Positions 1 through 64,000 of a stretch of DNA of 64,000 nt are shown here, in pieces (position 1 is the first letter of the stretch; each line of letters begins with the position of its first letter). The position numbers were made by a program, and so were the translations under genes. The notes below the pieces were generated by a model. The model did no database searches, had not been told where the DNA came from, and worked only from the letters and a program-made list of their open reading frames with translations. The stretch is from a virus (Duplodnaviria > Caudoviricetes): IMG/VR virus record IMGVR_UViG_3300036987_000310, positions 224,001 through 288,000 of that record; one strand, written 5' to 3'.

Positions 1-6
1 CAAAAG

Positions 7-351
7 TTGAAGATCGCGTCGGCAAGGCTTGGCGAATGCCGTCTCAAGTCAAACGGAACGGTCACGTTCGCCGTGAGCGACAGGTACTATTGCGGCGCTG
101 TTTTTCGCGTCAGGCGCAACATCAACGCGTCTGCTAATGCCAAAGCGGATGCTAAGGCTTTCGCCAGCATCCTGGCTCAAGCTTTGGTTCAGTTCGACGA
201 CCGAGACTGGCACGCAAAGGCTCGCACCCCGCAAAAATTGCTTGACTTGCGGCAAACGGTTCCTTCATGGCTGATTGAAGACGGGCATGTCGAGCGCATG
301 TTCAACGACATGTTGGACGCGATTGAAATCGTAAATGTTATGGGAGTTTAG
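7..351 (+). CDS. hypothetical protein, probably 5'-truncated, carries C-terminal tag
   Basis: Frame is open from the window edge; ends IEIVNVMGV*. Confidence 0.6.
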   Translation: MKIASARLGECRLKSNGTVTFAVSDRYYCGAVFRVRRNINASANAKADAKAFASILAQALVQFDDRDWHAKARTPQKLLDLRQTVPSWLIEDGHVERMFNDMLDAIEIVNVMGV

Positions 352-484
352 TGGATTGGGTCTAGCAAACCACAATCTTCGTGTAAATCGAGCGAGTGAG
401 CAAGCGAGTTTAACAGGCGGGGGCCCGCCTCCAAGTCGGAGGGTCAGTCTGCCCTAGAAACGGTCCCGCATCAGCATTCAAACA

Positions 485-532
485 CGAATTTGGCGGATCG
501 TCAAGTTTAAGTCTGACGATCCGCCAAATTCG
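485..532. terminator. perfect 19-bp inverted repeat between convergent genes
   Basis: CGAATTTGGCGGATCGTCA-N10-TGACGATCCGCCAAATTCG. Confidence 0.6.
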
Positions 533-583
533 ACATCCCAGTTGGCGATTCGCTATCGCCGCTTATCCCAAATTCTTCCGTCC

Positions 584-697
584 GCCTACTGCGCAGCCGT
601 CGGGTCTTCGCTTGCGCCATCAGCCAATTCCCAGTTTCAAATGGGGAACCCCCATATAAAGCCTACTGCGCAGTTGTTGGGTCCTCGCTTGCGCCAT
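584..697. repeat. 37-bp imperfect direct repeat, two copies (584-620, 661-697)
   Basis: gcctactgcgcag..gt.gggtc.tcgcttgcgccat, 33/37 identical. Confidence 0.85.
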
Positions 698-757
698 GAC
701 TGGCCCAGACTAAAAGGTGTTTTTGCCTCACGTAGTGTCCAGCATATCATCCTCCTC

Positions 758-1141
758 TCACATTGTCATGACTTGTCGAACCTGTGCCTGCTTAAGCCAT
801 CCTATAAGAATGCAAGAAACCTTTCGAGGAGAGTCTGTGCTGTTCAATCCGAAAACGTGCACAAACGGGCCCCCGCCAGCAAGTGCTCGAAGCTCCAAGC
901 CTCTCCTGATTTTTGTTTTTGAAATCAGGAGGAGGCCGACGCTCACTCCGTTGGCTGACAGCATCCAACGACCCGTCGTCTCATTCCACCAACAGCAGTC
1001 GGGCTGGGTTTGGAACCCAGCTTTGTTTAATCGAGACAGAATGCACTGCGTCACCTCCTTGGCTAGAGTGTCCAACGCTTTGGATGTGTCTGCCAAGGGC
1101 TTTCTTGTTCTCATGTGGTTTGAACTTCTTGAATTATCCAC
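758..1141 (-). CDS. hypothetical protein with C-terminal tag
   Basis: ORF ends QAQVRQVMTM*. Confidence 0.7.
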   Translation of the reverse strand: MDNSRSSNHMRTRKPLADTSKALDTLAKEVTQCILSRLNKAGFQTQPDCCWWNETTGRWMLSANGVSVGLLLISKTKIRRGLELRALAGGGPFVHVFGLNSTDSPRKVSCILIGWLKQAQVRQVMTM

Positions 1142-1326
1142 TCTTCAAAGCCATCGTCGAACGAAACCTTTTCAATTCCTGTTGGAAGATGGCGCCGAAG
1201 AAAATCGTTCAAACAATCTGAGCACACGGGGCGAAGCTTCATGCTGTCCTTGAAACGTATGAAGCAGTCAGCGTTGTTTTCCCTGCCCCTAATCCAGCAC
1301 GTGTAGCACGTCGGGCGCGTCACCAT
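1111..1326 (-). CDS. Zn-finger microprotein with C-terminal tag
   Basis: CYTC..CSDC; ends DDGFEEWIIQEVQTT*; paralog of 3941-4159. Confidence 0.8.
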   Translation of the reverse strand: MVTRPTCYTCWIRGRENNADCFIRFKDSMKLRPVCSDCLNDFLRRHLPTGIEKVSFDDGFEEWIIQEVQTT

Positions 1327-1670
1327 TTGTTCGACCGCCGAGAGCGACGACGTCGCCGCAGGGGCGCCCCGACGGGCTCTAGCGGCTGCGCGCCATGTCG
1401 CTCGATCTCCTCGGCTAGCTGGTTGGTGCCCGCTGCGCGCAAATCGAACAATACCGTGGCACAGTCTGCTCTTCCGTTCCGATCGTGTTTGAGAACAAAC
1501 AGAACCCCGTCGGCCAGCATCTGACTGTCTCCGGACGACGTTTTCTCCTTCAACGGAGTTCCAATTTCAAAAAGCTTCATCATTTCCCTCAGCGCGGCCT
1601 CTCTTGAAGAGTTTGGCATGCGCCTTTCAATGAAGCGATCAATCGCGTGTTCGGTAAAGCTGACCCTCAT
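1320..1670 (-). CDS. hypothetical protein, DUF4258/RelE-like N-terminus
   Basis: FTEHAIDRFIER motif; basic C-terminal tail. Confidence 0.55.
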   Translation of the reverse strand: MRVSFTEHAIDRFIERRMPNSSREAALREMMKLFEIGTPLKEKTSSGDSQMLADGVLFVLKHDRNGRADCATVLFDLRAAGTNQLAEEIERHGAQPLEPVGAPLRRRRRSRRSNKW

Positions 1671-1705
1671 GGCAAATTTCCTTAAAAGTCACCTCGTTTT
1701 GAGCC

Positions 1706-1728
1706 GGGGCGGTTCTTTAGACCGCCCC
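1706..1728. terminator. GC-rich hairpin downstream of 1738-2817
   Basis: GGGGCGGT-N7-ACCGCCCC. Confidence 0.5.
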
Positions 1729-1737
1729 TCCTAAATT

Positions 1738-2817
1738 TTACGCAACAGCCCGTTGGGCGCGCTTGGCGGCTTGTTGGGCATCCCACTCCTCGATGGTGGG
1801 GATTCGGACGGTGCCGTTGGCGGTCTTGGCACATTCCCCAGAGTAGTGGAGCATCATCTGCTTCCACAGGGCGGCCTTGGTCTCCGGGCGCTTCGCCACG
1901 ATCAGGCCACGCTCTGCCTTGTCGTAGAAGCAGTGGGGAATGTTGCGGTAACAGTCCTGGCTCCATTCGCGGGTCCATTCGCGGGTACGCACTCGAACGT
2001 GGTAATGGCCGGGATGCCTTTCCGAGTCCTTGATCCACATCATGGCCAAGGAATCGCGCAAAGCCGCGGCAAGCTTCTTGTACCCCAAGCACTCGATCGC
2101 GTTTGCGCAAGCCGTGTGCACGGGGGACTTGCGGTTCAAGGCCGCGATCCGCACCAAGCCGTTCATCAAGCCGCGCACCCCGAGAGGCTTGTAGTGCTCC
2201 GTGAGGAAGTCCACGAGGGCGGGGTATCCGCTCAGTTCAATCATGGCTCCCATTTCGTCAGGATCCGTGGGCTCCTCGGCGTATCCCTTGGAAGAGCACT
2301 CCGGGCCCATGCCCCGCTCGACAGACACGGCGTCCGTGAGCTTGAGCTTGCAGCGGACGCACTGGGTGCAGATCCCGTTCAGGACCATGTTGCCGTGGAC
2401 CATCTTCTCGGTGGAGATAGCCCCGACCAAAGGCCGATTCAGCTCCAAGCGGTGCGCCTTTTCAGCCGAAGTCTCCTTGACCACAGGGGTTGGGTCCTGA
2501 ACGGACAGGACGGGGGCGGGGTCTGAAGCGGGTGGCGGCTCGCTCGAAGGGGGCTCGGGCTCGGGGGAAACTCCTCGTTCGAAGTCCTTCTCCTGCGCGG
2601 ACAGCCGAAGCTCCAGAGCCTCTTGCTCGCTGTCCGCCACTGCAACGGCATCGTCTTCTTGACCGTTCGCAGCAGCAAGTAGTGCATCCAATTGACTAAC
2701 GAAATCTTGCGACATTGCGTCACCTCCACTGTTTGGTACTCGTGGCGCGCTCGGGCTTTCGATCATTTCCAAGCGCCGTTCTTCCTCTTCAATCATTTGC
2801 TGTTTTACTGCTCCCAT
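1738..2817 (-). CDS. DUF6011-type Zn-binding domain protein
   Basis: CVRCKLKLTDAVSVERGMGPEC matches CxxC..LTD..S..RG.GP.C; low-complexity acidic/Pro N-terminal third. Confidence 0.7.
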   Translation of the reverse strand: MGAVKQQMIEEEERRLEMIESPSAPRVPNSGGDAMSQDFVSQLDALLAAANGQEDDAVAVADSEQEALELRLSAQEKDFERGVSPEPEPPSSEPPPASDPAPVLSVQDPTPVVKETSAEKAHRLELNRPLVGAISTEKMVHGNMVLNGICTQCVRCKLKLTDAVSVERGMGPECSSKGYAEEPTDPDEMGAMIELSGYPALVDFLTEHYKPLGVRGLMNGLVRIAALNRKSPVHTACANAIECLGYKKLAAALRDSLAMMWIKDSERHPGHYHVRVRTREWTREWSQDCYRNIPHCFYDKAERGLIVAKRPETKAALWKQMMLHYSGECAKTANGTVRIPTIEEWDAQQAAKRAQRAVA

Positions 2818-2894
2818 AGCGACCCCGTACGTTCAAAACTGTTGAACTTCCATGATGATCGCTTCGTCCCGAAACATTTTTGAAAACCAGTTGT

Positions 2895-3116
2895 CTAGCT
2901 TTCCATGATTTCCTTGACGTGCTCCACTTCGCGTTGGTGTTTCCATTCGTCCATGCCGTCTTCCAGCGATTGACATAGAATGTGGGACTTTCTTTGTAGA
3001 AGGCACAAGTCACAAGCCGGCACCAAAGTTCCGCTTTCCAGTCTAAGAAACACAGTGGCTTCCTGCCATGTGTGCACCCCGTTGCGAAATCCTGTCGAGC
3101 ATATTCGACACTTCAT
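2895..3116 (-). CDS. Zn-finger microprotein with C-terminal tag
   Basis: CRIC..CDLC; SLEDGMDEW; ends EHVKEIMES*. Confidence 0.8.
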   Translation of the reverse strand: MKCRICSTGFRNGVHTWQEATVFLRLESGTLVPACDLCLLQRKSHILCQSLEDGMDEWKHQREVEHVKEIMES

Positions 3117-3127
3117 GGCTAACTCAG

Positions 3128-3922
3128 CTATGAGTCCATGAGCTCTTTGACGCCCGCCAAGTCGAGAGCTGCTTTGAAATCGCCTTCATCAATGAAGGCG
3201 GCATCCGCTTGATTTCGGCGGCAGAAGTTCAACAGGTTGGACATTGCGTCGAAGTGGTCTCGCGCGAATTGAAAAGTCTTGAACATGTCCTCGGAGCTCA
3301 TGCCCGTCAGTTCGTTGCGGTTCTTCATCAGTTCTTTCACCAGCTTGGCCTGGAAATTCAGCCTCTGGCGTCCGCCAAGCTTGTCAATGTACCGATCGAC
3401 TTCCGCCGGAAATGCGGCAGCTTGCTTGTCCCATTCGGCGCGAACCCTTGCGTCAAGCTCGCGGAGCTCCGCGCAGTTGTTTTCCAACCATGTGCCGAGG
3501 GGTTCAGTGTTGTACTGGCTGTACCCAGTCACTTCAAACGGCTTTCCCACCAAGATGGTTGGCAAGGCAGGCTTTGAAAAATTGGGGTTGAACTCTTGCA
3601 GCGGCGTGGTTGGACTGTAGTCGTATTCAATTACGTACGGCGTCACGGCGTATTTGTGAACTGCGGCAATTATGGTCGACCCGTCGGTGATGAACACCTT
3701 CGGAAAGCCCCACAACCCGCGGCGAGTCAGCGAACTGTGGCTGCTGCCCCGGTTTGGCGGCTTCTTTGAGACGCCGATTTTCTTGACTTCGACGCGAGCT
3801 CGTTTCAAAAATGCGACGCTCAACTCCATCTTGACAACAGTTTCGTTGCAAGTCTTTTCATGCCACAACATTTGGCTGCATTCTTGTTCGGCCCACTCGT
3901 CCACTGCTTGTTTCAAATCCAT
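3128..3922 (-). CDS. hypothetical protein with C-terminal tag
   Basis: 264 aa; SD GAGGTG; ends LDLAGVKELMDS*. Confidence 0.85.
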   Translation of the reverse strand: MDLKQAVDEWAEQECSQMLWHEKTCNETVVKMELSVAFLKRARVEVKKIGVSKKPPNRGSSHSSLTRRGLWGFPKVFITDGSTIIAAVHKYAVTPYVIEYDYSPTTPLQEFNPNFSKPALPTILVGKPFEVTGYSQYNTEPLGTWLENNCAELRELDARVRAEWDKQAAAFPAEVDRYIDKLGGRQRLNFQAKLVKELMKNRNELTGMSSEDMFKTFQFARDHFDAMSNLLNFCRRNQADAAFIDEGDFKAALDLAGVKELMDS

Positions 3923-3940
3923 CTCTTCACCTCGACAGCC

Positions 3941-4159
3941 CTAAGACGACATTGTTTCCTGAACCAGCCACTCGTCCCATCCATCCTCGATGGACACTCG
4001 TTTGGCGACGTCATCAAACGAATTGTCCAGGCATTCGCGACATAGCGGCCTGAGCTTGCCATTCATGGTGCGCATGAACAAGGCTGCCTGCTTCGAGCAC
4101 GTCGAGCGCTCAGCAAACCTGACGTCCCACTCAGGAATCTTCCTGGCGCACTTCACCAT
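3941..4159 (-). CDS. Zn-finger microprotein with C-terminal tag
   Basis: RPLCREC; ends EDGWDEWLVQETMSS*. Confidence 0.8.
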   Translation of the reverse strand: MVKCARKIPEWDVRFAERSTCSKQAALFMRTMNGKLRPLCRECLDNSFDDVAKRVSIEDGWDEWLVQETMSS

Positions 4160-4188
4160 TCAATTTCTCCTCAGTCTTCCGTGATCGA

Positions 4189-4213
4189 ATACGCGGGCGA
4201 GCGGGTGAGCTAC
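4189..4213 (-). promoter_or_regulatory. ECF-type promoter copy
   Basis: GTAGC-N16-GTAT. Confidence 0.6.
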
Positions 4214-4221
4214 GATCGGGC

Positions 4222-5106
4222 TCAGAGCTTTTTTCTCTCAAGATAGTCGGCCAGGTTGCAGCTGAAACACAGCACGCGGTATCCGTCCGGAAAACCTTCG
4301 CGTTTCAACCATCGATAAAACTGAACGCCGCCAATGACTTTGATTCTCTTTCGGTGTGCAGCTCCGTCCATGTTTGGGTGATCAATGCTGAGGACTCGAA
4401 CATCACCATTTCCACACTGAGCACATCTACACTCACCATTCGAATACCTTGCCAAAACCTCTTTTTTCAGGAGCAGTTCTTGCTCATACCTTCGCGCCAG
4501 ATCCGGCCTGGAACTGCGTGTTGGCCATGATTTGAGAGAGTTGCAATTGTGACATAAAACCTGAAATCCTTCAGGGAACTCGTTCTTTTCCAACCACAGA
4601 TAAAGCTTGGATCCTCCATCTGGTCCTTTGCGATTCTTGTCGTCGATGTGATCGATGGCGAGAGCATAGAGCCTGGATTCGCCGCATGCGCATTTCATGC
4701 TCCCGTTTGAATAACGCGCAAGCACCCGTATCTTGCGTTTCAAAATTCGCTCACGACTTTTTGGTTGAATTTTATCTCGACGTTTGTGATGACTTTTCCT
4801 GTGTTGGGCCTTGCGCTTCTCCGGGTCGCGAGCTGATTCATATCCTGCGCATTGTTCAGGTCGGTCTGCGCGATATTTTCGCAAATAGTCATTGCGACAG
4901 GTGGCACATGCTCCGGCCTTCGTCCATCCATCTGGCGGGTTCGCACCATGTATGGCACACGGTTTCGGCACCCTTGCCATGGCAGCCTCGCGCATACACT
5001 GTTTGCATTCGCGAGCCACTCTGTCTCCGCGACGACGGACATAACACTGCTCTTCGGTCAAGTTGCCGTGTTTCGCACAGGTTCTGATGAACTCCATTAG
5101 AAACAC
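4222..5106 (-). CDS. tandem double HNH homing-type endonuclease
   Basis: Two units: C..IDHID..QVLCHNCN and C..IDHPN..RVLCFSCN; N-terminal Cys/basic region. Confidence 0.85.
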   Translation of the reverse strand: MFLMEFIRTCAKHGNLTEEQCYVRRRGDRVARECKQCMREAAMARVPKPCAIHGANPPDGWTKAGACATCRNDYLRKYRADRPEQCAGYESARDPEKRKAQHRKSHHKRRDKIQPKSRERILKRKIRVLARYSNGSMKCACGESRLYALAIDHIDDKNRKGPDGGSKLYLWLEKNEFPEGFQVLCHNCNSLKSWPTRSSRPDLARRYEQELLLKKEVLARYSNGECRCAQCGNGDVRVLSIDHPNMDGAAHRKRIKVIGGVQFYRWLKREGFPDGYRVLCFSCNLADYLERKKL

Positions 5107-5186
5107 TACCGAATGCAGGTTAAACTTCCGTGTTAGAAGGTGTTATAGGAAGGATGTTAGAGAATGTTAGAGGAAGCTGGAGAAAA

Positions 5187-6722
5187 TTACGGACGGTCAA
5201 TGCGAAGCGGCGCAACCCTACCGAACGCGGGCTTGAACCCCGTGTTGTTGCGCGTAAGCACCCACACCACGTCCATTCCTTTGGGACGCAGCTCGTAGGG
5301 CACCGTGCCGCAGTCGCCGTCCGTCAGGACGACAATCACGTCGAAATCCGTGCCCAGGTGCTTCGGGAAGTCCCGAAAAAACTCGTCGAATACGGTCCCT
5401 CCACGTCCGACCACCTTGGTGCGCTTGAGATCTTCCACCTTTTCCACACGGTGGACCCCCGCCCAGTGGGGAGACGCATCGCAGGGGATGACGTATCCTT
5501 CGGTGTTGTTCCCCAGGACCTGCAGCTGGGAGATTCCGTAAGCCATGTCGTCGTCGCCCATGGACCCTGAGGTGTCGAGCATTGCCAGCCAACGGGGCTT
5601 GTGCATGTAGCGCCGAGGCAGGTACATCTTGGGGTTGGTGCCCAAGAACCGCCGCCTGATGCGCTTCCAATCGTTGTTCAACCCCGCGTCCTGGACCTTC
5701 TTGAGCAGGGCGCTGCGAACGATGTCGGTGAACTTCAGGGTTGGCTTCTTCAACTCGCCGAGCATGCCTTCGATTTCCGACGGCAGACTGCCTCTCATCT
5801 GAGTCGCCTGGTCAGCCGCTCGCATGAGATCTGCCTGGACTTCTTGCTGGGTCATGTCGGTGTCGATGTGAGAATCCATGCCGCCCAGTCGGTCCATGGG
5901 CGACCCACATTTTCCGCATTCATGGCCATGCTCGTGAGGATGCTGTCCGCATCCGCTGCTGGGATTCTGTCCAGGCTGGTTCCCGTCTCCTCCATCCCCG
6001 TCTTCCTCTCCAGGCTGGTCTCCAGGCTGATCCCCAGGGGACTTGCCCTTTTGACCTTGCCCCTGATTGCCCTTTTGCTTCTGGCCGTCTGCGCCCATGG
6101 ACAGGTTTCCGCACTGGGGGCACTTGCGCGGGGACTTGTTCCAGTGGTCGATGATCTCGTCGTAGATGGACTCGGGCGACCGGCCGTGCAGCGACTTGTC
6201 CGCGAAGCAGAACTCCCCTTTCGGAAGCTCCTGCTTGCCGTCGATGAACGACAGGAGGGTGGCGAAGCTCAGGGGCTCCCCGATGTTGCCGCCAAACAGC
6301 TGGCCCTTGCGGTGCGTCTTTTCGTGGTCGGTCCACAGGCACGCGTTGACCACATAGTCCACCGAGATGTTCCACACCTGATGCATCTTCCCCTTGCCTC
6401 GCTTCGGGTGGAAGAAGATGATGTGGTAACCCTCGTGCTGCATGACAGTGGCCAGCTCGTCGGGCGTGAGCTTGTTGAGGAATTCTGGGTTCCAGTAGTA
6501 GGTGCGGCCGTCGGTGGCCGCCGTGTCGATGGGCTGTCCGTGCAGTTCAGTGCACAGCTCGTGCGGCTTGGGCGCCGAGTATGCGAACAAGAATGGGTTT
6601 CCACCGTTCTCCGGCTTGCGGAAAAGCCGGGTCATGCAGGAAGAGACCTTCTCCTGCATGGAGTTGAGCTGGGCGCCGTTGGGCGCCACCTTCCTGGGGT
6701 CCGAGAGTCGTGAACCGATCAT
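5187..6722 (-). CDS. DUF2201-type metallopeptidase-like + vWA domain protein
   Basis: TAATDG and HEGYH (HExxH) in N-terminal part; LDTSGSM and LTDG (MIDAS) in C-terminal part; G/Q/P-rich linker flanked by CPQC/CGKC. Confidence 0.9.
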   Translation of the reverse strand: MIGSRLSDPRKVAPNGAQLNSMQEKVSSCMTRLFRKPENGGNPFLFAYSAPKPHELCTELHGQPIDTAATDGRTYYWNPEFLNKLTPDELATVMQHEGYHIIFFHPKRGKGKMHQVWNISVDYVVNACLWTDHEKTHRKGQLFGGNIGEPLSFATLLSFIDGKQELPKGEFCFADKSLHGRSPESIYDEIIDHWNKSPRKCPQCGNLSMGADGQKQKGNQGQGQKGKSPGDQPGDQPGEEDGDGGDGNQPGQNPSSGCGQHPHEHGHECGKCGSPMDRLGGMDSHIDTDMTQQEVQADLMRAADQATQMRGSLPSEIEGMLGELKKPTLKFTDIVRSALLKKVQDAGLNNDWKRIRRRFLGTNPKMYLPRRYMHKPRWLAMLDTSGSMGDDDMAYGISQLQVLGNNTEGYVIPCDASPHWAGVHRVEKVEDLKRTKVVGRGGTVFDEFFRDFPKHLGTDFDVIVVLTDGDCGTVPYELRPKGMDVVWVLTRNNTGFKPAFGRVAPLRIDRP

Positions 6723-6742
6723 TCTGTCACCTCCACAATCTG

Positions 6743-6767
6743 ATACTCGCGGATCGGCGAGAGCTCC
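6743..6767 (-). promoter_or_regulatory. ECF-type promoter copy
   Basis: GGAGC-N16-GTAT, then SD GGAGGTGA and ATG of the vWA gene. Confidence 0.75.
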
Positions 6768-6782
6768 ACCGCGATTTGAGCT

Positions 6783-6980
6783 TCATTCTGGCAGGGTCCA
6801 GCCTTGAACATATCCTACACGAAATCGGTGACGCAGCTCCACCAAGGAGAACACGATTTTGTCGGGTTCTCCTGAAACCATGACGTCGAGCGAATCTGGC
6901 TCGATTTTGAGACCTTGACCCTGAAGGAATTTGACAATTTTGTTACGGGCTCGTTTCGTGGTTTGAATCTGTGCCTTCAT
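6783..6980 (-). CDS. hypothetical protein
   Basis: ATG overlaps the upstream stop; MKAQIQTT.., 65 aa. Confidence 0.6.
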   Translation of the reverse strand: MKAQIQTTKRARNKIVKFLQGQGLKIEPDSLDVMVSGEPDKIVFSLVELRHRFRVGYVQGWTLPE

Positions 6981-7543
6981 GCTGTCATCACCACCTTCAC
7001 CGAGTACAGGTCCCATCCCTTTTGGATAGCTTTCGAGGTTATTTCCTTGCGCCTGAGGACCAAATCCAGCTTCTCTGCCCTCTCCTTGATGCGCCAGGAG
7101 AGCTGTTTGTACCTTTGGAGCCCGTCTTCGAGGTCCGACCGCTGCGGAATCGGCACTGTTGCTCGTGCAGAATTTGCAACCCAAGCATTCTCCTCTTCGA
7201 TGGACTCGTGCAGCCTGCACAACCGCAGGGCGATCATCTTGGCAATGACGGTTGCGGGCGTTGGCGTTTTCTTGACGATCTTCGGCACCACTTCCGAAAT
7301 TTTCTTCAAAACGGCCGCCTCGTCGCCGAAGAACACGAGATTGGACGTGACGCTTCCTCGCTGAAGCGAGCCCCAAACCATGTCTGGCGTCTGCACCCCT
7401 CCTCGAGTTTCGAGGGAACTCATGAAAGCGGACACCTTTTGGAAGTGTCCGTGGGCGCTGTGAAAAGAGAAATCCTTGATCTGCTTGAAGCAGTCTTGTT
7501 TTGCTTTCAGCGCATTGGAAATTGCCTGAGAATATTTCAGCAT
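6977..7543 (-). CDS. hypothetical protein with C-terminal tag
   Basis: Downstream of promoter and SD; ends WDLYSVKVVMTA*. Confidence 0.85.
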   Translation of the reverse strand: MLKYSQAISNALKAKQDCFKQIKDFSFHSAHGHFQKVSAFMSSLETRGGVQTPDMVWGSLQRGSVTSNLVFFGDEAAVLKKISEVVPKIVKKTPTPATVIAKMIALRLCRLHESIEEENAWVANSARATVPIPQRSDLEDGLQRYKQLSWRIKERAEKLDLVLRRKEITSKAIQKGWDLYSVKVVMTA

Positions 7544-7562
7544 TCAATCACCTCCTGGCCCG

Positions 7563-7587
7563 ATACGCGCTCGGATCGCCAACTGCC
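7563..7587 (-). promoter_or_regulatory. ECF-type promoter copy
   Basis: GGCAG-N16-GTAT. Confidence 0.7.
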
Positions 7588-7595
7588 GATGCGCT

Positions 7596-7835
7596 TCATG
7601 AATTGTGCACAAACTCACACAAGCGCTCGTCGCAGGTTGGCCTTTCGCGAACGTCCGGCGCCCTCAAGTTGCACCGCGCACATCTTCTCTCGCGATAGAT
7701 GATGGTCCTTCCGCGGTCGTCGACGTCTCGAACAACTGTCATTCTCCACTGGTGTCCTTTTTTGTCCGGGGGATCAGGTTTGCTGCCATTCTCCCATTCC
7801 CAGGCTCGCTCATTGTCGACGTGTTGGAAGTTCAC
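7596..7835 (-). CDS. Zn-binding microprotein with C-terminal tag
   Basis: GTG overlaps the upstream TGA; CARC..C; ends CDERLCEFVHNS*. Confidence 0.7.
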   Translation of the reverse strand: MNFQHVDNERAWEWENGSKPDPPDKKGHQWRMTVVRDVDDRGRTIIYRERRCARCNLRAPDVRERPTCDERLCEFVHNS

Positions 7836-8095
7836 GACTCCATCACTTCTCGCATGCGGAGCTCGTCTCGAGTGACGAATCGAGCTCCTGGCGGCAAGTT
7901 TTCTGCCTTGATCCGGTGAGCGTGGCAAAGAGCTCTCCACATTTCAAGGCCGTTGTCGAGCCTCAAAATCCACTGAGACGCTTTCTTCTGGCAGCAAAAG
8001 CATTTTTTGCCTGGCAAAGTTTTGCAGCGAGGGATTTTTATATGGGAAATTTTAAATGTTCCGTTGAAAAAATCAGGTGGGAATCTTTTTGGCAT
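7832..8095 (-). CDS. Zn-finger microprotein with C-terminal tag
   Basis: TGATG coupling; CFCC..CHAH; ends RDELRMREVMES*. Confidence 0.8.
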   Translation of the reverse strand: MPKRFPPDFFNGTFKISHIKIPRCKTLPGKKCFCCQKKASQWILRLDNGLEMWRALCHAHRIKAENLPPGARFVTRDELRMREVMES

Positions 8096-8493
8096 CAGTC
8101 CCTCATTATGTCTCGGATGTTGTCCATGAGGCACTTGTTCGGGTCGTGAAAATCTCGGCGCCCGTGGCGCCTTTTGATTGCTCTGCCGCATCCGGGGCAC
8201 TGAACCGGCTTCTTTTCCGGCTTCTCTTCTTGCGGAAACATGACGAGGGGGGCCTCAGAATACGGGCGATAGCTAACTTTCCACCGTAGACGGAACACCT
8301 CTTTCAGAGAAGCATGCTTCTTTCTTTTCGGAGCGATTGCCCACCCGATGGCGGCAGCCTGCTTCAAACACTCCCAAATGTGTTCTGGCGGCTCTGCCAA
8401 GAAATCGGCCACGTCTTTTGCAGAGAATTCTTTCAAGTTCGGATCCGACAGGATCCTTTCGATTCTCGGCATGAGGTCAGGCCGTGCAGACAA
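8095..8493 (-). CDS. HTH-like + Zn-binding protein with C-terminal tag (start uncertain)
   Basis: CPGC..H..HDP..C; ends MDNIRDIMRD*; paralog of 8505-9176. Confidence 0.75.
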   Translation of the reverse strand: MSARPDLMPRIERILSDPNLKEFSAKDVADFLAEPPEHIWECLKQAAAIGWAIAPKRKKHASLKEVFRLRWKVSYRPYSEAPLVMFPQEEKPEKKPVQCPGCGRAIKRRHGRRDFHDPNKCLMDNIRDIMRD

Positions 8494-8504
8494 TGTGTGC
8501 CTCG

Positions 8505-9176
8505 CTAGTCTTTCATGATCAGCGCGATCATGGTCATCCTGCATTGCTCGGGGTCGTGCACTTCGGCTCTTGCGTGCCGACGAGCTGGACAGTTGCACCA
8601 CGGACAACGCCCGTTGCCGCGAGCGGGGCGAGGTGCCCGGCTCGCGGGCTTCCAAACGAAATGACGACGATCGACCAGACGATACAAGACGCCGCTTGCT
8701 GCCGCAAGATCTTGAGGAACCGTGACGAATGGCACGGCGCCAGACCAGGTAATGACCCCGCTTTCTCTCAACTGCTCCAAATATTTTTCGACATCATGGA
8801 TGCCAGCAAAGTCAGCAGCGCTTGCGACCCCGACCTTTTCGAAAACCCGCCGCATTTTGAGAACGATTGACGGGTCGAGCTTTTCTCGCTTCTTTGGCTT
8901 TGGCGGCACAGCGGGAGGCGGAGCTGCAAAGCTGTTTTCATGCCTCACTGCGCCGCCACGAAGGGCCAAAGCGTCCAAACAATCTTGGACGTCTTCCACG
9001 TGTTCGCGAAGTTCTTTGGCGAGGACCGCGGGAGACGTCGTGCGAGCCCAGTCCAAAGCCTGGAGCTTCTTGCCGACTTGAATCAACAAGTCTGGGCGCG
9101 CTTTTCGGACTGGCGGAGGGTCGCCCTTTGCGGGCTTGGGCTTAGGGTCCTTTCGCCGGTCTCGGTTCTTTGCCAT
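8505..9176 (-). CDS. wHTH-like + Zn-binding protein with C-terminal tag
   Basis: CPWC..H..HDP..C; ends MTMIALIMKD*. Confidence 0.8.
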   Translation of the reverse strand: MAKNRDRRKDPKPKPAKGDPPPVRKARPDLLIQVGKKLQALDWARTTSPAVLAKELREHVEDVQDCLDALALRGGAVRHENSFAAPPPAVPPKPKKREKLDPSIVLKMRRVFEKVGVASAADFAGIHDVEKYLEQLRESGVITWSGAVPFVTVPQDLAAASGVLYRLVDRRHFVWKPASRAPRPARGNGRCPWCNCPARRHARAEVHDPEQCRMTMIALIMKD

Positions 9177-9200
9177 GGCGTCACCAGTTCATTCTTTGGT

Positions 9201-9716
9201 TTATTCTTCGTGCACCAATTTGAGCAAACAACTGCGCGTGCGGCATTCGTTCAGCGGTTTCCCGAAAGCTCTATGCTTCGGGTCTGTGCACCGTTTCACT
9301 GGCCATGAGCGAACACGAAGAGCCACGTCCTGTGCTTGGGAAAGTAGCGCGGTCGCAAGTTTTGGATCCTTGGCAGCGCGAAGCATCGTTTCTTTGTCCG
9401 TTAGAACGTTGTAAAAGTTCACCGGGTCTTTGGCTTTTTCCATCAGATTGCAGATCGTGCGGAAAACCACGCTGTCTGTTTGATTCCTGACCCCGACAGC
9501 CAGAAACATGCGCTTCTGCATGTTTCTGACCATATCTCTTTCCAAGTTTTCGGCCTGTTTTCGTCGACACTCAGCCCAGTAATTTCGTTTGACGCCAGCC
9601 TCTCCATATTCTTCTAGCGCCTTTTTTCCTTCCCACAAACGTCGAAGTTTCAGTTCATGGTCTTCGACACCGAAATGACGCCGAGTCAAAGCGCGAAATC
9701 TTTTGAAGGACATCAT
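9201..9716 (-). CDS. hypothetical protein with C-terminal tag
   Basis: Ends RSCLLKLVHEE*. Confidence 0.8.
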   Translation of the reverse strand: MMSFKRFRALTRRHFGVEDHELKLRRLWEGKKALEEYGEAGVKRNYWAECRRKQAENLERDMVRNMQKRMFLAVGVRNQTDSVVFRTICNLMEKAKDPVNFYNVLTDKETMLRAAKDPKLATALLSQAQDVALRVRSWPVKRCTDPKHRAFGKPLNECRTRSCLLKLVHEE

Positions 9717-9720
9717 GGCG

Positions 9721-10026
9721 TCACCTAGACATTACTTCGTACACGGTGAAATCTCCAGGAGCGAGACCATCGAGATGAAAAATCACCACCTGGCGAAAGT
9801 TTTTCGTCAACGTGTCAAAAAACACGGGGGCACAGTCGCTGCACACGAGCTTTACCTTCCCGGCGTGCGGGCTTCCTGGCTTGAAGCGCGCGAAATCTGC
9901 TTCGTTCAGATCGTACAAAACAGCCACAGCAATGCTGTGCCCGTTTGAAGACGGAAGCGCAGTCGAGTTTAAGCCGCAAGCGATCACGGCCTGGGCTAGA
10001 GCCTCGTCGAACTGGCACTGGTTCAT
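9721..10026 (-). CDS. hypothetical protein with C-terminal tag
   Basis: ATGA overlap with upstream gene; ends GDFTVYEVMSR*. Confidence 0.75.
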   Translation of the reverse strand: MNQCQFDEALAQAVIACGLNSTALPSSNGHSIAVAVLYDLNEADFARFKPGSPHAGKVKLVCSDCAPVFFDTLTKNFRQVVIFHLDGLAPGDFTVYEVMSR

Positions 10027-10235
10027 TCGGTCGCCCACGATTCGGTCGCTATGGTCAGGTTTGACCAAACAGTTGTCCGGACTGTGTAGCCTCTCGTCTC
10101 AAGATCCGCCACGTTGACGCTTCCATCTTTGTGGTCGATGATCAGCCTCACAAGCTTTCCGGACGAAATCTCTTTGAACACGCCGGACAGGCCGCGTTCG
10201 TGCACTTCCGCCACAATCGCGTCGTTTTCGTTCAT
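10023..10235 (-). CDS. hypothetical protein
   Basis: SD GAGGAG; downstream of a promoter copy. Confidence 0.7.
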   Translation of the reverse strand: MNENDAIVAEVHERGLSGVFKEISSGKLVRLIIDHKDGSVNVADLETRGYTVRTTVWSNLTIATESWATE

Positions 10236-10284
10236 GACTTGTGACTCCTCGACGAATCGGAGACCGTGTGATCTCCGCGATTGA

Positions 10285-10309
10285 ATACTGCGCGATCGCC
10301 GCGAGTTTC
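10285..10309 (-). promoter_or_regulatory. ECF-type promoter copy
   Basis: (T)GAAAC-N16-GTAT. Confidence 0.75.
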
Positions 10310-10510
10310 ACTGTTCGTGAATGCAAACTCCATTAAGCACAGGAATTCGTAAGCGTCTATGTCATGTGACATATATGTGGGTGGGGACTCGCTGTAGTGC
10401 TCCACATTTCGAACAAGTCCATTTGTCAGGAATTTGGCAGGTAGGAGCAGGATGGGTGACAGGTTCGGTTTATGGTGAAAACCCGCAACCGAACCTGTCA
10501 ATCGTACTGA

Positions 10511-11617
10511 TCAGTCGTTCAAGCTTTTTCTGATTTTCACGTATGTGGCCATCAGCTCCGGGACGCGGGTGAGCTTCCAGTCCTGGATGATCTTCATGCT
10601 CAGGACGGACTTCACGGCACCGATGGCGAACTCCGGAGGAATCTCTCCCAACCATCCGAAGACATTCTTGGTGACCTTGAGAATCCTCTCCTCCTGCTTC
10701 GCCTTCTCTGCGCCGGACTTCTGGTCTCGGCCGAGCTGGGAGATGATGTTGCAGCCCGCGATGGCGCAGACCATGATGCGGTCCACGGTCATGTTCTCGA
10801 TGTTGGGCTTCTTGCCGTCCTTGACCAGAGCATCGATGATGGGCTCGATGTGCCGGTAGTGGTCGAGCCACACCCTGAACTTGATTGCGGCAGCCTGGCC
10901 CACGCGGCCTGCCACGAGCATGGTCTGGAAGTCGACCGTCTCCTTCATCACCAGGTCCAGGTCCCTGGCCGCCATGGTCCAGGCGCGAGGGGACGGGTGG
11001 CAGTAAGCCGTGTCGTCGCCCTCGGGAGGCGGCATGAGCAGGTATTCCTGGTTCTTGCTCAAGAAGCCGACGATGAGGCCGTTCACGCCCTCTTCTGCGG
11101 CCCAGATCTGCCACGGCTCGAAGCTCGACTCCACCTTGTACACCATGCACCTGTTGGTCAGGGCGTGGGAGACGGGGAGCGAGAAGGCGCCTTCCTCGGG
11201 CAGGTTGCCCGTCGAGATGATGCTGTGAATGTCCAGCGGACGCCCGTTGATCGTCCTGAACTGGAACAGTTCCAGCATCGGGTTCTGCAGCTCGGGCTTG
11301 GCCTTGTCGATCTCGTCCACCACGAGAACGACGCCCTTGTCGCGCGTGCCCTTGATCGGGAGGAACTTGGGCGTGGCGTACTCGGAGAGCTTGGTCTCCG
11401 GGTCGATCATCGGCAGGCCGTTGAGGTCGGGGGCCTCGAGAACGGAGAGGTTGAGGTAGACGGCCTCGCGGCCCTTCTCCTTGGCCGCCTGGAAGGCCAT
11501 TTCAGTCTTGCCCGTACCGGCCGCGCCGAAAATCATGATGTTGCCGCCGGAGTCGATGCTGAAGCGGTAGAGGGTCTTGAGCGTTGCCTGATCTACGTTG
11601 TGGATTCCCGTGAGCAT
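10511..11617 (-). CDS. MoxR/dynein-related AAA+ ATPase
   Basis: Walker A GAAGTGKT, Walker B LVVDE, STGN, ALTNR (Arg finger), PSPRAW. Confidence 0.9.
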   Translation of the reverse strand: MLTGIHNVDQATLKTLYRFSIDSGGNIMIFGAAGTGKTEMAFQAAKEKGREAVYLNLSVLEAPDLNGLPMIDPETKLSEYATPKFLPIKGTRDKGVVLVVDEIDKAKPELQNPMLELFQFRTINGRPLDIHSIISTGNLPEEGAFSLPVSHALTNRCMVYKVESSFEPWQIWAAEEGVNGLIVGFLSKNQEYLLMPPPEGDDTAYCHPSPRAWTMAARDLDLVMKETVDFQTMLVAGRVGQAAAIKFRVWLDHYRHIEPIIDALVKDGKKPNIENMTVDRIMVCAIAGCNIISQLGRDQKSGAEKAKQEERILKVTKNVFGWLGEIPPEFAIGAVKSVLSMKIIQDWKLTRVPELMATYVKIRKSLND

Positions 11618-11658
11618 GTGTCACCTCGTTGTGGGCCGCTCCATCGCGGCATGGCTGG

Positions 11659-11683
11659 ATACGCGGCGGACGACGCGGCTTCC
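11659..11683 (-). promoter_or_regulatory. ECF-type promoter copy, head of the left arm
   Basis: GGAAG-N16-GTAT. Confidence 0.75.
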
Positions 11684-11791
11684 GACCCGGTTTGAATTTC
11701 GTGGTTTCGATTCAAGCGCCTCGCCCGGCTCCACTAGCAATACGCAGCAGTGCGCTGCGCTTCCGACTGTTTTGAAACAGTATCGTATTAT

Positions 11792-12526
11792 ATGGAACCG
11801 AAATTGTGTGTCAAACATCTCAAACACTGCGAAATGAAGTTGCAAGGTCGAGTTTGGAAATGCCCTGCGTGTTACAACAAGAGGAGGCGGGAGCGGTACG
11901 CTGAGAGAAAGGACGACCCGAAGCGCAAGGAGCTTGCTGCCTCTTGGCGAAATCGTCTTCGCCCGAAGATGCGCGAATGGCGAGAATCTTACAACGAAAA
12001 GTTGAAACGATCCGCGTTCGAAGCATACGGAGGCGTCAGGTGCAAATTGTGTGGGGAGAACGAAATTGACAGGCTGGCGCTCGACCATGTCGCAAACGAT
12101 GGACATGCCGATCGTTCTGCGACAAAAAGATCTGGCACGAAGCTTTATTCTTTCCTCAAAACGCACGGGTGGCCCCCAGGTTTTCAAGTGCTTTGCCACA
12201 ATTGCAACATCTTGAAGCGCGCAGCCAGGTATTCAGAATGCGCAAAGACGCGCAAACAGCAAGCCACTCTTGCTAGGGCCAAGTGGATCAAAACGCAGGT
12301 TGTTGTTCATTATGGCGGCGGATTCGCCGCATGCGTCAAATGCGGGTACGACAAACTTGAGGCCCTTACTCTTGATCACGTGAACAATGACGGTTATGCA
12401 ACCCGCGGGAACCTCAGCCCCGGGAGGACCGCATACCTCAAACTTATGAACAGCGGCTACCCTCCTGGGTACCAAACTTTGTGTTTCTGCTGCAACATGG
12501 AAAAGGAAATCATGCTGCGCAGGTGA
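11792..12526 (+). CDS. tandem double HNH homing-type endonuclease
   Basis: LDHVANDG..QVLCHNCN and LDHVNNDG..QTLCFCCN; paralog of 4222-5106. Confidence 0.85.
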   Translation: MEPKLCVKHLKHCEMKLQGRVWKCPACYNKRRRERYAERKDDPKRKELAASWRNRLRPKMREWRESYNEKLKRSAFEAYGGVRCKLCGENEIDRLALDHVANDGHADRSATKRSGTKLYSFLKTHGWPPGFQVLCHNCNILKRAARYSECAKTRKQQATLARAKWIKTQVVVHYGGGFAACVKCGYDKLEALTLDHVNNDGYATRGNLSPGRTAYLKLMNSGYPPGYQTLCFCCNMEKEIMLRR

Positions 12527-12653
12527 TCTCCGGTGTGGCTCAAGACTGTACATTGAAGACTGCGCTTTGCTGTGTCGCACAGCCAGCAATACCCAGCAGG
12601 CCGCCGAGCCTTCGATCCCGTCTAAAGCCGCCTCGTCCCTGTTCAAACAGGGC

Positions 12654-12678
12654 GCAAGTCTGGCGATTCGTCGAGTAC
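12654..12678 (+). promoter_or_regulatory. ECF-type promoter copy
   Basis: GCAAG-N16-GTAC. Confidence 0.7.
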
Positions 12679-12697
12679 CCGCGCCAAGAGGTGACGA

Positions 12698-13447
12698 ATG
12701 CCCAAGCCGAGAACAACGAACCCCAAAATTGAGTTTGTCCACTCGGAGCGAGCAAGAAACGCTGTTCTGGCCCGCGTGGGCGCTCTAAACGCCCAAGGCA
12801 ACGACCGGGACGTATCCAACGTTGTTTACGCGCTGCGCGACAGAGCGCGAGTGTCCGCCCGTTACGTGTGCTGGAATAAGGTGGACTCAAAGCGAGTGTC
12901 CACCCACTACGTTCTTTGGAGCGATGGGTCCCCAAAAAAGGACGACTGCCTTCCAAAGAGCGTTGTCAACGGAGTGAAGAAGGACTTTCCAGGAGAAACT
13001 GGTTTCTCCTGCGTCTTGTTCAGACACGTTTGGGCAGCCCAAGCGGAACCCAGCAGCGGATTTCTGCTGGCTTTCCCTGGGAGCGAAGACGACCTCCTTC
13101 TCGAGATCGAGCAAACGTGGATGGAAGAAGACATGGAGCAAGAGCTAGCCCCGCTCTTGCGCGAAGAATTCAAGCATGAGGTGCACCAGTTTTTGGCGTC
13201 GAGAGCCCTGTACTCGATTCGAGGTGGAATGCATCAGGCTCGCGAGAAGATGATCGAATTTGCTCACGGCTACACCCTAGCCTGGAACAAGTTCGGTGGC
13301 GAAAAAGTTCACCCGCGTCCATACGTGATTTCGCCGCGATACGGAAAAGGATCGCAAGGGGTTGCCTATATGCTCACGATTCCCCCGAAACAGCTTCTTG
13401 AAGAAGCGCAAGACGAGTTCGCTTACCAAATTGTGATGGAATCGTGA
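12698..13447 (+). CDS. hypothetical protein with C-terminal tag
   Basis: SD GAGGTGA; ends QDEFAYQIVMES*. Confidence 0.85.
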   Translation: MPKPRTTNPKIEFVHSERARNAVLARVGALNAQGNDRDVSNVVYALRDRARVSARYVCWNKVDSKRVSTHYVLWSDGSPKKDDCLPKSVVNGVKKDFPGETGFSCVLFRHVWAAQAEPSSGFLLAFPGSEDDLLLEIEQTWMEEDMEQELAPLLREEFKHEVHQFLASRALYSIRGGMHQAREKMIEFAHGYTLAWNKFGGEKVHPRPYVISPRYGKGSQGVAYMLTIPPKQLLEEAQDEFAYQIVMES

Positions 13448-13462
13448 CCTTCAAGGCGCGTT

Positions 13463-13487
13463 GGAGCTGCAGCGGCGCGGCGAGTAT
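13463..13487 (+). promoter_or_regulatory. ECF-type promoter copy
   Basis: GGAGC-N16-GTAT. Confidence 0.75.
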
Positions 13488-13507
13488 TCGATCGCGGAGG
13501 TGACGCA

Positions 13508-14128
13508 ATGGGACAATCGAGCTACGAGAAAATTTACGAGGCGCTGGCTGCCACGAAGCAGTGCAAAGCGCTCGTGGCAGCCATCCCGGAGAAGTTCGCA
13601 CAAGTTCGCGTGACGGGCGTGGAATTCACTCTCAAGCGCCCGAACGAGTTCGGACAACCCGCGGAAGCCATTCCCCACTACAAAGTAGTCGGTCCGAACG
13701 GGTACGTGTTGAACACGCAAGACGGCCATGTTTGGCTATCGGTTTCGATACTCGTGAATGATGAAGTCCTCGCCCCGTTGGTGAACGAGGTGTTCGGCGT
13801 CAAGGGCGGCGTGCCCACGTACTTCTGCAACAAGGAAGTCGTTCTCGGCAAGAAGAACCGCCGGGACACCGACTCGTTTGGCGACTGGTTGTGCAGGCGG
13901 GTTCGCTCCCAGTTCGAACAGGACATTTTGAGCGCCCAAAAGCGCGTTCAAGAGCAAGTTCGGCAGATGGCGGCAAGCGAGGAAACTGCTCAGCTCGGGC
14001 GAGAGTTCCTCGTCCGATGCGCCGTCGACGACATCAAGAAGGCCTTGGGCGCCTATGACCACCTCGGCAAGGAAGTTTTGTCCGAGGCCATTGACGAGTT
14101 TCTCGTCCACAGCATCACGGACAGTTGA
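13508..14128 (+). CDS. hypothetical protein, tag variant
   Basis: SD GGAGGTGA; ends IDEFLVHSITDS*. Confidence 0.85.
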   Translation: MGQSSYEKIYEALAATKQCKALVAAIPEKFAQVRVTGVEFTLKRPNEFGQPAEAIPHYKVVGPNGYVLNTQDGHVWLSVSILVNDEVLAPLVNEVFGVKGGVPTYFCNKEVVLGKKNRRDTDSFGDWLCRRVRSQFEQDILSAQKRVQEQVRQMAASEETAQLGREFLVRCAVDDIKKALGAYDHLGKEVLSEAIDEFLVHSITDS

Positions 14129-14147
14129 AGCTCTAGGGAGGTGACAA

Positions 14148-15026
14148 GTGGATTCGAAAGAGCTGACCTTTTGGGAAAACGTCCACAAAGACGCCAAGCG
14201 TCGAGCTGCCTTGAAATGGGGCGAGACGCACGACATATGCTGTCATAACGGGTGGGACAAATATGGAGCCAGCAAGAGTGACATCGCTGGCGCTGTGGAG
14301 GCTGCGGTTGGCCAAATGTTGTACGTGGCGGAGTCAATCGGCTGCAGCATGGCCAAATTCGGGTATGTGGAACTGAATGAGCATGGCTGCGCCGGCATAA
14401 GGCTGTTCGAGGACAACCCGTCCGTCGAACAGTTGGCGGAATGGTTCGCCAGAGGGTCGACCTCATTCGACGACGCCATTGTCAACGCAGTGAAATGGGA
14501 CAAAGTTGACCTGCGCGGCGTGCCGCTGGCAAGCCAATCGGACGTTGACGTCGGCAAAACATTGATTGAGCTCAACGGCGGGCTGCCCGTTCCCGTGACT
14601 GAAGAAGCGCTTGAGAGAATCGCGCTGAAAGTCGCGGCGTCATATGACGCGAAGCTTTTCCAAACAATTCAGATAAACCAGTTTGACATAGATTTGAGCT
14701 CCATCAAGGAGCCCAAATTCGTCGACTGCGTGATTGAGATTGGTCGGCTGTTGATCGAGCTCAATGGTGGTCCTGCCTCCGCGACGCCCGCCAGGTTCGC
14801 CCATCGAGTTGGTTGGGTCTATCTGCGACAGGGTTTGCAACGATTCACCGGCAAGCTTGGCAGCGTGGAGATTCGGGAAGGCAAACCGTTCAACAGCCTG
14901 ACGAACAATGGCTCCACCCGGATTAGCCATGGTAACAAAGCATTCTTCATCGAGGGCAAAGAAATCCGAGCTGCTTCGCTCAGGTCTGCCCGCGAGAAGT
15001 ATGTGAATTTGGTGCAGGACGGGTAA
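14148..15026 (+). CDS. hypothetical protein with C-terminal tag
   Basis: SD GGAGGTGA, GTG start; internal repeat (V.IGK/RTLIELNGG twice); ends KYVNLVQDG*. Confidence 0.85.
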   Translation: MDSKELTFWENVHKDAKRRAALKWGETHDICCHNGWDKYGASKSDIAGAVEAAVGQMLYVAESIGCSMAKFGYVELNEHGCAGIRLFEDNPSVEQLAEWFARGSTSFDDAIVNAVKWDKVDLRGVPLASQSDVDVGKTLIELNGGLPVPVTEEALERIALKVAASYDAKLFQTIQINQFDIDLSSIKEPKFVDCVIEIGRLLIELNGGPASATPARFAHRVGWVYLRQGLQRFTGKLGSVEIREGKPFNSLTNNGSTRISHGNKAFFIEGKEIRAASLRSAREKYVNLVQDG

Positions 15027-15087
15027 TGACCGGGTTATGCTCATGAGATTTGCGATCCTAAGGCTACTGGCTGGTGGAGGTGACTGA

Positions 15088-15813
15088 ATGACTGACGAAA
15101 CAAACAGCCGTCCAACTTACGTTGTTGGCAACGATTCCAACCCGGCGCACATTCGCGCTGCGGTCGAGGGCTTGCGCAAGATGGCAAAAATGGGGGAAAA
15201 AGCGCGCCAGGCCCTCGAAGCTCTAGAGCGGGATGGGCATTTTGACCAGCTGGTTCATTGGGTGGACGGCGAAGACAAGTCGTACAAGACAATCAAGTGC
15301 AACCGCTTTCCCCGGTTCGTCGAAGTCAGCGCGGCGGACATGCCAATCCTGGACAGCCTGTGGCTGGCGTTCGGTCCCGTTGTCAAAACTCAGTATGGGG
15401 GCCACGGGTGCGTGGAGTACACTCTGTCGCTGCGCGGCGACAGATTCTATCAGAAAAAGGACCGCTCGCTCGTTTTGCAGCCGATCCCAGATCGCATTCG
15501 AGTCGGCACGCTTCGAGTTTCTAAGAAAAAGATCTCCTATCTGTCGTACGGGTCCAAAGCCGCCTATCCAGTCACCGAGAAGAAAGCCACTGTCGAGGCC
15601 ACAGTGTCGCGCATCAGCAAATGCGATGCTTTAGTCCCTCTGAGCGAAATGTGTTCCAACTTTCTTGTCGTGACAGGAGAGGGCCTACTGAATCAGCGCG
15701 CCAGGGACATGCGAGCAGGGTCTTGCCGGTGGATGACTGACGGAGGGCACGCGCAAAGGATGCTGGAAGACGCTGTTCGGACATTGTGGATCGAGGGCGT
15801 GCACGAGTCCTGA
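15088..15813 (+). CDS. hypothetical protein with C-terminal tag
   Basis: SD GGAGGTGA; ends RTLWIEGVHES*. Confidence 0.85.
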   Translation: MTDETNSRPTYVVGNDSNPAHIRAAVEGLRKMAKMGEKARQALEALERDGHFDQLVHWVDGEDKSYKTIKCNRFPRFVEVSAADMPILDSLWLAFGPVVKTQYGGHGCVEYTLSLRGDRFYQKKDRSLVLQPIPDRIRVGTLRVSKKKISYLSYGSKAAYPVTEKKATVEATVSRISKCDALVPLSEMCSNFLVVTGEGLLNQRARDMRAGSCRWMTDGGHAQRMLEDAVRTLWIEGVHES

Positions 15814-15842
15814 CAGCTAAGCTGTTTGTGGCCTTTTTGCAC

Positions 15843-16247
15843 ATGGCACACACAGTCGTCTTCACCGGAACGCTTCAGTGGACCCCGCCAGCAGCTCCTG
15901 CGAACTCTGGACAAAGCTCGTTCACCGTTCAGGCGAGCTACAACTCGCACAACGTCGGGTCGCTCGACGTTCCAAGCGGAACTGCTCCCGCTACTGAAAT
16001 CGCGATCCCGTTTGGCCAAGTGAGCGAAGCCCGGTTCATGGTTGTGAAGAACCTCATGACAACCGACGTGGATCTCAAGCTGAACGGGTCGGCTGACCTG
16101 ATTTCAATCCCGCCTCAAGGTCAGCACATGCACATTTGTCCGGTCGACTTGACGGACGGAGCGAACCCGCTGACCGGGGCAAGCGTCACCGTTTTGGCAA
16201 CGCCCACTTCCGTGCAAAACATTTTGTTCTGGGTCTACGGCGACTAG
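15843..16247 (+). CDS. beta-rich hypothetical protein, possibly a virion decoration protein
   Basis: T/V/P/G-rich, few charges; no tag, no SD or promoter of the early type. Confidence 0.6.
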   Translation: MAHTVVFTGTLQWTPPAAPANSGQSSFTVQASYNSHNVGSLDVPSGTAPATEIAIPFGQVSEARFMVVKNLMTTDVDLKLNGSADLISIPPQGQHMHICPVDLTDGANPLTGASVTVLATPTSVQNILFWVYGD

Positions 16248-16265
16248 CTTTGTTTGACTAGTGCC

Positions 16266-16290
16266 GGAGCTGCGCGAGCTCGCCGCGTAT
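16266..16290 (+). promoter_or_regulatory. ECF-type promoter copy
   Basis: GGAGC-N16-GTAT. Confidence 0.75.
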
Positions 16291-16309
16291 TGCCGCGCGG
16301 AGGTGACGC

Positions 16310-16687
16310 GTGGCAAACTTCGTGAACGTTCCGCCCGAGGCGATCGAGGACCCGCTCAAGCAGCTCGGCTTCTTCCGCTCAGTGGAAGGCGCGCAGGTCG
16401 TGTACGAGAAGCGTCATGACTGCGACCCGAGCGTGCGCGTCAAGGTGTACACTTCCATCAGCTCCGATGGAGTCCAAGTCCGCCGTCGGGGCAAGGACTC
16501 CATCCGCGTGTGCACCATTGTTCAAAGCTGGAACAAGACATACGGCATCGGAAAGTTTCCGTACATTGCCCGCGTCTCAAGCGTCGACCACGTAGTCAAA
16601 AAGTTGCTCACCACTGTGAAGGCCGCTTGGGAGCGCGGGGCTGAGTGGCACGCTGAGCAAACAGTCAAGAAGGTGATGGGCGCATGA
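16310..16687 (+). CDS. hypothetical protein with C-terminal tag
   Basis: VKVYTSI..R..G.DSIRV; ends AEQTVKKVMGA*. Confidence 0.85.
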   Translation: MANFVNVPPEAIEDPLKQLGFFRSVEGAQVVYEKRHDCDPSVRVKVYTSISSDGVQVRRRGKDSIRVCTIVQSWNKTYGIGKFPYIARVSSVDHVVKKLLTTVKAAWERGAEWHAEQTVKKVMGA

Positions 16688-17124
16688 ACGTTCAACTCTT
16701 GAAGCTAAAATCCGAACATGGGTATCCAGGACCATACCTGAAAGTTACGCTTCGGGTTCGACGCCCGCGCGGCAAAAAACATTGGGACGTGAGATGGCAC
16801 GAGGGTTACCACATTCTCTACAATGATCATGGGCTGCGTGTGGACGAGCGCGCTGACGTCATACGCCAGGCGCGGCAAATCTTGCAAGACCCCATTGTGC
16901 AGACGCAGCTGACCCCAATTCGGACGCAGCTGGCCGACATGAAGCGTCAACATGATGAAAACACGCTTCAACAATATGCCGCGGCCAAGCCAGTCCGCGA
17001 CGCAGAGCATGTGAAGAACTTCCAGGACGAAATCAAATACCTCACGCAAGAGATGGGGGCTTCTCTGGAGGATATGCACCGATGGCTCGACGAAGTGGTG
17101 GCAGAGCTAGTGATGGGGAGTTGA
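16684..17124 (+). CDS. hypothetical protein with C-terminal tag
   Basis: ATGA coupling; ends WLDEVVAELVMGS*. Confidence 0.8.
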   Translation: MNVQLLKLKSEHGYPGPYLKVTLRVRRPRGKKHWDVRWHEGYHILYNDHGLRVDERADVIRQARQILQDPIVQTQLTPIRTQLADMKRQHDENTLQQYAAAKPVRDAEHVKNFQDEIKYLTQEMGASLEDMHRWLDEVVAELVMGS

Positions 17125-17126
17125 AG

Positions 17127-17441
17127 GTGACGTTTCTTCGTCGGCTGGAGCTGCACGAAGTCGAGTCGTCCATACTGTTCATGGACGATCCGGACTTCCC
17201 GGAAGAACGCACGGCCATTGTTCGAGTCAAATGGAACGGTTTTCAAGGAACGGCCAGCGGCGGCCCTTTCTGGTTCGACTCTGAAGAAAAGTTCAGCCGC
17301 TCTCCACAGCATGCAGCTCTGTGCGTTGAGGCTCTGGAAAACTTGCAAGCATTTCTCGACAAGATGGCCGAGCGGCTCGAGCCGCTAGTCACGAAAGAGT
17401 CGTTTGACAACTGGACTGTGAAAAAAGTGCAAGACGGATGA
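17127..17441 (+). CDS. hypothetical protein with C-terminal tag
   Basis: Ends LEPLVTKESFDNWTVKKVQDG*. Confidence 0.8.
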   Translation: MTFLRRLELHEVESSILFMDDPDFPEERTAIVRVKWNGFQGTASGGPFWFDSEEKFSRSPQHAALCVEALENLQAFLDKMAERLEPLVTKESFDNWTVKKVQDG

Positions 17442-17638
17442 AGTGTTCCATTTGTCACGATCCTGAGGTTGTTCAGTTCATCTTGGACTGGAGCGACGGC
17501 GTGTTTTGTCGCTGCAAATACCACGTTGTCAACATCGATGGGCGAAAAGACTTGAAAAACATAACTTTAGAAGAAGCGTTCATTGCCTCAGTGCAAGGAG
17601 AATGACGCGAGGACTTAGTGCGTGCTCTGAAGTGCGTT

Positions 17639-17663
17639 GGAGCTCGCGCGGTTGTCCGAGTAT
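17639..17663 (+). promoter_or_regulatory. ECF-type promoter copy
   Basis: GGAGC-N16-GTAT. Confidence 0.75.
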
Positions 17664-17683
17664 CAGACTGTGGAGGTGAAAGA

Positions 17684-18130
17684 ATGAAGCTTTCCGAGAT
17701 GACCACTGCGCGTTTGGCTTTCAAACGCACCCAGATCGACAAGATCTTGGCAAAGCGGCGCAGGTTGTTCGCAGAAGCGCTTGTGGCTAATCACAAAAAA
17801 CTCTTGCGGCTGCACAAGAAATCCGGCGGCAGGATCTTCCGAGGCACGTTCGCAGAACTGCTGAACTTTCTCGGTGACGCAGTGTACGGGCGACAGGGCC
17901 ACCCGCCTTACGCCCACTTTGCCGCCAACATGCGAGAGGACCCGGACGCCAATTCAATCTTCGGAGAGTGTGCCTACAAACAAGATGAACACCCGTTCGA
18001 ATGGGTTGACCACAATGAAGTTGGGGAGGACGTTGTGCGCGAGTGGATGTTGGCACTGGATGGGAATCCGCTGAATGTGGCCGAAGCCCGCGCGTTGCTG
18101 CGCGTAGCGGGGGTGGAGGTGACGGAATGA
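17684..18130 (+). CDS. hypothetical protein with MKLSEMT N-terminal module
   Basis: SD GGAGGTGA; MKLSEMTTARLAFKRTQIDKIL. Confidence 0.8.
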   Translation: MKLSEMTTARLAFKRTQIDKILAKRRRLFAEALVANHKKLLRLHKKSGGRIFRGTFAELLNFLGDAVYGRQGHPPYAHFAANMREDPDANSIFGECAYKQDEHPFEWVDHNEVGEDVVREWMLALDGNPLNVAEARALLRVAGVEVTE

Positions 18131-18417
18131 ACTTATATAGAGCGAAACATTCACGTGGCGTCGAATTGATCGTAGCGGAAGACGAGGACGCTGTCAAAGA
18201 GATGGCGGAAGGCTTTCCCTGCGAGGTGTCTCTTCTTCGAGAAGACGTCGATGAGGACGATGGACTCGAATTGAGCGAGTACGTCGTCTACCACGCAGAC
18301 AGATATTCCAATCACGAAACACGCGTGGAAGCTATCGACGAAAAAGATGCCATACAACAAGTTGGAGAAATGGGCGTGCTAGACAGCAGTTACACCCATT
18401 GGGCTGAATTGGCCTGA
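18127..18417 (+). CDS. acidic hypothetical protein
   Basis: ATGA coupling; two similar units (V.A.DE..A). Confidence 0.7.
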   Translation: MNLYRAKHSRGVELIVAEDEDAVKEMAEGFPCEVSLLREDVDEDDGLELSEYVVYHADRYSNHETRVEAIDEKDAIQQVGEMGVLDSSYTHWAELA

Positions 18418-18432
18418 GGCTGCATCATACGA

Positions 18433-18816
18433 ATGGAAAGGGTCATGGCAGTGAACAAGTTGCAACCGTTGGTGCAGATGCAACCGTGCGTCGAGATCTT
18501 GTTGGGGCGCGAGCTCCCGGACATGCGCGGCGCGTTTAAGCGGACGAAGATCGTTGTCGGTCGCGTCGCCACAAAGGCTATGGCCGATGAAGTCGTTGGC
18601 AGAATTCCACTCCGCGATGAAGCGGAGGAGCCAAACTCATCTTGGCTTGAATGCAGGAACGCTGTTGCGCCCGTTGGACGCAAGGTACACACCAGTGTGG
18701 ATGAAGGCGTGAAGGCAGTCATCGCGAAGCTTGTCGGCAAACGCGCCATGGACGACGTGGGGGACTATTGCGGCGTGCTTGTGTTGGCAAATGATATGGA
18801 AGGAGTGACGGAATGA
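18433..18816 (+). CDS. hypothetical protein
   Basis: ORF; ends GVTE* as does 17684-18130 (EVTE*). Confidence 0.6.
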   Translation: MERVMAVNKLQPLVQMQPCVEILLGRELPDMRGAFKRTKIVVGRVATKAMADEVVGRIPLRDEAEEPNSSWLECRNAVAPVGRKVHTSVDEGVKAVIAKLVGKRAMDDVGDYCGVLVLANDMEGVTE

Positions 18817-19739
18817 AGTTGGACGAAGAAAATGTGCGAAAGCACGTGATCGCAGTCGTAAAAGACGACCCAACGATCCCGGAAGACGAACTGCGCGACG
18901 GTCTTCCGGTGGTCTCCATCGACGGAGTGAAGTGTGCCGTGGACACCAACAACGGGGTGATCCAAACGGGAGAGGGCCGCGAGCAGCGCTGGTTCGAGCT
19001 GCACTTGCGCGACGTGACCCCCAAGCGGTTTCTGTCGCGCGAGCAGCAAGAGGCCATGGCTGCCGAGCAAGAGGACTGGTGGCTCGTCAGCTCTTCCCAG
19101 CGCTCGTGCTTCGTGCGAAACAAGAAGCGCTCCGGAGCCATCATGGACTTCCTCATGCGATTTCCGGGCGAGGCGGCGTTTGGGATGGATATGCCCGAGG
19201 CCGAGCTGGCGAGGGGCTTCGAGTTCATCGACGATGAAGGGGACCGGATTCGGACCGAGTTCATCGCCAAAGAAGTCATGGAGACGGTGGCTGACCCGCC
19301 CGATCCGCCTCAGCGCCCGCAGGCGGCCACGCCTCAAACGCCCACGGGCTCCATGGGATGCCCTCCAGGCCAATGCGTTTGCGGCGGATGCTACCCCGAT
19401 CCAACAGAAGCTTCGCCCGAGCCGGACAGGCCGGACTTCAAGCCTGAGGACTTCTACTTCGGCGTGGCAGAAGCGTCCACCTTCGGCGGAGACACGAACG
19501 ACAAGTGGCTGACCGTCTGTCCGAAGAAGCATTGGGATGAGCACCACATCCCGTATGATGGGCACCTGGACGTCGAACATCTGTTTCCCGAGTATCTGCA
19601 GTACCCCGCGGACATGGAAGCCATCTGGATCCTGCCCGACAACGCGATGACCGAGGACGTGGCCATCGACATGACCGTTCTCGGATTCGAGCGCAACCTA
19701 GAGCTGGAGGGGCTGCTCGACGAGGTTCACGAGTCATGA
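18813..19739 (+). CDS. acidic hypothetical protein with C-terminal tag
   Basis: 308 aa, high GC3; CVCGGC; ends LEGLLDEVHES*. Confidence 0.85.
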   Translation: MKLDEENVRKHVIAVVKDDPTIPEDELRDGLPVVSIDGVKCAVDTNNGVIQTGEGREQRWFELHLRDVTPKRFLSREQQEAMAAEQEDWWLVSSSQRSCFVRNKKRSGAIMDFLMRFPGEAAFGMDMPEAELARGFEFIDDEGDRIRTEFIAKEVMETVADPPDPPQRPQAATPQTPTGSMGCPPGQCVCGGCYPDPTEASPEPDRPDFKPEDFYFGVAEASTFGGDTNDKWLTVCPKKHWDEHHIPYDGHLDVEHLFPEYLQYPADMEAIWILPDNAMTEDVAIDMTVLGFERNLELEGLLDEVHES

Positions 19740-19754
19740 GAGGAGAGTGACAAA

Positions 19755-20021
19755 ATGGATTCATATCAAGTGGTGACTTTCCTAGATTGGGATGTGTCTG
19801 TGGTGGAGCACACCGACCCGGTGCAAGCAGTCAACATGGCCATCGATGCCACTTTCCCAGGAGACCAAACTCGGGCCGAGTACTTCATGGCTGACCCTCA
19901 CGAGTGGGAAGCTGGGGAAGAGAACCTCATGGCCATCGGTCCGACGGACTTCGCGTTGTTGATCATCGTAGGTGAAGTTAACCCATACCCATATCCGTTG
20001 GGAATCATCCGAAAAAAGTGA
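19755..20021 (+). CDS. hypothetical protein
   Basis: SD GAGGAG. Confidence 0.65.
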   Translation: MDSYQVVTFLDWDVSVVEHTDPVQAVNMAIDATFPGDQTRAEYFMADPHEWEAGEENLMAIGPTDFALLIIVGEVNPYPYPLGIIRKK

Positions 20022-20101
20022 CGGCAGATGAGCACAAAATGCGCTGTTTGCACCACTCGTGAAGAGTAGCTTGTGGCAAAATTATGTCGGAGTGAGGCAG
20101 T

Positions 20102-20518
20102 ATGAAGTCGTCACAGTCGTCCTCAATAAGCCCATACCAAGCTCAGGTTTTGGTTCTTCTGGACTGGTGGGTGGAGTCCAAGCGCGACAGGATTCTTGAC
20201 ATGCTGAAAGACGCTGACCCTGATGGAGTCAACGGAACGACAATTGAAGCCGTAGGCCTCTGCCTCATGAGACTCTGGGACTGGGAAACAGAATTCTTTC
20301 AAGATGTCCAAAACAATGACTTGGCGCTCTTGATTTGGACCCGTTACTCCCCCTGGTGGCTTTCAACCGGACACATGGACAATCGGCATCTCGACTGGGA
20401 GGTTGCCGGCCGAATCGGTGCAATCGCCAAGGGCCAGGGTTGGATTGAAAAACATCGCAAGGCGCTCGAACGCGCCGGCAGACGATTGCGCGCCGTAAAG
20501 AAAATCCAGGAGGCGTGA
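20102..20518 (+). CDS. hypothetical protein with C-terminal tag
   Basis: Ends RRLRAVKKIQEA*. Confidence 0.75.
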   Translation: MKSSQSSSISPYQAQVLVLLDWWVESKRDRILDMLKDADPDGVNGTTIEAVGLCLMRLWDWETEFFQDVQNNDLALLIWTRYSPWWLSTGHMDNRHLDWEVAGRIGAIAKGQGWIEKHRKALERAGRRLRAVKKIQEA

Positions 20519-20526
20519 GGCCAGTC

Positions 20527-20551
20527 GGAACTGCGCGAATTCGCCGCGTAT
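20527..20551 (+). promoter_or_regulatory. ECF-type promoter copy
   Basis: GGAAC-N16-GTAT. Confidence 0.8.
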
Positions 20552-20601
20552 CGGTCCGTGGGGTGGACCGGCTAAAATGGCCACCCTGCTAGTGCAAACA
20601 C

Positions 20602-20799
20602 ATGTCTGATCTGTGCTCATGGTGCCAACGCAGGCTGGCGACCCGCTGGACTTTCTGGACCCAGAAGCCAGACGGGTCTGGGCAGACGTATCTGTACTGC
20701 GCCTGCGACGACTGCTGGAAAAATCTGGCGAACAATCAGTATGAAGAGCACGAAGTGAGTCGCGACGAGTGGCTCGTTGCGAAAACTCAGGCAACGTGA
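20602..20799 (+). CDS. Zn-finger microprotein with C-terminal tag
   Basis: CSWC..CACDDC; ends SRDEWLVAKTQAT*. Confidence 0.8.
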   Translation: MSDLCSWCQRRLATRWTFWTQKPDGSGQTYLYCACDDCWKNLANNQYEEHEVSRDEWLVAKTQAT

Positions 20800-20826
20800 G
20801 GCTCCACAAACACGAGGACGCAGCAC

Positions 20827-21324
20827 ATGATCAAGACGAAGGTTTTTGTCGTGGCCAGAATCGAGGGGTGGCAGAACAGTCTTGCCGAACGGATCGCCAC
20901 AACGCTCGGCTTGCCTCCAGGCAGCGTGCAAGTGAAATTGCGCCGCGGAACAATCGAGGCTCGGGTGGAAGCCCGAGCGATGAAGCCCGAATCGAAATTC
21001 GCAACCGAAGCGGTGAAGCTAATCCTCTTTCTGACAGAGAACCACTGGCCGTCTCGTTGCCCGCCCGAGGTCATTCTGCGCGGCCCTTGGCAGACATCCC
21101 TTTGCTCCCTACACAGTTGGCAAGAAACGAGGGCGAGGGAAAGGGCTTCCTTCGTCGAGAGAAATTACAACCCAGACAAAATCCGCAAAATCGTTCGAGA
21201 CAAATCGTCTCCGATCCGAAGCAAGCTTGCCTCGGCTGCGAAGCACTTGTCAGACGCCGAATTGCAGGACGTGTTCAGGGAGGCACTAGAAAAATCGAAG
21301 GTGACGGCAAACAATCATTCGTGA
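20827..21324 (+). CDS. hypothetical protein
   Basis: 165-aa ORF. Confidence 0.7.
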   Translation: MIKTKVFVVARIEGWQNSLAERIATTLGLPPGSVQVKLRRGTIEARVEARAMKPESKFATEAVKLILFLTENHWPSRCPPEVILRGPWQTSLCSLHSWQETRARERASFVERNYNPDKIRKIVRDKSSPIRSKLASAAKHLSDAELQDVFREALEKSKVTANNHS

Positions 21325-21403
21325 AGAGTGGCTTGTGGTAAAACCCGCAGTCCGACTGGGCCATCAGGATCAAGGTCAAGCCGCAGCTCATCTGAAGCCC
21401 ACC

Positions 21404-21428
21404 AAAGATCGCGCACAGCTGCGCGTAT
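21404..21428 (+). promoter_or_regulatory. ECF-type promoter copy
   Basis: AAAGA-N16-GTAT (weak -35). Confidence 0.55.
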
Positions 21429-21449
21429 TCCCCGATCGGAGGTGACTGC

Positions 21450-21971
21450 ATGCTCGACTGCACGATAACAGTTCCCGGCGGAGGCAGCGGCCAGGGGTGC
21501 CTGAAGGAGAACAAGATGGAGAAAGTGACGCTCAAAAAATACTACTCCTGGACGGTCAGTGTGGAGATCGAGGCAGACCACGTGGACCTCGACATCTTCT
21601 TCAAGAAGAACGGGGTCCAGGTTATGTATAACCAGTGCTGCTCCAGCTTCATGCTGCAACAGTGGGACGAAAAGAAGGCCTGGGCCATCTGCCGCACCAT
21701 GCTGGACAAAGCGGTCGACCCGGATCCGCCCAGGAGCTACACGGAGGACGCGAAGAAGCGCAAGAGGGTGCTTCAACGCATGCTCCGAGACGCCAGCTCC
21801 GGGCCGTCCGGCCCTCTGTTCGATCTGATCCGCCAAGCCTGGGATGAGTGGCAGCAACAGCAAAAGCGGGCTCAGACCGAGCAGTTGCGGCAAGTCGTGC
21901 GGCACTTGTCGCCTGATGAGGTGGAAGTCGCAGTCGCCGAAGCTCAGGTGGCAGATGTCCATAGCCGATAG
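21450..21971 (+). CDS. hypothetical protein with C-terminal tag
   Basis: SD GGAGGTGA (alternative start 21516); ends VAEAQVADVHSR*. Confidence 0.8.
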   Translation: MLDCTITVPGGGSGQGCLKENKMEKVTLKKYYSWTVSVEIEADHVDLDIFFKKNGVQVMYNQCCSSFMLQQWDEKKAWAICRTMLDKAVDPDPPRSYTEDAKKRKRVLQRMLRDASSGPSGPLFDLIRQAWDEWQQQQKRAQTEQLRQVVRHLSPDEVEVAVAEAQVADVHSR

Positions 21972-22047
21972 CCAAAGGATGAAGAGCACGAAGTGAGTCG
22001 CAACGAGCCACTCGTCGCGAAAACTCAGGCAACGTGAGTCGGATGAG

Positions 22048-22437
22048 GTGCAAATGTCAACGTTCATCCGTTTCCCCGAAATTGATCAAGTCAAGTTTCA
22101 GACGAGGCCGGAGGAAGAGGATTACCCTCCGGACTTCGACGACCCGGAGATGAACCGCTCCATTCAGGAGAAGGTTCAAAGCGGCAACGAATGGGCCTGG
22201 TGCACAATCGTCGTGAGCGCCGTGTGGAACGGGTTTGTCGGGGAGGCCCGTCTTGGCGGGTGTTCTTACGAATCTGAGGAAAACTTCCTCGAGGACTATG
22301 CCCAACACGACTGGATGATGTGCGACGCCTACAACGATCTGTTGGGAGCTTTGGAGAAGACGGCGAAGAGTTTGGAGCCGCTCATGACGCGCGAGTCAGT
22401 TAACGAGTGGCTCGTTTCTCAAGTTCAAGAAATGTGA
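22048..22437 (+). CDS. acidic hypothetical protein with C-terminal tag
   Basis: Ends LEPLMTRESVNEWLVSQVQEM*. Confidence 0.85.
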   Translation: MQMSTFIRFPEIDQVKFQTRPEEEDYPPDFDDPEMNRSIQEKVQSGNEWAWCTIVVSAVWNGFVGEARLGGCSYESEENFLEDYAQHDWMMCDAYNDLLGALEKTAKSLEPLMTRESVNEWLVSQVQEM

Positions 22438-22759
22438 AACAATCGGGACGAGCTTCCGGAAAGCCTTCAAGGCTACAAGGCGCAGAAATCGATGGAGTAG
22501 GTGATAATGGACAAGAAAACAAGCAAACACCCATCGTCTGACAAAACACGAAAAATGACTGTGAAACAGTTGATGGAAAAACTTCAACAGCAGGATCCAG
22601 ACGCCGAGGTTTCCATCAGCGTTTCCTTTTGGCTCGACGATGTTCCTTCTGATTCAGACGCAATTGTCGGGTCTTCTTCCCTCGAACATACGTCGCTGAC
22701 GGCAAATTCAACATCACGGGGTTTAACGACCTGACGAAGAGCGTCTCCTGAAGCAGATC

Positions 22760-22784
22760 GGAAGCGCGTCGATCGCGCGCGTAT
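22760..22784 (+). promoter_or_regulatory. ECF-type promoter copy upstream of the tRNA
   Basis: GGAAG-N16-GTAT. Confidence 0.75.
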
Positions 22785-22858
22785 CGATGAGTGAGGCGGC
22801 ACCTGCTGCGTTCGGCGCCTGGCTGGCTCCCCGGCGCAGAAAGGCCCGCCTCGCTAAT

Positions 22859-22934
22859 GGGATCGTGACGCAATGGTAGCGTACCAGCCTTTTAAGCTGT
22901 GTTGTTGTGGGTTCGAGTCCCACCGGTCCCACCA
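22859..22934 (+). tRNA. tRNA-Lys(UUU)
   Basis: Acceptor stem GGGATCG/CGGTCCC, anticodon loop CTTTTAA, T-loop GTTCGAGT, encoded ACCA end. Confidence 0.92.
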
Positions 22935-22965
22935 CCATTGGTTCCGAACACAGTGGGGTGACGAA

Positions 22966-23190
22966 ATGAACGTATCGGTTTCAGACAGCTCCGTAACCTT
23001 CCAGGGAGTGGACTCCTACAATCCGCCAGCGTGGATTGACGAGGCAGTCCAATTTCTTCAGAAAGAACTGGGCATGTGCTTCGTCGAAGGAAACAACGAC
23101 CGGGGAACGATCACAGTGACGTTCGCTGAACCATTCGACGAAGAAAAAATCGAACAAGTGTTGGAAACGCTGGAGGCGAGGTTTTCATAA
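22966..23190 (+). CDS. acidic hypothetical protein
   Basis: SD GGGGTGA. Confidence 0.7.
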   Translation: MNVSVSDSSVTFQGVDSYNPPAWIDEAVQFLQKELGMCFVEGNNDRGTITVTFAEPFDEEKIEQVLETLEARFS

Positions 23191-23220
23191 TTGAACGCGA
23201 TTAAAACGATTGCAGAGGTC

Positions 23221-23571
23221 ATGGAGTTCAACTCCGACCTTCTTCCGCCCGACGGGCTGTCCGAGCGCGCCATGCAAGCCTGGGCGTGCGTGACGGACTT
23301 TGTTGCCAAGCACGATCTGACGTACACTGGAGGGTGCAAAGCATTTCACAACCCCGCCAGCTGGGATGGAGACTACGGCAAAGATTCTGTTCTCGTCGTA
23401 GTTTACGACGGAGGGTCAGTGGGATCGGCGTTTGACTTCGACAGGGAAGACTACGCGACGATCGAGGCAATGCAGAGCGAGCTGGCGAAGCTGGGCTTGT
23501 TTTCTGAGCAATGCACTTCTTGGTATTCGGCAATCTACGAAATGTCGGTAGTTCCGCCGCAACTTGGTTGA
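23221..23571 (+). CDS. hypothetical phage protein
   Basis: YTGGCKAF..P..W..YG..S.LVVVYDGG. Confidence 0.75.
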   Translation: MEFNSDLLPPDGLSERAMQAWACVTDFVAKHDLTYTGGCKAFHNPASWDGDYGKDSVLVVVYDGGSVGSAFDFDREDYATIEAMQSELAKLGLFSEQCTSWYSAIYEMSVVPPQLG

Positions 23572-23639
23572 CACCAAAGACAAACCCTTAAAACATATTT
23601 CGCAAATATGTGCCAAGATGTGCGCGCTTGAGCATGACC

Positions 23640-23664
23640 GAAGGCGCGCATCTTGCGCGCGTAT
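23640..23664 (+). promoter_or_regulatory. ECF-type promoter copy
   Basis: GAAGG-N16-GTAT. Confidence 0.65.
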
Positions 23665-23682
23665 CGGCAGCGGAGGTTACAA

Positions 23683-24087
23683 ATGGCAAAGTTGGTTTCC
23701 GTTCCGCTGATTCAGCTTCAGCTTGGCAAAACCAGAATTCGCATTAGCTCGAAGAAGGGCTACGTCTGGTGTGATTCGAGCGAAACAGTTGTGAAAATTC
23801 GCGGCATGAAAGATGCTGAACTTCTTGAAGACTTCGCGCGCCACATGGAGTTCAAGAACGTCAGCTCCGGGAAGTTCGAGAAGTTCAGGTTTCTAAGCTA
23901 TTCGCATAGGCAGAATTCGACCGACGAGGAGATGTCGTGCGACGGCCATTATTGTGTTCAGATCGTCCGTCAGTTCATCCGGAACGAGACGGAGTATAGC
24001 GCCGTGGAGGTCAGGAGGGTCAAATGTCCCGTCTGGTCGAGGTGCAGGAGTTGTGAAGACAATGGAGCTCAACATTCAGGTGCCTGA
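23683..24087 (+). CDS. hypothetical protein
   Basis: SD GGAGGT. Confidence 0.7.
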   Translation: MAKLVSVPLIQLQLGKTRIRISSKKGYVWCDSSETVVKIRGMKDAELLEDFARHMEFKNVSSGKFEKFRFLSYSHRQNSTDEEMSCDGHYCVQIVRQFIRNETEYSAVEVRRVKCPVWSRCRSCEDNGAQHSGA

Positions 24088-24379
24088 CGATTACGCGCCG
24101 TCTGACGGCGAGGTGGACAACCTCGTGTATTTGACTTGCAAGTACACGTGCGGCTGGCCCATGAGAAGCGTTGACCTTTTGATTTGTCGACAAATGGCCG
24201 GCGACATGCGGGGAGCTGAAGGAATTTCCAAGCTTGTCAAAGTCGCTTGCGAATACTGTTGGGATCACGTCTGCGGGGAGCCCGACGACGTTTCGGTTGA
24301 AGCGTTTTTCGAGCACGTCAAGCATTTCCTTGAACACTGGTATGAGAACACAACCCCGCAAGAGCGTTCCAAGACATGA
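24062..24379 (+). CDS. hypothetical protein
   Basis: SD GGAG; acidic, Cys-containing. Confidence 0.65.
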   Translation: MELNIQVPDDYAPSDGEVDNLVYLTCKYTCGWPMRSVDLLICRQMAGDMRGAEGISKLVKVACEYCWDHVCGEPDDVSVEAFFEHVKHFLEHWYENTTPQERSKT

Positions 24380-24520
24380 GGCAAAATTGAAGCTCTGCGT
24401 CTAAAACCCCGCCTTCCATCCAAGTCTTTAACTCCGCTTTCAAAGCAACCCGCTTCAAAAGATGGCCTTCAAAGACCGCGGTCGAAGACTGTCTTTTGAA
24501 GGCTCCCTTCAACGCGGTGC

Positions 24521-24545
24521 GGAAGGCGGTCGATCGCGCGCGTAT
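24521..24545 (+). promoter_or_regulatory. ECF-type promoter copy
   Basis: GGAAG-N16-GTAT. Confidence 0.75.
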
Positions 24546-24584
24546 CGGAGGTGCGAGACGAACCAACACGCGAAGGAGCCAGCC

Positions 24585-24761
24585 ATGAGACTGAAAGTTG
24601 AAAACCTACCGATGGCTTGGCGAGAGGCTTGTCAAGCCATCGCTGACCCGCAACGGGTTCCTCAAACGCATGTGCGCCTAACGCCCCTCCCCGATCGACC
24701 AGGGTGGATTCTTGAGGATGCGTCAGACCCTATGGAAGAACGGGCTCCCCTCGACGCATAG
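24585..24761 (+). CDS. small hypothetical protein
   Basis: SD AAGGAG; 58 aa. Confidence 0.6.
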   Translation: MRLKVENLPMAWREACQAIADPQRVPQTHVRLTPLPDRPGWILEDASDPMEERAPLDA

Positions 24762-24762
24762 C

Positions 24763-24787
24763 GCAAGGCGGGCGATCGCGCGCGTAT
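24763..24787 (+). promoter_or_regulatory. ECF-type promoter copy
   Basis: GCAAG-N16-GTAT. Confidence 0.75.
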
Positions 24788-25031
24788 CGGGAGGTGCGAG
24801 ACGGCGAAACCAGAGAGACACATAATATTTTTCACCGCTACGCCAAGGAGAGTGAGAAAATGGGGCATTAGCGATTGCCCAGATCGATCTTTGTCCCCCT
24901 CGGGGGTCGATCCTATGGGCCAACAGCGGAGGGGGCGGGCGGCCTGATCAACCACCCGATGGCCGAAGCGGGCCGGGCTCCCTCATGGGACCCGGCCATC
25001 GGCTTGTCGGGGATGCCCTTTGAAAGCCACG

Positions 25032-25056
25032 GGAAGTCGGCGCGATTCGCGCGTAC
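25032..25056 (+). promoter_or_regulatory. ECF-type promoter copy
   Basis: GGAAG-N16-GTAC. Confidence 0.75.
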
Positions 25057-25091
25057 CGGTCCGTGGCGGGCACTCACAAATGCGGCAGGAG

Positions 25092-25586
25092 ATGACAATG
25101 AAGCTTTCCGAGATGACACTGGAGCAGTTGAAAGCCAAACGCGCCCAGATCGAGAAGTTCATAACCGAGCGCATGGAAGAGAAGCTGGCTCTCCCCGCCA
25201 GCATACCTGCTTCGATCGGCGCGTGGACAAAGGACGAAAACGATGAGTTGTCCGATTTTGAAGGAACCGAAGTACTGCACAACCAGTATTCGTTTCTGAA
25301 CGACGACGGCATCGAGGCTGTCGATTTCCGCATCCGCGTCTTCCGCGTTGGCAAGGACCTTGTCGCGCACGGGGAATACTGGCTGCACATGCGGGCTTAT
25401 TGCTATGGTCTTGTGGCCTGCCAAATCAAAATGCTCGGAACCCCGCACATCGACAACGCGATCCCGTGCGACGAAGACGAGTTGTCATCGCTGGACTTGA
25501 AGAACGCTTTGGAAGTGGGCAAATTCTGCAAACGCCATTTCGGCGTGAACGCGGACCCGGCCACCTTTATCCACTGCAGCTTTTGA
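25092..25586 (+). CDS. hypothetical protein with MKLSEMT N-terminal module
   Basis: MTMKLSEMTLEQLKAKRAQIEKFI. Confidence 0.8.
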   Translation: MTMKLSEMTLEQLKAKRAQIEKFITERMEEKLALPASIPASIGAWTKDENDELSDFEGTEVLHNQYSFLNDDGIEAVDFRIRVFRVGKDLVAHGEYWLHMRAYCYGLVACQIKMLGTPHIDNAIPCDEDELSSLDLKNALEVGKFCKRHFGVNADPATFIHCSF

Positions 25587-25611
25587 CGAATTGTGTCCCA
25601 TGGAGGTGACG

Positions 25612-26034
25612 ATGAAGCTGAAACTAACACCCGAAGAAAAAATCGTCGTGATGCGAATTGTCCTCTCTGCTCAGGAGTCATTTTACTCTGCGCCGGAGGC
25701 GTTTGCCGAGAACGGGAAAGAGAAAGAGGCGTTCAAAAGCGCCGTTTCCAAGCTCAAGAACGGCTGCGGAATCGAAGAGACTTCCAACATGACAAGTTTC
25801 GTTTGCTCGCAACTTGAGACTTGTCATGCAAACGACGACGCCGATGCCGTGTATGCCTATTTCCGCACCGAGCCAAACCCTGCCGACTGGGAAGAAGCTG
25901 TAGAATCCGAGCAGGATGGCAGCATCGGTCTCATCAAAAGTGAGGCTTGCGGATGGGAAGAGCGCGAAGAAGTCCCAACGCCACTGTCGAAGGCGTCGGG
26001 GTTTAAGCGCTATTACCTGGGTGGTGCTGGCTGA
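25612..26034 (+). CDS. hypothetical protein; C-terminal half paralogous to 30335-30550
   Basis: SD GGAGGTGA; FVCSQLETC..DAVYAYFR.EP..ADWEEA. Confidence 0.8.
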   Translation: MKLKLTPEEKIVVMRIVLSAQESFYSAPEAFAENGKEKEAFKSAVSKLKNGCGIEETSNMTSFVCSQLETCHANDDADAVYAYFRTEPNPADWEEAVESEQDGSIGLIKSEACGWEEREEVPTPLSKASGFKRYYLGGAG

Positions 26035-26055
26035 GCACTGCTCTGACTGGGCCGT

Positions 26056-26080
26056 GGGAGTCGGCGCGATTCGCGCGTAT
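26056..26080 (+). promoter_or_regulatory. ECF-type promoter copy
   Basis: GGGAG-N16-GTAT; spacer identical to the 25032 copy. Confidence 0.75.
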
Positions 26081-26091
26081 CGGACGGGGAG

Positions 26092-26298
26092 ATGCCAATG
26101 TGCAACCACGAAAAAGCCCACACGAAACGCTACGTCGGCTCAACTGACGTCTACCGGTTCTGCCCTTCCTGCTTCTCGACCTTCGACGGCGAGGAGTCTG
26201 CGGTCAAGAAAGCGCTCATCAATGATGCGTGCAAGGCCAACGTGACTGAGGCGGACGAAGTCGACGGCCGAATGACTGTCGAATCGGAGTGGTCATGA
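26092..26298 (+). CDS. small Zn-ribbon-like protein
   Basis: CNH..CPSC. Confidence 0.65.
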   Translation: MPMCNHEKAHTKRYVGSTDVYRFCPSCFSTFDGEESAVKKALINDACKANVTEADEVDGRMTVESEWS

Positions 26299-26699
26299 TT
26301 CGCAAAGCGTTCATCGTCGGCGGGTTTTTGGCGTCCATCATGCTCTTGTGCATGGCGTTCGTTCTCGTGTGCGCCATCAACCTGGTGCTAAACGGGTACA
26401 ACCCAAAGTGCGGGCCTCTCCCCGAGCGAATTTGGCGCAACGCCATCCCGTTCATGTGCTCTCCCAAGCAGAATCTCCCGGAAAGCCGCGTTCAAACAGT
26501 TCGCTGGCACAGCCCTCCAGCAAAAACCCAAAAGCCGAATCGCGCCCCAACGCCCCGTTCTGCGCCAACTCGGCGCCCGTCGCGTTGCGCTCCTCTTCAG
26601 CAAGAGCCCTACCGAGTTCAATGCGATCGCGGAGTGTGCTATCACGATCCGGGGTACCGCGCCAACTGCGGACTTGCGGACAACTGGAAAGGAAACTGA
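26295..26699 (+). CDS. membrane-anchored hypothetical protein
   Basis: N-terminal hydrophobic helix; Pro/Arg-rich tail. Confidence 0.55.
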   Translation: MIRKAFIVGGFLASIMLLCMAFVLVCAINLVLNGYNPKCGPLPERIWRNAIPFMCSPKQNLPESRVQTVRWHSPPAKTQKPNRAPTPRSAPTRRPSRCAPLQQEPYRVQCDRGVCYHDPGYRANCGLADNWKGN

Positions 26700-26702
26700 C
26701 CT

Positions 26703-26861
26703 ATGGCAAAGTTTAAAGTGACAGTGTCGTTCATCGTGGAAGCCGAGGACGAGGACGAAGCCGAGGATAAGGTGGAGTTTGCTCTTGGGCTGACTTCAGC
26801 GGCAAATGAAGCCGAGGATATAGTTTTTGATGAGTATTGCACAACTGATGTGACGGAATGA
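26703..26861 (+). CDS. small acidic protein
   Basis: MAKFKVTVSFIVEAEDEDEAE..; 52 aa. Confidence 0.6.
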   Translation: MAKFKVTVSFIVEAEDEDEAEDKVEFALGLTSAANEAEDIVFDEYCTTDVTE

Positions 26862-26871
26862 AGTGTTCGCG

Positions 26872-27135
26872 ATGAACATTCAAGACGAAGCGCAAGCGAT
26901 TTTCGACAAATGGATGGACGGCGACTGCGCCACAGCCCTTCTTGCTCTTGAAAAGCATGGGGGGCTTCTTGGCCATGCGATCTGCGCCCAGCTTGTGCTG
27001 CTCATAATCGATGCGGACGAGTCGAACCGCACAAGGGGTTTAACTCGCATTAGCCTCCCCAACTTCATAGAAATGATTGAAGAAGCGGCGTTTGACCGCC
27101 GCATCCTAGAAGTCGGGGAGACCATGGAGAGGTAG
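26872..27135 (+). CDS. hypothetical protein
   Basis: ORF in the operon direction. Confidence 0.6.
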   Translation: MNIQDEAQAIFDKWMDGDCATALLALEKHGGLLGHAICAQLVLLIIDADESNRTRGLTRISLPNFIEMIEEAAFDRRILEVGETMER

Positions 27136-27155
27136 TTAGACCTGCAAAGGTCGGT

Positions 27156-27180
27156 GCAGATCGCGCTCGTCCCCGCGTAT
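27156..27180 (+). promoter_or_regulatory. ECF-type promoter copy
   Basis: GCAGA-N16-GTAT. Confidence 0.65.
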
Positions 27181-27199
27181 CGAGCGGGGAGGTGACGAG

Positions 27200-27394
27200 A
27201 TGGGAAAAGTTTGGAATATCGTGGGGCCAGAAGGCGCTCTCTCTGACAAGGAGACCCGGCAGGCGATCAAGCAGCTCAGGCAGCTTCGGGCCGAACGCTT
27301 CATCTTGTTGGAGAGCAAGAAGGAGGATTACAACGAAGCAGTGGCGCTCAACGCGCTGTTCGGTCCGCCACCTAAGCCCGAGCAGCGGAGGTAG
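27200..27394 (+). CDS. small hypothetical protein
   Basis: SD GGAGGTGA. Confidence 0.7.
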   Translation: MGKVWNIVGPEGALSDKETRQAIKQLRQLRAERFILLESKKEDYNEAVALNALFGPPPKPEQRR

Positions 27395-27395
27395 C

Positions 27396-27785
27396 ATGAA
27401 GCTTTCAGAAATGACGCCAAAACAACTCCGCAAAAAGCGAGATCGAATTGACAAGCTTCTCGTTGAGAAAAGCTCAGTCAAGGTAATCCGATTCAAGTTC
27501 GACTCAGGCGACGACCACACCGTCGGGGCCTTTGAGCTGGAGGCTGACACGCCGCTCGGTCGGCTGGTGGGTAGCGGCACCGTCAACGGCGATTTTGGCG
27601 AAGAGGACTGGGAGCTGAACGGCCAAGAGCTCGTCGAGTGTCCCGCCTTGGGCTTGCCTCAAGCGAATGAGGCCAGCGGCGCGTATTTCGAGGAGCGTTC
27701 AAAAATTTTGCTTGTTGAGGCGCTCGAACAATGGTGTGAAGAGGCGCGGACCCTGCTTGCAAAAGGACGCCGCCTCACCAAGTGA
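27396..27785 (+). CDS. hypothetical protein with MKLSEMT N-terminal module
   Basis: SD GGAGGT; MKLSEMTPKQLRKKRDRIDKLL. Confidence 0.8.
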   Translation: MKLSEMTPKQLRKKRDRIDKLLVEKSSVKVIRFKFDSGDDHTVGAFELEADTPLGRLVGSGTVNGDFGEEDWELNGQELVECPALGLPQANEASGAYFEERSKILLVEALEQWCEEARTLLAKGRRLTK

Positions 27786-27805
27786 CTCGGCCCTAGGGGT
27801 GACCA

Positions 27806-28066
27806 ATGGCGTGCACATGGTGCAAATCGAACGATCATCTGGGCATCGAATGCCCGCAACGAAACGCGACCCCACGGACCGAGTCGCCGCCGCACCCAGA
27901 CTCGCGTGCCGTGGCCCAAGCCATCTTAGACCAGTTGTTCTCGGAGTTCGACGGCGAGTTCAGCATCCGCCTCGAGGACGACACGGACCATAAGGTGGAG
28001 ATCAAGTCGCACTGCCTGGTTGCGGCGGGCTACAGATTCCGCTTGGAGTATGGGCCAGATGACTAA
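27806..28066 (+). CDS. zinc-knuckle-containing small protein
   Basis: CTWCKSNDHLGIECP (CCHC). Confidence 0.7.
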   Translation: MACTWCKSNDHLGIECPQRNATPRTESPPHPDSRAVAQAILDQLFSEFDGEFSIRLEDDTDHKVEIKSHCLVAAGYRFRLEYGPDD

Positions 28067-28083
28067 CCGCCCCAAAGCATGTT

Positions 28084-28108
28084 GGAACTTGGCGCGGTTC
28101 GCACGTAT
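28084..28108 (+). promoter_or_regulatory. ECF-type promoter copy
   Basis: GGAAC-N16-GTAT. Confidence 0.8.
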
Positions 28109-28126
28109 TGGCGAGTGGAGGTTCCC

Positions 28127-28342
28127 ATGGCCCATTCGATCGATCTTCCCGAACTGAATAGCAACTCTGCGGCAGACGAAGTGGCTTCCGCTGTGGAGCT
28201 GATGCTCAAGGGCGTCGTGCAAGACAGCGGCGACGCTTGGCTGGACGAGGATTTCACCTGGCAGCTCCGCGTCGTCGACGGGGAGCTGATCGCCGAGTCT
28301 TCCGATGGCAAGCGGTACCGCATCGAGGTGAAAGCCCGCTGA
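28127..28342 (+). CDS. small acidic protein
   Basis: SD GGAGG. Confidence 0.7.
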   Translation: MAHSIDLPELNSNSAADEVASAVELMLKGVVQDSGDAWLDEDFTWQLRVVDGELIAESSDGKRYRIEVKAR

Positions 28343-28620
28343 TGCGCAGTCGGCAAAAGCGCTGGGAGAAGCGCCGCCTCCGCAAAGAGGTGCGTCGGGC
28401 CGAAAACGCCCAATTGCAGGAAAGGTCCTGCGCGCTGAGCCTCTTTTGCGACGAGTGCGGCGCCTTGGCAGTCCAGTTCATGCTGGCTGACGAGGGCTTT
28501 CGCCGAAAAGCCCTCGCGCGTTGCCCCCGGCACAGGCTGGTTCCGGGAGGCCACATGTTCGGCACGGTTGAGAAGATCGATGGTGAAGAGTTTTTGGCTT
28601 TCAAGGTGCAAGAGTCATGA
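28342..28620 (+). CDS. Zn-finger microprotein with C-terminal tag
   Basis: TGATG coupling; CDEC..CPRH; ends GEEFLAFKVQES*. Confidence 0.8.
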   Translation: MRSRQKRWEKRRLRKEVRRAENAQLQERSCALSLFCDECGALAVQFMLADEGFRRKALARCPRHRLVPGGHMFGTVEKIDGEEFLAFKVQES

Positions 28621-28823
28621 AGTGCAAATACGGATGCGGGTGCCAGAAAGAAGCCACCCGCTTCGCCCGAGTTAAAAACTCAGACTCGATGGTCATCCGG
28701 TGCGAAGAGCATTGGGAAAACTTCAAGCAGCACTTGGTCGGCGCTGGCCCGCAGAAAAAGAGCGTCGAGATTGAAGCTTTGACCGAAGACGAAGCTGTAA
28801 TTTTTCAAATTCAAAGAGACTAA
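28617..28823 (+). CDS. Zn-finger microprotein with C-terminal tag
   Basis: CKYGCGC..RCEEH; ends TEDEAVIFQIQRD*. Confidence 0.8.
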   Translation: MKCKYGCGCQKEATRFARVKNSDSMVIRCEEHWENFKQHLVGAGPQKKSVEIEALTEDEAVIFQIQRD

Positions 28824-28860
28824 GAGCCCCTTGCGCGCGTTGTCGACCGGAGCAGGCGAG

Positions 28861-28998
28861 ATGTTCACAATCAAAATTCCACGCAAGAGACCCCGCAACG
28901 CGCTGTTTTTGGCACAGGCCATGGGCTTGGCTCTCCGTCCCAGGCGGCTTGTCAAAAACAGCAAGCGCGACAAGTCTTGGAAAAAGGAGCAATGGTGA
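28861..28998 (+). CDS. small basic protein
   Basis: 45 aa, K/R-rich; below the ORF-track cutoff. Confidence 0.45.
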   Translation: MFTIKIPRKRPRNALFLAQAMGLALRPRRLVKNSKRDKSWKKEQW

Positions 28999-29153
28999 TG
29001 CACTTCTGCGGCAATCCTTTCCACGACGTTCCCCTGTACATCGTGTTGGCGCTGCCGTTTCTCGCGCCAATCTGGATCTGGCTTCGAGCCCGGTTTGGCC
29101 GTCAAGGGTGCGACTGCGGGCACGACCACGACAACGGGGAGAAGCATCCATGA
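28998..29153 (+). CDS. small single-TM protein
   Basis: TGATG coupled; VPLYIVLALPFLAPIWIWL; C-terminal CDCGHDH. Confidence 0.55.
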   Translation: MHFCGNPFHDVPLYIVLALPFLAPIWIWLRARFGRQGCDCGHDHDNGEKHP

Positions 29154-29359
29154 AATGCGACGCCATCATATCCATGTCCGGGCCGCTTGACGATGAAGTC
29201 GAGCGCTGCGGCTGCGGCTGCCGCGCCGTCCAGTTCATCTTGTTTAGCCAGGGCAAACTGTCCTGCCGATGCGAGGAGCATCAACTGCAGACGCAGTTCA
29301 AGGACGTGCGACGCCTCACTGAGGAGGAAGCCCTAGTTCATTCGACGATGGACGAATGA
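29150..29359 (+). CDS. Zn-finger microprotein with C-terminal tag
   Basis: CGCGC..CRCEEH; ends TEEEALVHSTMDE*. Confidence 0.8.
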   Translation: MKCDAIISMSGPLDDEVERCGCGCRAVQFILFSQGKLSCRCEEHQLQTQFKDVRRLTEEEALVHSTMDE

Positions 29360-29676
29360 AGGCTGTGAGAACCCGACCGCCGAAAATCCGGTTTCCGCCT
29401 GGAACGTTCGTCCGCTTGTGGGATGAGCCGGACCGCTTGTGGGAGGTGGTTTGGCTGTACCGGATGCGAGAAGAGCCAAACGTTTGGCTCCACGTGTTGA
29501 AAGTCGCGACACATTTCGAGACCAGTATCGCGCGAGGCGAGGCCCGGATAATCTGGAGCCCGGTTGTTGGACTTCACAACACGGGCATAGACCCATGGTC
29601 GTACAGCCGAATCGTGTCTACGCCGAACATGATTCGGCTAGCTGAGATCGCCATTGACGACATCATGGAGTCTTGA
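29356..29676 (+). CDS. hypothetical protein with C-terminal tag
   Basis: Ends AEIAIDDIMES*. Confidence 0.8.
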   Translation: MKAVRTRPPKIRFPPGTFVRLWDEPDRLWEVVWLYRMREEPNVWLHVLKVATHFETSIARGEARIIWSPVVGLHNTGIDPWSYSRIVSTPNMIRLAEIAIDDIMES

Positions 29677-30191
29677 GACTGTCAGAATCGGGCGCTTTCA
29701 AGCGTCCAAAGTTTATGTGCACGAAAATTCTCCTGAGCCAAATGGAGCAACTGCGATGGGATGGCGTTTCGAGACTCGTTGGCAACGAATGGTCCTTGCA
29801 GTTTTTCACTGACTCCTGGACCAAGGGGCTGGCCGTCACTCTCTACTTGACTGGCTTCAAAAGGGAAAAGAGGAAATGTCTGGTCCTGCGTCAAGGCCAA
29901 CGAGTTAAGCTGATTCGAGAAATGGTTTGCCTCTGGGCGGGGCGCGAGTCTGTCGAGTCGACTGCCTGGATTGGCAAAAGGATCGACAAAGACACGAGAA
30001 TCGGGCCGAATTTGCAGCAGTTCGTCAACGCCATCATGTCCAGGTGGGTCGACGGAAACCAGGTGGCTTGCGACCGGGCCATGGGCCAGCTCAGGCGAGC
30101 TGTGGCGAAGGCTCAAAAAGCAGGGCTGACTGAGGCTGACATGAAGGCTGCCTGGGACGAGGCTTTGCTCGCTCAAATGTTGTTGTCGTGA
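29673..30191 (+). CDS. hypothetical protein, tag variant
   Basis: Ends AAWDEALLAQMLLS*. Confidence 0.75.
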   Translation: MRLSESGAFKRPKFMCTKILLSQMEQLRWDGVSRLVGNEWSLQFFTDSWTKGLAVTLYLTGFKREKRKCLVLRQGQRVKLIREMVCLWAGRESVESTAWIGKRIDKDTRIGPNLQQFVNAIMSRWVDGNQVACDRAMGQLRRAVAKAQKAGLTEADMKAAWDEALLAQMLLS

Positions 30192-30290
30192 TCAACTAGC
30201 CCATGCCAGAGAGCTGGAAAATACCACTGAAAAGTTGGTATGATTGAGCGATGCAGTCCAGGACTGGCTGATGACTGTTTGAAACGGGTC

Positions 30291-30315
30291 GGAGCTGCCA
30301 GCACGCTGCGCGTAT
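30291..30315 (+). promoter_or_regulatory. ECF-type promoter copy
   Basis: GGAGC-N16-GTAT. Confidence 0.75.
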
Positions 30316-30334
30316 CGACCGCTGGAGGCACCAC

Positions 30335-30550
30335 ATGAATTTCGTTTGCTCTCAGATCGAGACATGCGGCGGCGCGGATGCCGTGTATGTCTATTTCCGC
30401 CAGGAGCCAACTGAAGCCGACTGGGAAGAAGCGCTAGCTTCTGAGCAGGAAGGAAACCCGGACGAAGCGTGGGAAGACCGAGAAGAAGTTCCCACCGCTT
30501 TGACTGAAGCAATGCAACTCAAGCGATACTACATGGGAAGAGTTGGCTAA
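30335..30550 (+). CDS. small acidic protein, paralog of the C-terminal half of 25612-26034
   Basis: SD GGAGG. Confidence 0.8.
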   Translation: MNFVCSQIETCGGADAVYVYFRQEPTEADWEEALASEQEGNPDEAWEDREEVPTALTEAMQLKRYYMGRVG

Positions 30551-31003
30551 ATGGGAAAGCGGGACCCGTTGGCTGCGTGTCCAGATTTTCAGGACTTTGT
30601 TGACTCCATGGACTTCCAACAGTTGACGGAGCTGGAGACGGTTGTGCGCGTCGCAATGGCTCGACAAAAGCGTGACATGGCAAAAGCTGCCGGGTACGCT
30701 TTTAGCGAACGCTTTGCCGATCGCGCACCTGAAAGCTACGTCACAGGCATTTCAGAGCTGCTTTTCAACACTCCAATTGGGTTGTTGAAAGTCGTTGACT
30801 TGGAGTTCGAGGAACCAACAGTTACCTTGAATAACAAGAAGGTTGGAGAAACGGGGGCTATTGGAGCTTTTGAGCTGGATTTGATAGTTCACTTGCATGG
30901 GGCCAGGAACCTAGGGGAAGCTGAGTGGGAAGTTATGCGCTCCGTGCAAAAATACCGCGATGTCATTGACGAATGGACGGTTTCCGCCGTGCAAGAGGAA
31001 TAG
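30551..31003 (+). CDS. hypothetical protein with C-terminal tag
   Basis: Ends VIDEWTVSAVQEE*. Confidence 0.8.
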   Translation: MGKRDPLAACPDFQDFVDSMDFQQLTELETVVRVAMARQKRDMAKAAGYAFSERFADRAPESYVTGISELLFNTPIGLLKVVDLEFEEPTVTLNNKKVGETGAIGAFELDLIVHLHGARNLGEAEWEVMRSVQKYRDVIDEWTVSAVQEE

Positions 31004-31028
31004 GCAAACCTGGCCCTCAAAAGCTAAC

Positions 31029-31053
31029 GCAGCTCGGCGCGGTTCGCGCGTAT
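31029..31053 (+). promoter_or_regulatory. ECF-type promoter copy
   Basis: GCAGC-N16-GTAT. Confidence 0.7.
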
Positions 31054-31097
31054 TCCCCGATGCGGCAATAACGCCGCCTGTTTCCCGAGGTGACGAC

Positions 31098-31358
31098 ATG
31101 ACGAAGCTGGACCTGTTGGCGCGGATTGACCGGCTGGTGGAACAGGGCGCAGTGTCAGTGCAGGCGCTGCCCGAGGGCGTCCGGCTGGACGAGCTGGACG
31201 ATTTCGCCTGCGCGGTCGACCTGTTCGGCGATGCCACCCCGGCGATCGACATCGAGCTCGAGCGATATGTCGACGTCCAGCCCACCGGCCATCGCCGCTG
31301 GGACTCGTCCGAGGACTGCGGCGAGCACTTCATCGACAGCGGCTACATCCTGGACTGA
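31098..31358 (+). CDS. acidic hypothetical protein
   Basis: SD GAGGTGA; high GC3. Confidence 0.75.
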   Translation: MTKLDLLARIDRLVEQGAVSVQALPEGVRLDELDDFACAVDLFGDATPAIDIELERYVDVQPTGHRRWDSSEDCGEHFIDSGYILD

Positions 31359-31398
31359 TGCCGGACGAGCCACCACCAGGGGGTGCTGTTCCCCGAGG

Positions 31399-31423
31399 CG
31401 ACATCGCGCGCTTGTCCGAGTAT
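31399..31423 (+). promoter_or_regulatory. ECF-type promoter copy (weak -35)
   Basis: CGACA-N16-GTAT. Confidence 0.5.
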
Positions 31424-31435
31424 CGGAGCTAGACG

Positions 31436-31645
31436 ATGACTAACTCGAACGGAGAACCCGTGATGAGACACGTTCTTGTGGAATGCGACGGCGAGCACTT
31501 CCTGGTAAAGGTTGCCGACGACAACGAGTGGGAGCAAACCCTTCGGTACTTCAACGACTGCGGCTTGAAATTCTCCACCCGAGAGTTGCTCGAACCGCTT
31601 GTGCCGGGTGAGCTGAGCGACATCCTTGCCCCAAGGGACGAATAG
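31436..31645 (+). CDS. small acidic protein
   Basis: ORF follows a promoter copy. Confidence 0.65.
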   Translation: MTNSNGEPVMRHVLVECDGEHFLVKVADDNEWEQTLRYFNDCGLKFSTRELLEPLVPGELSDILAPRDE

Positions 31646-31665
31646 CGAGGAATGGGAGAAAATCC

Positions 31666-31899
31666 ATGAAGTACGTCGTCATCGTGGGCCATCCTTTGAT
31701 GCAAAGGGACCCCTGCATGTTCACGGACATTCAGGGCGTGGTTGGCTGCCAGTCTCTGGAGCAGGTTCAGGAGGCGATAAATGCCAACCGCGTCCACCGA
31801 AATGGAGACTGGACTGTGTTCGAGCTGGTCGACGGCAAGTTCCAACAGCGGAGCGTCTGCTTCGAGCCTGACGGCAGAACTGTCAAGAATGTCCAATGA
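31666..31899 (+). CDS. small hypothetical protein
   Basis: SD GGGAG. Confidence 0.65.
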   Translation: MKYVVIVGHPLMQRDPCMFTDIQGVVGCQSLEQVQEAINANRVHRNGDWTVFELVDGKFQQRSVCFEPDGRTVKNVQ

Positions 31900-32128
31900 C
31901 AACCCGATGCAGTGCGACGGAGTGGACTTTGGCGGAAACTGGAAACGATGCAAAAACAACCCGGTCGAGTACTGGGTGCGAGTTGAACCCAGCTTCCACT
32001 GGGTCAAGCGCATTAGCTTGTGCGCAGAGTGCGCCCGCTTTTACTGGATCCAAACCGTCTATTCCAAGCATTCGTTCAAGCAAGCAACCTTGCAGGAGTG
32101 GGTTTGCCACTGCGTGCAGGAAGAATAG
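31889..32128 (+). CDS. Zn-finger microprotein with C-terminal tag
   Basis: C..C..LCAEC; ends TLQEWVCHCVQEE*. Confidence 0.75.
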   Translation: MSNDNPMQCDGVDFGGNWKRCKNNPVEYWVRVEPSFHWVKRISLCAECARFYWIQTVYSKHSFKQATLQEWVCHCVQEE

Positions 32129-32159
32129 CCCAGTCCAAACCGTGGCGGGAGGGTGACGA

Positions 32160-32405
32160 ATGACAAAGCAAGAACTTTTCGAACTGATTGACGGCTACTG
32201 GCCCGTGATCTCCAAAGGCAGGGTTGTTGGGTTGGAGAACGACGAGGGAGAAAAGCCTCTTCCTGACGGGGTTGTTGGCTACGTCGACGCCCACCCTGAA
32301 GGCTCGGACCGGGGAGGCTACGTTCCGTTTCTGGAGACAGACGGCGAACAGGTCTACCACTACGCTTGCAAATGGCGATGGCTAAGCGGAAGTCAACGGC
32401 GATAA
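32160..32405 (+). CDS. hypothetical protein
   Basis: SD GGAGGGTGA. Confidence 0.65.
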   Translation: MTKQELFELIDGYWPVISKGRVVGLENDEGEKPLPDGVVGYVDAHPEGSDRGGYVPFLETDGEQVYHYACKWRWLSGSQRR

Positions 32406-32722
32406 TGAGACACGAGCGCTATCACCAGCCAAAAGCAGTGCCCTGCGAATGCGGCTCCACAGAGGCGTACTGGCATGGGCCCGAGACCGGCCTTCGCGAA
32501 TATTGCTGCGACGCGTGTTGGGCTCGTCAGCAAAAGCTGTGCGTCTCCTGCGGCGAGCCCATTCCGCCCAAGCGGCTGGAAATCCTGCCGGGCACCACGA
32601 CCTGCGTCGCCTGCTCCTCGGTCACAAAAAAGAGCATTCAAGACATGCCTGGTCGAGCCGTGGTTCAGCACACGGGCGGCCTGCACGAGAAATATTTGCA
32701 CGAAGAGGACTTGGAAGACTGA
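32405..32722 (+). CDS. DksA/TraR-type C4 zinc finger protein
   Basis: CVSCGEPIPPKRLEILPGTTTCVAC, preceded by a second CECG..CCDAC Zn motif. Confidence 0.75.
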   Translation: MRHERYHQPKAVPCECGSTEAYWHGPETGLREYCCDACWARQQKLCVSCGEPIPPKRLEILPGTTTCVACSSVTKKSIQDMPGRAVVQHTGGLHEKYLHEEDLED

Positions 32723-32723
32723 G

Positions 32724-32918
32724 ATGGCTAAACAACCAATTGACATCCCGTGCGCGTGGTGCTTCGGAGGAACCTTCATGGCCGTGCATTTCATGCAAGA
32801 CTTGGACGGCACAGGACCACTGACGCCACTGTGTGTGGGCCATACCATATGCACTGAAGGATTGTTCATTCCTTTGGAAGAAGGACTAGACGCCTGGATG
32901 TACGAAGAAGAGGACTGA
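32724..32918 (+). CDS. Zn-finger microprotein, tag-less family member
   Basis: CAWC..LCVGH; ends PLEEGLDAWMYEEED*. Confidence 0.7.
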   Translation: MAKQPIDIPCAWCFGGTFMAVHFMQDLDGTGPLTPLCVGHTICTEGLFIPLEEGLDAWMYEEED

Positions 32919-33021
32919 AGAACAGGTTTGGCCCCGTCTTAGGGCCAAGACCCCGTCCCAGGTAGTACAAAAGCCAGGAAGACCCCTCCGCGTGGCAGGA
33001 CGGGCCGGTTCGAACAGAACC

Positions 33022-33046
33022 GAAACCCGAGCGCGCTCGTGCGTAT
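33022..33046 (+). promoter_or_regulatory. ECF-type promoter copy
   Basis: GAAAC-N16-GTAT. Confidence 0.75.
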
Positions 33047-33100
33047 TCGCGACGGGGAACAACGCAATGACCCGGCCGACCGGGTTTTAAGGAGCTAGCC

Positions 33101-33493
33101 ATGATGAAGGTGACCATCCGAGTCGAGTTGACCGTGGACGAGGACGAGATGGCAATCGAGCAGATCGACCTGCCCGCCAAGATTCGCCAGCTTTGCCGCG
33201 ACGCGTTCGGCGAGTTCGGAGACCACAGGCGCGATGCCAAGGCGTACGTTGCCAAGCGGTACTCTGGCGCGTGGTTCGACTCTGCGAACAAGGTCCGCGA
33301 GGTCGAAGGACGTGTCGAGCTGGCCTGCCTCTTGAGCGCGGGGGTCTCGGACGCGATCATCGAGGTCCAGGCATGTTGCCCCAAGTGCGGCGCTGTCGAG
33401 CCCAGGGCTGACTCCACATGCCCCGTTTGCCGGGACGCCTACTGCAGCATGATGGAGAGCGCCGACGCCCAGATGGGAGACTCCACGCCATGA
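33101..33493 (+). CDS. hypothetical protein with C-terminal double CxxC
   Basis: SD AAGGAG; CPKC..CPVC. Confidence 0.75.
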   Translation: MMKVTIRVELTVDEDEMAIEQIDLPAKIRQLCRDAFGEFGDHRRDAKAYVAKRYSGAWFDSANKVREVEGRVELACLLSAGVSDAIIEVQACCPKCGAVEPRADSTCPVCRDAYCSMMESADAQMGDSTP

Positions 33494-33732
33494 AAATCAC
33501 CGTCGTGACCCTTTACAGGGGAGACACCGCTGACCACTACGTCGGAGCCGTCGCGGGGTCTTTGACCCACGCCCAGCGGCTGGTCGTCGCCAAGCGCCTT
33601 GACGCCAAGTTTGGCGAGGAAGACGAGAACGACGAGCGCCTGGTTTACTTCCGGGAGATTGTCGTGGCCCAAAGCGTCAACGATTTCAAAGGGGTTCAGA
33701 ACATCGACGACGAAGACTACGCGGGAGACTGA
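33490..33732 (+). CDS. small acidic protein
   Basis: ATGA coupling. Confidence 0.7.
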   Translation: MKITVVTLYRGDTADHYVGAVAGSLTHAQRLVVAKRLDAKFGEEDENDERLVYFREIVVAQSVNDFKGVQNIDDEDYAGD

Positions 33733-33991
33733 TATGTGGCAGGAAGTCGAGCAAGATCTGCCACATATTTGAGTTGAGCCAATGGCCCTGACAAACCACG
33801 CAAGCCCGGCTTGCTTTCCCATAGCCTAGTGGAGGTTAGCGAGAATGGGGTGGCGATGCGTTTGGTTAAGAAACAAGTGGCTGCAGCGCGTGCAAGGATA
33901 CCGTTCGAACAGCTGCTGCGCGCTGGTTTGCTTGCAGCAGCTGGCAATGGCGGAAACCCGCCGAGCCCTGTCTTGCCCGAAGGAGGGTGAA

Positions 33992-34168
33992 GTGAAAACG
34001 TACCGAGTCAAAATCATGGACGAGAGCGGTTGCCCAGCCGCCATCGAAGTGCGGGTCGGAGACGCGGACAGCCAGCGCGAGGCAGAGCTTCGAGTCAAGG
34101 AGCTGATTGTGCCTGGCGTCGAAGTGGTGTCCGTCGAATTGGGCGAATCGGACGAAACCGAGCCATGA
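33992..34168 (+). CDS. small acidic protein
   Basis: SD AAGGAGG, GTG start. Confidence 0.6.
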   Translation: MKTYRVKIMDESGCPAAIEVRVGDADSQREAELRVKELIVPGVEVVSVELGESDETEP

Positions 34169-34344
34169 CCTGCTTCTGGTGCCTTTGCAGAGCCGTGCAG
34201 CTTTGGCTCCCAAACAGTCCGTCCGATGGTCCGCTCTGGATCTGCGGCAACCATTCGGAAGACTTCGTCAGAGTGTTGGCGGAGTCAGGGTTCAGGCAGG
34301 CAACGCCTGAAGAGTTCGACATGGGCGTAGTTCATCAGACGTAG
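34165..34344 (+). CDS. Zn-finger microprotein with C-terminal tag
   Basis: CFWCLC..ICGNH; ends TPEEFDMGVVHQT*. Confidence 0.75.
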   Translation: MTCFWCLCRAVQLWLPNSPSDGPLWICGNHSEDFVRVLAESGFRQATPEEFDMGVVHQT

Positions 34345-34359
34345 ACCCATGGCATCACT

Positions 34360-34830
34360 TGACAAAATATGTGGCATATATTTGTGGCAAAGCGCGGCTC
34401 GGTCGGGTCCAAGCATTCAAGCCTGGCGTGCATGGTTGTCTGCGCTCAAATGTGTGGCAGGATTTTTGGCGATCTGTGCCAGGGGGTCTGGTTGGAAACT
34501 GGCGGCTTCAACAGGCCGCAGACGCTTTGAAGGAATCCTTCAAAAGCGCGGTTCAAACCCCTGGCAGGAAGTTTTAAAACCCATGGCATATCCTTCAACG
34601 AGAAGGGCATGAGCAGCCCTGGATCGGCTTCCAACTCTGCCTGATTTGCGCCATTCTTCAAAAGACATTATGCCAATCCTTTTTAAACATTCTGCGCCAA
34701 GATCAGCCGGACGCCATGGCAGGGGTTTGAGACAGGGGTTTGCCAAAGGACCGACCGGAGCAGAGCCATCCACGGATTGCCCCAGTGCAGTCCTTTGGCA
34801 AACCCCTGGCAGGGGTTTTCGAACGCCACG
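34360..34830. repeat. non-coding array of TGGCAGG(GGTTT)/AAACCCCTG direct and inverted repeats
   Basis: AAACCCCTGGCAGG at 34555-34568 and 34800-34813; 18-bp perfect inverted repeat 34733-34750/34791-34808. Confidence 0.75.
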
Positions 34831-34861
34831 GCAGGACTGTTCAAAATACATGCCGCCCATT

Positions 34862-35092
34862 TCAAGCAGCGCGACTGTGCTTGAGCGCCAAGGTGAGCTC
34901 CCAGCGCGCAACCAACTGCGCGGGAAGCAAAGAGATGTCTGCCAAGGGCCACGCGCAGTACTCCCACCCCTCCGAGCCGAATCTCTGGATGAGGGATTTG
35001 TCCTTGGGACAGAAGTAGTGATCGGTCCCGCGAAGGGTGCCTAGGTAAACGCAAGCGTCGCAATCATGGGTGTGCAGCGGCATACTCGTCAC
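34862..35092 (-). CDS. small Cys/His-containing protein
   Basis: SD GGAGGTGA; HTHDCDAC..DHYFC. Confidence 0.7.
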   Translation of the reverse strand: MTSMPLHTHDCDACVYLGTLRGTDHYFCPKDKSLIQRFGSEGWEYCAWPLADISLLPAQLVARWELTLALKHSRAA

Positions 35093-35103
35093 CTCCTGTT
35101 AGA

Positions 35104-35153
35104 ACCCAAACCTGTAGCCCGAAGCTAGCGGGACTCGAGATACAGGTTTGGGT
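35104..35153. terminator. 13-bp inverted-repeat hairpin between two minus-strand genes
   Basis: ACCCAAACCTGTA-N24-TACAGGTTTGGGT. Confidence 0.5.
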
Positions 35154-35204
35154 GGATCCCCTCGGGGACCCACCCTTCAGGCGGGAGCGGTGGCGGGATG
35201 TCGG

Positions 35205-35681
35205 TCAGCGGACGGAGAACATCGCGGCAGTGACGCCGAGCTCGGGCTCTTGGCCGATGGCCCACACCCGGAGGGAGACCGAGAGCTGCTTGGCGTAGCG
35301 GGACCCGATGTGGCTCAGGTAAGCCATCTGTCCGACGAACTTGAACCCATCGGCCTTGTACTCGGTCTCCTCGTCGGTGGGGGCGCCGTTCAGGAGGGCC
35401 TCGATGGCCTTGGTGGCGGTGGCGGCGTGAGAGGACATGAGCCCGCGACGATTCTTGTCCTTGGTCTCCTTGGTGGCCTGCTCGAACTCGGTCTGCAGGT
35501 GGTACATCAGGAAGGCGTTGGCGATCCGGACGTCATCCCTGTCCTCCAGAACCCGGCGGACGCCCTTCTCGCCGATGAAGGGGTACTGGCGGCCATCCCG
35601 GTTCACGACGGGCGGAATCTCGGAGGCGAGGGCGGCGAGGGTCGAGTCGAGGTCGGTGCAGTTGTCGAGATTGATCGTCAT
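35205..35681 (-). CDS. hypothetical protein
   Basis: SD AAGGAG; very high GC3. Confidence 0.8.
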   Translation of the reverse strand: MTINLDNCTDLDSTLAALASEIPPVVNRDGRQYPFIGEKGVRRVLEDRDDVRIANAFLMYHLQTEFEQATKETKDKNRRGLMSSHAATATKAIEALLNGAPTDEETEYKADGFKFVGQMAYLSHIGSRYAKQLSVSLRVWAIGQEPELGVTAAMFSVR

Positions 35682-35723
35682 GGCTGGCTCCTTCGCGGGT
35701 GTTGGTTCGTCCCGCATCTTCCG

Positions 35724-35748
35724 TTACGCGGGGTCGGGCTCGATCTCC
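35724..35748 (-). promoter_or_regulatory. ECF-type promoter copy (GTAA variant)
   Basis: GGAGA-N16-GTAA; leader nearly identical to 24557-24588. Confidence 0.65.
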
Positions 35749-35929
35749 GCGCGGCCCCATGCCGCCCGATCATCGTCTCCCGTCCTCGCACCCTCCGGTA
35801 CCGCCTGGGGCCCCAGATCCCCGCCCGGTGGGGCGGTGTGTGCATGTGTATTACCATGTGGGATAGACCGGAAGTCCGGGGGTCTCCTGGGTATCCATCT
35901 ATAGGGAGGGGTTATACCTATGTATATGT

Positions 35930-35970
35930 AGTATACCATACCACATAGTGGAGATAGAGAGGGGTTGCAA
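35930..35970 (-). promoter_or_regulatory. possible sigma70-type promoter
   Basis: TTGCAA-N17-TATGTG plus nearby extended -10 TGgTATACT. Confidence 0.35.
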
Positions 35971-36156
35971 GTACCCCTTCTTGGGAGGGGAACCGGATGC
36001 ATGCCTGAAAATGGGTCCTCGCGAAACGATCTGGGTCCGCTCAGTTTTTGCGCAAACAGTTCTTTTCGTCCGATTAAACACTGACCGATTGTTCAGTATT
36101 TCGATTGTTCAGTGTTCCAAGGAACAAACGGCATTCATCGCCAGAAGCAAAACGCC

Positions 36157-36378
36157 ATGAGAAGGACCGATGGCAAGATTGTTTGCGACCTGAACAGTTG
36201 CACGGCCCTGGCTGTTGTGGCGATGGTTGGAAAGCCCAACTCCGGGGATTTGGGGCCGGAGTGGGTGTCGTTCAGGTGCGCCGAGCATTCGGGGCCGTCG
36301 TGGGATCGGCATGTCGACAAGATCCCGGTGCAAGAGTGGGAAAAGCTTCAAGGCTTGAGGGAAGTGCACGAGTCGTGA
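36157..36378 (+). CDS. Zn-finger microprotein with C-terminal tag
   Basis: CDLNSC..RCAEH; ends EKLQGLREVHES*. Confidence 0.75.
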   Translation: MRRTDGKIVCDLNSCTALAVVAMVGKPNSGDLGPEWVSFRCAEHSGPSWDRHVDKIPVQEWEKLQGLREVHES

Positions 36379-36463
36379 AGCTTTTTGGTGGAAAGCTTCG
36401 CTTTGGCTGAAAAAGCTTTGGGTCCTCCAAACAATTTGTAAAGCTTTTTTGGCGGGCGTCGTC

Positions 36464-36754
36464 ATGGCGTGCAATTTCCATGGCGTGGCGCAAAGAGTCG
36501 CTGCGGCTCAAAAAGTGCTGGACGGCAGGGTTGGCGATGGGAAAATTGTTTGGGATTTTCTCGAGGATCTCAAGAAGCGCATGAGCGAGGAGGCGCGAGA
36601 CTACGACGATTGGGGAAGGAGCGTTCCCTTGGCGCAAGAGGCTTTGCGCCAAGTGCAAAGCGGCAGCTTCGCTTCGCTCAGCGACGACGCTGTGGGCGTG
36701 CTGACGTCCAATGTGAAGCAGCTTGTCGACAATCCGTGGATGGCCGGAGTCTGA
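36464..36754 (+). CDS. hypothetical protein
   Basis: ORF. Confidence 0.55.
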   Translation: MACNFHGVAQRVAAAQKVLDGRVGDGKIVWDFLEDLKKRMSEEARDYDDWGRSVPLAQEALRQVQSGSFASLSDDAVGVLTSNVKQLVDNPWMAGV

Positions 36755-36779
36755 CCTTCGAACGTTGTCCGATCGCTCG

Positions 36780-37256
36780 TCACTCTCTCATGGTCTCGGC
36801 CACGCAAACCAGGTCTGAAATTCTCGCAGCCAACTCGGCGTTTTTCATTTTCGACAAAATCCTTTTGGAGGACGGGCGATAAAGAAACTCCTTTTTCGGG
36901 TCCTCCAGCCCGCCATGGCTTGTCACCATGGCCACAGCTGCTTCCAGAGTCCACGAGTTTGTTTGGAGGTGCCAGCCGCGGCGCCGCTCAAACACCCGAA
37001 AGTCGCCAGCTTGCCCAGCTGCGTCCGCTATCCCGGCCATTTCCGCAGCTAGCGCCTCCCGCATCCCCTCGTTCGCTTCCTCAAACGGCCCGTCCTTTTT
37101 CCAGTTTGCAAGCTTTGCTTCAAACTTTCGAATCGTCAGAAAAGCTAGGCTTTTCTTCGGCCAGTGCTGCAGCTCGCCGCGCGGCCCGATCGCCCACGCT
37201 TCGCCGTTCAAAACTGGAAGCGCGCTCCCTAGGTTTTCCCAAATTGTTTTCAGCAT
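36780..37256 (-). CDS. hypothetical protein with C-terminal tag
   Basis: Ends ISDLVCVAETMRE*. Confidence 0.7.
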   Translation of the reverse strand: MLKTIWENLGSALPVLNGEAWAIGPRGELQHWPKKSLAFLTIRKFEAKLANWKKDGPFEEANEGMREALAAEMAGIADAAGQAGDFRVFERRRGWHLQTNSWTLEAAVAMVTSHGGLEDPKKEFLYRPSSKRILSKMKNAELAARISDLVCVAETMRE

Positions 37257-37273
37257 TGAGTGTAGGCTCGAGC

Positions 37274-37465
37274 ATGAGCGAAGTTTTGGACAAATGCCCC
37301 AATTGCCAATCCTACAATGTGCAGACAAAGGTCGTTCACAATCCCGACACTTGCGACATGAACGCCGAGGCAACTCTTGCTTGCTTGGATTGCAAGCAAG
37401 AGTGGGAGGGCAAAGTCATGTCTCCTCGAATGGAGGAAGATCGTCGGCGAGGGTTTGCGATTTAG
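37274..37465 (+). CDS. small Zn-ribbon protein
   Basis: CPNC..CLDC. Confidence 0.65.
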   Translation: MSEVLDKCPNCQSYNVQTKVVHNPDTCDMNAEATLACLDCKQEWEGKVMSPRMEEDRRRGFAI

Positions 37466-37521
37466 GGCCTCGCTCGACAAGCCCTTTTCGGGTGGTTACA
37501 ACTTTATTTTTCTGCCCAGCC

Positions 37522-38022
37522 ATGAGCATTGCACGCATCGCCGCGCGCGTGGCTGGCTTTGGGAGCGAGCCCGGTTTCCCGGACATCCTTCCGCTCGTTT
37601 ACAAGTTTTTCGGCCATGCGAGCTGGGAAGACGTGGAGTCTTCGCCCCTGGACGACGAAGACAAGGCTGCCGTCGGCGACGTCCTTTCGAAAAAAGCTCG
37701 GCTCCAAGATCTTTACGGCGCGTGGGAGGCGTCGCGGCGCAGCTTTCGCGACGAAGACAAAGCTTTCCATCGCTTGGCCATGGGGCGGGCCCCGGTCGTC
37801 GAAGCTCTCTCCAATCTGATGAAAGCCGCGCGCCCCAAAATCGAGCAAAGCGGCGAAAAGTGGAGCCCGAAATACGACGCCGCTTTCGACTACATTGTCA
37901 AATGGGAGTTTCCGGCCGATCCTGACAAAGGCTGGTGGGTGGACGTCTGGGTGCAAGGCGTCCACGACTTGACGACTGCGATTTTCAGCCAGCTTCTGCA
38001 TTTGAGCAAGCCGAAGCTGTAG
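37522..38022 (+). CDS. hypothetical protein with IARIAARVA leader
   Basis: MSIARIAARVAG. Confidence 0.75.
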   Translation: MSIARIAARVAGFGSEPGFPDILPLVYKFFGHASWEDVESSPLDDEDKAAVGDVLSKKARLQDLYGAWEASRRSFRDEDKAFHRLAMGRAPVVEALSNLMKAARPKIEQSGEKWSPKYDAAFDYIVKWEFPADPDKGWWVDVWVQGVHDLTTAIFSQLLHLSKPKL

Positions 38023-38062
38023 CTCGGAAGCTGTCGCAGGCGTTTGGCTGTAAACTGCTCAA

Positions 38063-38449
38063 ATGCAGGAAACATCTGTGCAATGGCTTGAGCGCGTTCA
38101 GCTCGAGTCGAAAAATCCCGAAGCCAAGCGGAAAGCGAAGCAAGCTCTTGCGCAGTGGCGAGCCATGACTCTCTTTTGGAAACAGGAGGGCCTTTCGCTT
38201 CGGCGCTCGCTATGGGACCTTTTGGCTGGCGTGAGCGAAAGAGGGGGCAAAATCGTGGAGACGTTCGACTCCGAAACGACAATCAGGACTGGGGGGCGCC
38301 AGTTTGTCTTTCCAGTGTTTGTCGAGGCTTTGCAGCGGCGCGCAAGGGACCCGAAGACGGCTCCGGGGGCCGTCTTCGCGGGCGTTCATCCAAAGTCGTT
38401 TCGCGCGCCGCAACGCTCCAAGTGGGGCAACGACATTTGCAAGACCTGA
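38063..38449 (+). CDS. hypothetical protein
   Basis: 128-aa ORF. Confidence 0.45.
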   Translation: MQETSVQWLERVQLESKNPEAKRKAKQALAQWRAMTLFWKQEGLSLRRSLWDLLAGVSERGGKIVETFDSETTIRTGGRQFVFPVFVEALQRRARDPKTAPGAVFAGVHPKSFRAPQRSKWGNDICKT

Positions 38450-38464
38450 TTGCGTCTTCGCGAC

Positions 38465-38680
38465 ATGAAAATCGAGAAAGTCGTGACAGCCACAAAGACG
38501 CCCCACGATTGGGAGCGCGACGGGTTTCATTGGCGCTGCAGAGCTTGCGGGGCGATTGCTGCGGAATTTGGCGACAACGGGTTTCCGGACCCTTACGGAT
38601 CGGTCGTCTATGCCAAGGGCATGGACTGCGTGGAGGCTTCTTGCGACGAGATGTCGGTTCTCAAAGTGATGAGGAGCTAG
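38465..38680 (+). CDS. Zn-binding microprotein with C-terminal tag
   Basis: HDW..CRAC..C; ends SCDEMSVLKVMRS*; resembles 7596-7835. Confidence 0.75.
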   Translation: MKIEKVVTATKTPHDWERDGFHWRCRACGAIAAEFGDNGFPDPYGSVVYAKGMDCVEASCDEMSVLKVMRS

Positions 38681-38712
38681 AGTTCACAAATCGTTAACTG
38701 CGACGACAAAAC

Positions 38713-39111
38713 ATGAGCACGATCTCCAAGCGCGTTGCCGCGCAATGGCTCGAAGCTGCCGTTTCAGGTCCTGACGCTTGTCCAAACTGTCGCGGAACTG
38801 GCTTCGTGAACTTGGGAGACTGCCCCGAGTGCGAAGGAACCGGGCGCAACGTTTCGGAGTCTGCGCCGACTGGCCTGTCGATCAGCGAGCTTTACGACAA
38901 GTTGATTGCGGACGCAAAAGCCAACAGAATGAAGAAGCTTCCGGTCAACCAGATCTTGCACCTGATGCAGGACTCCGAGTCGATATCGCGACACGAATTG
39001 AGCGATCGCGCGCAGGAGCTTTTGCGGATGGCTCCACATCTTGCTGAAGAAGACTGGAGGCAGCTGACCCGTCTACTGATGAGAGCATACAACGCCTGGG
39101 GAGGCATGTAG
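38713..39111 (+). CDS. DnaJ-type CxxCxGxG zinc finger protein with ISKRVAA leader
   Basis: CPNCRGTG..CPECEGTG. Confidence 0.75.
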   Translation: MSTISKRVAAQWLEAAVSGPDACPNCRGTGFVNLGDCPECEGTGRNVSESAPTGLSISELYDKLIADAKANRMKKLPVNQILHLMQDSESISRHELSDRAQELLRMAPHLAEEDWRQLTRLLMRAYNAWGGM

Positions 39112-39123
39112 CTGTTTTCAGTT

Positions 39124-39543
39124 TCAGGGGGAGCTGGGGGGAAGCGTTTTCGAAGCAGAATTGGAGTCTCCAACGTCTGGAAGCTCAATGTTCCATTTGC
39201 GTTGGACCAAAGTTTTGACAATCCGGTAGGCCCATGTGGAGAAAAATCCGGCAAGAACGCCGTAAATTGTGCGCATGGCGAGCGACGCAGCGAACACGCT
39301 CGGATAAGGGAAGCTCTTCATGGAAGCAGCGAGCAATGCGCCAACTAGAATCGGAAGGGTCGGCAGGATGAGCTCCCGCCAGATGCGGGACTTGATGAAG
39401 CTCGAATCCTTCAGGCTTGGGCTTACAACCTCGCTAATCTTTCTGAGTATCCCGCTGATTATGTTGACAATCATCGCAAAAACAAACGCTGCGATGACAT
39501 GCTTGTAGAATGTTTCCCCGCCAAGAGTTTCGATGATGTCCAT
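39124..39543 (-). CDS. multi-pass membrane protein, holin-like
   Basis: About 3 hydrophobic helices, charged C-terminal tail. Confidence 0.6.
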   Translation of the reverse strand: MDIIETLGGETFYKHVIAAFVFAMIVNIISGILRKISEVVSPSLKDSSFIKSRIWRELILPTLPILVGALLAASMKSFPYPSVFAASLAMRTIYGVLAGFFSTWAYRIVKTLVQRKWNIELPDVGDSNSASKTLPPSSP

Positions 39544-39580
39544 TTTGTCTCCTCGCAAAAGGAGCTTTATCATAGGCGCA

Positions 39581-39955
39581 TCATTCGGACATGGAGCGGA
39601 AGACGCTCATGGATGCTTCATGCACTGTTTTCGGGTTCATCTCGGACGTGTGCACCCTCCATTCGACTTTGTTGAGGGTGGCAAACAGTTTTTCGGTTCC
39701 GCTTGACGCGTCAAGCGACAAAGACAATAGAACCCCGATGTCTTCTCGGTCCACGTCTGTCAGCTCGTTTCCTCGAGAAAGTTCCCAACACATTCTGGAG
39801 CATCTAAATATTTTTTCCATGGAGTCAGCGTCCTCCATGGCGACCCACCGAATGATGCGCCTCCTAAGCTGGTTTGCTATGTCCGGCGCATCGTCTCCCA
39901 AGATTATGTGAAGCAAGCCCCCGGACACTTCATTCTCATACGTGTCTTCTCTCAT
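39581..39955 (-). CDS. hypothetical protein
   Basis: ORF; start uncertain. Confidence 0.55.
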   Translation of the reverse strand: MREDTYENEVSGGLLHIILGDDAPDIANQLRRRIIRWVAMEDADSMEKIFRCSRMCWELSRGNELTDVDREDIGVLLSLSLDASSGTEKLFATLNKVEWRVHTSEMNPKTVHEASMSVFRSMSE

Positions 39956-39980
39956 GGAAAAGATTACGCGCGACCGCCCT

Positions 39981-40751
39981 TCATTTACGCGGGGTGTCCC
40001 GCCAGGTTTCCGGAAAATCTTCAATGTTTCTGACAGTGGGGCGGTAGGGGTCGACGCCGCCGCCTTCTGCCGTTTCTGCGGCGTCGTCGACGTCTTTTCT
40101 ATGAAGCCATGTCTTGAGGCTTTTCACCACAGAGTCTGTGGCGCCGTTTTCTGTGACTTCCGGAGCTCCCTCGACCTCGAACTTGTACGAGTACAGCACT
40201 TGAGACAGCATGACCCTGCCCTCGTACCGCTCCCCGATTTCAAACTCAATGGCCGGGAGTCCGCTGCTGTCGTCCAGTTCCTGTGCTCGCCACCCTCTGG
40301 ACTCGATTTCGCGCATCAGTCTGCCGATTTCTCTTTTGTGTAGATCTAGAAGTGGGTTCATGTGGGTAGCCACAACGAGAAACGCTTTTCTGAGCCAAAA
40401 CGCTGTGTCTGGCCGTTCCGGATCGGACGCGAGTCGCCTCAAAAAAGACGAAAGTCTTTTCGGACTGGAAGCGAATTGTTCCCACATGTTTCCGGCCGGG
40501 GTTTCTCCTGCCAGCGACTCCCTGATTGATCCCAGCGGGTCGGAAGAATACCCCTCGTCTTTGTCGGACGGGTCTTCCATCGCTTGGAGCGTCCAGTGGT
40601 ACAGTGCGTCAGCTTGTTTTGCATACAGGGTATACGGATGTGCTACAATCTTAATGCCGCCCGATTCGTTCGGAATAACGCTTATGTCTCCAAACGATTT
40701 TATGGCTTTTGCTATGTCGTCGAGCGTTTCAATGAATGCATGTCTTTCCAT
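39981..40751 (-). CDS. hypothetical protein
   Basis: 256-aa ORF. Confidence 0.7.
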   Translation of the reverse strand: MERHAFIETLDDIAKAIKSFGDISVIPNESGGIKIVAHPYTLYAKQADALYHWTLQAMEDPSDKDEGYSSDPLGSIRESLAGETPAGNMWEQFASSPKRLSSFLRRLASDPERPDTAFWLRKAFLVVATHMNPLLDLHKREIGRLMREIESRGWRAQELDDSSGLPAIEFEIGERYEGRVMLSQVLYSYKFEVEGAPEVTENGATDSVVKSLKTWLHRKDVDDAAETAEGGGVDPYRPTVRNIEDFPETWRDTPRK

Positions 40752-40787
40752 GAACACAGTTGCTTATTTAAAATGTAATAAGACGTC

Positions 40788-41354
40788 ATGGAAATCTACA
40801 TAAGCACGGACATAGAATCTGATGGGCCGATCCCGGGCTCGAATTCTATGCTGTCGTTCGGATCCGTGGCTTTGACAGCAGATGGCGAAGAACTCGGCGC
40901 TTTTTCTCGAAACCTTGAAACGCTGGAAGGAGCCTCTAGCGATCCGGACACCATGGCCTGGTGGAAGAAAAACCCAGAAGCGTGGGATGCGTGTCGGAAA
41001 GATACAGTTTCGCCAGCGAGAGCCATGAAGGAATATGTGGACTGGGTGAAATGGTTGGGGAACAGCCCCGTGTTTGTGGCTTATCCGGCTGGGTATGATT
41101 TCACCTTCGTGTATTGGTACATGATGAAATTTGTCGGACAGAGCCCGTTCTCATTTTCTGCTGTGGACATCAAAACATTTGCCATGGCTTTGATGAGAAA
41201 GCCGTACCGCGAATGCACGAAGCGTAAAATGCCGAAGGAGTGGTTTGCGCCTGGCGCAAAGCACACACATGTCGCTGTTGAAGACGCAAGGGAACAGGGT
41301 TTGTTGTTCATAAACATGCTCAAAAGTTCGCAAAAGTATCGCTTGCACACATGA
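40788..41354 (+). CDS. DEDDh 3'-5' exonuclease (Rv2179c-like)
   Basis: STDIESDG (ExoI), YDF (ExoII), THVAVEDA (ExoIII). Confidence 0.85.
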
Positions 41355-41608
41355 GCGATAATGGAGTTGACATGAATCTGAAAGATGGAAAACTGCTGAT
41401 TTTTTCTGGAACCAACTGGAAGCTTGCCGGCGACAAGAAATGGGTGGAACACACTGTTCCATACCTGGCGAACGGAAACGAGAAATACGTCGGGGAGCGC
41501 ATCATCGACGGGGCCCCCCACGCAGTGTTCAAACTGTGCGACGACGATTTTGGCGCTCAGCTAAAATCCATTGCGACAAATGCGTCGGCCCCGAGCGTCA
41601 AAGACTAA
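41351..41608 (+). CDS. hypothetical protein
   Basis: ATGA coupling. Confidence 0.6.
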
Positions 41609-41669
41609 GCGCGTTTGCCGAACAAATTCGGACGTATACTTCGAAAAAGTTACCACTGCGGAGTAAAGC

Positions 41670-42065
41670 ATGGGCGTGGAAACAGTCCTTTTTCAGCAGG
41701 TCTGGCAGCGCATTTACAACCCGAGGTCAGGCTGTCCCGACATCGAGATCAGCCGCGTCCTCGATGTCATGGTGGAGATTCTGGCCCCATCGATGCCAGG
41801 GCTGACGGACCCCGAGAAACGCATCCTTGCTCGCACGGCCATCGAGGGCGAGGTCCACACAAGCAACTTCACCATGGCTGCCAGAGCCATGGTTGACAGG
41901 TACACGGGGGATATCGACAAGGATGGCTACCCTGTGCCCAGAGAATGGTCCGACGTCGAGGCCGATGAGGAGATCAAGGCTGCTGAGGCCCTGACAGCCA
42001 TGACGGCATTGAAGGATCGAAAGCTCTTGGTTGAGGCTGGTCCCAACCTGTGGAGGCTTGCATGA
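41670..42065 (+). CDS. hypothetical protein
   Basis: ORF, high GC3. Confidence 0.7.
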   Translation: MGVETVLFQQVWQRIYNPRSGCPDIEISRVLDVMVEILAPSMPGLTDPEKRILARTAIEGEVHTSNFTMAARAMVDRYTGDIDKDGYPVPREWSDVEADEEIKAAEALTAMTALKDRKLLVEAGPNLWRLA

Positions 42066-42748
42066 GAGTCAAGAGCTGCGAATATACGTTGTTGGTTGAC
42101 TTCGATTACAACCCTGGTCTATCCACCCGCCTGCTCGACCAGGACGGATTTCCGTGGGAGACCGTCTCCAGCAAGGGTGTGCTGGAGGATCACAGCATTC
42201 AGATCGGTATCAGGCCCCTGCGGGCGAACGCCCCTACGGAGGTCCGCGAACTCTTCTGCTGGGATGAACGGCTGCCGACGGCCATGGCCCACAGGGTCTA
42301 CGACGCCATGGCGCACCTGGAGGCTATCGATTGGCAGATCACCACAGTCTTCGTCAACCCGAAAGACACGATGCCGCTGAACGTCAATGTGGGATGCCTG
42401 TCTAAGGAAGAGAGTTGCCCTGAGGGCCATGTCATGTTCTCTGCCGGGGGCTTCACATGGGGTCCGCTGCCTCTGTCGCCCCTGGTATCGCCTCCGAGGT
42501 GGCCCTTCCCTGGACACACGCAGGCCGGGGCTAGGGCTACGACCCTAACCCTGACACCATCACCGAGCGGACACCACCTGAAGGCGTCGCTGTCCCTGGG
42601 AGGCCAGGCGGCGCTATATGTGGACCTGCCGTGGCAGGATGCCATCGGGTTCGCTTCCCTGGCCTCCAAAGAGGGTTGGGAAAAGGCCACTGCGATGTTC
42701 TACCCTCACGGGGCTAGGATCGTGGGGGTGGCGGATGAACAAGGGTGA
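42062..42748 (+). CDS. hypothetical protein
   Basis: ATGA coupling. Confidence 0.7.
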   Translation: MRVKSCEYTLLVDFDYNPGLSTRLLDQDGFPWETVSSKGVLEDHSIQIGIRPLRANAPTEVRELFCWDERLPTAMAHRVYDAMAHLEAIDWQITTVFVNPKDTMPLNVNVGCLSKEESCPEGHVMFSAGGFTWGPLPLSPLVSPPRWPFPGHTQAGARATTLTLTPSPSGHHLKASLSLGGQAALYVDLPWQDAIGFASLASKEGWEKATAMFYPHGARIVGVADEQG

Positions 42749-43001
42749 CCACATCACGGCAAGCTGGATGCGCACCAGGTTGGCCTGCCTGGCTGGGGTG
42801 CAGATGAAGCTGGAGGGTCAGCAGGTCACTGTTTCGGGCATCGTGCGGCACGTCCGAGGCAATGACCCCACCGCTCCCACGAGCATCCGAATCTACATCG
42901 ACCCGGACGATCCTGCCTGCGATCTGCCGAGGACCCGCCCTCCGCGTTGTATATGCTCGAAACCCCACGTCGAGATCGAACCCCAGCACATCGTTCGCTG
43001 A
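42735..43001 (+). CDS. hypothetical protein
   Basis: ORF; RCIC..H. Confidence 0.6.
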   Translation: MNKGDHITASWMRTRLACLAGVQMKLEGQQVTVSGIVRHVRGNDPTAPTSIRIYIDPDDPACDLPRTRPPRCICSKPHVEIEPQHIVR

Positions 43002-43072
43002 AATCTTCAAAAGAGTTTTTGAAACGTCGTATACTTTAGACTTTTAATGTAATGTTTAGTAGTTGGTAAACA

Positions 43073-43429
43073 ATGAACAAATTCGGAGAATACGTTAAAA
43101 ACGTCCGGGAAGCTAAAAAGGCTGAGGACTCAAGTTTTTCTCTTAGAAAAATTGCCCGAAAAGCGGGGATGTCTCCAACATTTCTAAGCCGAATGGAATC
43201 TGGGTCTGACTCTTCGCTTCCGTCAGATGAAAAAATAGTTAAACTCGCTGAAGCCATAGGGGAAGACCCCGACGTCTTATTGGCTGTGGCTGGAAGAGTT
43301 TCAAGAAGGCTCCAGGATGTCATAACAAAGCGGCCACAGCTTTTTAGGGAATTGATCCTCCAGTTAAAAGACGCTCCCGATCATGCGATTCTGAGGGTGG
43401 TTCGAGAAGTCAGAGACGGAAAGTGGTGA
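43073..43429 (+). CDS. XRE-family HTH transcriptional regulator
   Basis: FGEYVKNVR..SLRKIARKAGMSPTFLSRMESG; ends EVRDGKW*. Confidence 0.9.
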   Translation: MNKFGEYVKNVREAKKAEDSSFSLRKIARKAGMSPTFLSRMESGSDSSLPSDEKIVKLAEAIGEDPDVLLAVAGRVSRRLQDVITKRPQLFRELILQLKDAPDHAILRVVREVRDGKW

Positions 43430-44685
43430 GGAATACGCAAATGTTGGAACTAAAAAACTACAAGCTCTTTTTTCAGTTTTCGGAAGTTCATCCGAGCGCT
43501 AGACTCGAAGTGATCTTTCACCGAACGCTTCGCATTCCGGACGACGAAAAAACTTACCCGCTCCCCCCGAGCTTAGGAACTTTTCCGATTGCCCATGTCG
43601 ACGACTACAAAGACAAGGTTCCGGAAAAATGGATAAAGCACGGCGGGGTAATGCTCCCCATGTGGCAATCTGAAGCAGTGTGGCTTCAGTTCGTGTCGTG
43701 TCATGTTCCCGGTCATTCGCATGTGTGGCCTTTTGCCATCAAGGTTTCCACTGGGAAAAGGTCTGCAGTCACCGGGAAAGCATGGTCAAAGACTCTTCGA
43801 GAAGGAGACTACCTGGTCATCCCGGAACAGAAATGGCTTGACGGGTATGTAGTGGAAGACGGCGTAATCAGGCAGTTTATCGCTGCTCCGCTTGGGATGG
43901 GCGCCACGGCAGAGGAGCAGATCACTGGGAAGGCTGAACACGGTGGTCTGCAGATCGAAGTATACCCCATGTCCGCTGTCGAATATATGAAAAGATGGCC
44001 TCAGCTCCCTGTTACACGTCAACGCAGGTCCATACTCCGAAGTTATGACAACGGCGAGGAAAAAACGCTTGGCGGAGTCGAGCTTTTTGACTTTGACTAT
44101 GAAAGAGAAGCCGATGATGACACGACGCCAATCGCGTGTGCTGGGTCTAGCGCGTATCTAACCGGATCCGTAAACGTTTCCAACATTTCCGAGATTTCCG
44201 AGAGTTGGTCGTCGACGTCAGTCAACACGGTCAACGCATCGTGGAACGGAGCTCGCGGCATAACGACGAAGAACTGCTCACTCACGCCGCAGTCTGCAAC
44301 AATTCGTCCCGACATGGGTCTTGCTCCTGGTGGCCGGATGGCGCAACAGGTGTTTTCTGACACCTATGGCATGGAAGTTTGGGACACAAGTCACCACGAT
44401 AGGTGCTTCGTTCACTTGTCAAACTCTTTAGCATGGAAGGCCATCACAGGGAAAGATGCGCCGACCATTCCGCTGTCTGCGGCAGACTATAGTCGACATG
44501 GAATGCCCTGGTTCAGTCACTATTGTGATGCCCCAACCGTGAAGCCTTCCAAAAAGATTGCCGGACTAAAGAGCGCCATACAGATCGGTGAAGAAAAAGG
44601 CGTCCCTATTGTTTTGGAGAATGAGTCGGCACAGCCGAAAACTGTTGTGCACACGACAGAAGTGCGCGATGGAAAGTGGGGTTGA
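43423..44685 (+). CDS. conserved hypothetical protein
   Basis: FHRTLRIPDD..YPLPPSLG.FP, EAVWLQF, QKWLDG, QFIAAPLG; ends EVRDGKWG*. Confidence 0.85.
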   Translation: MVRNTQMLELKNYKLFFQFSEVHPSARLEVIFHRTLRIPDDEKTYPLPPSLGTFPIAHVDDYKDKVPEKWIKHGGVMLPMWQSEAVWLQFVSCHVPGHSHVWPFAIKVSTGKRSAVTGKAWSKTLREGDYLVIPEQKWLDGYVVEDGVIRQFIAAPLGMGATAEEQITGKAEHGGLQIEVYPMSAVEYMKRWPQLPVTRQRRSILRSYDNGEEKTLGGVELFDFDYEREADDDTTPIACAGSSAYLTGSVNVSNISEISESWSSTSVNTVNASWNGARGITTKNCSLTPQSATIRPDMGLAPGGRMAQQVFSDTYGMEVWDTSHHDRCFVHLSNSLAWKAITGKDAPTIPLSAADYSRHGMPWFSHYCDAPTVKPSKKIAGLKSAIQIGEEKGVPIVLENESAQPKTVVHTTEVRDGKWG

Positions 44686-44686
44686 T

Positions 44687-44932
44687 ATGTCTTGCAGGAT
44701 CACGTGCTGTTCGAATCACTGCTACCATGTAAACACAGACCCGATTCACATGGTAGTTCCATACGGCCATTTGATATACAAATGCTGCAAGTGCGGACAC
44801 ATTATGGTAACTGCTCCATACCACCCGGTCCAAACGTGGGCTTGGAGCCCGACTGTCATGCCGGGGCCCGTCACAGTTTGCACGACATGGTCATTCAATC
44901 GCGATCAAGTTAGGGGTGGAAGGTGGACTTGA
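44687..44932 (+). CDS. Cys/His-rich small protein
   Basis: CCSNHCYH..CCKCGH; ends QVRGGRWT*. Confidence 0.6.
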   Translation: MSCRITCCSNHCYHVNTDPIHMVVPYGHLIYKCCKCGHIMVTAPYHPVQTWAWSPTVMPGPVTVCTTWSFNRDQVRGGRWT

Positions 44933-44960
44933 CTTCGGGCTTTGATGCATGTGAAAACGT

Positions 44961-45263
44961 ATGACTCCTGCGCAAGCATCAGCTCTCCTTCGAAATATTG
45001 CCGAGAAAATCGACAATTCAACCCTTCCGTCTATTTCCCTGGTTGCTGCTACATTGCAAAATGTCGTTGTAGCCCTCGAGGGAGACTCGTTTAGCAGCCC
45101 CCCTGGAGGAGCTTTGGACGATAGGCAGCAGAAGGAGATAGAGCGAAGGAAACAAAAGGAGAGCGAAAATATTTTGAAGAAAACGCAGGAAGACCTCGGG
45201 AAAAATGTCGAGCGTCTTGTTGAAGATGGGTTTAAAAATCTTGAGAAACAAATTGGCAGCTAG
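44961..45263 (+). CDS. hypothetical protein with amphipathic N-terminal leader
   Basis: LLRNIAEKI..LVAATL; coiled-coil tail. Confidence 0.7.
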   Translation: MTPAQASALLRNIAEKIDNSTLPSISLVAATLQNVVVALEGDSFSSPPGGALDDRQQKEIERRKQKESENILKKTQEDLGKNVERLVEDGFKNLEKQIGS

Positions 45264-45320
45264 TCCCATACCGTTTGTCCACAGAACGTAAATACGCTTA
45301 CTTTTTAAGTAAACTGGCAT

Positions 45321-45818
45321 GTGTTTAAGTTTCTAGCCAGTCATGTGAAGGTAAAGCGTGTCAGAGTCTCTCTTCTTCTGAAAAACAGAAGTCTCAGATC
45401 GTCAGACATTCTTGACAATCTCCGACCGAGCGTAACGCTCGAGTTTCCAGGCGGAAAGTGCAAGACGATAGTCATGAACGACTGGCGAAAGTCTCCGTCT
45501 GACGTGTACACTAAACTTGAAAGGATAGTTAGACACTTTTCTGGAGATAAGCCTGAGGCATGCTACGAAGCTTCCAAAAGGATATGGAAGCGCGTCAAAA
45601 CAGCAGTGCGCGCCGAATCCAGAAAAAAGTCCGTAAAGAAAAGATTTGACACAGCACACAGAAGAGAAATTCGTCGGTATGTTTTGTCAGACATAGAAAA
45701 TAGTCTAAAGGCCCTATCTAAAAAATCGATAGCAAAACACATTCGGCCGAAAGATTTGGCTGAAGTATGGAAGCGCCTTCAGGGAGAAAACATGGTGGAA
45801 AAGATCATGAACGGATGA
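45321..45818 (+). CDS. basic hypothetical protein with C-terminal tag
   Basis: Ends QGENMVEKIMNG*. Confidence 0.7.
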   Translation: MFKFLASHVKVKRVRVSLLLKNRSLRSSDILDNLRPSVTLEFPGGKCKTIVMNDWRKSPSDVYTKLERIVRHFSGDKPEACYEASKRIWKRVKTAVRAESRKKSVKKRFDTAHRREIRRYVLSDIENSLKALSKKSIAKHIRPKDLAEVWKRLQGENMVEKIMNG

Positions 45819-45819
45819 T

Positions 45820-46434
45820 TTATTCGTCGTGTTGACTAGGCATTGCAGGTCTAGTCTCGTCATCTTCCCAGTCTTCTGTTTGTTTCGGCGCCTTCCACAA
45901 CCACAAAATCGTCGCCACGCTCAAGATGGCCAGTCCAACGGCCAGCCCGAATGTCGATAGCCCCACCACCCTAGCATACTGGCTTCCTTTGTCAGCCATG
46001 ACTGCCTTTGCGGCTATCGGGACCAGAAAAGCTGCATGCATCAGATGGTCGACGCCAAAAATTAAAACCATGCCGCGCGGCTTAAGTCTCCACGTGACAA
46101 ATCCTGCATACGGACTTTCCTTCATTTCTGGCGGGCGACGAATAAACCGTGCCCATAGCCACACTGGCGCATATGTGTCTATGGCTCCATGAGACATGAA
46201 CAGCGTGAGAACAACAGAAACGATCATCGACGTTTGGTCAAACAATAAAGACAGGATTGGAATGTACGCGGCTGCGTATGCGGCGCTGTGAACCGCCAGC
46301 ATCCACGGAGATTCTTCAGTTTTTCTTCTCGCCATGGAATCAGTTTGCGTCATCCAGTCTGCCAACAGGTGCACAAACATCAGAATGGCGAAAATGCCGC
46401 CCGTTTCTTGTATGAAATTGGTCACATGTTGCAA
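45820..46434 (-). CDS. DUF3307-like membrane protein
   Basis: HLLADW..Q, AVHSAAY, SHGAIDT, GVDHLMH with TM helices. Confidence 0.8.
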   Translation of the reverse strand: MQHVTNFIQETGGIFAILMFVHLLADWMTQTDSMARRKTEESPWMLAVHSAAYAAAYIPILSLLFDQTSMIVSVVLTLFMSHGAIDTYAPVWLWARFIRRPPEMKESPYAGFVTWRLKPRGMVLIFGVDHLMHAAFLVPIAAKAVMADKGSQYARVVGLSTFGLAVGLAILSVATILWLWKAPKQTEDWEDDETRPAMPSQHDE

Positions 46435-46495
46435 CGATATTAAAATCTTTGGTAGTGTTTGTAGGTTACTTCAACGGCTTCCATGTGAGGAGCAA

Positions 46496-47614
46496 ATGGT
46501 CAAACCATCCGATATTGGTTGGGGAAAGTATAAGAAGTGGGAAGGTCCTCTTTATTATGGAGGCACCAAGTTTGTACTACCGTCAAAACCAACTGACGAA
46601 GAAAAAATAATTGCGGTGATCACTGCTACAGAGGGAGGGTCGTATTCAGCCATCAACATGTACGACTCGTGCGTACTGAGTTCGGGCCTCATTCAATGGT
46701 GCGAAGCCCATTATTTCGTGTCGAGCATGCTAGGGGCGGTAGCTGAAAAGGACCCGGCACTGCTGACGCCTTTGGACGATGCGCTCCGCGCGTCGTCTGC
46801 ATCGTTCAAGAAGCGTTCGGACGGAAAATGGCGCTTTTTCTTCACCGACAAGCGTGGTGAAGTGAATTCAGCCGTCAAGCAGCAGTCTTTATTCCTTGGC
46901 GGCAGCAACGGCTTGCTCGGTTCGTGGAATGAGGAATCGATTTTGCATGCGAAGACATGGGCTGCTGGCGTGGCGTCAGTGTGGGAAGATCAAACGGCTC
47001 AGCGCGTCCAGACATCGTACACAGCGTCCAGACTCGGCATGTTTGTGACGAAGGATGCCAAGGCCATTTTGTTTGGTCCGAATGCTCCACGCAACAATGA
47101 CGGCTTTTCCGGAGCGGTGCGGGCGGCGTTTTACAGCTTTGCCGCCAACCTTCCTGCTGTGGCTTCAGAACAGCTTCGTTTTGCTGCTAGCCAATCGCAT
47201 GCTCCAATTTGGTCAGAAGCATGGGCGATTGAAATCATTAAACAAATGACGCTCGGGCCAAAAATTCCGATATATCCGGGAAGATATAATAAAATCAGGC
47301 CGGTCATCGAATCGATGTATGGTGTCGATTTGCCTGATTTGGCCAACGATTTGGCTCAATGGTATGCCGACATGAACTCGACCTCCGGCACGTATCCGGA
47401 GTTTTTCGACATAAAAGAAATACAGGAGGAGCTGATCGCGGGAGGGTACGACATAGGTCCTCGCGGGGCAGACGGCGTTTTTGGCATGAAAACCAAACAA
47501 GCTTTGGCAGAGTTTCAGTCTTCACATGGGCTCGTGGCCGACGGAATCATGGGCCCGAATACTAGAAGAGCTATGTCGGAAGCCCATATCGGAAGAGTGT
47601 CAAATGTTCGTTAA
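46496..47614 (+). CDS. endolysin-like protein with C-terminal peptidoglycan-binding domain
   Basis: IQEEL..GY..G..DGVFG.KT..AL.EFQ..HGL.ADGIMGPNT (PG_binding_1); TEGG..SAINMYD..SSGLIQW, lysozyme-like N-terminus. Confidence 0.8.
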   Translation: MVKPSDIGWGKYKKWEGPLYYGGTKFVLPSKPTDEEKIIAVITATEGGSYSAINMYDSCVLSSGLIQWCEAHYFVSSMLGAVAEKDPALLTPLDDALRASSASFKKRSDGKWRFFFTDKRGEVNSAVKQQSLFLGGSNGLLGSWNEESILHAKTWAAGVASVWEDQTAQRVQTSYTASRLGMFVTKDAKAILFGPNAPRNNDGFSGAVRAAFYSFAANLPAVASEQLRFAASQSHAPIWSEAWAIEIIKQMTLGPKIPIYPGRYNKIRPVIESMYGVDLPDLANDLAQWYADMNSTSGTYPEFFDIKEIQEELIAGGYDIGPRGADGVFGMKTKQALAEFQSSHGLVADGIMGPNTRRAMSEAHIGRVSNVR

Positions 47615-47786
47615 ACCACTAGAAGAGTTGACAGACACTGAAGTCCTGGACTTGTTAGATCTGGTGAGCGAAGAATTGAAAAGAAGGAACTCGCTAAATG
47701 TGTGTCTTGGCGATGACGGGTACGACGACCAGGCTGTAAAACGCGCCACCGAGTTCCTTTCAACCGCGATTCGACTTAAAGGTTGA
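47604..47786 (+). CDS. small coiled-coil protein
   Basis: LEELTDTEVLDLLDLVSEELKRR. Confidence 0.6.
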   Translation: MFVKPLEELTDTEVLDLLDLVSEELKRRNSLNVCLGDDGYDDQAVKRATEFLSTAIRLKG

Positions 47787-48279
47787 CATCCACTGTCACT
47801 ACAGGAACAGGCTTTCTTTCTTCCAATTCCTTCTGAACCATCTCGAGAACACCATCTAAAGCCGACGCTGTTTCTTCCCATTTTTCCACATCTAGATTTT
47901 TCTCCCAGCTATCCAAATGTCTGCGCAGACACAACATGGCTTCATGCATGCGCTCCGTAAATTCCGGGGAACCGACATGAACTATGGTTCCGTCTACAAG
48001 CTGTTTGAATACCCATTCATTCTTGTCAGATCCGTCATGTGGCTGATGGTAATATGTAGAGGTTTCTGCGGCCTTTCCATCCTTTCGAACGGAGGCATCG
48101 ATTCGTGCTGTTCCTCGGATGCGGACCCACCCACCGACTTTTAGGTGTTCGAGTGGTGTCTCGACTCTAAGAGCCACTTTTTCGCTTGGACACTCGACTG
48201 TTGCAAAATGACTTTTCCCAACTGTCGTCAAAAAACACACGCGGCCAATGTGGGGGCCAATTTCAAATGTTGTTAGCAT
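47776..48279 (-). CDS. hypothetical protein
   Basis: 167-aa ORF. Confidence 0.65.
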   Translation of the reverse strand: MLTTFEIGPHIGRVCFLTTVGKSHFATVECPSEKVALRVETPLEHLKVGGWVRIRGTARIDASVRKDGKAAETSTYYHQPHDGSDKNEWVFKQLVDGTIVHVGSPEFTERMHEAMLCLRRHLDSWEKNLDVEKWEETASALDGVLEMVQKELEERKPVPVVTVDVNL

Positions 48280-48337
48280 GGCGAAAAATTACACTGGATC
48301 GTAAGCTCTTCTAAAAAACTTCTGAACATGTTTTTCA

Positions 48338-48616
48338 ATGACGCTTTATTCGTTTGGGAAACTGATGGAAATACTTTGGCAACCGGAACCAGGTAAGTGT
48401 CACCATTGTGGACGGAAGTTTAAACTGGTGCGCCGATTCACTACTGGAAGACATCATGTCATATTTTGTTATTCTTGTTGGCAAAAAGCACAGGAAGGCA
48501 AGCAAGAACTTTTTGTAAACAGGCAGGAGTGGAGAGACAACACTGCCATGAAATTTGAGCTGTTCGACGATGTAAATGAGGAGCGTGGAGCCACACAAGA
48601 CGCTTGTTGGAACTGA
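48338..48616 (+). CDS. Zn-finger protein, tag-less
   Basis: CHHC..FCYSC..NRQEW. Confidence 0.6.
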   Translation: MTLYSFGKLMEILWQPEPGKCHHCGRKFKLVRRFTTGRHHVIFCYSCWQKAQEGKQELFVNRQEWRDNTAMKFELFDDVNEERGATQDACWN

Positions 48617-49301
48617 AAACCGCCCAGACCTGTCCAAAGGTCCGGAAGCTTATTTTCAAACCGCTCTAAAATTCGTTCAAGAAAACTATTTGGACGAGCT
48701 TGAGAGAATATCGTCTGTAAATTTTGACACGGTTGATGACGATTTTTTCTTTCGCGAGTACGTGTGGGTCGTCCATGCCACCGGGTTTTCCGCAAAAGCT
48801 GTTGGAAAATTCATGCCAGAACTTTTGAAAGCTTACGGATGGTGGAATAAGCTAGCAGAAGATTCGTTTGAAGACATGATGGGCCGGGTCAAGCCGGTTT
48901 GCAACAACCCGCAAAAAGCCAAAGCTATATATGACACGGCAAAAAGAATGTTCCAGGCTATGTTTCCGACATCCGGGGAAGGGATGTTATGGAATGACTG
49001 GAAAAATGATAACCTGAGTTCGCCGGAACTTTTAACAAAGCTTCCTTATATAGGGAAGGTCACATGTTTCCATTTGGCTAGAAACATAGGTCTTTTGGAA
49101 TTTGTCAAACCGGACCTTCATTTGGTCAGGATGGCAAAACACTGGGGTTTTGGCAACTGTGTAGAAATGTGCGAAACACTGCAGAAACATCACGTTGACA
49201 ATGGCGGAAAAAAACTCCCGCTAGGAGTCATAGACCTCATTCTCTGGTATTCGGCAAGTCATTTCTCAACATTAAATATACGACAACCAGGGGACCGATG
49301 A
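48576..49301 (+). CDS. HhH-GPD superfamily DNA glycosylase-like protein
   Basis: LTKLPYIGKVT (HhH), VKPDLHLVR, NNPQKAKAI. Confidence 0.75.
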   Translation: MRSVEPHKTLVGTENRPDLSKGPEAYFQTALKFVQENYLDELERISSVNFDTVDDDFFFREYVWVVHATGFSAKAVGKFMPELLKAYGWWNKLAEDSFEDMMGRVKPVCNNPQKAKAIYDTAKRMFQAMFPTSGEGMLWNDWKNDNLSSPELLTKLPYIGKVTCFHLARNIGLLEFVKPDLHLVRMAKHWGFGNCVEMCETLQKHHVDNGGKKLPLGVIDLILWYSASHFSTLNIRQPGDR

Positions 49302-49328
49302 TTTATTGGTTCTAATGTATTATGCAGG

Positions 49329-50291
49329 ATGCATTACATATTTTGTGTGTCCGGGTTTTCAGGAACCGGAAAAGACGAGTTCTGCCGACGTCTTGTTGAA
49401 GGCCACAGTGCAGTTCATACTGGTTTAGCTGATCCAGCTAAACGTCACATGGCTGACATATACGGGTTCACTCACGATCAGTTGTTTGGTCCGAGTCATA
49501 TGCGCAACGCCGGGGACCCGAGGTATCCGAAAACTGCCATCACCAAGGCTGGTGCGAGACTGGCTGACATGTCCGAGTTATTAGACGTTAGCGGGGATGA
49601 CCACACGGATCCTGAAAAGATTTGGTGGTGTGCCGATTTGGACTTGACAGACGAAACTGAGATCAGAAATCTTGTAATGGCCCCGAACGGTTCCGCTTGC
49701 GCTGGAAAGAAGCTTTTTCAAAGCAGGCGACTTGGCGGAACTCAGGTGCGAATCTTCTTTGAAGACACAAACCCGATGTTCTTCCTATCGCCACGCGAGG
49801 CGCTTCAAAAGTATTGCGACCTGATGAATCGGATGTATCTGTGCACCTGGGTTCAGGCCGGCGTCGAGCTGCACAGAAAGTTGGCCGTGCTCAGAGACAT
49901 CCTGACTCGGGACGACCAGGTGAGTCGACCTGTTCATGCATACGACAGGATGCTTGGGCTGATGCCGAACGAATTCAGAGTCGGGTCTGAAGCGAGCTTT
50001 CATCGGCAGGCGACCTACGACGTCGTGACGTGCTTCTCGGACTTCCGGCACCGCCATGAGATCCGTTATGTTCGCGAGGCGGAAAGAGAACGCGGCGGCT
50101 TCAGGGCCGTGCTCATCAGGGTGAAGCGTCCCGGAGTGGAAAAACCGCCATTCAACCACCGCTCCGAGACAGAGCAGGCAACCATCCCAGACTCCGAATT
50201 CGACTACGTAGTCGACAACAACAACACAATTTCTGGCCTCCACGCTGTGGTGGACACGATCGTGAGCCAGGTGAAAGGCGAGAGCAAGTGA
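49329..50291 (+). CDS. deoxynucleoside monophosphate kinase (T4 gp1-like) with insertions
   Basis: Walker A SGFSGTGKD, LADPAK, PREALQ, SDFRHRHE, HRSET. Confidence 0.8.
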   Translation: MHYIFCVSGFSGTGKDEFCRRLVEGHSAVHTGLADPAKRHMADIYGFTHDQLFGPSHMRNAGDPRYPKTAITKAGARLADMSELLDVSGDDHTDPEKIWWCADLDLTDETEIRNLVMAPNGSACAGKKLFQSRRLGGTQVRIFFEDTNPMFFLSPREALQKYCDLMNRMYLCTWVQAGVELHRKLAVLRDILTRDDQVSRPVHAYDRMLGLMPNEFRVGSEASFHRQATYDVVTCFSDFRHRHEIRYVREAERERGGFRAVLIRVKRPGVEKPPFNHRSETEQATIPDSEFDYVVDNNNTISGLHAVVDTIVSQVKGESK

Positions 50292-51241
50292 ACAAGGACA
50301 CATTGTTGCAAGTTTCCGAAATCGTGTCCCATGCCGGGTGTCCGGATGGAATTGGGGCGGCCATGATATGCAATGCCGCATACGCTTCATGCGGAATGCA
50401 CCCTCCCCCGACGAATTTCGTTCAGTACGGAACTCGCTTTCACGATAACCTCGTTTCACGCTCAAAGCAGCTTTTTGTCGACATCACACCCCCTAAGGGA
50501 CGATGGGAAGAATGGATGGGTTTGGACCCCGTCGTTCTCGATCATCACGAAACTATGATGCATGTGGTCAACTCGCTAAATGGAAAATATGGGGGCGCGG
50601 ATCACTCTGGAGCCATGTTGGCGTTTGAGAACGTCATGCTCCCTTTGGCAGGCGACTCGATGCAGAAACAAGACTTAGAGTCGTGGGAAAGACTAGCCCG
50701 TCTATGCATGGTTCGCGACACATGGAAAACAGCGTCCCCGGATTGGGACGATGCGTGCGCTCTGGCGCACGCGCTCCTCTTGTACGGCCAGAAATGGGGC
50801 GTTTCTGCTGCGATAGCTGGCAAAGTTCCTCTTGATGAGCTGCTTCCTGTCGGCGCCAAGGTTCACGATAAAATTCGACGTCAATCGAAAGGGGTTGTCA
50901 AGAATTCTCCTCGCAGAAACGTCAAGATTGGCGACGCTTCTGTCACCGTGGTTTTCTTCAATCATGCCAATGGTGGAACCATGAGCGACATCGCCCACTT
51001 CGTCATGGACTTGATGCCATGCAATGCAGTTGTCTCATACTTCTTTGTTTACGACAACGAGGAAGTACAAAACGTCGCGTCTGTTCGAACTGATGGGTGT
51101 TTTTCTGCCCGAGGACTTGCCGAGTCGTTTGGCGGTGGTGGACACAATAACTCTGCTGGATTCCGAATCCCCGGGGAGTACTCTCCGAATCAGATTATTG
51201 AAATGGTCATGGAAAGGATTGTCACGCTTCATAGCCGATAG
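50288..51241 (+). CDS. DHH/DHHA1 family phosphoesterase
   Basis: SHAGCPDG, VDI, LDHHET, SGAMLA, SVR, GGGGHNNSAGF. Confidence 0.85.
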   Translation: MNKDTLLQVSEIVSHAGCPDGIGAAMICNAAYASCGMHPPPTNFVQYGTRFHDNLVSRSKQLFVDITPPKGRWEEWMGLDPVVLDHHETMMHVVNSLNGKYGGADHSGAMLAFENVMLPLAGDSMQKQDLESWERLARLCMVRDTWKTASPDWDDACALAHALLLYGQKWGVSAAIAGKVPLDELLPVGAKVHDKIRRQSKGVVKNSPRRNVKIGDASVTVVFFNHANGGTMSDIAHFVMDLMPCNAVVSYFFVYDNEEVQNVASVRTDGCFSARGLAESFGGGGHNNSAGFRIPGEYSPNQIIEMVMERIVTLHSR

Positions 51242-51250
51242 GGCAGAACG

Positions 51251-52171
51251 CTATTTGATTACCCATCGTTCGATTATTATTTGTATCAAAGTGACGATCG
51301 TCGCGATGACAGAAACAGGAATGACAACCTTCCTGCTCAGTCCCTTTGAAGTTTCTTCAGCTTGTTTGCTGAACCCTTCAGAGGATGCTTTTGCTTGCAT
51401 TTCGATCGATTTGACCGCAAGGTCGGTCGTCATTTTGACATGTCTTTCAAAAGATTCCATGCGCTTGTCGTGAATGGAATCTGTTCCTATCAGCTTCAAA
51501 ATCTCTATGCCATATTTCGTTTCAAAGTCTTGAAAAGATTTCAGCAGACCTTCCATCGCGGCATGCGTCGTTTTTGCTGCTGATGCTGCTTCTTCGGAGG
51601 CTGTCAGTGCGTCACTCATTTTGGCCTCCAAATTGAGAATGCTGTTCCCAAGTTTTTTGTCTTCTTCGTTCAAGCGAGCAATCTGAATCGAAGTCCAGTC
51701 TTTGAGCTCAGAGACTTTTCCAAAAAGGCCTAGGTGCCCGTTTGCAGCCCGCATGAAAGCCCGCATGAACACAAACGACATTCCGAATGTGCCGGTTGTT
51801 TGGATGTGATCTGTGTGCACCCATGATAGCGGGTATTCCTTGGTCGTCTCGGAAACCGCCCACCATAAAACTTTCCCGTCTGACGACTTCATGGGCCATA
51901 CTGAAGTTGTTCCCTTGTTGTTACCATCTTTTGACGTGTCTGCTTCCGCTATGGCGTCTTGAATAATCCCGTGAAACATCTCCGGCACGAGGTCTAACAA
52001 CGTCATGTGCTGTATTTGATCAAGCGTATATCCAGAGTGGTCTAAAACATAGTTGTTTGCCCACGCAACTTTTCCTTCAGCTATGTTTATTTCAAACACT
52101 CCGCAGTCTTCTTGCGCGCGGCCTTCCTCACGCATTTTCAAAATCAATTTTTGTGGTAAGATGCCCTTCAT
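51251..52171 (-). CDS. PAS domain + coiled coil + C-terminal TM protein
   Basis: GVFEINIAEGKVAWANNYVLDHSGYTLDQI..LDLVP; C-terminal VVIPVSVIATIVTLIQIII. Confidence 0.65.
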   Translation of the reverse strand: MKGILPQKLILKMREEGRAQEDCGVFEINIAEGKVAWANNYVLDHSGYTLDQIQHMTLLDLVPEMFHGIIQDAIAEADTSKDGNNKGTTSVWPMKSSDGKVLWWAVSETTKEYPLSWVHTDHIQTTGTFGMSFVFMRAFMRAANGHLGLFGKVSELKDWTSIQIARLNEEDKKLGNSILNLEAKMSDALTASEEAASAAKTTHAAMEGLLKSFQDFETKYGIEILKLIGTDSIHDKRMESFERHVKMTTDLAVKSIEMQAKASSEGFSKQAEETSKGLSRKVVIPVSVIATIVTLIQIIIERWVIK

Positions 52172-52213
52172 GTCAATTTTTCCGAGAAATAAAACTCTGA
52201 GGTATCGTGTTGC

Positions 52214-52540
52214 ATGGAAATGGAATGTGAAAAATGCTTTGTGTCGAACACTTGTTCAAGACGTGGGTCTAGCCCGCTTGCGTTTGGGGGACAGACGTTC
52301 AAATGCAGAATAGTCGGAGGATTCGGCAGAAAGCCGATTGACAAATCCATTTTGTCAGTTGAGTCTGTAAAGAGTTATGAAAAAGACGGCCCGTGTCTAA
52401 CTGTTGCAGAGGTTCCGACAGTCGAAGACGGACTTGTGACCTTTGCAGTGACGAAGATTTTTTCTCCGCCGTGTCTTTCTCAAAGAGAGACAAATGTGGC
52501 TGTGACGTCGTCTGACGTCACAGCCAAATCCTATAAATGA
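52214..52540 (+). CDS. Cys-containing hypothetical protein
   Basis: CEKC..C..C. Confidence 0.55.
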   Translation: MEMECEKCFVSNTCSRRGSSPLAFGGQTFKCRIVGGFGRKPIDKSILSVESVKSYEKDGPCLTVAEVPTVEDGLVTFAVTKIFSPPCLSQRETNVAVTSSDVTAKSYK

Positions 52541-53866
52541 TTACGTGTGCGCGCCGTGCAGGAGGGGTTCTACAGCGCGACACCATTTCATGAGCTGTGG
52601 ATGTCTGGCAGCAGCTAGGCGATACATTCTATATGCGATACGTCTATACGACATATGTCCGTGAGGTCGCGTTCTCAATTCGACGACGTAGTATAGCTCT
52701 CTAAGAGACATTTGGAACACTGAACGATGCAAATATCCCAATGGAATAACATACTGGGATAGATCCGGGTCGTTCATAACCTCGTCAGCGTAAGACGTCA
52801 CCGACGACATTGCCGAAGTATACTCGTGTTCCAACTCCGACCCCGCAATATCATCAGGAATTGCGAAGCCATACTGCGTGGTGAGAGGTTCAACAAACTG
52901 TTCGCACCTTCGGTGTCTTTGTAGATCCCTGAAGGCTCCATAGTCCATGACTATGTCAAAAGATACCGGCACCGTGTCAAAAATCTTCGGGACTCCCGAG
53001 TGTTCTGGTCTGGCGTCCATGTGTTTGGAGAAAGACTCCCAGTCCATTTCGTGTCGGTGTTCGACAGCTTTTACGAAAGTGTCGAACACGCCTCGGGAAT
53101 CCGATGGCAACATCGAAACACACCAGTCGGGACTTTGCGGATCGAACTGTTCGTTCAGCGGCCCGAGCGATTTCACCGCTGGTTCGAATGTATTCGGGGA
53201 CGCGTGTCTCATCAACACTGGACACATGCCGGAAACTGCCGACAGAACGTCTGATCCGATTTGTTTCAACTCCGGGTTTGTGTGTCCCAAGAGAGTGGAA
53301 ACCAGGTCTCTAGCGTCCCTGAGATTTATGACACACGCCACATTCGTGCCAGTGCCAGCCGGCAAAAGATATCTCAGGTTGTCAAATGCTCGAGCTCGAA
53401 CAACTCTGTCAACCGCCTTCGGGTCGCTTGGATCTCTTCCCATTAAAATAGCGCAACGTTTCGCCATCGGCTCTTGCAACCGTTCATATGTCGCATATAA
53501 TCGCCCTGCAAATGCTTTCATGGTCTCTGGGGCGCCCGGAGGTGTAACGAAGCTTTCCCCAGAAAATTTTTGATACCTTGTGCTCTTTTCAGAAAAGGCG
53601 GCTCTTTGCACCGTTTCCACGACTTTTGACGCCACGATAGACAGCCCCTCTATGCACACTGGGACTGTCGCAAGTTCGGCGACGGAGCTGTGCCCATACC
53701 CAATCACCCACTTGTCGTTAAATTTGTCGGCTTCTTCGGCTGTGATGCTCGCCAAAATCTCTCTGGCTGACATTGGCGAACGCGAGTATTTGGCCAGTAC
53801 AGTAGCTTGTACAGATGGGTCCAGAAGTTCCCCATTTGGGCCTGTAAGACAAAAAACATCAGACAT
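52541..53866 (-). CDS. thyX: FAD-dependent thymidylate synthase, long two-domain type
   Basis: GYGHSSVAE, SEKSTRYQ, RYLLP, FRDLQRHRR, LRELYYVVELRT..GH.SYR. Confidence 0.9.
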   Translation of the reverse strand: MSDVFCLTGPNGELLDPSVQATVLAKYSRSPMSAREILASITAEEADKFNDKWVIGYGHSSVAELATVPVCIEGLSIVASKVVETVQRAAFSEKSTRYQKFSGESFVTPPGAPETMKAFAGRLYATYERLQEPMAKRCAILMGRDPSDPKAVDRVVRARAFDNLRYLLPAGTGTNVACVINLRDARDLVSTLLGHTNPELKQIGSDVLSAVSGMCPVLMRHASPNTFEPAVKSLGPLNEQFDPQSPDWCVSMLPSDSRGVFDTFVKAVEHRHEMDWESFSKHMDARPEHSGVPKIFDTVPVSFDIVMDYGAFRDLQRHRRCEQFVEPLTTQYGFAIPDDIAGSELEHEYTSAMSSVTSYADEVMNDPDLSQYVIPLGYLHRSVFQMSLRELYYVVELRTRPHGHMSYRRIAYRMYRLAAARHPQLMKWCRAVEPLLHGAHT

Positions 53867-53877
53867 GAGAGTCCTCC

Positions 53878-54444
53878 ATGTTCAACATACAACAAAGAAT
53901 GTCTGCTCTTGGTGTCTTCCATCTCAAAGCGTTGCATACGTTTTCCGGAGTTCCAGAAGACTTTAGACCGTGGGAATGCGGTTTGTCTCCATCTGCGTTA
54001 TATAATTGTTCTTTGACATGTAGAAAACAAATGGGAGTGAAGACTCCGGAAGTCAAATGGATGAGCATAAAACGGTGGGTTACGACGACTCCAGGAGGAA
54101 TACATCTTCCACCGGGGGTTTTCTTTTCCATCAAAAGAAAGGAAAAGTTTACGGCCTTGCCGAAGGCACATTTTGAGAAAAAAGAGTTTGTTCTGCTGAT
54201 GTTTCCGTACGGGAACGTGTGGAGTCAAAAAGAACTGGATGTTCCCATCGACGAAGAGTGGATGTTTTCCGAAAGTGATGGAATGACAATTTTGGAATTG
54301 TTAATGAGGAAAGATGCGGCTCATCCCGTCCGTGGCTATTTCAAGTCATGTTTCGAATATATGGAAAACAATCAAGATCAACTGTGGATACACATGAAGA
54401 GGCGTAGAAAAGAAGTTATCCCTGTTGAATCTTCAACCAACTGA
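53878..54444 (+). CDS. hypothetical protein (start uncertain)
   Basis: ORF. Confidence 0.5.
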   Translation: MFNIQQRMSALGVFHLKALHTFSGVPEDFRPWECGLSPSALYNCSLTCRKQMGVKTPEVKWMSIKRWVTTTPGGIHLPPGVFFSIKRKEKFTALPKAHFEKKEFVLLMFPYGNVWSQKELDVPIDEEWMFSESDGMTILELLMRKDAAHPVRGYFKSCFEYMENNQDQLWIHMKRRRKEVIPVESSTN

Positions 54445-54703
54445 GAACGGACAAAAGCCTTGCTTCCTGTTCAACCTTCAAGTCCACATCCTCTCTGCCG
54501 GATATGGCAGGAAGTGTCACAGTTACGTTTGTTTCAAATTCTTTGACCTCGACTGAAACAATTTTTATGGATTCCACTTTGTGTGGACCTACGTATGCTT
54601 GCATGGAACATGGCCATGGCCCGGGTCCGATCACTATTGTGAGCGTTTCGTCTGCAAACACTCTTGGGGGATTCATTTTTTCTTTGAAGCAAACAAAGTG
54701 CAC
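54416..54703 (-). CDS. hypothetical protein
   Basis: ORF; similar layout to 54673-54963; ends WLKIQQG*. Confidence 0.6.
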   Translation of the reverse strand: MHFVCFKEKMNPPRVFADETLTIVIGPGPWPCSMQAYVGPHKVESIKIVSVEVKEFETNVTVTLPAISGREDVDLKVEQEARLLSVLSWLKIQQG

Positions 54704-54963
54704 TTTAGCCCAGGAACCCGGCTCAAAAGTTTGAAATAACCCTCTGCTTCGGTTTTCACGCTGGGGTCCACAAGGTCTGGTTGAAGTCCGCGAAGCATGT
54801 CCATTGAGATGGCTGGCAAGAAATCGTCGGAGTCAAGATCGATTCTGAGCTTATTGACAAACCCTATCTGCTCAGAATCGACAAAAATCTTGGTGACTGG
54901 CGTAATGACGCCAGACTCAGACACGGTTATCGACAGTTTTATCTCAAATTCGACTGGTTGCAT
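54673..54963 (-). CDS. hypothetical protein
   Basis: ORF. Confidence 0.6.
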   Translation of the reverse strand: MQPVEFEIKLSITVSESGVITPVTKIFVDSEQIGFVNKLRIDLDSDDFLPAISMDMLRGLQPDLVDPSVKTEAEGYFKLLSRVPGLKCTLFASKKK

Positions 54964-55056
54964 GCTTTATTGTCCTTGTGGTCCTTGTTACCACATGCAC
55001 TTTTCGGCGCATGCGCCATTGATGAACTGCTTGTTTCTCATTTTACCCTGCCGGTG

Positions 55057-56241
55057 TTACAGCAGACTTATCATGTCGTCATGATCTGCTCCGGTGCCAA
55101 TAAGAACCACCGGTATGTTCGCTGTCTCTTCGATTTTATCGATCATCGCCCTCGTTTCAACTGAGAGCTTGTTGAACGCTTCTCGCCCGCCACGCAGCCC
55201 GTTGTCGTGCCAGTTTAAATATTGCACAAAATTCAAAATCAGCTTCGTAGCCCCGTTTGTGGCGACCGCGTCTTCCAGTCCTGTCCACGAGAAGGTGCAC
55301 ACCCGTCTGACACGTTTCGTTACAGTAGTTTTTTCACGCTCTATGAGACTGCTAACTTCACTGTCTGGCATTCCGGCTTGTTTGGCTATCTGCCCCCAAG
55401 TCAATTCTTTACAGTCAGGATAGAAGTCCCCTGAATATCCAAGTTGCACACCATCTTCTTCAACATTCCCTACGCGAATGCCGAAGGTGCGGAGATTCAG
55501 ATAAACATCCCCAACATCCCTTGCCGGAATTGCCATATCATCCATGGCCTTTTGTGCCGTGCAATTCCTTGAAGTGCAGTGTGGGTAGCTCGAGCCATGA
55601 TCAATGGACAGGGCGTATCCCTGAGATCCTTCGTGCAGCCAGGTGTTTCCTTGTCGGATCATCTGTTGAACGCTTGACCTGAAGTGCGAGCCGTCGAGAA
55701 TGCGGACACAAGACGCAAACTCCTCTAGATCTACTTCCGTTCCTGTCCATTCCTCAACAGACCTCGACCCAGCAAGAAGAACTGATTCCTTCCTAAGGAT
55801 TTTATCCACCATTGCTGCGGAGCACCCCTGCATGGTGGACGCAATATGTTTTGTAGATCCAGGGCCGGTTTTTTCCATTTCGGCGTGGCTGGGAGTGACC
55901 ATGGAAGCTCTAGAGTGAATTGCGACGTTTGGCTTGCCAGTTTGGATCCACTCCGTAATGAGTCGGCTCCAATGTTCGCTGTCGGTTATGGTGATCCCAG
56001 AAGCTGGCGACAACCACCCCATGATGTCCAAAGCTTTAGCCTGTCTGAGCGCCAGAGCCGTAGGGAGGGTCTTTGCCACAAATTTATAGTTTTCGCTTTG
56101 AAAAGTGTGTCCAGCATTCGGAAAATTCGACGACGAGACGTTGTTCACACAGAATTTGTCAACAAGCCATGCCGAAACCTTTCCTTTTCCAGAACTACCC
56201 CACATTGCGTCCAACAGTATGTTAAATTTTCCTTGTTGCAT
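55057..56241 (-). CDS. purZ: adenylosuccinate synthetase homologue with PurZ signatures
   Basis: DAMWGSSGKGK (Ser where PurA has Asp), NFPNAGHT, EGSQGYALS, YPHCTSR, RTFGIRVGN, TTVTKRVRR, LNFVQY. Confidence 0.8.
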   Translation of the reverse strand: MQQGKFNILLDAMWGSSGKGKVSAWLVDKFCVNNVSSSNFPNAGHTFQSENYKFVAKTLPTALALRQAKALDIMGWLSPASGITITDSEHWSRLITEWIQTGKPNVAIHSRASMVTPSHAEMEKTGPGSTKHIASTMQGCSAAMVDKILRKESVLLAGSRSVEEWTGTEVDLEEFASCVRILDGSHFRSSVQQMIRQGNTWLHEGSQGYALSIDHGSSYPHCTSRNCTAQKAMDDMAIPARDVGDVYLNLRTFGIRVGNVEEDGVQLGYSGDFYPDCKELTWGQIAKQAGMPDSEVSSLIEREKTTVTKRVRRVCTFSWTGLEDAVATNGATKLILNFVQYLNWHDNGLRGGREAFNKLSVETRAMIDKIEETANIPVVLIGTGADHDDMISLL

Positions 56242-56242
56242 A

Positions 56243-56536
56243 TCACTCCTCTGGGGAAAACAAAATGCGCCCTTGATACTCTTTTACGTTTGTCAGACCG
56301 GTTGACTCAATGTCTTCTCCGTTCGGATTGAAGACAGCAAACACAAGCTCTCCATTCCCCAAGATGCCATTATGCTGTTCTGACACCTTTCCGATAAAAA
56401 TCTCGAGGGGCAAGTTGGTTCGGACCTTTAAGATCTCTGGACGATCGGCCACCCACCCGTTGGAGTTCAGATGGAGGGTTCCTGGGGGAGCTTCATATGA
56501 CTTATCAATCTGGATCACTGCAATTTTCATCTTCAA
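56243..56536 (-). CDS. hypothetical protein
   Basis: Directly upstream of and co-oriented with purZ. Confidence 0.6.
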   Translation of the reverse strand: MKMKIAVIQIDKSYEAPPGTLHLNSNGWVADRPEILKVRTNLPLEIFIGKVSEQHNGILGNGELVFAVFNPNGEDIESTGLTNVKEYQGRILFSPEE

Positions 56537-57449
56537 ACACTTCCGATTCTACCGAGGAGATGCGAATGAGGTTTTTCGTCCTCGCTATTTTTCCGAGGTC
56601 TTTCATTTCCAAATATCGAGCTATTCGAAAATTTGGATGTGATGGGTACCCAAAAGCAGCGAGTCTGGCTCCTTGAACTTCCTTAGGAGAGTACATGCGA
56701 CCAACTAGTTGGAGTTGTCTTCTCTTGTTAACGCGGTTCGCCCACCTCATTTCCAGTCTTCGCCTGATTGCCTTTTCTGTCACAAACATGACCCGGATTG
56801 TCATATCTGACGGTATTTTTCCGTTAACTCTCAGAGACACTCTACAAACGTAGTCGCAAGCCAGAGCGAACGCCTCCTGATATGAGTCTGCCCGTATCAG
56901 GACATGCGCCATTTTAAACCTAGGGGGCAGAATGACTCTCCATATTTTTGTTTCCTCGGTCACGCCAGCTTTCGGTCCAAGCAACTTCTCCAGAGTTTCT
57001 TTCCTGTAGCTCGGAAACGCTATACTCATTGCTGCATCATATAACTGTTCAAACCTTGTTTTTCCAACTTCAGACGATGGTGCTGGAATCGAATCAAGCA
57101 ACTCGATGGGAATGGTGTTGTTGACGAGCATGAGTTTCAAAAGAGAAGATAGGTACTGCTTTTCTTTCAATCCTCTGAACCGTTTAACGCATTTTTCTAC
57201 CGCGAGTGAAATCTTCTCCATGTCAATGCGGACAGTGCCGCCTTTTTGTCTCTTGGAATCGATCATGCTTCTCACCTGTAGAGTGTCATGCGATGTGTAG
57301 ACTGAGAGAACATACATGACAGTACGATGCATGCCTGTTCTCTGCGGTGCTTTGTTTTTTGAACCAAGAAAACATTGTGCCGATCTGGAAAGACAGAGGC
57401 ATGACCCGAAAGATCGGAGCAAAAAGGACTGTCCAGCACTTCGGTTCAC
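56505..57449 (-). CDS. basic hypothetical protein (true start probably further in)
   Basis: ORF. Confidence 0.65.
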   Translation of the reverse strand: MNRSAGQSFLLRSFGSCLCLSRSAQCFLGSKNKAPQRTGMHRTVMYVLSVYTSHDTLQVRSMIDSKRQKGGTVRIDMEKISLAVEKCVKRFRGLKEKQYLSSLLKLMLVNNTIPIELLDSIPAPSSEVGKTRFEQLYDAAMSIAFPSYRKETLEKLLGPKAGVTEETKIWRVILPPRFKMAHVLIRADSYQEAFALACDYVCRVSLRVNGKIPSDMTIRVMFVTEKAIRRRLEMRWANRVNKRRQLQLVGRMYSPKEVQGARLAAFGYPSHPNFRIARYLEMKDLGKIARTKNLIRISSVESEVFEDENCSDPD

Positions 57450-57608
57450 AGAAGTGCTGAACTACAACGAGTAGCCGGATCAAATCCGTAGCCCCTCGTT
57501 GGGATTTTTTCTTGCTTTTTTCTCCTTTCGATCTGCACTATTGTTAATCAATTCAATGGCAGTGAGAATGTTCCACGAGCAGAGACAGAGACGGATGAGG
57601 AAGAGTGA

Positions 57609-57851
57609 ATGCGCACGTTTTTGATTTTCCAAGACTTGCCAATGCATGTCGAATACAGGGTGGACGACATGCAGATGATTCCCGAAGGAACGGAGATTCA
57701 TTTCAAAATAGAACTTAAGCACCCTCGCGATCCAAAGAGAATTCGAAACGTGGACGGCCCTTATTTGGTTGTAAAAAGGCGGCTCATTTTTTCGTCAGAA
57801 AAATCTAGTGCTCGGGGACTTACTCAGTATCTTGAGTTGGATGCTGTGTAA
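57609..57851 (+). CDS. small hypothetical protein
   Basis: SD GAGGA. Confidence 0.6.
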   Translation: MRTFLIFQDLPMHVEYRVDDMQMIPEGTEIHFKIELKHPRDPKRIRNVDGPYLVVKRRLIFSSEKSSARGLTQYLELDAV

Positions 57852-57938
57852 AATGACAATACATTACAGTTCATGTAATGCCATAAGTAGAACTGTAATG
57901 GAGTTCAAGTCTCGAGTTTAACAAGATTGGAGGACAAC

Positions 57939-58931
57939 ATGAAGAGATACACTCTCCATGTGTTTGTGGTGACTTTTGTTGTTTTTGCGTTTTCTTGTTT
58001 GTCAGCTAATGCTGGCGGTCCAGGCATGCCTGGAGGAAACGTAGCTGAAACAGCTCCTGAACCGGATGTTTCCGGTGACGCGACTCCTGCCCGTCAACCG
58101 AGTGTTTTTGATGTTCAACAATGGGCAGTTGAACGAATGGTCGCATGGTCAAAGCCCGGCGTCACTCTACACCCTCCTGCTATGGAGTCGTTTGAAGAGG
58201 GGAAAGCAAGATATGGGTTGATAGCGAACGCAGTGTTCCAGGCAGTTGTTCAAAACAAACCGGTCTTCAGCGGGTCAAAAGCTCGTGTTAGAACAGCTGC
58301 CTTAATACTAGCTGTGTCCATGTTTGAAAGTGCATATAGAAAAGACGTCGACATGAACCTCGGAAAAGAAGGTCGGGGCGACAACGGTCGTTCTTGGTGT
58401 CTGATGCAAATTCAGCTCGGATCTCCCATATGGATCGACTCTTCTGGAAAGCGAGTAAACCTTGTTCAAGTCTGCACTGAAGAGGTGTCCGACAGCGGGA
58501 AAATAGTTAAAAACTGCAGATACGACCCGCCTCTTGGCGCTGTTGCATCGACGCCTTCTCGCGTTGTTTTTGTCGGGGATGGTTACGAGATTACTTCAGA
58601 TCAAACTCGCGGCTATAGTGGTCAAGATTTGGTTTCAGATAGAGAGTTGTGTTTTTCCACGGGTCTTCGGATTATGAGAAGGTCTTTTTCAGCATGCAAA
58701 AACCTTCCTCTTTCTGATAGGTTGAGCGCGTATGCGTCAGGTAACTGCGAGAATGGAAGAGAAGCCTCGAGGAGGCGCATGGCTGTGGCAATCAGATGGA
58801 TGGCACAGCATCCTTCTCCGGTAAACGATGATCAGCTCGTTCGGCTTTTTTCCACCCGTTCCGTAAATGTTCCACCTGCCCCGAGGGAATCGTCAGAAAA
58901 GACATCAGAAAGCATTGCGCTTTTGCCGTGA
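57939..58931 (+). CDS. exported lytic transglycosylase (SLT/lysozyme-like) protein
   Basis: Signal peptide/TM; AVSMFES, SWCLMQI, LSAYASG. Confidence 0.65.
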   Translation: MKRYTLHVFVVTFVVFAFSCLSANAGGPGMPGGNVAETAPEPDVSGDATPARQPSVFDVQQWAVERMVAWSKPGVTLHPPAMESFEEGKARYGLIANAVFQAVVQNKPVFSGSKARVRTAALILAVSMFESAYRKDVDMNLGKEGRGDNGRSWCLMQIQLGSPIWIDSSGKRVNLVQVCTEEVSDSGKIVKNCRYDPPLGAVASTPSRVVFVGDGYEITSDQTRGYSGQDLVSDRELCFSTGLRIMRRSFSACKNLPLSDRLSAYASGNCENGREASRRRMAVAIRWMAQHPSPVNDDQLVRLFSTRSVNVPPAPRESSEKTSESIALLP

Positions 58932-59026
58932 TCGTGGTATGTTTGTCTGAGCGTAGGGGGCGTAAACTCGTCCCCTTGGTCGGTACCCGGTAAGTCGGCA
59001 CGTCGAGTGCCGCATGGAGGCAAGAC

Positions 59027-60556
59027 ATGGACGGTTCTTTATGGGAGAGGGTTGACGGGTCTCTATGGAGAGAAGTCAAAATCCCGACAAACCACGAATT
59101 CTTGCAAAAATATCACCAATGGATATACAGGAAGGTATCTGATCGTTTCCGGCGCGACAAGGATCGCGTTCAAGACACAGTCCAAAACGTCAGGGTTAGA
59201 CTTCTTCAAAAAGACTTCATCGGAAGATGGTTTTTCAAGCATTTGACCCACGAGCTGGTTGATAGAACTCAAGCAGAGTTTGTGCTGGGAAACAACATAA
59301 AACTCAAGTTCATATCCGCAGTCAGCCCAGTCGTGGGAACTCGTGGCCAGATTGACTCTTTGTGGAGAGTGTCTGACCTGCTTGAGTATGCGAAGTTCAA
59401 TCGAGAAAGATACTTTTATTCGGTGCAGGGGCACACTATCAACTCCGACACCACGCTAAAGCTTTTAGGATACCCTCCCGGAAGCTACAATGCTTTGAAG
59501 TCCTTGTATAAGCAAGGACGTCTGAAGCCTTCTGAACTTACTGGACACGAATGCTCAGAGTCTTTGCTCACGGCTCTTCCTGTCAACGGGCTGTGCTCTG
59601 AGCCAGGATGTGGCAAAAAGCATTTCAGTCGCGGGTTTTGCACCAAGCATTATGGGAGGCGTCTCAAAGACAGGTGTCCGATTTGCGATAGAGGTAGAGC
59701 TTCGTTGCGATCCAAGGGCCTGTCTCTTGCTGACGATTGGATGAAATCTTCGCATGCGGCTGCACTTCGATGGGACGATTCGCAGCTCAAGTCGTTTCTG
59801 AGGCGTTGGCGCGGGCAAAACATGATCAGCTCTGTTCCGCAAAGAATAGTGCGGCCGGATGGGCAAACCGGCCCGTATAAGGGGATTGAAGCTGGTTTGT
59901 TGAAGTATGCATGGAATCTCATCAACAACGAGGTCATCAACGACTTTAAACGCATGACTCGCACCATGGACATGACCTGCATGGTGTTTAACGACGGTGT
60001 GTCCCCGGACGCTGATGGGTCTGACGCGGTTGTATGGGAGCTTGACGATGACGGGATGAAAACTCAGATGGTTGTGAAGGACTCGTCCTCCATGGACGAA
60101 TTTTTTGCTTCCGAGAACGGGTTTGACATCATGTCCATGGTCCGACGCGCCAACTTGTCAGATAACGAGATCGATGTCATAATGCAGGTTGACCTGTTAG
60201 AAGAAAACGTGCGCAAATACGCTGATGCTATTGGAGAGTCCACTGCTCGCGTTCATCGCACGAGAAGTTCGGCTCTTGAGAAAATGCGGCATGTTGATGT
60301 TTCGGACGCTGTGCTGATTGACATGGTGGAAAATGTGTGTCAAAAGCACGAGTGTAACTCTGACGACATGTTTGGGAACTCCCGCGTCGGCCCATGCGTT
60401 CTGGCCAGAACCGAGTTCTTTTACAAGCTGTCGAAGCTAGGGTTGTCCGTTGAAGAAATGTCTGCCCGAACCGGGGTATCTGTTGATCGTGTTTCGTCTT
60501 CTGTGGGTCGGGGGGAGCTTCGACAGAAGGCGTGCGAAGGGGCATTAGTTCAATAG
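59027..60556 (+). CDS. ECF-like sigma factor with a large insertion in region 2 and a DnaA-C-like HTH tail
   Basis: KYHQWIYRKV..RVQDTVQNVRVRLL; LLKYAWNLINNEVINDFKR; LSDNEIDVI..YADAIGESTARVHRTRSSALEKMR; SRVGPCVLARTEFFY.L..LGLSVEEM. Confidence 0.65.
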   Translation: MDGSLWERVDGSLWREVKIPTNHEFLQKYHQWIYRKVSDRFRRDKDRVQDTVQNVRVRLLQKDFIGRWFFKHLTHELVDRTQAEFVLGNNIKLKFISAVSPVVGTRGQIDSLWRVSDLLEYAKFNRERYFYSVQGHTINSDTTLKLLGYPPGSYNALKSLYKQGRLKPSELTGHECSESLLTALPVNGLCSEPGCGKKHFSRGFCTKHYGRRLKDRCPICDRGRASLRSKGLSLADDWMKSSHAAALRWDDSQLKSFLRRWRGQNMISSVPQRIVRPDGQTGPYKGIEAGLLKYAWNLINNEVINDFKRMTRTMDMTCMVFNDGVSPDADGSDAVVWELDDDGMKTQMVVKDSSSMDEFFASENGFDIMSMVRRANLSDNEIDVIMQVDLLEENVRKYADAIGESTARVHRTRSSALEKMRHVDVSDAVLIDMVENVCQKHECNSDDMFGNSRVGPCVLARTEFFYKLSKLGLSVEEMSARTGVSVDRVSSSVGRGELRQKACEGALVQ

Positions 60557-60568
60557 CCCTTTAGTTGC

Positions 60569-62233
60569 ATGGTGAACACAGCCATGCGCACACATCTGTC
60601 TGCCAGCACCAGGTTCATACTAGCGGTTCTGCGTTTGAGCGCAGACATTGCTGAGGGTTTCGGACAGGCTGTCCTCGATATCCTCTCCAAGCAGTATCCA
60701 GAGATGAAGGAGGAAATGGCGGAGGATCCGCAGTACGCGGAAAACCCTGCCGCTTCCATCGGACATAAGCTTGTTGCCATAGCAAGAAAACAGCTTCAAT
60801 ATAATGAGCAGGATGCATACGACGCCATCCAGGACATGCTCGTCTATATTGTGACAAGTAAGTTTGACTTCAAGGCAGAAACAAAGAAGGGGAAGCCTGG
60901 GGCGTCTACTTGGAAGAAAGCGTTGAGTAACATCTACGCAAATCTCCACGCCAAGGCCATGTCTCACTCGTTCAAGAAGTTCAAATCTGGAAAGCATACG
61001 GACGAAGAAGTTTACGCGGACATGCTGTGGCGCAGAAATCAAGCGTTGAGCGGCAATGTGAGGTATACCTGGACTGACAAAGACGACGACGATTTCGTGG
61101 ACGTCGGAAAGCGTCTAATTAACAAAGGTGTTGATCTGAAGGCTATTGTTCCGACGAAGCTTCGTCGCAAGAATGTTCGAGACAAGTCCATAGACGAGGC
61201 TTTCGGAAAGCGCGGCGAAGAGGGAGGAGCCCCCGAAGGCGGTCTCGGACGAATGCCTCAAGACTTGGATACGGCCGAAGGAATGCCGCTTGATGAGAAA
61301 GCCGCTAAGAAGAGTTTCTTGGATGCTTTGGACCAGTTGATCCCGGATCTTAAACGAAGTCTTCCACTGACAAACGACAATCTTCCTGCTCAAAAGATGC
61401 TGTTTGATTTCATCTTTGACGAAGACGGCTCCGGAACTTTTTTGCCTGACATCAAAGCCAACATGGGCCAGGCCACGGATTTTCGGAATTATTTGGAAGA
61501 AATATCTACACGTGCTGGCCCGAACGCCAAAGAAGCTAAAGAAATTCTGAAGAGATACGGAAAGCGGTGGTCCGGATTCGTTGGGGATACCCGAACCAGG
61601 TTAATGAAGTCAATTCAAAACTTTGTCGAGGAATATCTCCCGGAACACGAGTATGAACAGTTGTGGAATGCGTTCTACTCCGACGTCACCCCGCAGGCTG
61701 CGGAAAAGATTCAAACTAAAAGAAATATTGAGCAACTCAGCTATCTTAGAAATGTTGATCTTCGAAAGCTCTTGCGTATGGAAGAAAGGCAGAAGCTTGG
61801 GCTTTTGTCTGACAAGGAGACGAAGGACAGGTCCAGCCTTCGTCAGCGTTTGCTGAAAGACGTAGCAAACGAAAACGCTGAGTACCAGCAAGATCTTGAA
61901 AGATATAAGAAGAGAATGATAACTTATCTGGAGAAGCAGTCAAAATATTCTGACTTGCCTCCTGAGAAGCAGCCAAAGCTCCCAATAAAACGTCCTGTCA
62001 GGCCTCAGAAGCCTCTGTCTCTCGATGAACAACTGAAAACCGTCATGGCAGAAGACGGTGGAAAAATTAAGCAGGAAGTTGAAGAAGAGTTCAAGATCAA
62101 ATTGGACCAGGACCAAAAAAATAAAGAGGAAGTGGAACTCTCCGAGTCTTTGGCTGAAGAAGCCAACGCTGAGGTCGATATTAGACACGGTGTTGCGGCT
62201 TTCTTCAAACGTTTTCTGCCAGAATTTTCTTGA
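60569..62233 (+). CDS. large hypothetical protein with a sigma-region-2-like segment and a charged coiled-coil tail
   Basis: IARKQLQYNEQDAYDAIQDMLVYI..TW..ALSNIYANL. Confidence 0.75.
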   Translation: MVNTAMRTHLSASTRFILAVLRLSADIAEGFGQAVLDILSKQYPEMKEEMAEDPQYAENPAASIGHKLVAIARKQLQYNEQDAYDAIQDMLVYIVTSKFDFKAETKKGKPGASTWKKALSNIYANLHAKAMSHSFKKFKSGKHTDEEVYADMLWRRNQALSGNVRYTWTDKDDDDFVDVGKRLINKGVDLKAIVPTKLRRKNVRDKSIDEAFGKRGEEGGAPEGGLGRMPQDLDTAEGMPLDEKAAKKSFLDALDQLIPDLKRSLPLTNDNLPAQKMLFDFIFDEDGSGTFLPDIKANMGQATDFRNYLEEISTRAGPNAKEAKEILKRYGKRWSGFVGDTRTRLMKSIQNFVEEYLPEHEYEQLWNAFYSDVTPQAAEKIQTKRNIEQLSYLRNVDLRKLLRMEERQKLGLLSDKETKDRSSLRQRLLKDVANENAEYQQDLERYKKRMITYLEKQSKYSDLPPEKQPKLPIKRPVRPQKPLSLDEQLKTVMAEDGGKIKQEVEEEFKIKLDQDQKNKEEVELSESLAEEANAEVDIRHGVAAFFKRFLPEFS

Positions 62234-62559
62234 TGGACTCAATTCTTGGCGATTCGTTTATGAATGGTCGCCGGCTTCGCCCGGCGACCCTTGAATATGC
62301 GTTGGAAAACTATCCTAGAATTATCGCGTACATAAAGCTCGGGAAATTGTCAATAACCGCCCCTCATTCGTGTGATGGGAATGATGTTGTGGAGATGCGT
62401 GGTGTCGCATCTCCTCTCTACCGCATCGTCATGACGAGGGGAGACTTCGACAAGTGCATTTCAATTGCAAAGCTTATGACGATACCCTTGTTTCCTTCTG
62501 ACACGGAAAAAGATTGGATGGATAGGGCCTCTGCTCACGTACGAAATATGTTCGGATGA
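62233..62559 (+). CDS. hypothetical protein
   Basis: TGATG coupling. Confidence 0.6.
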   Translation: MDSILGDSFMNGRRLRPATLEYALENYPRIIAYIKLGKLSITAPHSCDGNDVVEMRGVASPLYRIVMTRGDFDKCISIAKLMTIPLFPSDTEKDWMDRASAHVRNMFG

Positions 62560-62570
62560 AGTAACGTTTG

Positions 62571-62777
62571 TTCATGGAAGATAAAGAGAAACCGGTTGTT
62601 CTGGTTAAATGTCGCAGGGGTCAAGACACCACTACGCATGGTCAGGAATGTTCAAGCATGCAGGCGTACAATATGTCTTCTCCGGGAGACACAATTGTTC
62701 GGTTTAAATGCTCGAAGTGCGGGTATACGTGGTCAACGCCGGTTGGCGGACAGCTAAACTTGCCTCCTGGGGTTTGA
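62571..62777 (+). CDS. Zn-ribbon protein
   Basis: KC..C..KCSKCGYTW. Confidence 0.7.
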   Translation, partial: FMEDKEKPVVLVKCRRGQDTTTHGQECSSMQAYNMSSPGDTIVRFKCSKCGYTWSTPVGGQLNLPPGV

Positions 62778-63001
62778 TGACCACATTTTGTCCCCGTTGT
62801 TTTAAACCGCTGGAACCTTTCGGGCAAATAAACAGAATGATTTGCCAAGAGTGTCGATGTATATTCGACGTTAAAATCACTGTTGAGCTTGTAGAGGTTT
62901 TTCATGCAGAGAACGCGGGGCGAATTGGAACGAGAAATCCTGCAGGCGGTCTCCTGCCCTCCGGCGAGAATAGTGGTGGAGGGACCGAGAAAGACCGGTA
63001 A
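62777..63001 (+). CDS. Zn-ribbon protein
   Basis: TGATG coupling; CPRC..CQEC. Confidence 0.55.
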   Translation: MTTFCPRCFKPLEPFGQINRMICQECRCIFDVKITVELVEVFHAENAGRIGTRNPAGGLLPSGENSGGGTEKDR

Positions 63002-63635
63002 ACGCAGGCTTGTTCATGATGTGCTAGAACTGAATGTTTCGCAACAGGATTTGTTGGAAGTCGATGGCTCCATAGAGGGAGCCAGGCAGGCTCAACAATT
63101 CATAAAGACATTTCCCACCTTTGGCGAGTCTCGAGTTGTTTTGGTGGACGGGCACAATTTTTCCGATTCAGCGCAAGACGCATACTTGAAAATATGCGAG
63201 GATGGGACTGATTTTTCAACCATAATGATGATTGTTGACGATGGAGTAGTTCTGCGTCCGGCGCTCTTGTCTAGGGTTGTCGTGATGAGACTGTTTGAAA
63301 AAATCTCCGGAGACGATTTTTTGTCTTCTGTCATGCGCGAAAAACGTGAGCTTTCAGGTGTGTTGTCTGTCAACGCTCAAGAGATGGAGAGCCTCCATGC
63401 TGCTGTATGTAGCGCTATGGAAGGAAATGTCGATCTCCTCCACATTCCTCGTTTCATGTCGGAATGGTCGAAACTGGATGACGATATGAAAGAGGCTGTT
63501 TTGGCCGTATTTGACCACGCCATAGGCAACTGTTTTGGCACCAGGGCCGCCAACATATCTAAACTCGTCGACACTTTGAGATCTGTGCCATCTGCGAATG
63601 CCGAAATACACTGGTGGCGATCATGCTTAGCATGA
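62904..63635 (+). CDS. DNA polymerase III delta-prime-like clamp-loader subunit (degenerate AAA+)
   Basis: VEGPRKTGK, VVLVDGHNFSDSAQDAYLKICED, LRPALLSRV. Confidence 0.75.
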   Translation: MQRTRGELEREILQAVSCPPARIVVEGPRKTGKRRLVHDVLELNVSQQDLLEVDGSIEGARQAQQFIKTFPTFGESRVVLVDGHNFSDSAQDAYLKICEDGTDFSTIMMIVDDGVVLRPALLSRVVVMRLFEKISGDDFLSSVMREKRELSGVLSVNAQEMESLHAAVCSAMEGNVDLLHIPRFMSEWSKLDDDMKEAVLAVFDHAIGNCFGTRAANISKLVDTLRSVPSANAEIHWWRSCLA

Positions 63636-63656
63636 CGTGATGTAATGTGCTCATTC

Positions 63657-64000
63657 GTGAGCACACTCATACTTGTTAACGGGGACGACGACTTTCTGAA
63701 AGAGCGAGTTGCTCTTGATGAAGCCGCCATGGCTTTGACTTCGAACGTGATTCAGTTTACGTTTCCAGAAGACATGGACAGATATCTGGAGTTTTTAGAC
63801 GTTCGTCCAATATCTGATGTTCAAAACGTAACGATCATCTGGAATGCGTCTAGCGTTCCAGATGCTTTGAACGACGGTGTCACCATAATTGTTGCCTCTA
63901 AAGGAAAAGTTTTAAGTAACAACGGAGCAAAGCGCACTGTTAACGTAAAGAAGCCGAAACCATATGATAACGGAATTGAATATGTAAATTGGATTCTGAA
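63657..64000 (+). CDS. DNA polymerase III delta-like subunit, truncated by the window end
   Basis: Translated manually: MSTLILVNGDDDFLKERVA.., resembles the HolA N-terminus; adjacent to the delta-prime-like gene. Confidence 0.55.
   Translation, partial: MSTLILVNGDDDFLKERVALDEAAMALTSNVIQFTFPEDMDRYLEFLDVRPISDVQNVTIIWNASSVPDALNDGVTIIVASKGKVLSNNGAKRTVNVKKPKPYDNGIEYVNWIL

Follow-up and report, generated by a model that had tools for sequence, protein, structure and literature searches.

The window analysed here, a stretch of 64,000 nucleotides (positions 224,001–288,000) of the IMG/VR virus record IMGVR_UViG_3300036987_000310, carries on its minus strand a gene resembling purZ, which raises the question of whether a huge phage builds its DNA with 2-aminoadenine (Z) in place of adenine. 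The answer favoured here, with a probability of roughly 0.6, is that adenine would be largely or wholly replaced by Z in this 377-kb genome and in the huge-phage lineage to which it belongs, by way of a working PurZ-type enzyme.

The genome is a complete IMG/VR virus of 376,674 bp with 127-bp terminal repeats, rated 100% complete by CheckV, and it is taken to be a phage on the strength of its IMG/VR and CheckV calls, these repeats, and replication and lysis genes. No cultured phage was matched by megablast with 20 kb of sequence, Terminase_6N has no match in the genome, and seven of ten long ORFs are without a PHROG match. An alternative genetic code was considered for the ORF-poor first 43 kb and rejected, as reading TGA as sense opens frames indiscriminately on both strands. 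Related huge phages of 240–445 kb are found in groundwater, coal, soil and wetland. The preliminary description had regarded a large phage as an unusual context for PurZ, and the complete 377-kb genome bears this out: the PurZ phages retrieved for comparison are of about 38–82 kb, Z-DNA has been described in Siphoviridae and Podoviridae in the literature, and a search of full-text literature found no account of PurZ or 2-aminoadenine in phages of the jumbo, huge or mega class.

The gene in question is the following.

55057..56241, minus strand: purZ-type gene (product P0001), 394 aa, intact, ATG start; candidate N6-succino-2-amino-2'-deoxyadenylate synthase

A ribosome-binding site (GGAG) lies 7 nt 5' of its start. 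Every motif string quoted in the preliminary description was found in the translation, namely WGSSGKGK (residues 14–21), NFPNAGHT (39–46), CTSR (222–225), TTVTKRVRR (305–313) and LNFVQY (336–341). P0001 matches the adenylosuccinate-synthetase family in Pfam (PF00709, E = 4.8e-28) and PHROG 1211 (PurZ, E = 5e-45), while its best matches among PDB sequences are phiVC8 PurZ chains (E = 2.4e-30) and S-2L PurZ (E = 2.2e-27); judged by these scores, the family matches are far beyond chance. The stretch G15-S16-S17-G18-K19-G20 aligns with G12-D13-E14-G15-K16-G17 of the E. coli enzyme, where the catalytic Asp13 of PurA is replaced by Ser16, and this P-loop serine is present in all 244 readable homologues (269 fetched). 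The segment L-N-F338-V-Q-Y341 aligns with L-N-F-C-N-Y of phiVC8 (F295 and Y298), a position taken by TKLD in E. coli and by SMAD in PurZ0, and both F338 and Y341 show a conservation of 90% or more among 97 homologues. In phiVC8 the equivalent F295 and Y298 stack against the adenine of ATP (bioRxiv 10.1101/2025.10.22.683976), the source from which the residue roles used in this active-site comparison were taken. P0001 also keeps Thr305 (phiVC8 T262), a tyrosine (phiVC8 Y244) and Trp282 (phiVC8 W252), and the invariant catalytic residues are retained in the homologue alignment. The contrast first drawn between an arginine in the aspartate loop of P0001 and a leucine in phiVC8 was mistaken, as phiVC8 reads TTVTKKVRRV and P0001 TTVTKRVRR; the sole nearby difference is the residue preceding TT (Lys304 in P0001, Leu261 in phiVC8), which is also lysine in PurZ of Acinetobacter phage SH-Ab 15497, an enzyme counted among the characterised PurZ (bioRxiv 2025 preprint, 10.1101/2025.10.22.683976). 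The AF2 model of P0001 has a pLDDT of 97.3, and ranks 1–5 of its Foldseek search are held by 7ODX, 6TNH, 6FKO and 6FM1. On its residues P0001 is thus predicted to be a PurZ-type enzyme, not a PurA; the original assignment to PurZ rather than PurA or PurZ0 agrees with Ser16, the lack of TKLD, the F338/Y341 ATP pocket and the position of P0001 outside PurA and PurZ0 in the trees.

The place of P0001 within the family is less conventional. It scores 179.4 bits on the NCBIfam PurZ model NF038379, below the curated cut-off of 300 (phiVC8 397, S-2L 350), the runner-up being the archaeal-type PurA model NF003295 with 156 bits, 23 bits below the PurZ model, while TIGR00184 (PurA) gives 111 bits, its cut-off being 396. 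The phylogeny with PurA, PurZ and PurZ0 that had been proposed as a check groups P0001 with neither PurA nor PurZ0, in trees whose sole outgroups were E. coli PurA and the canonical Asp-type PurA-like sequence encoded by a 735-kb phage. P0001 falls into its own clade of 31 rows (UFBoot 91, SH-aLRT 91), the known PurZ form a separate 7-row clade (98/90) and PurZ0 a distinct clade with 100/100 support, P0001 lying outside both; the backbone joining the P0001 clade with known PurZ is poorly supported (13/87). In the trees P0001 stands among the Ser-type enzymes, but outside the clade of characterised PurZ. As a sequence-based classification, the P0001 clade is a conserved PurZ branch not classified before, outside both characterised PurZ and PurZ0.

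More than 1000 metagenomic homologues with 57–78% identity come from many independent assemblies and studies, and 11 among the 120 P0001-clade matches listed sit on contigs of 200–445 kb. Some homologues carry inteins with LAGLIDADG endonucleases, elements which tend to occupy essential replication or nucleotide genes. Four other complete relatives (362–436 kb) all carry purZ and an orthologue of the HD hydrolase described below, like the query genome, and no relative lacking purZ was found, the 13 loci recovered with ThyX as marker all carrying it; judged from this distribution, purZ is a core gene of the huge-phage lineage and is strictly retained. Contigs recovered with PolA as marker are fragments. 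In smaller phages of the P0001 clade, the PurZ-like gene is directly followed by a Dut-like gene; that of P0126, compared with 2015 phage records having a dUTPase match, has top-ranked matches that are mostly Dut-like genes of PurZ0-type Microbacterium phages, with Arthrobacter phages first, which fits, on sequence comparison, the DutZ class of PMC12884076. MaF61, a Flavobacterium phage of 168 kb known from culture, was considered as kin and rejected, as it has no structural proteins in common with the huge phage; in the trees its PurZ-like gene sits on a long branch of unstable position, falling into the wider clade of P0001 in the first tree and not in the second, and no clear DatZ or Dut gene was found in MaF61.

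Around purZ the window contains the following features.

49329..50291, plus strand: deoxynucleoside monophosphate kinase, 320 aa (phrog_139, 3.3e-24; weak Pfam DNMK match)
50288..51241, plus strand: DHH/DHHA1 phosphoesterase, 317 aa (Pfam DHHA1, 1.3e-6; phrog_4771, 3.8e-25)
51251..52171, minus strand: conserved 306-aa gene, function unassigned (homologues of 33–58% identity in five of six PurZ loci; PAS match sub-threshold only)
52497..52526, minus strand: terminator-like hairpin with a 13-bp stem, just past the ThyX-like stop (pattern match only)
52541..53866, minus strand: ThyX-like flavin-dependent thymidylate synthase of double length, 441 aa (Pfam Thy1, E = 3.8e-36, in two stretches; phrog_36506)
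54416..54963, minus strand: two small ORFs (96 and 95 aa) that separate purZ from the ThyX-like gene, L009 and L010 being the only loci in which they are conserved
56243..56536, minus strand: 97-aa ORF, a doubtful gene between the 253-aa gene and purZ, with a homologue only in the closest relative, L009
56505..57266, minus strand: conserved 253-aa gene, function unassigned, directly upstream of purZ
62904..63635, plus strand: clamp-loader-like gene, 243 aa, divergent from the purZ unit (phrog_5846, 8e-13; weak Pfam DNA_pol3_delta2, 20.8 bits, cut-off 27)

The ThyX-like gene lies on the purZ strand, apparently in one operon with purZ, and the hairpin behind it is likely the end of the purZ transcription unit. 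Across relatives the ThyX-like gene shows 50–70% identity, and purZ is 1–3 kb away from it, in a constant gene order, in all 13 ThyX-marker loci. The 253-aa gene probably starts at the ATG at 57266, which has an AGGTGA ribosome-binding site ahead of it, and not at the GTG at 57449; its orthologues stand directly upstream of purZ in all six PurZ loci and in 12 of the 13 ThyX-marker loci, with a mean column identity of 66%. It has no match in Pfam, PHROG or the Atlas, and its AF2 model is unusable (pLDDT 60.7), while the 97-, 96- and 95-aa ORFs have no family match in Pfam or PHROG. The dNMP kinase gene is kept near purZ in relatives, and the DHH/DHHA1 gene lies less than 10 kb from purZ in most of them; a DHHA1 gene also neighbours the PurZ-like gene of P0127, a distant member of the clade. 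A Pol III-type clamp loader had been noted in the window; the clamp-loader-like gene is there, but no Pol III alpha was found in the phage genome and the polymerase identified is of family A (PolA, 942 aa).

The full-genome search for datZ, mazZ and the replicative polymerase suggested at the outset was answered in part: besides this polymerase it yielded a YfbR/DatZ-like HD protein and a MazG-like protein, but no DUF550 domain or match to S-2L MazZ, and no DpoZ, PolA scoring 71 bits on the DpoZ_1 model, whose cut-off is 500, and 24 bits on DpoZ_2, for which it is 350.

G000:C1:92644-94097, minus strand: MazG-like pyrophosphatase and YfbR/DatZ-like HD phosphohydrolase, adjacent, about 186 kb from purZ
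C1:93360-94097, minus strand: the HD protein P0270, 245 aa (PF12917 fold family; PHROG 7076)
C1:291542-291940: dUTPase, ordinary-looking, the only one in the genome

Both P0270 and DatZ match PHROG 7076 (3e-19 against 6e-22 for S-2L DatZ), and P0270 keeps the H...HD...D metal ligands, as do DatZ (S-2L, 6ZPA) and E. coli YfbR. However, it is 245 aa long where DatZ has 170–175 aa, and has Tyr46/Ser48 where S-2L DatZ has W20/I22. Its best PDB match is YfbR (1e-6), a 5'-deoxynucleotidase, DatZ being absent even at E ≤ 1; P0270 may thus act as a nucleotidase on dNMPs instead of being a dATP triphosphohydrolase. A Tyr-Ser/Thr pair at the W20/I22 positions was considered as a Z-specific DatZ signature and rejected, as a phage genome that is 99% complete and lacks PurZ has it too. 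The C-terminal domain of the MazG-like protein matches PF12643 weakly (19 bits, cut-off 27) and phrog_229 (2.7e-8), and the protein has no detectable similarity to the PMBT28 pyrophosphohydrolase, whose gene lies beside purZ of PMBT28. The MazG-like gene adjoins the HD hydrolase gene in all three complete relatives tested. This co-occurrence of purZ with the HD and MazG-like genes is not independent of descent, because all ThyX-marker loci carry purZ, and may reflect shared ancestry, being seen within one lineage only.

From these genes a pathway to a Z-genome can be proposed. P0001 would join aspartate to dGMP using ATP, yielding N6-succino-2-amino-2'-deoxyadenylate, which host adenylosuccinate lyase would turn into dZMP. 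PurB is not encoded in the phage genome, an absence which is to be expected if the host enzyme serves instead; known Z-phages reportedly usually rely on host PurB (2021 papers). Kinases would then raise dZMP to dZTP, with a candidate dZMP/dNMP kinase encoded by the phage 5 kb from purZ, and the family-A polymerase would insert Z opposite T, so that virion DNA would contain Z. The MazG-like pyrophosphatase and the HD phosphohydrolase may provide dGMP and clear away dATP or dAMP. Among the 6-mer palindromes of the genome, depletion is stronger for those made of G and C only than for those containing A or T (mean z values of −1.52 and −0.36; one-sided p = 0.023), a weak sign in favour of a Z-genome. 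The fuller proposal, in which the lineage (240–445 kb) uses a Z-T-G-C genome made with a third PurZ branch in an operon with the 253-aa protein and the double-length ThyX, a two-step adenine clearance (MazG-like enzyme, then YfbR-like nucleotidase) and a non-DpoZ PolA, stands at about even odds.

Part of the same evidence could be read otherwise. Were P0001 a Ser-type relative of PurA with another job in a phage of ordinary DNA, providing ribonucleotide 2-aminoadenylate or adenylosuccinate for purine pools, draining dGMP/dGTP or serving in anti-defence, this would suit its score below the PurZ cut-off and near tie with the archaeal PurA model, the separation of its clade from every assayed PurZ, a Trp14 as in PurA where phiVC8 has Phe12, and the want of a clear DatZ or Dut gene in MaF61. 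Such a role is nevertheless unlikely, given that the ATP pocket and aspartate loop of P0001 match those of assayed PurZ, that the Dut-like partners in its clade match those of PurZ0 phages, that the PurA-like gene of the 735-kb phage shows the Asp form to occur in huge phages, and that a core gene so strictly retained is more readily explained by a genome-wide role than by accessory metabolism. Still less can be said for a gene that has decayed, or for a fragment that stems from mis-assembly or from the host, a notion for which no supporting point was found and which is barely credible beside an intact frame with its ribosome-binding site, retained catalytic residues, orthologues in many independent assemblies and studies, and a complete contig with terminal repeats.

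Z synthesis might also be real and yet incomplete in its effect, with dZ nucleotides made but the genome partly substituted or Z conditional, because a phage without a true DatZ and a Z-selective DpoZ would not fully exclude dATP. The closer kinship of P0270 to YfbR than to DatZ, without W20/I22, the non-DpoZ polymerase, and the distance of about 186 kb between genes that form no single Z-cluster all agree with this. DpoZ seems dispensable, however, going by S-2L, for which full substitution by a non-selective PrimPol with dATP removal has reportedly been described, and the removal of dATP could proceed in two steps through the MazG-like enzyme and a 5'-deoxynucleotidase, as it does with DutZ and DmtZ, which makes partial substitution distinctly improbable. 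DutZ and DmtZ act stepwise in PurZ0 phages (PMC12884076).

If the lineage is Z-substituted as favoured here, genomes as large as 0.4 Mb and served by complex replisomes could have all their adenine replaced, and those of this lineage would exceed every known Z-genome by roughly an order of magnitude. The PurZ family would gain a large third branch overlooked by current annotation models, because it falls below the NCBIfam cut-off and JGI records label P0001-branch proteins 'adenylosuccinate synthase'. A sizeable share of subsurface and soil huge phages would have DNA resisting many restriction enzymes, and Z-DNA is poorly base-called on nanopore; the finding would thus bear on host defence and on the ways in which viromes are studied and abundances estimated. 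It may also provide new enzymes for Z-DNA synthetic biology, among them a PolA possibly able to use dZTP and another pair of enzymes for clearing dATP.

Among known systems, the short archaeal PurA (Pyrococcus horikoshii, 5K7X/2D7U) is near P0001 in size class and fold (Foldseek E 2e-27). PurA enzymes have a catalytic aspartate and a GTP pocket, both of which are seen in E. coli PurA in the alignment, whereas P0001 has neither. PurZ0 and P0001 are alike Ser-type members of the PurZ group, but PurZ0 has a GTP-type S-M-A-D pocket and a GSEAKG P-loop, where P0001 has NFVQY and GSSGKG without an Asp at the D333-equivalent position of the guanine pocket, and their identity is 22–23%. Identity with phiVC8 and S-2L PurZ (DgsS; PDB 6FM1/6FKO/6TNH and 7ODX) is only 28–31%, P0001 being longer by 35–50 residues (inserts at about 79–86 and 290–301 and an extended C-terminal part) and having Trp14 for Phe12, Gly254 for Pro233 and Glu152 for Pro144. 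The genome carrying it is about nine times larger than those of phiVC8/S-2L-type phages, and its purZ does not adjoin datZ, mazZ or dpoZ. Nevertheless, P0001 shares with these two enzymes the fold (Foldseek E ~1e-28, target TM 0.84), the serine in place of Asp13, PNAGHT, TSR, TTVTK(K/R)VRR and the N-F-x-x-Y ATP pocket, and with phiVC8 the equivalents of W252, Y244 and T262.

The gene at the centre of this analysis is one intact frame:
55057-56241, minus strand: purZ-type gene (product P0001, 394 amino acids, ATG start)
It is preceded by a GGAG 7 nt 5' of the start, and every motif string quoted in the preliminary description is present in its translation. P0001 matches Pfam PF00709 (4.8e-28) and, over residues 5-346, PHROG 1211 '2-aminooxy adenylosuccinate synthetase' (PurZ; 5e-45), while the best-ranked PDB sequences are PurZ of phiVC8 (2.4e-30) and S-2L (2.2e-27), followed by Pyrococcus horikoshii PurA (7e-20), PurZ0 7VF6 from Gordonia phage Archimedes (1.6e-12; PMC12884076) and E. 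coli PurA (5e-9). The AlphaFold2 model (97 homologues as input; pLDDT 97.3) retrieves S-2L and phiVC8 PurZ at the top in Foldseek, with archaeal PurA and PurZ0 close behind.

The active-site alignment comprised P0001, members of its clade, three PurZ, two PurZ0 and, as PurA, the enzymes of E. coli and of a 735-kb phage. The P-loop reads G-S16-S-G-K-G-K against G-D13-E-G-K-G-K in E. coli PurA, and serine occupies the Asp13 position in 244 of 244 homologues with a readable P-loop (269 retrieved); the motifs PNAGHT, SQG and the PurZ-typical C-T-S-R are retained. N-F338-V-Q-Y341 stands where PurA has the GTP-specifying TKLD and PurZ0 retains S-M-A-D, and F338 and Y341 are the counterparts of phiVC8 F295 and Y298, which stabilise the adenine of ATP (metaGPA preprint, bioRxiv 10.1101/2025.10.22.683976). 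Six of the ten discriminating residues taken from that preprint are the same in P0001 (S14, T262, F295, Y298, W252 and Y244, phiVC8 numbering), while S273 is changed to Thr, F12 to Trp (shared with PurA), P233 to Gly and P144 to Glu. The leucine given in the preliminary description for the aspartate loop of phiVC8 is absent, as this enzyme reads E-L-T-T-V-T-K-K-V-R-R-V, its loop being T-T-V-T-K-K-V-R-R-V, where P0001 has E-K-T-T-V-T-K-R-V-R-R-V; the lysine before TT also occurs in PurZ of Acinetobacter phage SH-Ab 15497, one of the characterised PurZ enzymes (bioRxiv 10.1101/2025.10.22.683976). By every residue tested, P0001 is thus predicted to be PurZ-like in action.

Family membership is a separate matter. 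NF038379 (PurZ) is the top NCBIfam model, but the score of 179 bits is below its curated cut-off of 300 (phiVC8 397, S-2L 350), and the archaeal-type PurA model comes second at 156 bits. In a tree of 153 rows rooted on two Asp-type PurA, PurZ0 branches first (support 100) and the remaining rows are grouped (99), with all known PurZ in one clade and the query in another. In a 73-row tree (ultrafast bootstraps), whose backbone is without resolution, the query falls within a 31-row clade (91/91), apart from the clade of phiVC8, S-2L, PMBT28 and SH-Ab (98/90) and from that of PurZ0 (100/100). With E. coli PurA and the PurA of the 735-kb phage as the PurA rows, the query groups with neither PurZ0 nor Asp-type PurA. 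Because of the score below cut-off and the clade separate from known PurZ, P0001 is assigned on sequence grounds to an uncharacterised branch, not to the PurZ family as delimited by NCBI; the earlier PurZ reading is supported as to mechanism and fails for strict membership.

More than 1000 homologues were found at E<1e-10 in a set of 5.8 billion proteins; the best 120 share 56-78% identity, and 11 of these lie on contigs of 200-445 kb. Some homologues (P0121, P0122, P0123 and P0128; 747-1197 aa) are split by one or two inteins bearing LAGLIDADG endonucleases, inserted at two sites, one around residues 45-50 of the query and the other around 210, P0123 having two. Inteins are usually a feature of indispensable genes. 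The order of a 253-aa uncharacterised gene, purZ and a 441-aa ThyX-like gene is fixed in 6/6 PurZ loci and in 13/13 loci retrieved with the ThyX-like marker; genes for a DHH phosphoesterase and a dNMP kinase are usually found no more than 10 kb from purZ. On the minus strand, the unit apparently begins at 57266 and ends at a strong hairpin (52526-52497). Features of the unit and of the DNA just upstream are:
52541-53866, minus strand: ThyX-like protein, 441 aa, twice the usual length, with two Thy1 stretches (73% mean column identity; always 1-3 kb from purZ)
57431-57462, minus strand: hairpin with 12-bp stem and T-run, within the GTG-started frame 56505-57449
As this hairpin lies 5' of the likely ATG at 57266, the shorter 253-aa gene model is favoured.

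The genome is a single contig of 376,674 bp with a 127-bp end overlap (direct terminal repeats in IMG/VR; CheckV completeness 100%), and the window corresponds to C1:224001-288000 of it. It has no DNA-level relative among 50,697 deposited phage records, while sequences almost identical to it are present in metagenomes of several studies, from groundwater, coal, soil and wetland. Among its products are helicases (DnaB-like and others), a family-A polymerase of 942 aa that carries a 3'-5' exonuclease domain, and RecA/UvsX-like, SbcC-like, DnaJ, clamp-loader-like and peptidoglycan-binding endolysin-like proteins. The 'Pol III-type' context proposed earlier comes down to the clamp-loader-like protein, and that wording is too strong for the replisome, since Pol III alpha was not found in the genome. 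Window positions 1-43000 (G000:C1:224001-267000) have a G+C of 0.53-0.60 against 0.45-0.51 in the remaining window and few ORFs above 300 aa (longest 511 aa), and are therefore dense in small genes. Further features are:
5187-6722, minus strand: 511-aa protein with DUF2201 metallopeptidase-like and VWA-like domains (phrog_1314)
22859-22934, plus strand: tRNA-Lys (anticodon TTT), the sole tRNA within the window
L003:2103-3011 (G000:C1:82103-83011), minus strand: full-length DnaJ (J domain, zinc-finger and C-terminal domains), adjoining the polymerase gene

The unusual context suggested for a PurZ in a large phage is supported, as a full-text literature search found no paper describing PurZ or 2-aminoadenine in jumbo, huge or mega phages. 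The 2026 NAR survey lists 147 phage PurZ in NCBI viruses from seven phage groups, its text being free of the words jumbo, Myoviridae and genome size, and the paper describing the cultured Flavobacterium phage MaF61 mentions neither its PurZ-like gene nor base modification. A PurZ-type variant in a huge phage thus has no earlier description in the literature searchable here. The 735-kb uncultured phage LR756501.1 (L030:1492-2691) encodes a canonical Asp-type PurA (GDEGKGK, TKAD), so PurA and PurZ types both occur in huge phages, in different lineages.

A Z-genome is the likeliest consequence of a PurZ-type enzyme, with a probability of about 0.6. The full genome was searched for datZ, mazZ and the polymerase. 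Both phiVC8 and S-2L DatZ (tblastn) weakly match one site, C1:93.7-94.0 kb, and the ORF there, the genome's only YfbR/DatZ-like gene, encodes P0270 (245 aa), an HD protein matching Pfam YfbR-like (2.5e-19) and PHROG 7076 'dATP triphosphohydrolase' (3.2e-19; S-2L DatZ 6e-22). Among solved structures it is closest to the 5'-deoxynucleotidase YfbR of E. coli rather than to DatZ, and it has Tyr46/Ser48 where DatZ has the specificity residues W20/I22. dZ-enriched contigs carry Y20 with T/S22 (bioRxiv 10.1101/2025.10.22.683976), but this pattern was dropped as a diagnostic of Z because it also occurs in a 99%-complete phage without PurZ. Adjoining P0270 is P0271 (238 aa), with a C-terminal MazG-like domain (E-x-x-E ... 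E-x-x-D). The family-A polymerase is not DpoZ (71 bits, cut-off 500), neither PurB nor DUF550 is encoded in the genome, and one ordinary-looking dUTPase lies just outside the window. Four further complete relatives were found (362, 393, 427 and 436 kb), and all of them carry purZ and the HD orthologue, with the MazG-like gene beside it in 3/3 tested. No purZ-less relative was found, which is consistent with a core function, and the co-occurrence with the HD and MazG-like genes is therefore not independent evidence. GC-only hexamer palindromes are more strongly depleted than A/T-containing ones (mean z -1.52 vs -0.36; one-sided Mann-Whitney p=0.023) and GGCC is the tetramer avoided most, as protection of A-containing sites would predict, though this is a weak hint in a comparison run without positive controls.

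Smaller phages of the 31-row clade have a dUTPase/DCD-family gene directly 3' of the PurZ-like gene in three contigs (12, 60 and 64 kb), as compact PurZ-like and Dut-like pairs:
L032:7416-10613
L068:8001-9788
L069:8001-9789
One of the three has an NT5C-like nucleotidase gene upstream, and this locus also encodes a 506-aa double Dut/DCD protein. In a ranking over 2015 phage records that match a dUTPase, the P0126 Dut-like gene has Arthrobacter phages Litotes and AppleCider first and mostly Microbacterium Goodmanvirus phages among its leading matches; the latter possess PurZ0-type genes, and their Dut-like genes are of the DutZ class, DutZ being a dATP/dGTP hydrolase (PMC12884076). For ATP-type enzymes, the pair may represent an alternative Z-module, and this pairing in the wider clade would give independent support to the Z-genome. 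In the huge phage, the MazG-like enzyme may plausibly convert dGTP and dATP into dGMP and dAMP, after which the HD enzyme would clear dAMP or dATP, a scheme that may parallel the DutZ/DmtZ logic of PurZ0 phages (PMC12884076).

Follow-up and report, generated by a model that had tools for sequence, protein, structure and literature searches.

The gene at positions 59027-60556 (+ strand) of the window, the whole stretch of 64,000 nucleotides that was analysed here, raises the question of whether a phage sigma factor can carry an entire domain at the very site where promoter DNA is read. The sequence-only reading had described the product as an ECF-like sigma factor with region 2 cut in two, and the open reading frame and all of the quoted motifs were found exactly where that reading had placed them: FLQKYHQW...VRVRLL at aa 25-60 and LLKYAWNLINNEVINDFKR at aa 291-309, with 230 aa between. 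The frame opens with an ATG that has GGAGG 7 nt upstream, and it encodes a 509-aa sigma-like protein (P0001) that is kept across a clade of huge phages. The domain order, as derived from folding, structure comparison and HMMs, is sigma-2a, insert, sigma-2b, acidic linker, sigma-4 and a DnaA-domain-IV-like helix-turn-helix (HTH), and the AF2 model of the protein has a mean pLDDT of 84.9. The gene product is probably a genuine, highly derived alternative sigma-70/ECF-type factor, which would redirect the host RNA polymerase (RNAP) core.

The family to which P0001 belongs has at least 136 members, every one of them from metagenomic huge phages, and searches of 50,697 deposited phage genomes by tblastn and megablast returned no homologue. 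The split-sigma pattern is not a chance resemblance, because there are 139 homologues with whole-length coverage (36-69% identity) and 59 columns are invariant over 41 aligned members. The clade consists of widespread, uncultured phages of 240-445 kb, whose DNA is probably modified. In all cases the gene is found between a PurZ-type gene, a few kb away, and clamp-loader/RNR genes, with strict synteny across six phages at 42-47% protein identity; it heads a conserved replication and nucleotide module in which clamp-loader subunits and RNR come after it. A downstream gene, translationally coupled to it, is co-conserved in all six loci. The downstream 554-aa neighbour shows some sigma likeness in motifs picked out by eye and in a language-model lead (0.91), and nothing pointing to a sigma was returned for it by Pfam, PHROGs, NCBIfam, a PDB profile search or hhalign. 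The same phage also encodes a canonical 223-aa ECF-like sigma, a 247-aa sigma and a tandem-sigma-4 protein. On the 5' side, a stem-loop (CGGCAC-gtcga-GTGCCG, 58996-59012) abuts the Shine-Dalgarno GGAGG at 59016-59020 (together 58996-59020, + strand). This hairpin is kept in five of the six syntenic phages, with compensatory changes in three of six pairs, and k-mer sharing among the regions upstream of the gene in the six phages revealed no common promoter motif besides it.

The first half of sigma-2 (regions 2.1-2.2) lies at 59090-59212 (+ strand; aa 22-62) and the second half (the 2.3-2.4 helix) at 59885-59980 (+ strand; aa 287-318), the latter placed by TIGR02937, BLASTP with P0194 and structure matches. 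TIGR02937, the NCBIfam sigma70-ECF model, is colinear with P0001, its positions 5-41 falling on aa 24-61 and 51-163 on aa 290-422, and it is matched by 38 of the 41 members at E <= 0.01 (best 7.3e-12). From position ~271 onward, the family profile also aligns with two canonical r2+r4 sigmas, P0194 and P0212, and a BLASTP alignment with P0194, a canonical ECF sigma, is colinear starting at aa 283 of P0001. Matches of the AF2 model to sigma-2 structures start at aa 15-22 and end at aa 308-323, with 69-98 residues aligned, and thus use both halves. They include 2mao (Z 7.6), 2o7g (Z 7.3, rmsd 2.2 A), 1h3l (Z 7.2), 1sig (Z 6.7) and T4 gp55 (7d7d_F, Z 6.6), as well as 8b3z and 8i24, and a Z of ~7 falls in the range that is common for helical bundles. 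The claim of an ECF-like factor with sigma-2 split by a large insertion is borne out by structure matches that span aa 18-310 (~70-89 residues aligned) and by the colinear TIGR02937 match; the single sigma-2 bundle formed from the two halves, on which that claim hung, is present in the predicted structure. Invariant residues include R47, D50, Q53, R58 and K62 in the first half, and A289, G290, L291, L292, Y294, N305, F307, K308 and R312 in the second.

The sequence match of the N-terminal half to sigma factors reaches E 0.04-0.08, with the ECF model matched by six of 41 N-terminal pieces, and BLASTP of aa 10-80 against a canonical ECF N-terminus gave no match. With hhalign, the N-terminal half by itself and a spliced alignment (aa 15-62 + 287-425) were compared with an ad hoc sigma set and with the phage's small sigma family; the register came out as expected, at non-significant E values (0.05-0.19), and the spliced alignment was colinear with the small sigma family at E 0.19. 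P0001 scores under all of the curated cut-offs (TIGR02937, 24.9 vs 42.9 bits; PF04545, 14.3 vs 24.1; PF08299, 14.7 vs 31.5), and PF04542 does not match it, while PF04545 is present for some relatives in precomputed Pfam. The two sigma domains are joined by an acidic linker of low confidence (59981-60082, + strand; aa 319-352; net charge -7), in which pLDDT falls below 50 at aa 318-331 of the model.

The first half of sigma-2 is the predicted contact surface for the clamp helices of beta'. When P0001 was modelled with residues 240-330 of E. coli beta', the complex reached an ipSAE of 0.67, compared with 0.05 for the best of three controls; among reference pairs, 58 of the 80 solved complexes reach the mark used, against 2 of the 110 mismatched ones. 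Three runs share at least 66% of their contacts, with a partner pLDDT of at least 80. The predicted interface pairs beta' 271-298 with aa 23-30 and 49-61 of P0001 (residues 23, 26-27, 30, 49-50, 53-54, 56-57 and 60-61), and is centred on the invariant D50/Q53 at the clamp helices. Modelling with this part of the RNAP core, in line with what the sequence-only reading had proposed, yields a canonical beta' clamp interface; since sigma/beta' complexes have already been solved, the pass signifies likeness to those complexes and not binding, and the E. coli beta' is a stand-in for that of the host. The complete 376,674-bp genome contains no match to PF00562 or PF00623 (the Rpb1/Rpb2 family) that would indicate a multisubunit RNAP of the phage's own, though a very divergent phiKZ-type enzyme could escape such a search.

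The C-terminal part of the protein bears out the earlier description of a region-4 HTH followed by a segment of DnaA-domain-IV type. The sigma-4 domain (60083-60298, + strand; aa 353-424) matches SigB (8x6g_H) at Z 9.4 and SigL (6dv9_F) at Z 9.2 in VIA, PF04545 falls on aa 376-422 (E 0.028), and a profile search of PDB sequences returned almost exclusively sigma region 4. Directly after it comes the DnaA-like tail (60299-60541, + strand; aa 425-505, or aa 428-505 by structure comparison), which matches 1j1v_A at Z 10.2 (rmsd 2.5 A, 78 of 94 residues) and 3pvp_A at Z 9.9. PF08299 falls on aa 434-482 (14.7 bits), its sole match in the 377-kb genome; the family profile matches true Bac_DnaA_C proteins (P0162 and P0164), and the tail also matches stand-alone phage DnaA-C proteins in BFVD. 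The tail is present in 117 of 136 members and absent from 19 (~14%). One of the tail-less relatives, L014, keeps the same gene position, and the idea that its tail had been split off was rejected because no DnaA-like domain lies within 8 kb. Domain IV of DnaA carries a box-reading signature, RDHTTV; the corresponding position reads VDRV in P0001 and EDRV or EDRI in the family. The 509 aa of P0001 contain no AAA+ region.

Since both halves of sigma-2 are colinear with TIGR02937, the insert (59213-59884, + strand; aa 63-286, ~225 aa) is placed in L3, the "specificity loop". In ECF sigmas this loop sets -10 specificity (PMC8103513, PMC6648896), in agreement with the earlier proposal that the insertion sits where promoter specificity is determined. 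The insert is 195-275 aa long across the family and has a net charge of +16 in P0001 (family median, +9). The sequence-only reading was right that it contains candidate zinc motifs, but it is not a recent addition: it is the best-conserved, family-defining part of the protein, and the C-x4-C-x9-C-x2-H piece alone is variable. Both of the motifs pointed out originally were located, as C189-x4-C194-x9-C204-x2-H207-Y208 and C217-P-I-C220, and they differ in standing. CPIC, with invariant H174 and C176, forms the core of a putative Zn site (59546-59686, + strand; invariant H174, C176, C217 and C220), whose minimal family form is H-x-C-x4/5-C-x2-C and whose metal binding is suggested by these residues; CxxCxxG is present in 133 of 136 members. 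The C-x4-C-x9-C-x2-H module (59591-59647, + strand; C189...H207), nested between C176 and C217, is optional, being carried by 39 of 136. It had been likened to motifs found beside HNH nucleases, and it does match the N-terminus of the phage HNH endonuclease family phrog_5351 (positions 8-32 of 171, E 4e-4). A nuclease reading was rejected, because the match is confined to that N-terminal Cys/His motif, with no HNH catalytic domain and no HNH Pfam match.

Folded by itself, the insert gives a pLDDT of 88.9 and a pTM of 0.78, and it has no known fold over the whole domain. The best Z against the PDB in VIA was 5.0, with sub-matches to BldC, Pukovnik Xis, BmrR, TipAL and TniQ at Z 2.3-5, so that two sub-modules of the model weakly resemble winged HTHs of the MerR/Xis type; hhalign between the sub-modules was not significant, and an internal duplication was accordingly rejected. 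Neither Pfam nor NCBIfam matched the insert, a Foldseek search of the PDB was empty at E <= 0.001, and the Atlas gave TM <0.3 in a shape search and at most 0.89 in a feature search, the latter a lead only. No homologue outside the family was found among 1.84 billion representatives. These failed fold searches do not make the fold a new one. DNA binding by the insert is put forward as putative on the basis of its basic charge and the sub-matches at Z 2-5.

Comparison with known systems helps to define what is unusual about P0001. Like the ECF (group 4) sigmas, including E. coli sigmaE and M. tuberculosis SigL and SigH (PDB 2mao, 6dv9, 5zx2), it has sigma-2 and sigma-4 and lacks sigma-1.1 and sigma-3; both also have an acidic interdomain linker, a D-x-x-Q core-binding helix, the pattern Y/W...N...N/D..R in the 2.3-2.4 helix and a match to the TIGR02937 superfamily. 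The ECF sigmas differ in having an L3 loop of 8-12 residues where the P0001 family has a conserved, putatively Zn-containing domain of 195-275 aa, and P0001 has an extra C-terminal HTH, scores below curated cut-offs and has no identified anti-sigma partner. An ECF core enlarged by domains in the same polypeptide is also seen in ECF41, ECF42, ECF56/SigG1 and ECF52, but there the added parts are terminal, with a regulatory role (SnoaL-like, TPR, zinc-finger/transmembrane), whereas of the two additions in P0001 one interrupts sigma-2 and the other is an HTH of a DNA-binding type. A large lineage-specific domain in or beside sigma-2 has a precedent in the sigma-NCR of primary sigma-70 factors, which keep their sigma function. 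The sigma-NCR, however, lies between regions 1.2 and 2.1, away from promoter DNA, while the insert of P0001 lies between 2.2 and 2.3, in the DNA-facing loop. T4 gp55 and the Bacillus phage sigmas are phage-encoded factors that redirect the host RNAP, as proposed for P0001, yet none of them carries an insert within a domain or a tail of the DnaA type, and gp55, which lacks sigma-4, acts together with gp33 and the sliding clamp. The tail has the same fold over ~78 residues as DnaA domain IV/Bac_DnaA_C (1j1v, 3pvp) and the BFVD phage "DnaA C-terminal" proteins; it has the G...A-R...G...R framework of domain IV, and the family profile reaches genuine PF08299 proteins. In contrast to DnaA, it comes without AAA+ or other DnaA domains, does not keep the box-reading signature, is fused to sigma-4 and is optional in the family.

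Several other explanations can be considered. P0001 might be a sigma-derived DNA-binding regulator or "appropriator" that retains sigma-like folds, and perhaps a beta' contact, and has no promoter-melting activity of its own; working alongside a sigma of the host or of the phage, it would activate or repress transcription, with sigma-4, the DnaA-like HTH and the insert serving as a multi-HTH reader. A single chain with three or four HTH-like modules would suit such a role, as would the scores under family cut-offs and the other sigma-type proteins already encoded by the phage, and a 225-aa domain that replaces the normal specificity loop could abolish normal -10 handling. We nonetheless regard this explanation as unlikely. 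Core binding and the 2.3-2.4 helix would call for just those residues that are invariant in sigma-2 here, namely D50 and Q53 and the Y294...N305-F307-K308 helix; the canonical beta' interface of the predicted complex stands up against its controls, and an acidic linker of ECF-like length is kept. A real sigma whose insert reads no DNA is a distinctly doubtful alternative. The insert would then be an in-cis regulatory or docking domain, either an autoinhibitor sensitive to Zn or redox state, comparable to anti-sigma domains that are fused or bind zinc, or a docking surface for the conserved neighbour protein. The invariant His/Cys cluster and the coupled downstream gene agree with this, and ECF sigmas do gain fused regulatory domains (ECF41, ECF56; PMC3426412, PMC7730460), but those domains are C-terminal rather than within sigma-2, and the insert is strongly basic, sits at a DNA-facing loop and has fold sub-matches exclusively to DNA-binding winged HTHs.

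The sequence-only reading had also suggested a link between transcription and origin binding, which in its strongest form would have the DnaA-type HTH sit on the phage origin and the sigma part recruit RNAP for transcriptional activation of the origin or for R-loop priming. The position of the gene at the head of the replication module and the DnaA-domain-IV fold of the tail are the arguments in favor of such a factor. It is nevertheless highly improbable, and the suggested link finds no support, for the RDHTTV signature is replaced, the AAA+ domain is absent, the flanks of the gene showed no iteron array, and the tail is optional in the family (L014 has none nearby yet occupies the same gene position); moreover, phages often encode DnaA-C-like HTH proteins that are small and stand alone, which argues that the DnaA-C fold is a general DNA-binding module. 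A more radical, and quite improbable, reading makes the insert an autonomous nucleic-acid-binding domain that has acquired -10 recognition and melting and has perhaps evolved for DNA containing 2-aminoadenine. With sigma-4 and the DnaA-type HTH it would form a three- or four-point promoter reader, a new structural class in the sigma-70 family. The idea of 2-aminoadenine comes from the constant proximity of the PurZ-type gene; substitution of this base for adenine would give promoters with three hydrogen bonds and a changed base, beyond the pockets of ordinary sigmas.

Returning to the favored explanation, an alternative sigma factor, its action can be pictured as follows. Helices 22-61 and helix 287-318 would join as one sigma-2 bundle, the helix with D50/Q53 would dock canonically on the beta' clamp helices, and an intact sigma-4 would be followed directly by the DnaA-type HTH, all steps for which there is in silico support. 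The acidic linker may be the counterpart of the ECF sigma-2/sigma-4 linker, with sigma-4 reading a -35-like element and the C-terminal HTH a further element just upstream of it. The absence of this HTH from ~14% of the family argues that it is an accessory module for specificity or affinity. The basic, putatively Zn-containing domain would stand in for the loop of 8-12 residues in which ECF sigmas form the -10 base pocket, and would be located at the -10 element, the spacer and the upstream fork, where it may determine how the -10 element is recognized or melted, or add to this. The location of the gene within a replication and nucleotide-metabolism module suggests that the factor probably turns on a later class of genes. 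The sequence-only reading had made it a candidate reader of the N16-GTAT promoters or of a later promoter class; the analysis found no cognate promoter and assigned the factor to no promoter class.

In ECF sigmas, a loop of ~10 residues picks out the flipped-out -10 base and hence determines which promoters fire. In the phage protein that loop is a conserved 225-residue putative zinc domain, and a third DNA-binding domain follows sigma-4; a literature search, itself incomplete, turned up no sigma described as having an insert within a domain or a tail of the DnaA type. If P0001 is a working sigma, a complete domain can be accommodated where the sigma-2 scaffold reads DNA, which would be a new way to build promoter specificity and would be relevant to orthogonal expression tools based on ECF sigmas. 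It would also provide a handle on the gene-expression program of this clade of uncultured 240-445-kb phages.

The open reading frame at 59027-60556 (+) is a real gene; it encodes a protein of 509 aa and is preceded by a Shine-Dalgarno sequence (GGAGG) 7 nt 5' of the ATG. The peptide strings quoted in the sequence-only reading were all found in it at the places given. A segment resembling sigma regions 2.1/2.2 (aa 25-60) is followed, 230 aa further on, by LLKYAWNLINNEVINDFKR (aa 291-309), and the protein also carries the Cys/His motifs C189-x4-C194-x9-C204-x2-H207-Y and C217-P-I-C220, a region-4 HTH (aa 376-422; Pfam Sigma70_r4, E 0.028, under the cut-off) and a DnaA-like tail (aa 434-482; a weak Bac_DnaA_C match of 14.7 bits, the only one in the genome). 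At its N-terminus (aa 2-16, window 59030-59074) lies a tandem duplication of eight residues, DGSLWERV / DGSLWREV, which is modeled as a beta-hairpin and is present solely in the closest relatives. A 6-bp stem-loop, CGGCAC-gtcga-GTGCCG (within 58996-59020), ends 3 nt before the Shine-Dalgarno sequence; it might act as an operator in translation, stabilise the 5' end or serve as an inverted repeat bound by a protein. It is kept in five of six syntenic phages, with compensatory changes in three of the six pairs, and is missing from the one relative whose copy of the gene lacks the tail (L014). Further upstream, TGTAAT occurs twice (57874-57879 and 57894-57899) in the intergenic region 57852-57926, before the operon that holds the gene.

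The proposal that sigma region 2 is split in two was borne out by the predicted structure, in which the two halves form one bundle. AF2, run on an alignment of 41 members, gave a confident model (mean pLDDT 84.9), and an all-against-all structural search with this model found three classes of match. One was to DnaA domain IV, in the tail, and one to sigma region 4, at aa 352-424 (SigB Z 9.4, SigL Z 9.2 and many more). The third was to sigma-2 structures, namely sigmaE (2mao, Z 7.6), SigC (2o7g, Z 7.3, rmsd 2.2 A), SigR (1h3l, Z 7.2) and, more weakly, sigma-70 (1sig, Z 6.7) and T4 gp55 (Z 6.6); these align across the model from about residue 18 to about 310, yet with only 69-98 residues paired. 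Since a sigma-2 chain of 70-90 residues is spread over a span of 290, the helices flanking the insert on both sides must be used. The NCBIfam sigma70-ECF model TIGR02937 is colinear over both halves, with model positions 5-41 on aa 24-61 and 51-163 on aa 290-422, and the unaligned positions 42-50 correspond to the loop that joins region 2.2 to region 2.3. This model was matched at E <= 0.01 by 38 of the 41 family members (best 7.3e-12). The family profile also matches canonical sigmas of the region 2 plus region 4 type, with a match that begins only at the second half of region 2, and the first half by itself gave E-values of 0.04-0.08, with 6 of 41 N-terminal pieces matching the ECF model. 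In the segment-by-segment profile comparison proposed as a check, the first half aligned with sigmas in the expected register, but not significantly. The protein is a very divergent relative of the ECF sigmas and probably works like them, yet falls below their curated score cut-offs.

The insert was also correctly placed at the site where promoter specificity is set. Its position is that of ECF loop L3, the "specificity loop", which runs from the region-2.2 helix to the helix of regions 2.3-2.4 and shapes the pocket that takes up the flipped -10 base; exchanging this loop alters promoter specificity (PMC8103513, PMC6648896). The invariant D50 and Q53 fall in register with the D/E-x-x-Q motif of region 2.2. 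The clamp helices of beta' are the textbook contact of sigma-2. Modeling with part of RNAP, another check that had been suggested, gave a predicted complex that passed its controls: when aa 1-320, supplied with the family alignment, were paired with residues 240-330 of E. coli beta' as a stand-in for that of the host, the ipSAE was 0.67 (best of three controls, 0.05), a level that 58 of 80 solved complexes attained, against 2 of 110 mismatched pairs; because the interface is of the textbook sigma-2/clamp-helix type, this pass measures likeness to solved complexes rather than binding by the sigma-like protein. Contacts agreed by at least 66% over three runs, partner pLDDT was at least 80, and beta' 271-298 faced aa 23, 26-27, 30, 49-50, 53-54, 56-57 and 60-61.

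The insert (aa 63-286) is the best-conserved stretch of the family rather than a variable appendix, with the motifs RWFFKH, SLWRVSDLL, ERYYYS-Q-HT, LGY, SLYRQGR-KP-ELTEH-C, C-x2-C-x2-GR, LRWNDSQL and FLR-WR-x2-N. H174, C176, C217 and C220 are invariant and in most members make up a compact H-x-C-x4/5-C-x2-C cluster; C-x4-C-x9-C-x2-H is a nested module of 35-40 residues found in 39 of 136 members. The earlier comparison of this motif with one beside HNH nucleases stands for the N-terminal Cys/His motif of the phage HNH family phrog_5351 (E 4e-4), but nothing else of that family was matched. In isolation the insert folds confidently (pLDDT 88.9, pTM 0.78), and no whole-domain match to its fold was detected (top VIA Z 5.0, Foldseek empty at E <= 0.001, Atlas TM < 0.3). 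Recurring sub-matches, with Z of just 2.3-5 and covering aa 76-127 and 132-261, are to winged HTHs of the MerR/excisionase type (BldC, Pukovnik Xis, BmrR, TipAL and the TniQ C-terminus). When 1.84 billion representatives were searched exhaustively with the family profile, 48 clusters came up at E <= 1e-30, and no match to the insert came from outside the family. The insert is net basic (+16; family median +9), with the positive charge gathered in the putative Zn region and the following segment, and the sigma-2/sigma-4 linker is acidic (net -7).

The source virus record is a complete genome of 376,674 bp with direct terminal repeats, of which the window is 224001-288000. No homologue of the gene was found among 50,697 deposited phage genomes; a collection of 5.8 billion proteins held 139 full-length homologues (36-69% identity), all metagenomic, many on contigs of 240-440 kb and some automatically named "sigma24 family protein". 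The gene holds an identical position in six phages, where protein identity is just 42-47%: ThyX, a PurZ-type adenylosuccinate-synthetase homologue on the opposite strand, a gene of 261-334 aa, the sigma-like gene, a gene of 399-554 aa, two small genes, two clamp-loader subunits and ribonucleotide reductase. The PurZ-type gene (55057-56241 (-); phrog_1211, E 5e-45) lies within a few kb in all six, and in one of them (L015) it has an intein/LAGLIDADG insertion. The upstream 334-aa gene (57927-58931) begins with a hydrophobic signal-like segment and matched no family in Pfam, PHROGs or NCBIfam. The 554-aa gene (60569-62233) starts 12 nt past the sigma-like gene and is co-conserved at all six loci. 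It may encode another divergent sigma, or else a partner protein; ECF-like motifs are visible by eye (MDAIQDFLxYL, WxDALxAIYxNL, LPDL...LFDLI) and an Atlas feature search leans to viral Sigma70_r2 clusters (score 0.91), while Pfam, PHROGs, NCBIfam, a PDB profile search and hhalign returned nothing.

The sigma kit of this phage is unusually large. Outside the window, at about 88.2-88.8, 194.8-195.5 and 306.7-307.1 kb of the full genome (G000:C1), lie three further sigma-type genes. They encode a 223-aa ECF-like sigma, which has 289 homologues and itself recurs on the same contigs of huge phages, a 247-aa sigma in which regions 2 and 4 are both present, and a protein that has region 4 twice. RNAP large-subunit families were not detectable in the phage genome, which fits a scheme described for T4-like jumbo phages, where phage sigmas work with the core enzyme of the host (PMC7824862).

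The likeness of the tail to DnaA domain IV was confirmed in the predicted structure, at aa 428-505 (1j1v_A, Z 10.2, rmsd 2.5 A over 78 of 94 residues; 3pvp_A, Z 9.9). The family profile also matches two metagenomic proteins (P0162 and P0164) that are above the Pfam Bac_DnaA_C cut-off. Outside the family, the tail has its nearest relatives in these two small proteins, which are about 300 aa long and consist of three tandem Bac_DnaA_C domains and an HTH_38. The tail is present in 117 of 136 members and missing from 19; the tail-less gene of L014 is complete and has the same synteny, and no detached tail was found within 8 kb of it. Because the tail is optional, does not retain the box-reading signature of DnaA, occurs without an AAA+ domain in the protein, and has a fold that recurs in many small stand-alone phage proteins (BFVD, rmsd 1.4-2.6 A), it is taken for a general-purpose phage HTH that was recruited to serve as an accessory reader of DNA, rather than for a sign of origin binding. 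A factor linked to the origin is accordingly a very improbable reading of the protein.

A survey of jumbo phages lists minimal and RpoD-like sigmas only (PMC7824862), and neither it nor a study of ECF evolution (PMC7671368) mentions a split sigma-2 with a DnaA tail; in the literature, as far as it was covered, we found no description of a domain inside sigma-2 or of a DnaA-type tail on a sigma. ECF41, ECF42, ECF52 and ECF56 also have fused domains, but these are terminal and regulatory (PMC3426412, PMC7730460, PMC5826349). That the present protein is a true sigma in which the insert serves regulation or docking seems improbable, as the insert lies at the DNA-facing loop. Somewhat less doubtful, though still unlikely, is a sigma-derived regulator with multiple HTHs that does not melt promoters; sigma-4, the tail and the winged-HTH sub-matches stand on one side of that reading, and the predicted beta' complex on the other. 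Most likely, the protein functions as an alternative sigma with the RNAP of the host. The reconstituted sigma-2 bundle, canonical beta' surface, sigma-4 and DnaA-type HTH are supported in silico. The acidic linker would thread as an ECF linker does, the tail would read an element immediately upstream of the -35 region, and the basic, putatively Zn-binding domain, which would lie over the -10 element, the spacer and the fork upstream, may set or extend -10 recognition or melting. Such a factor would activate a later class of phage genes.
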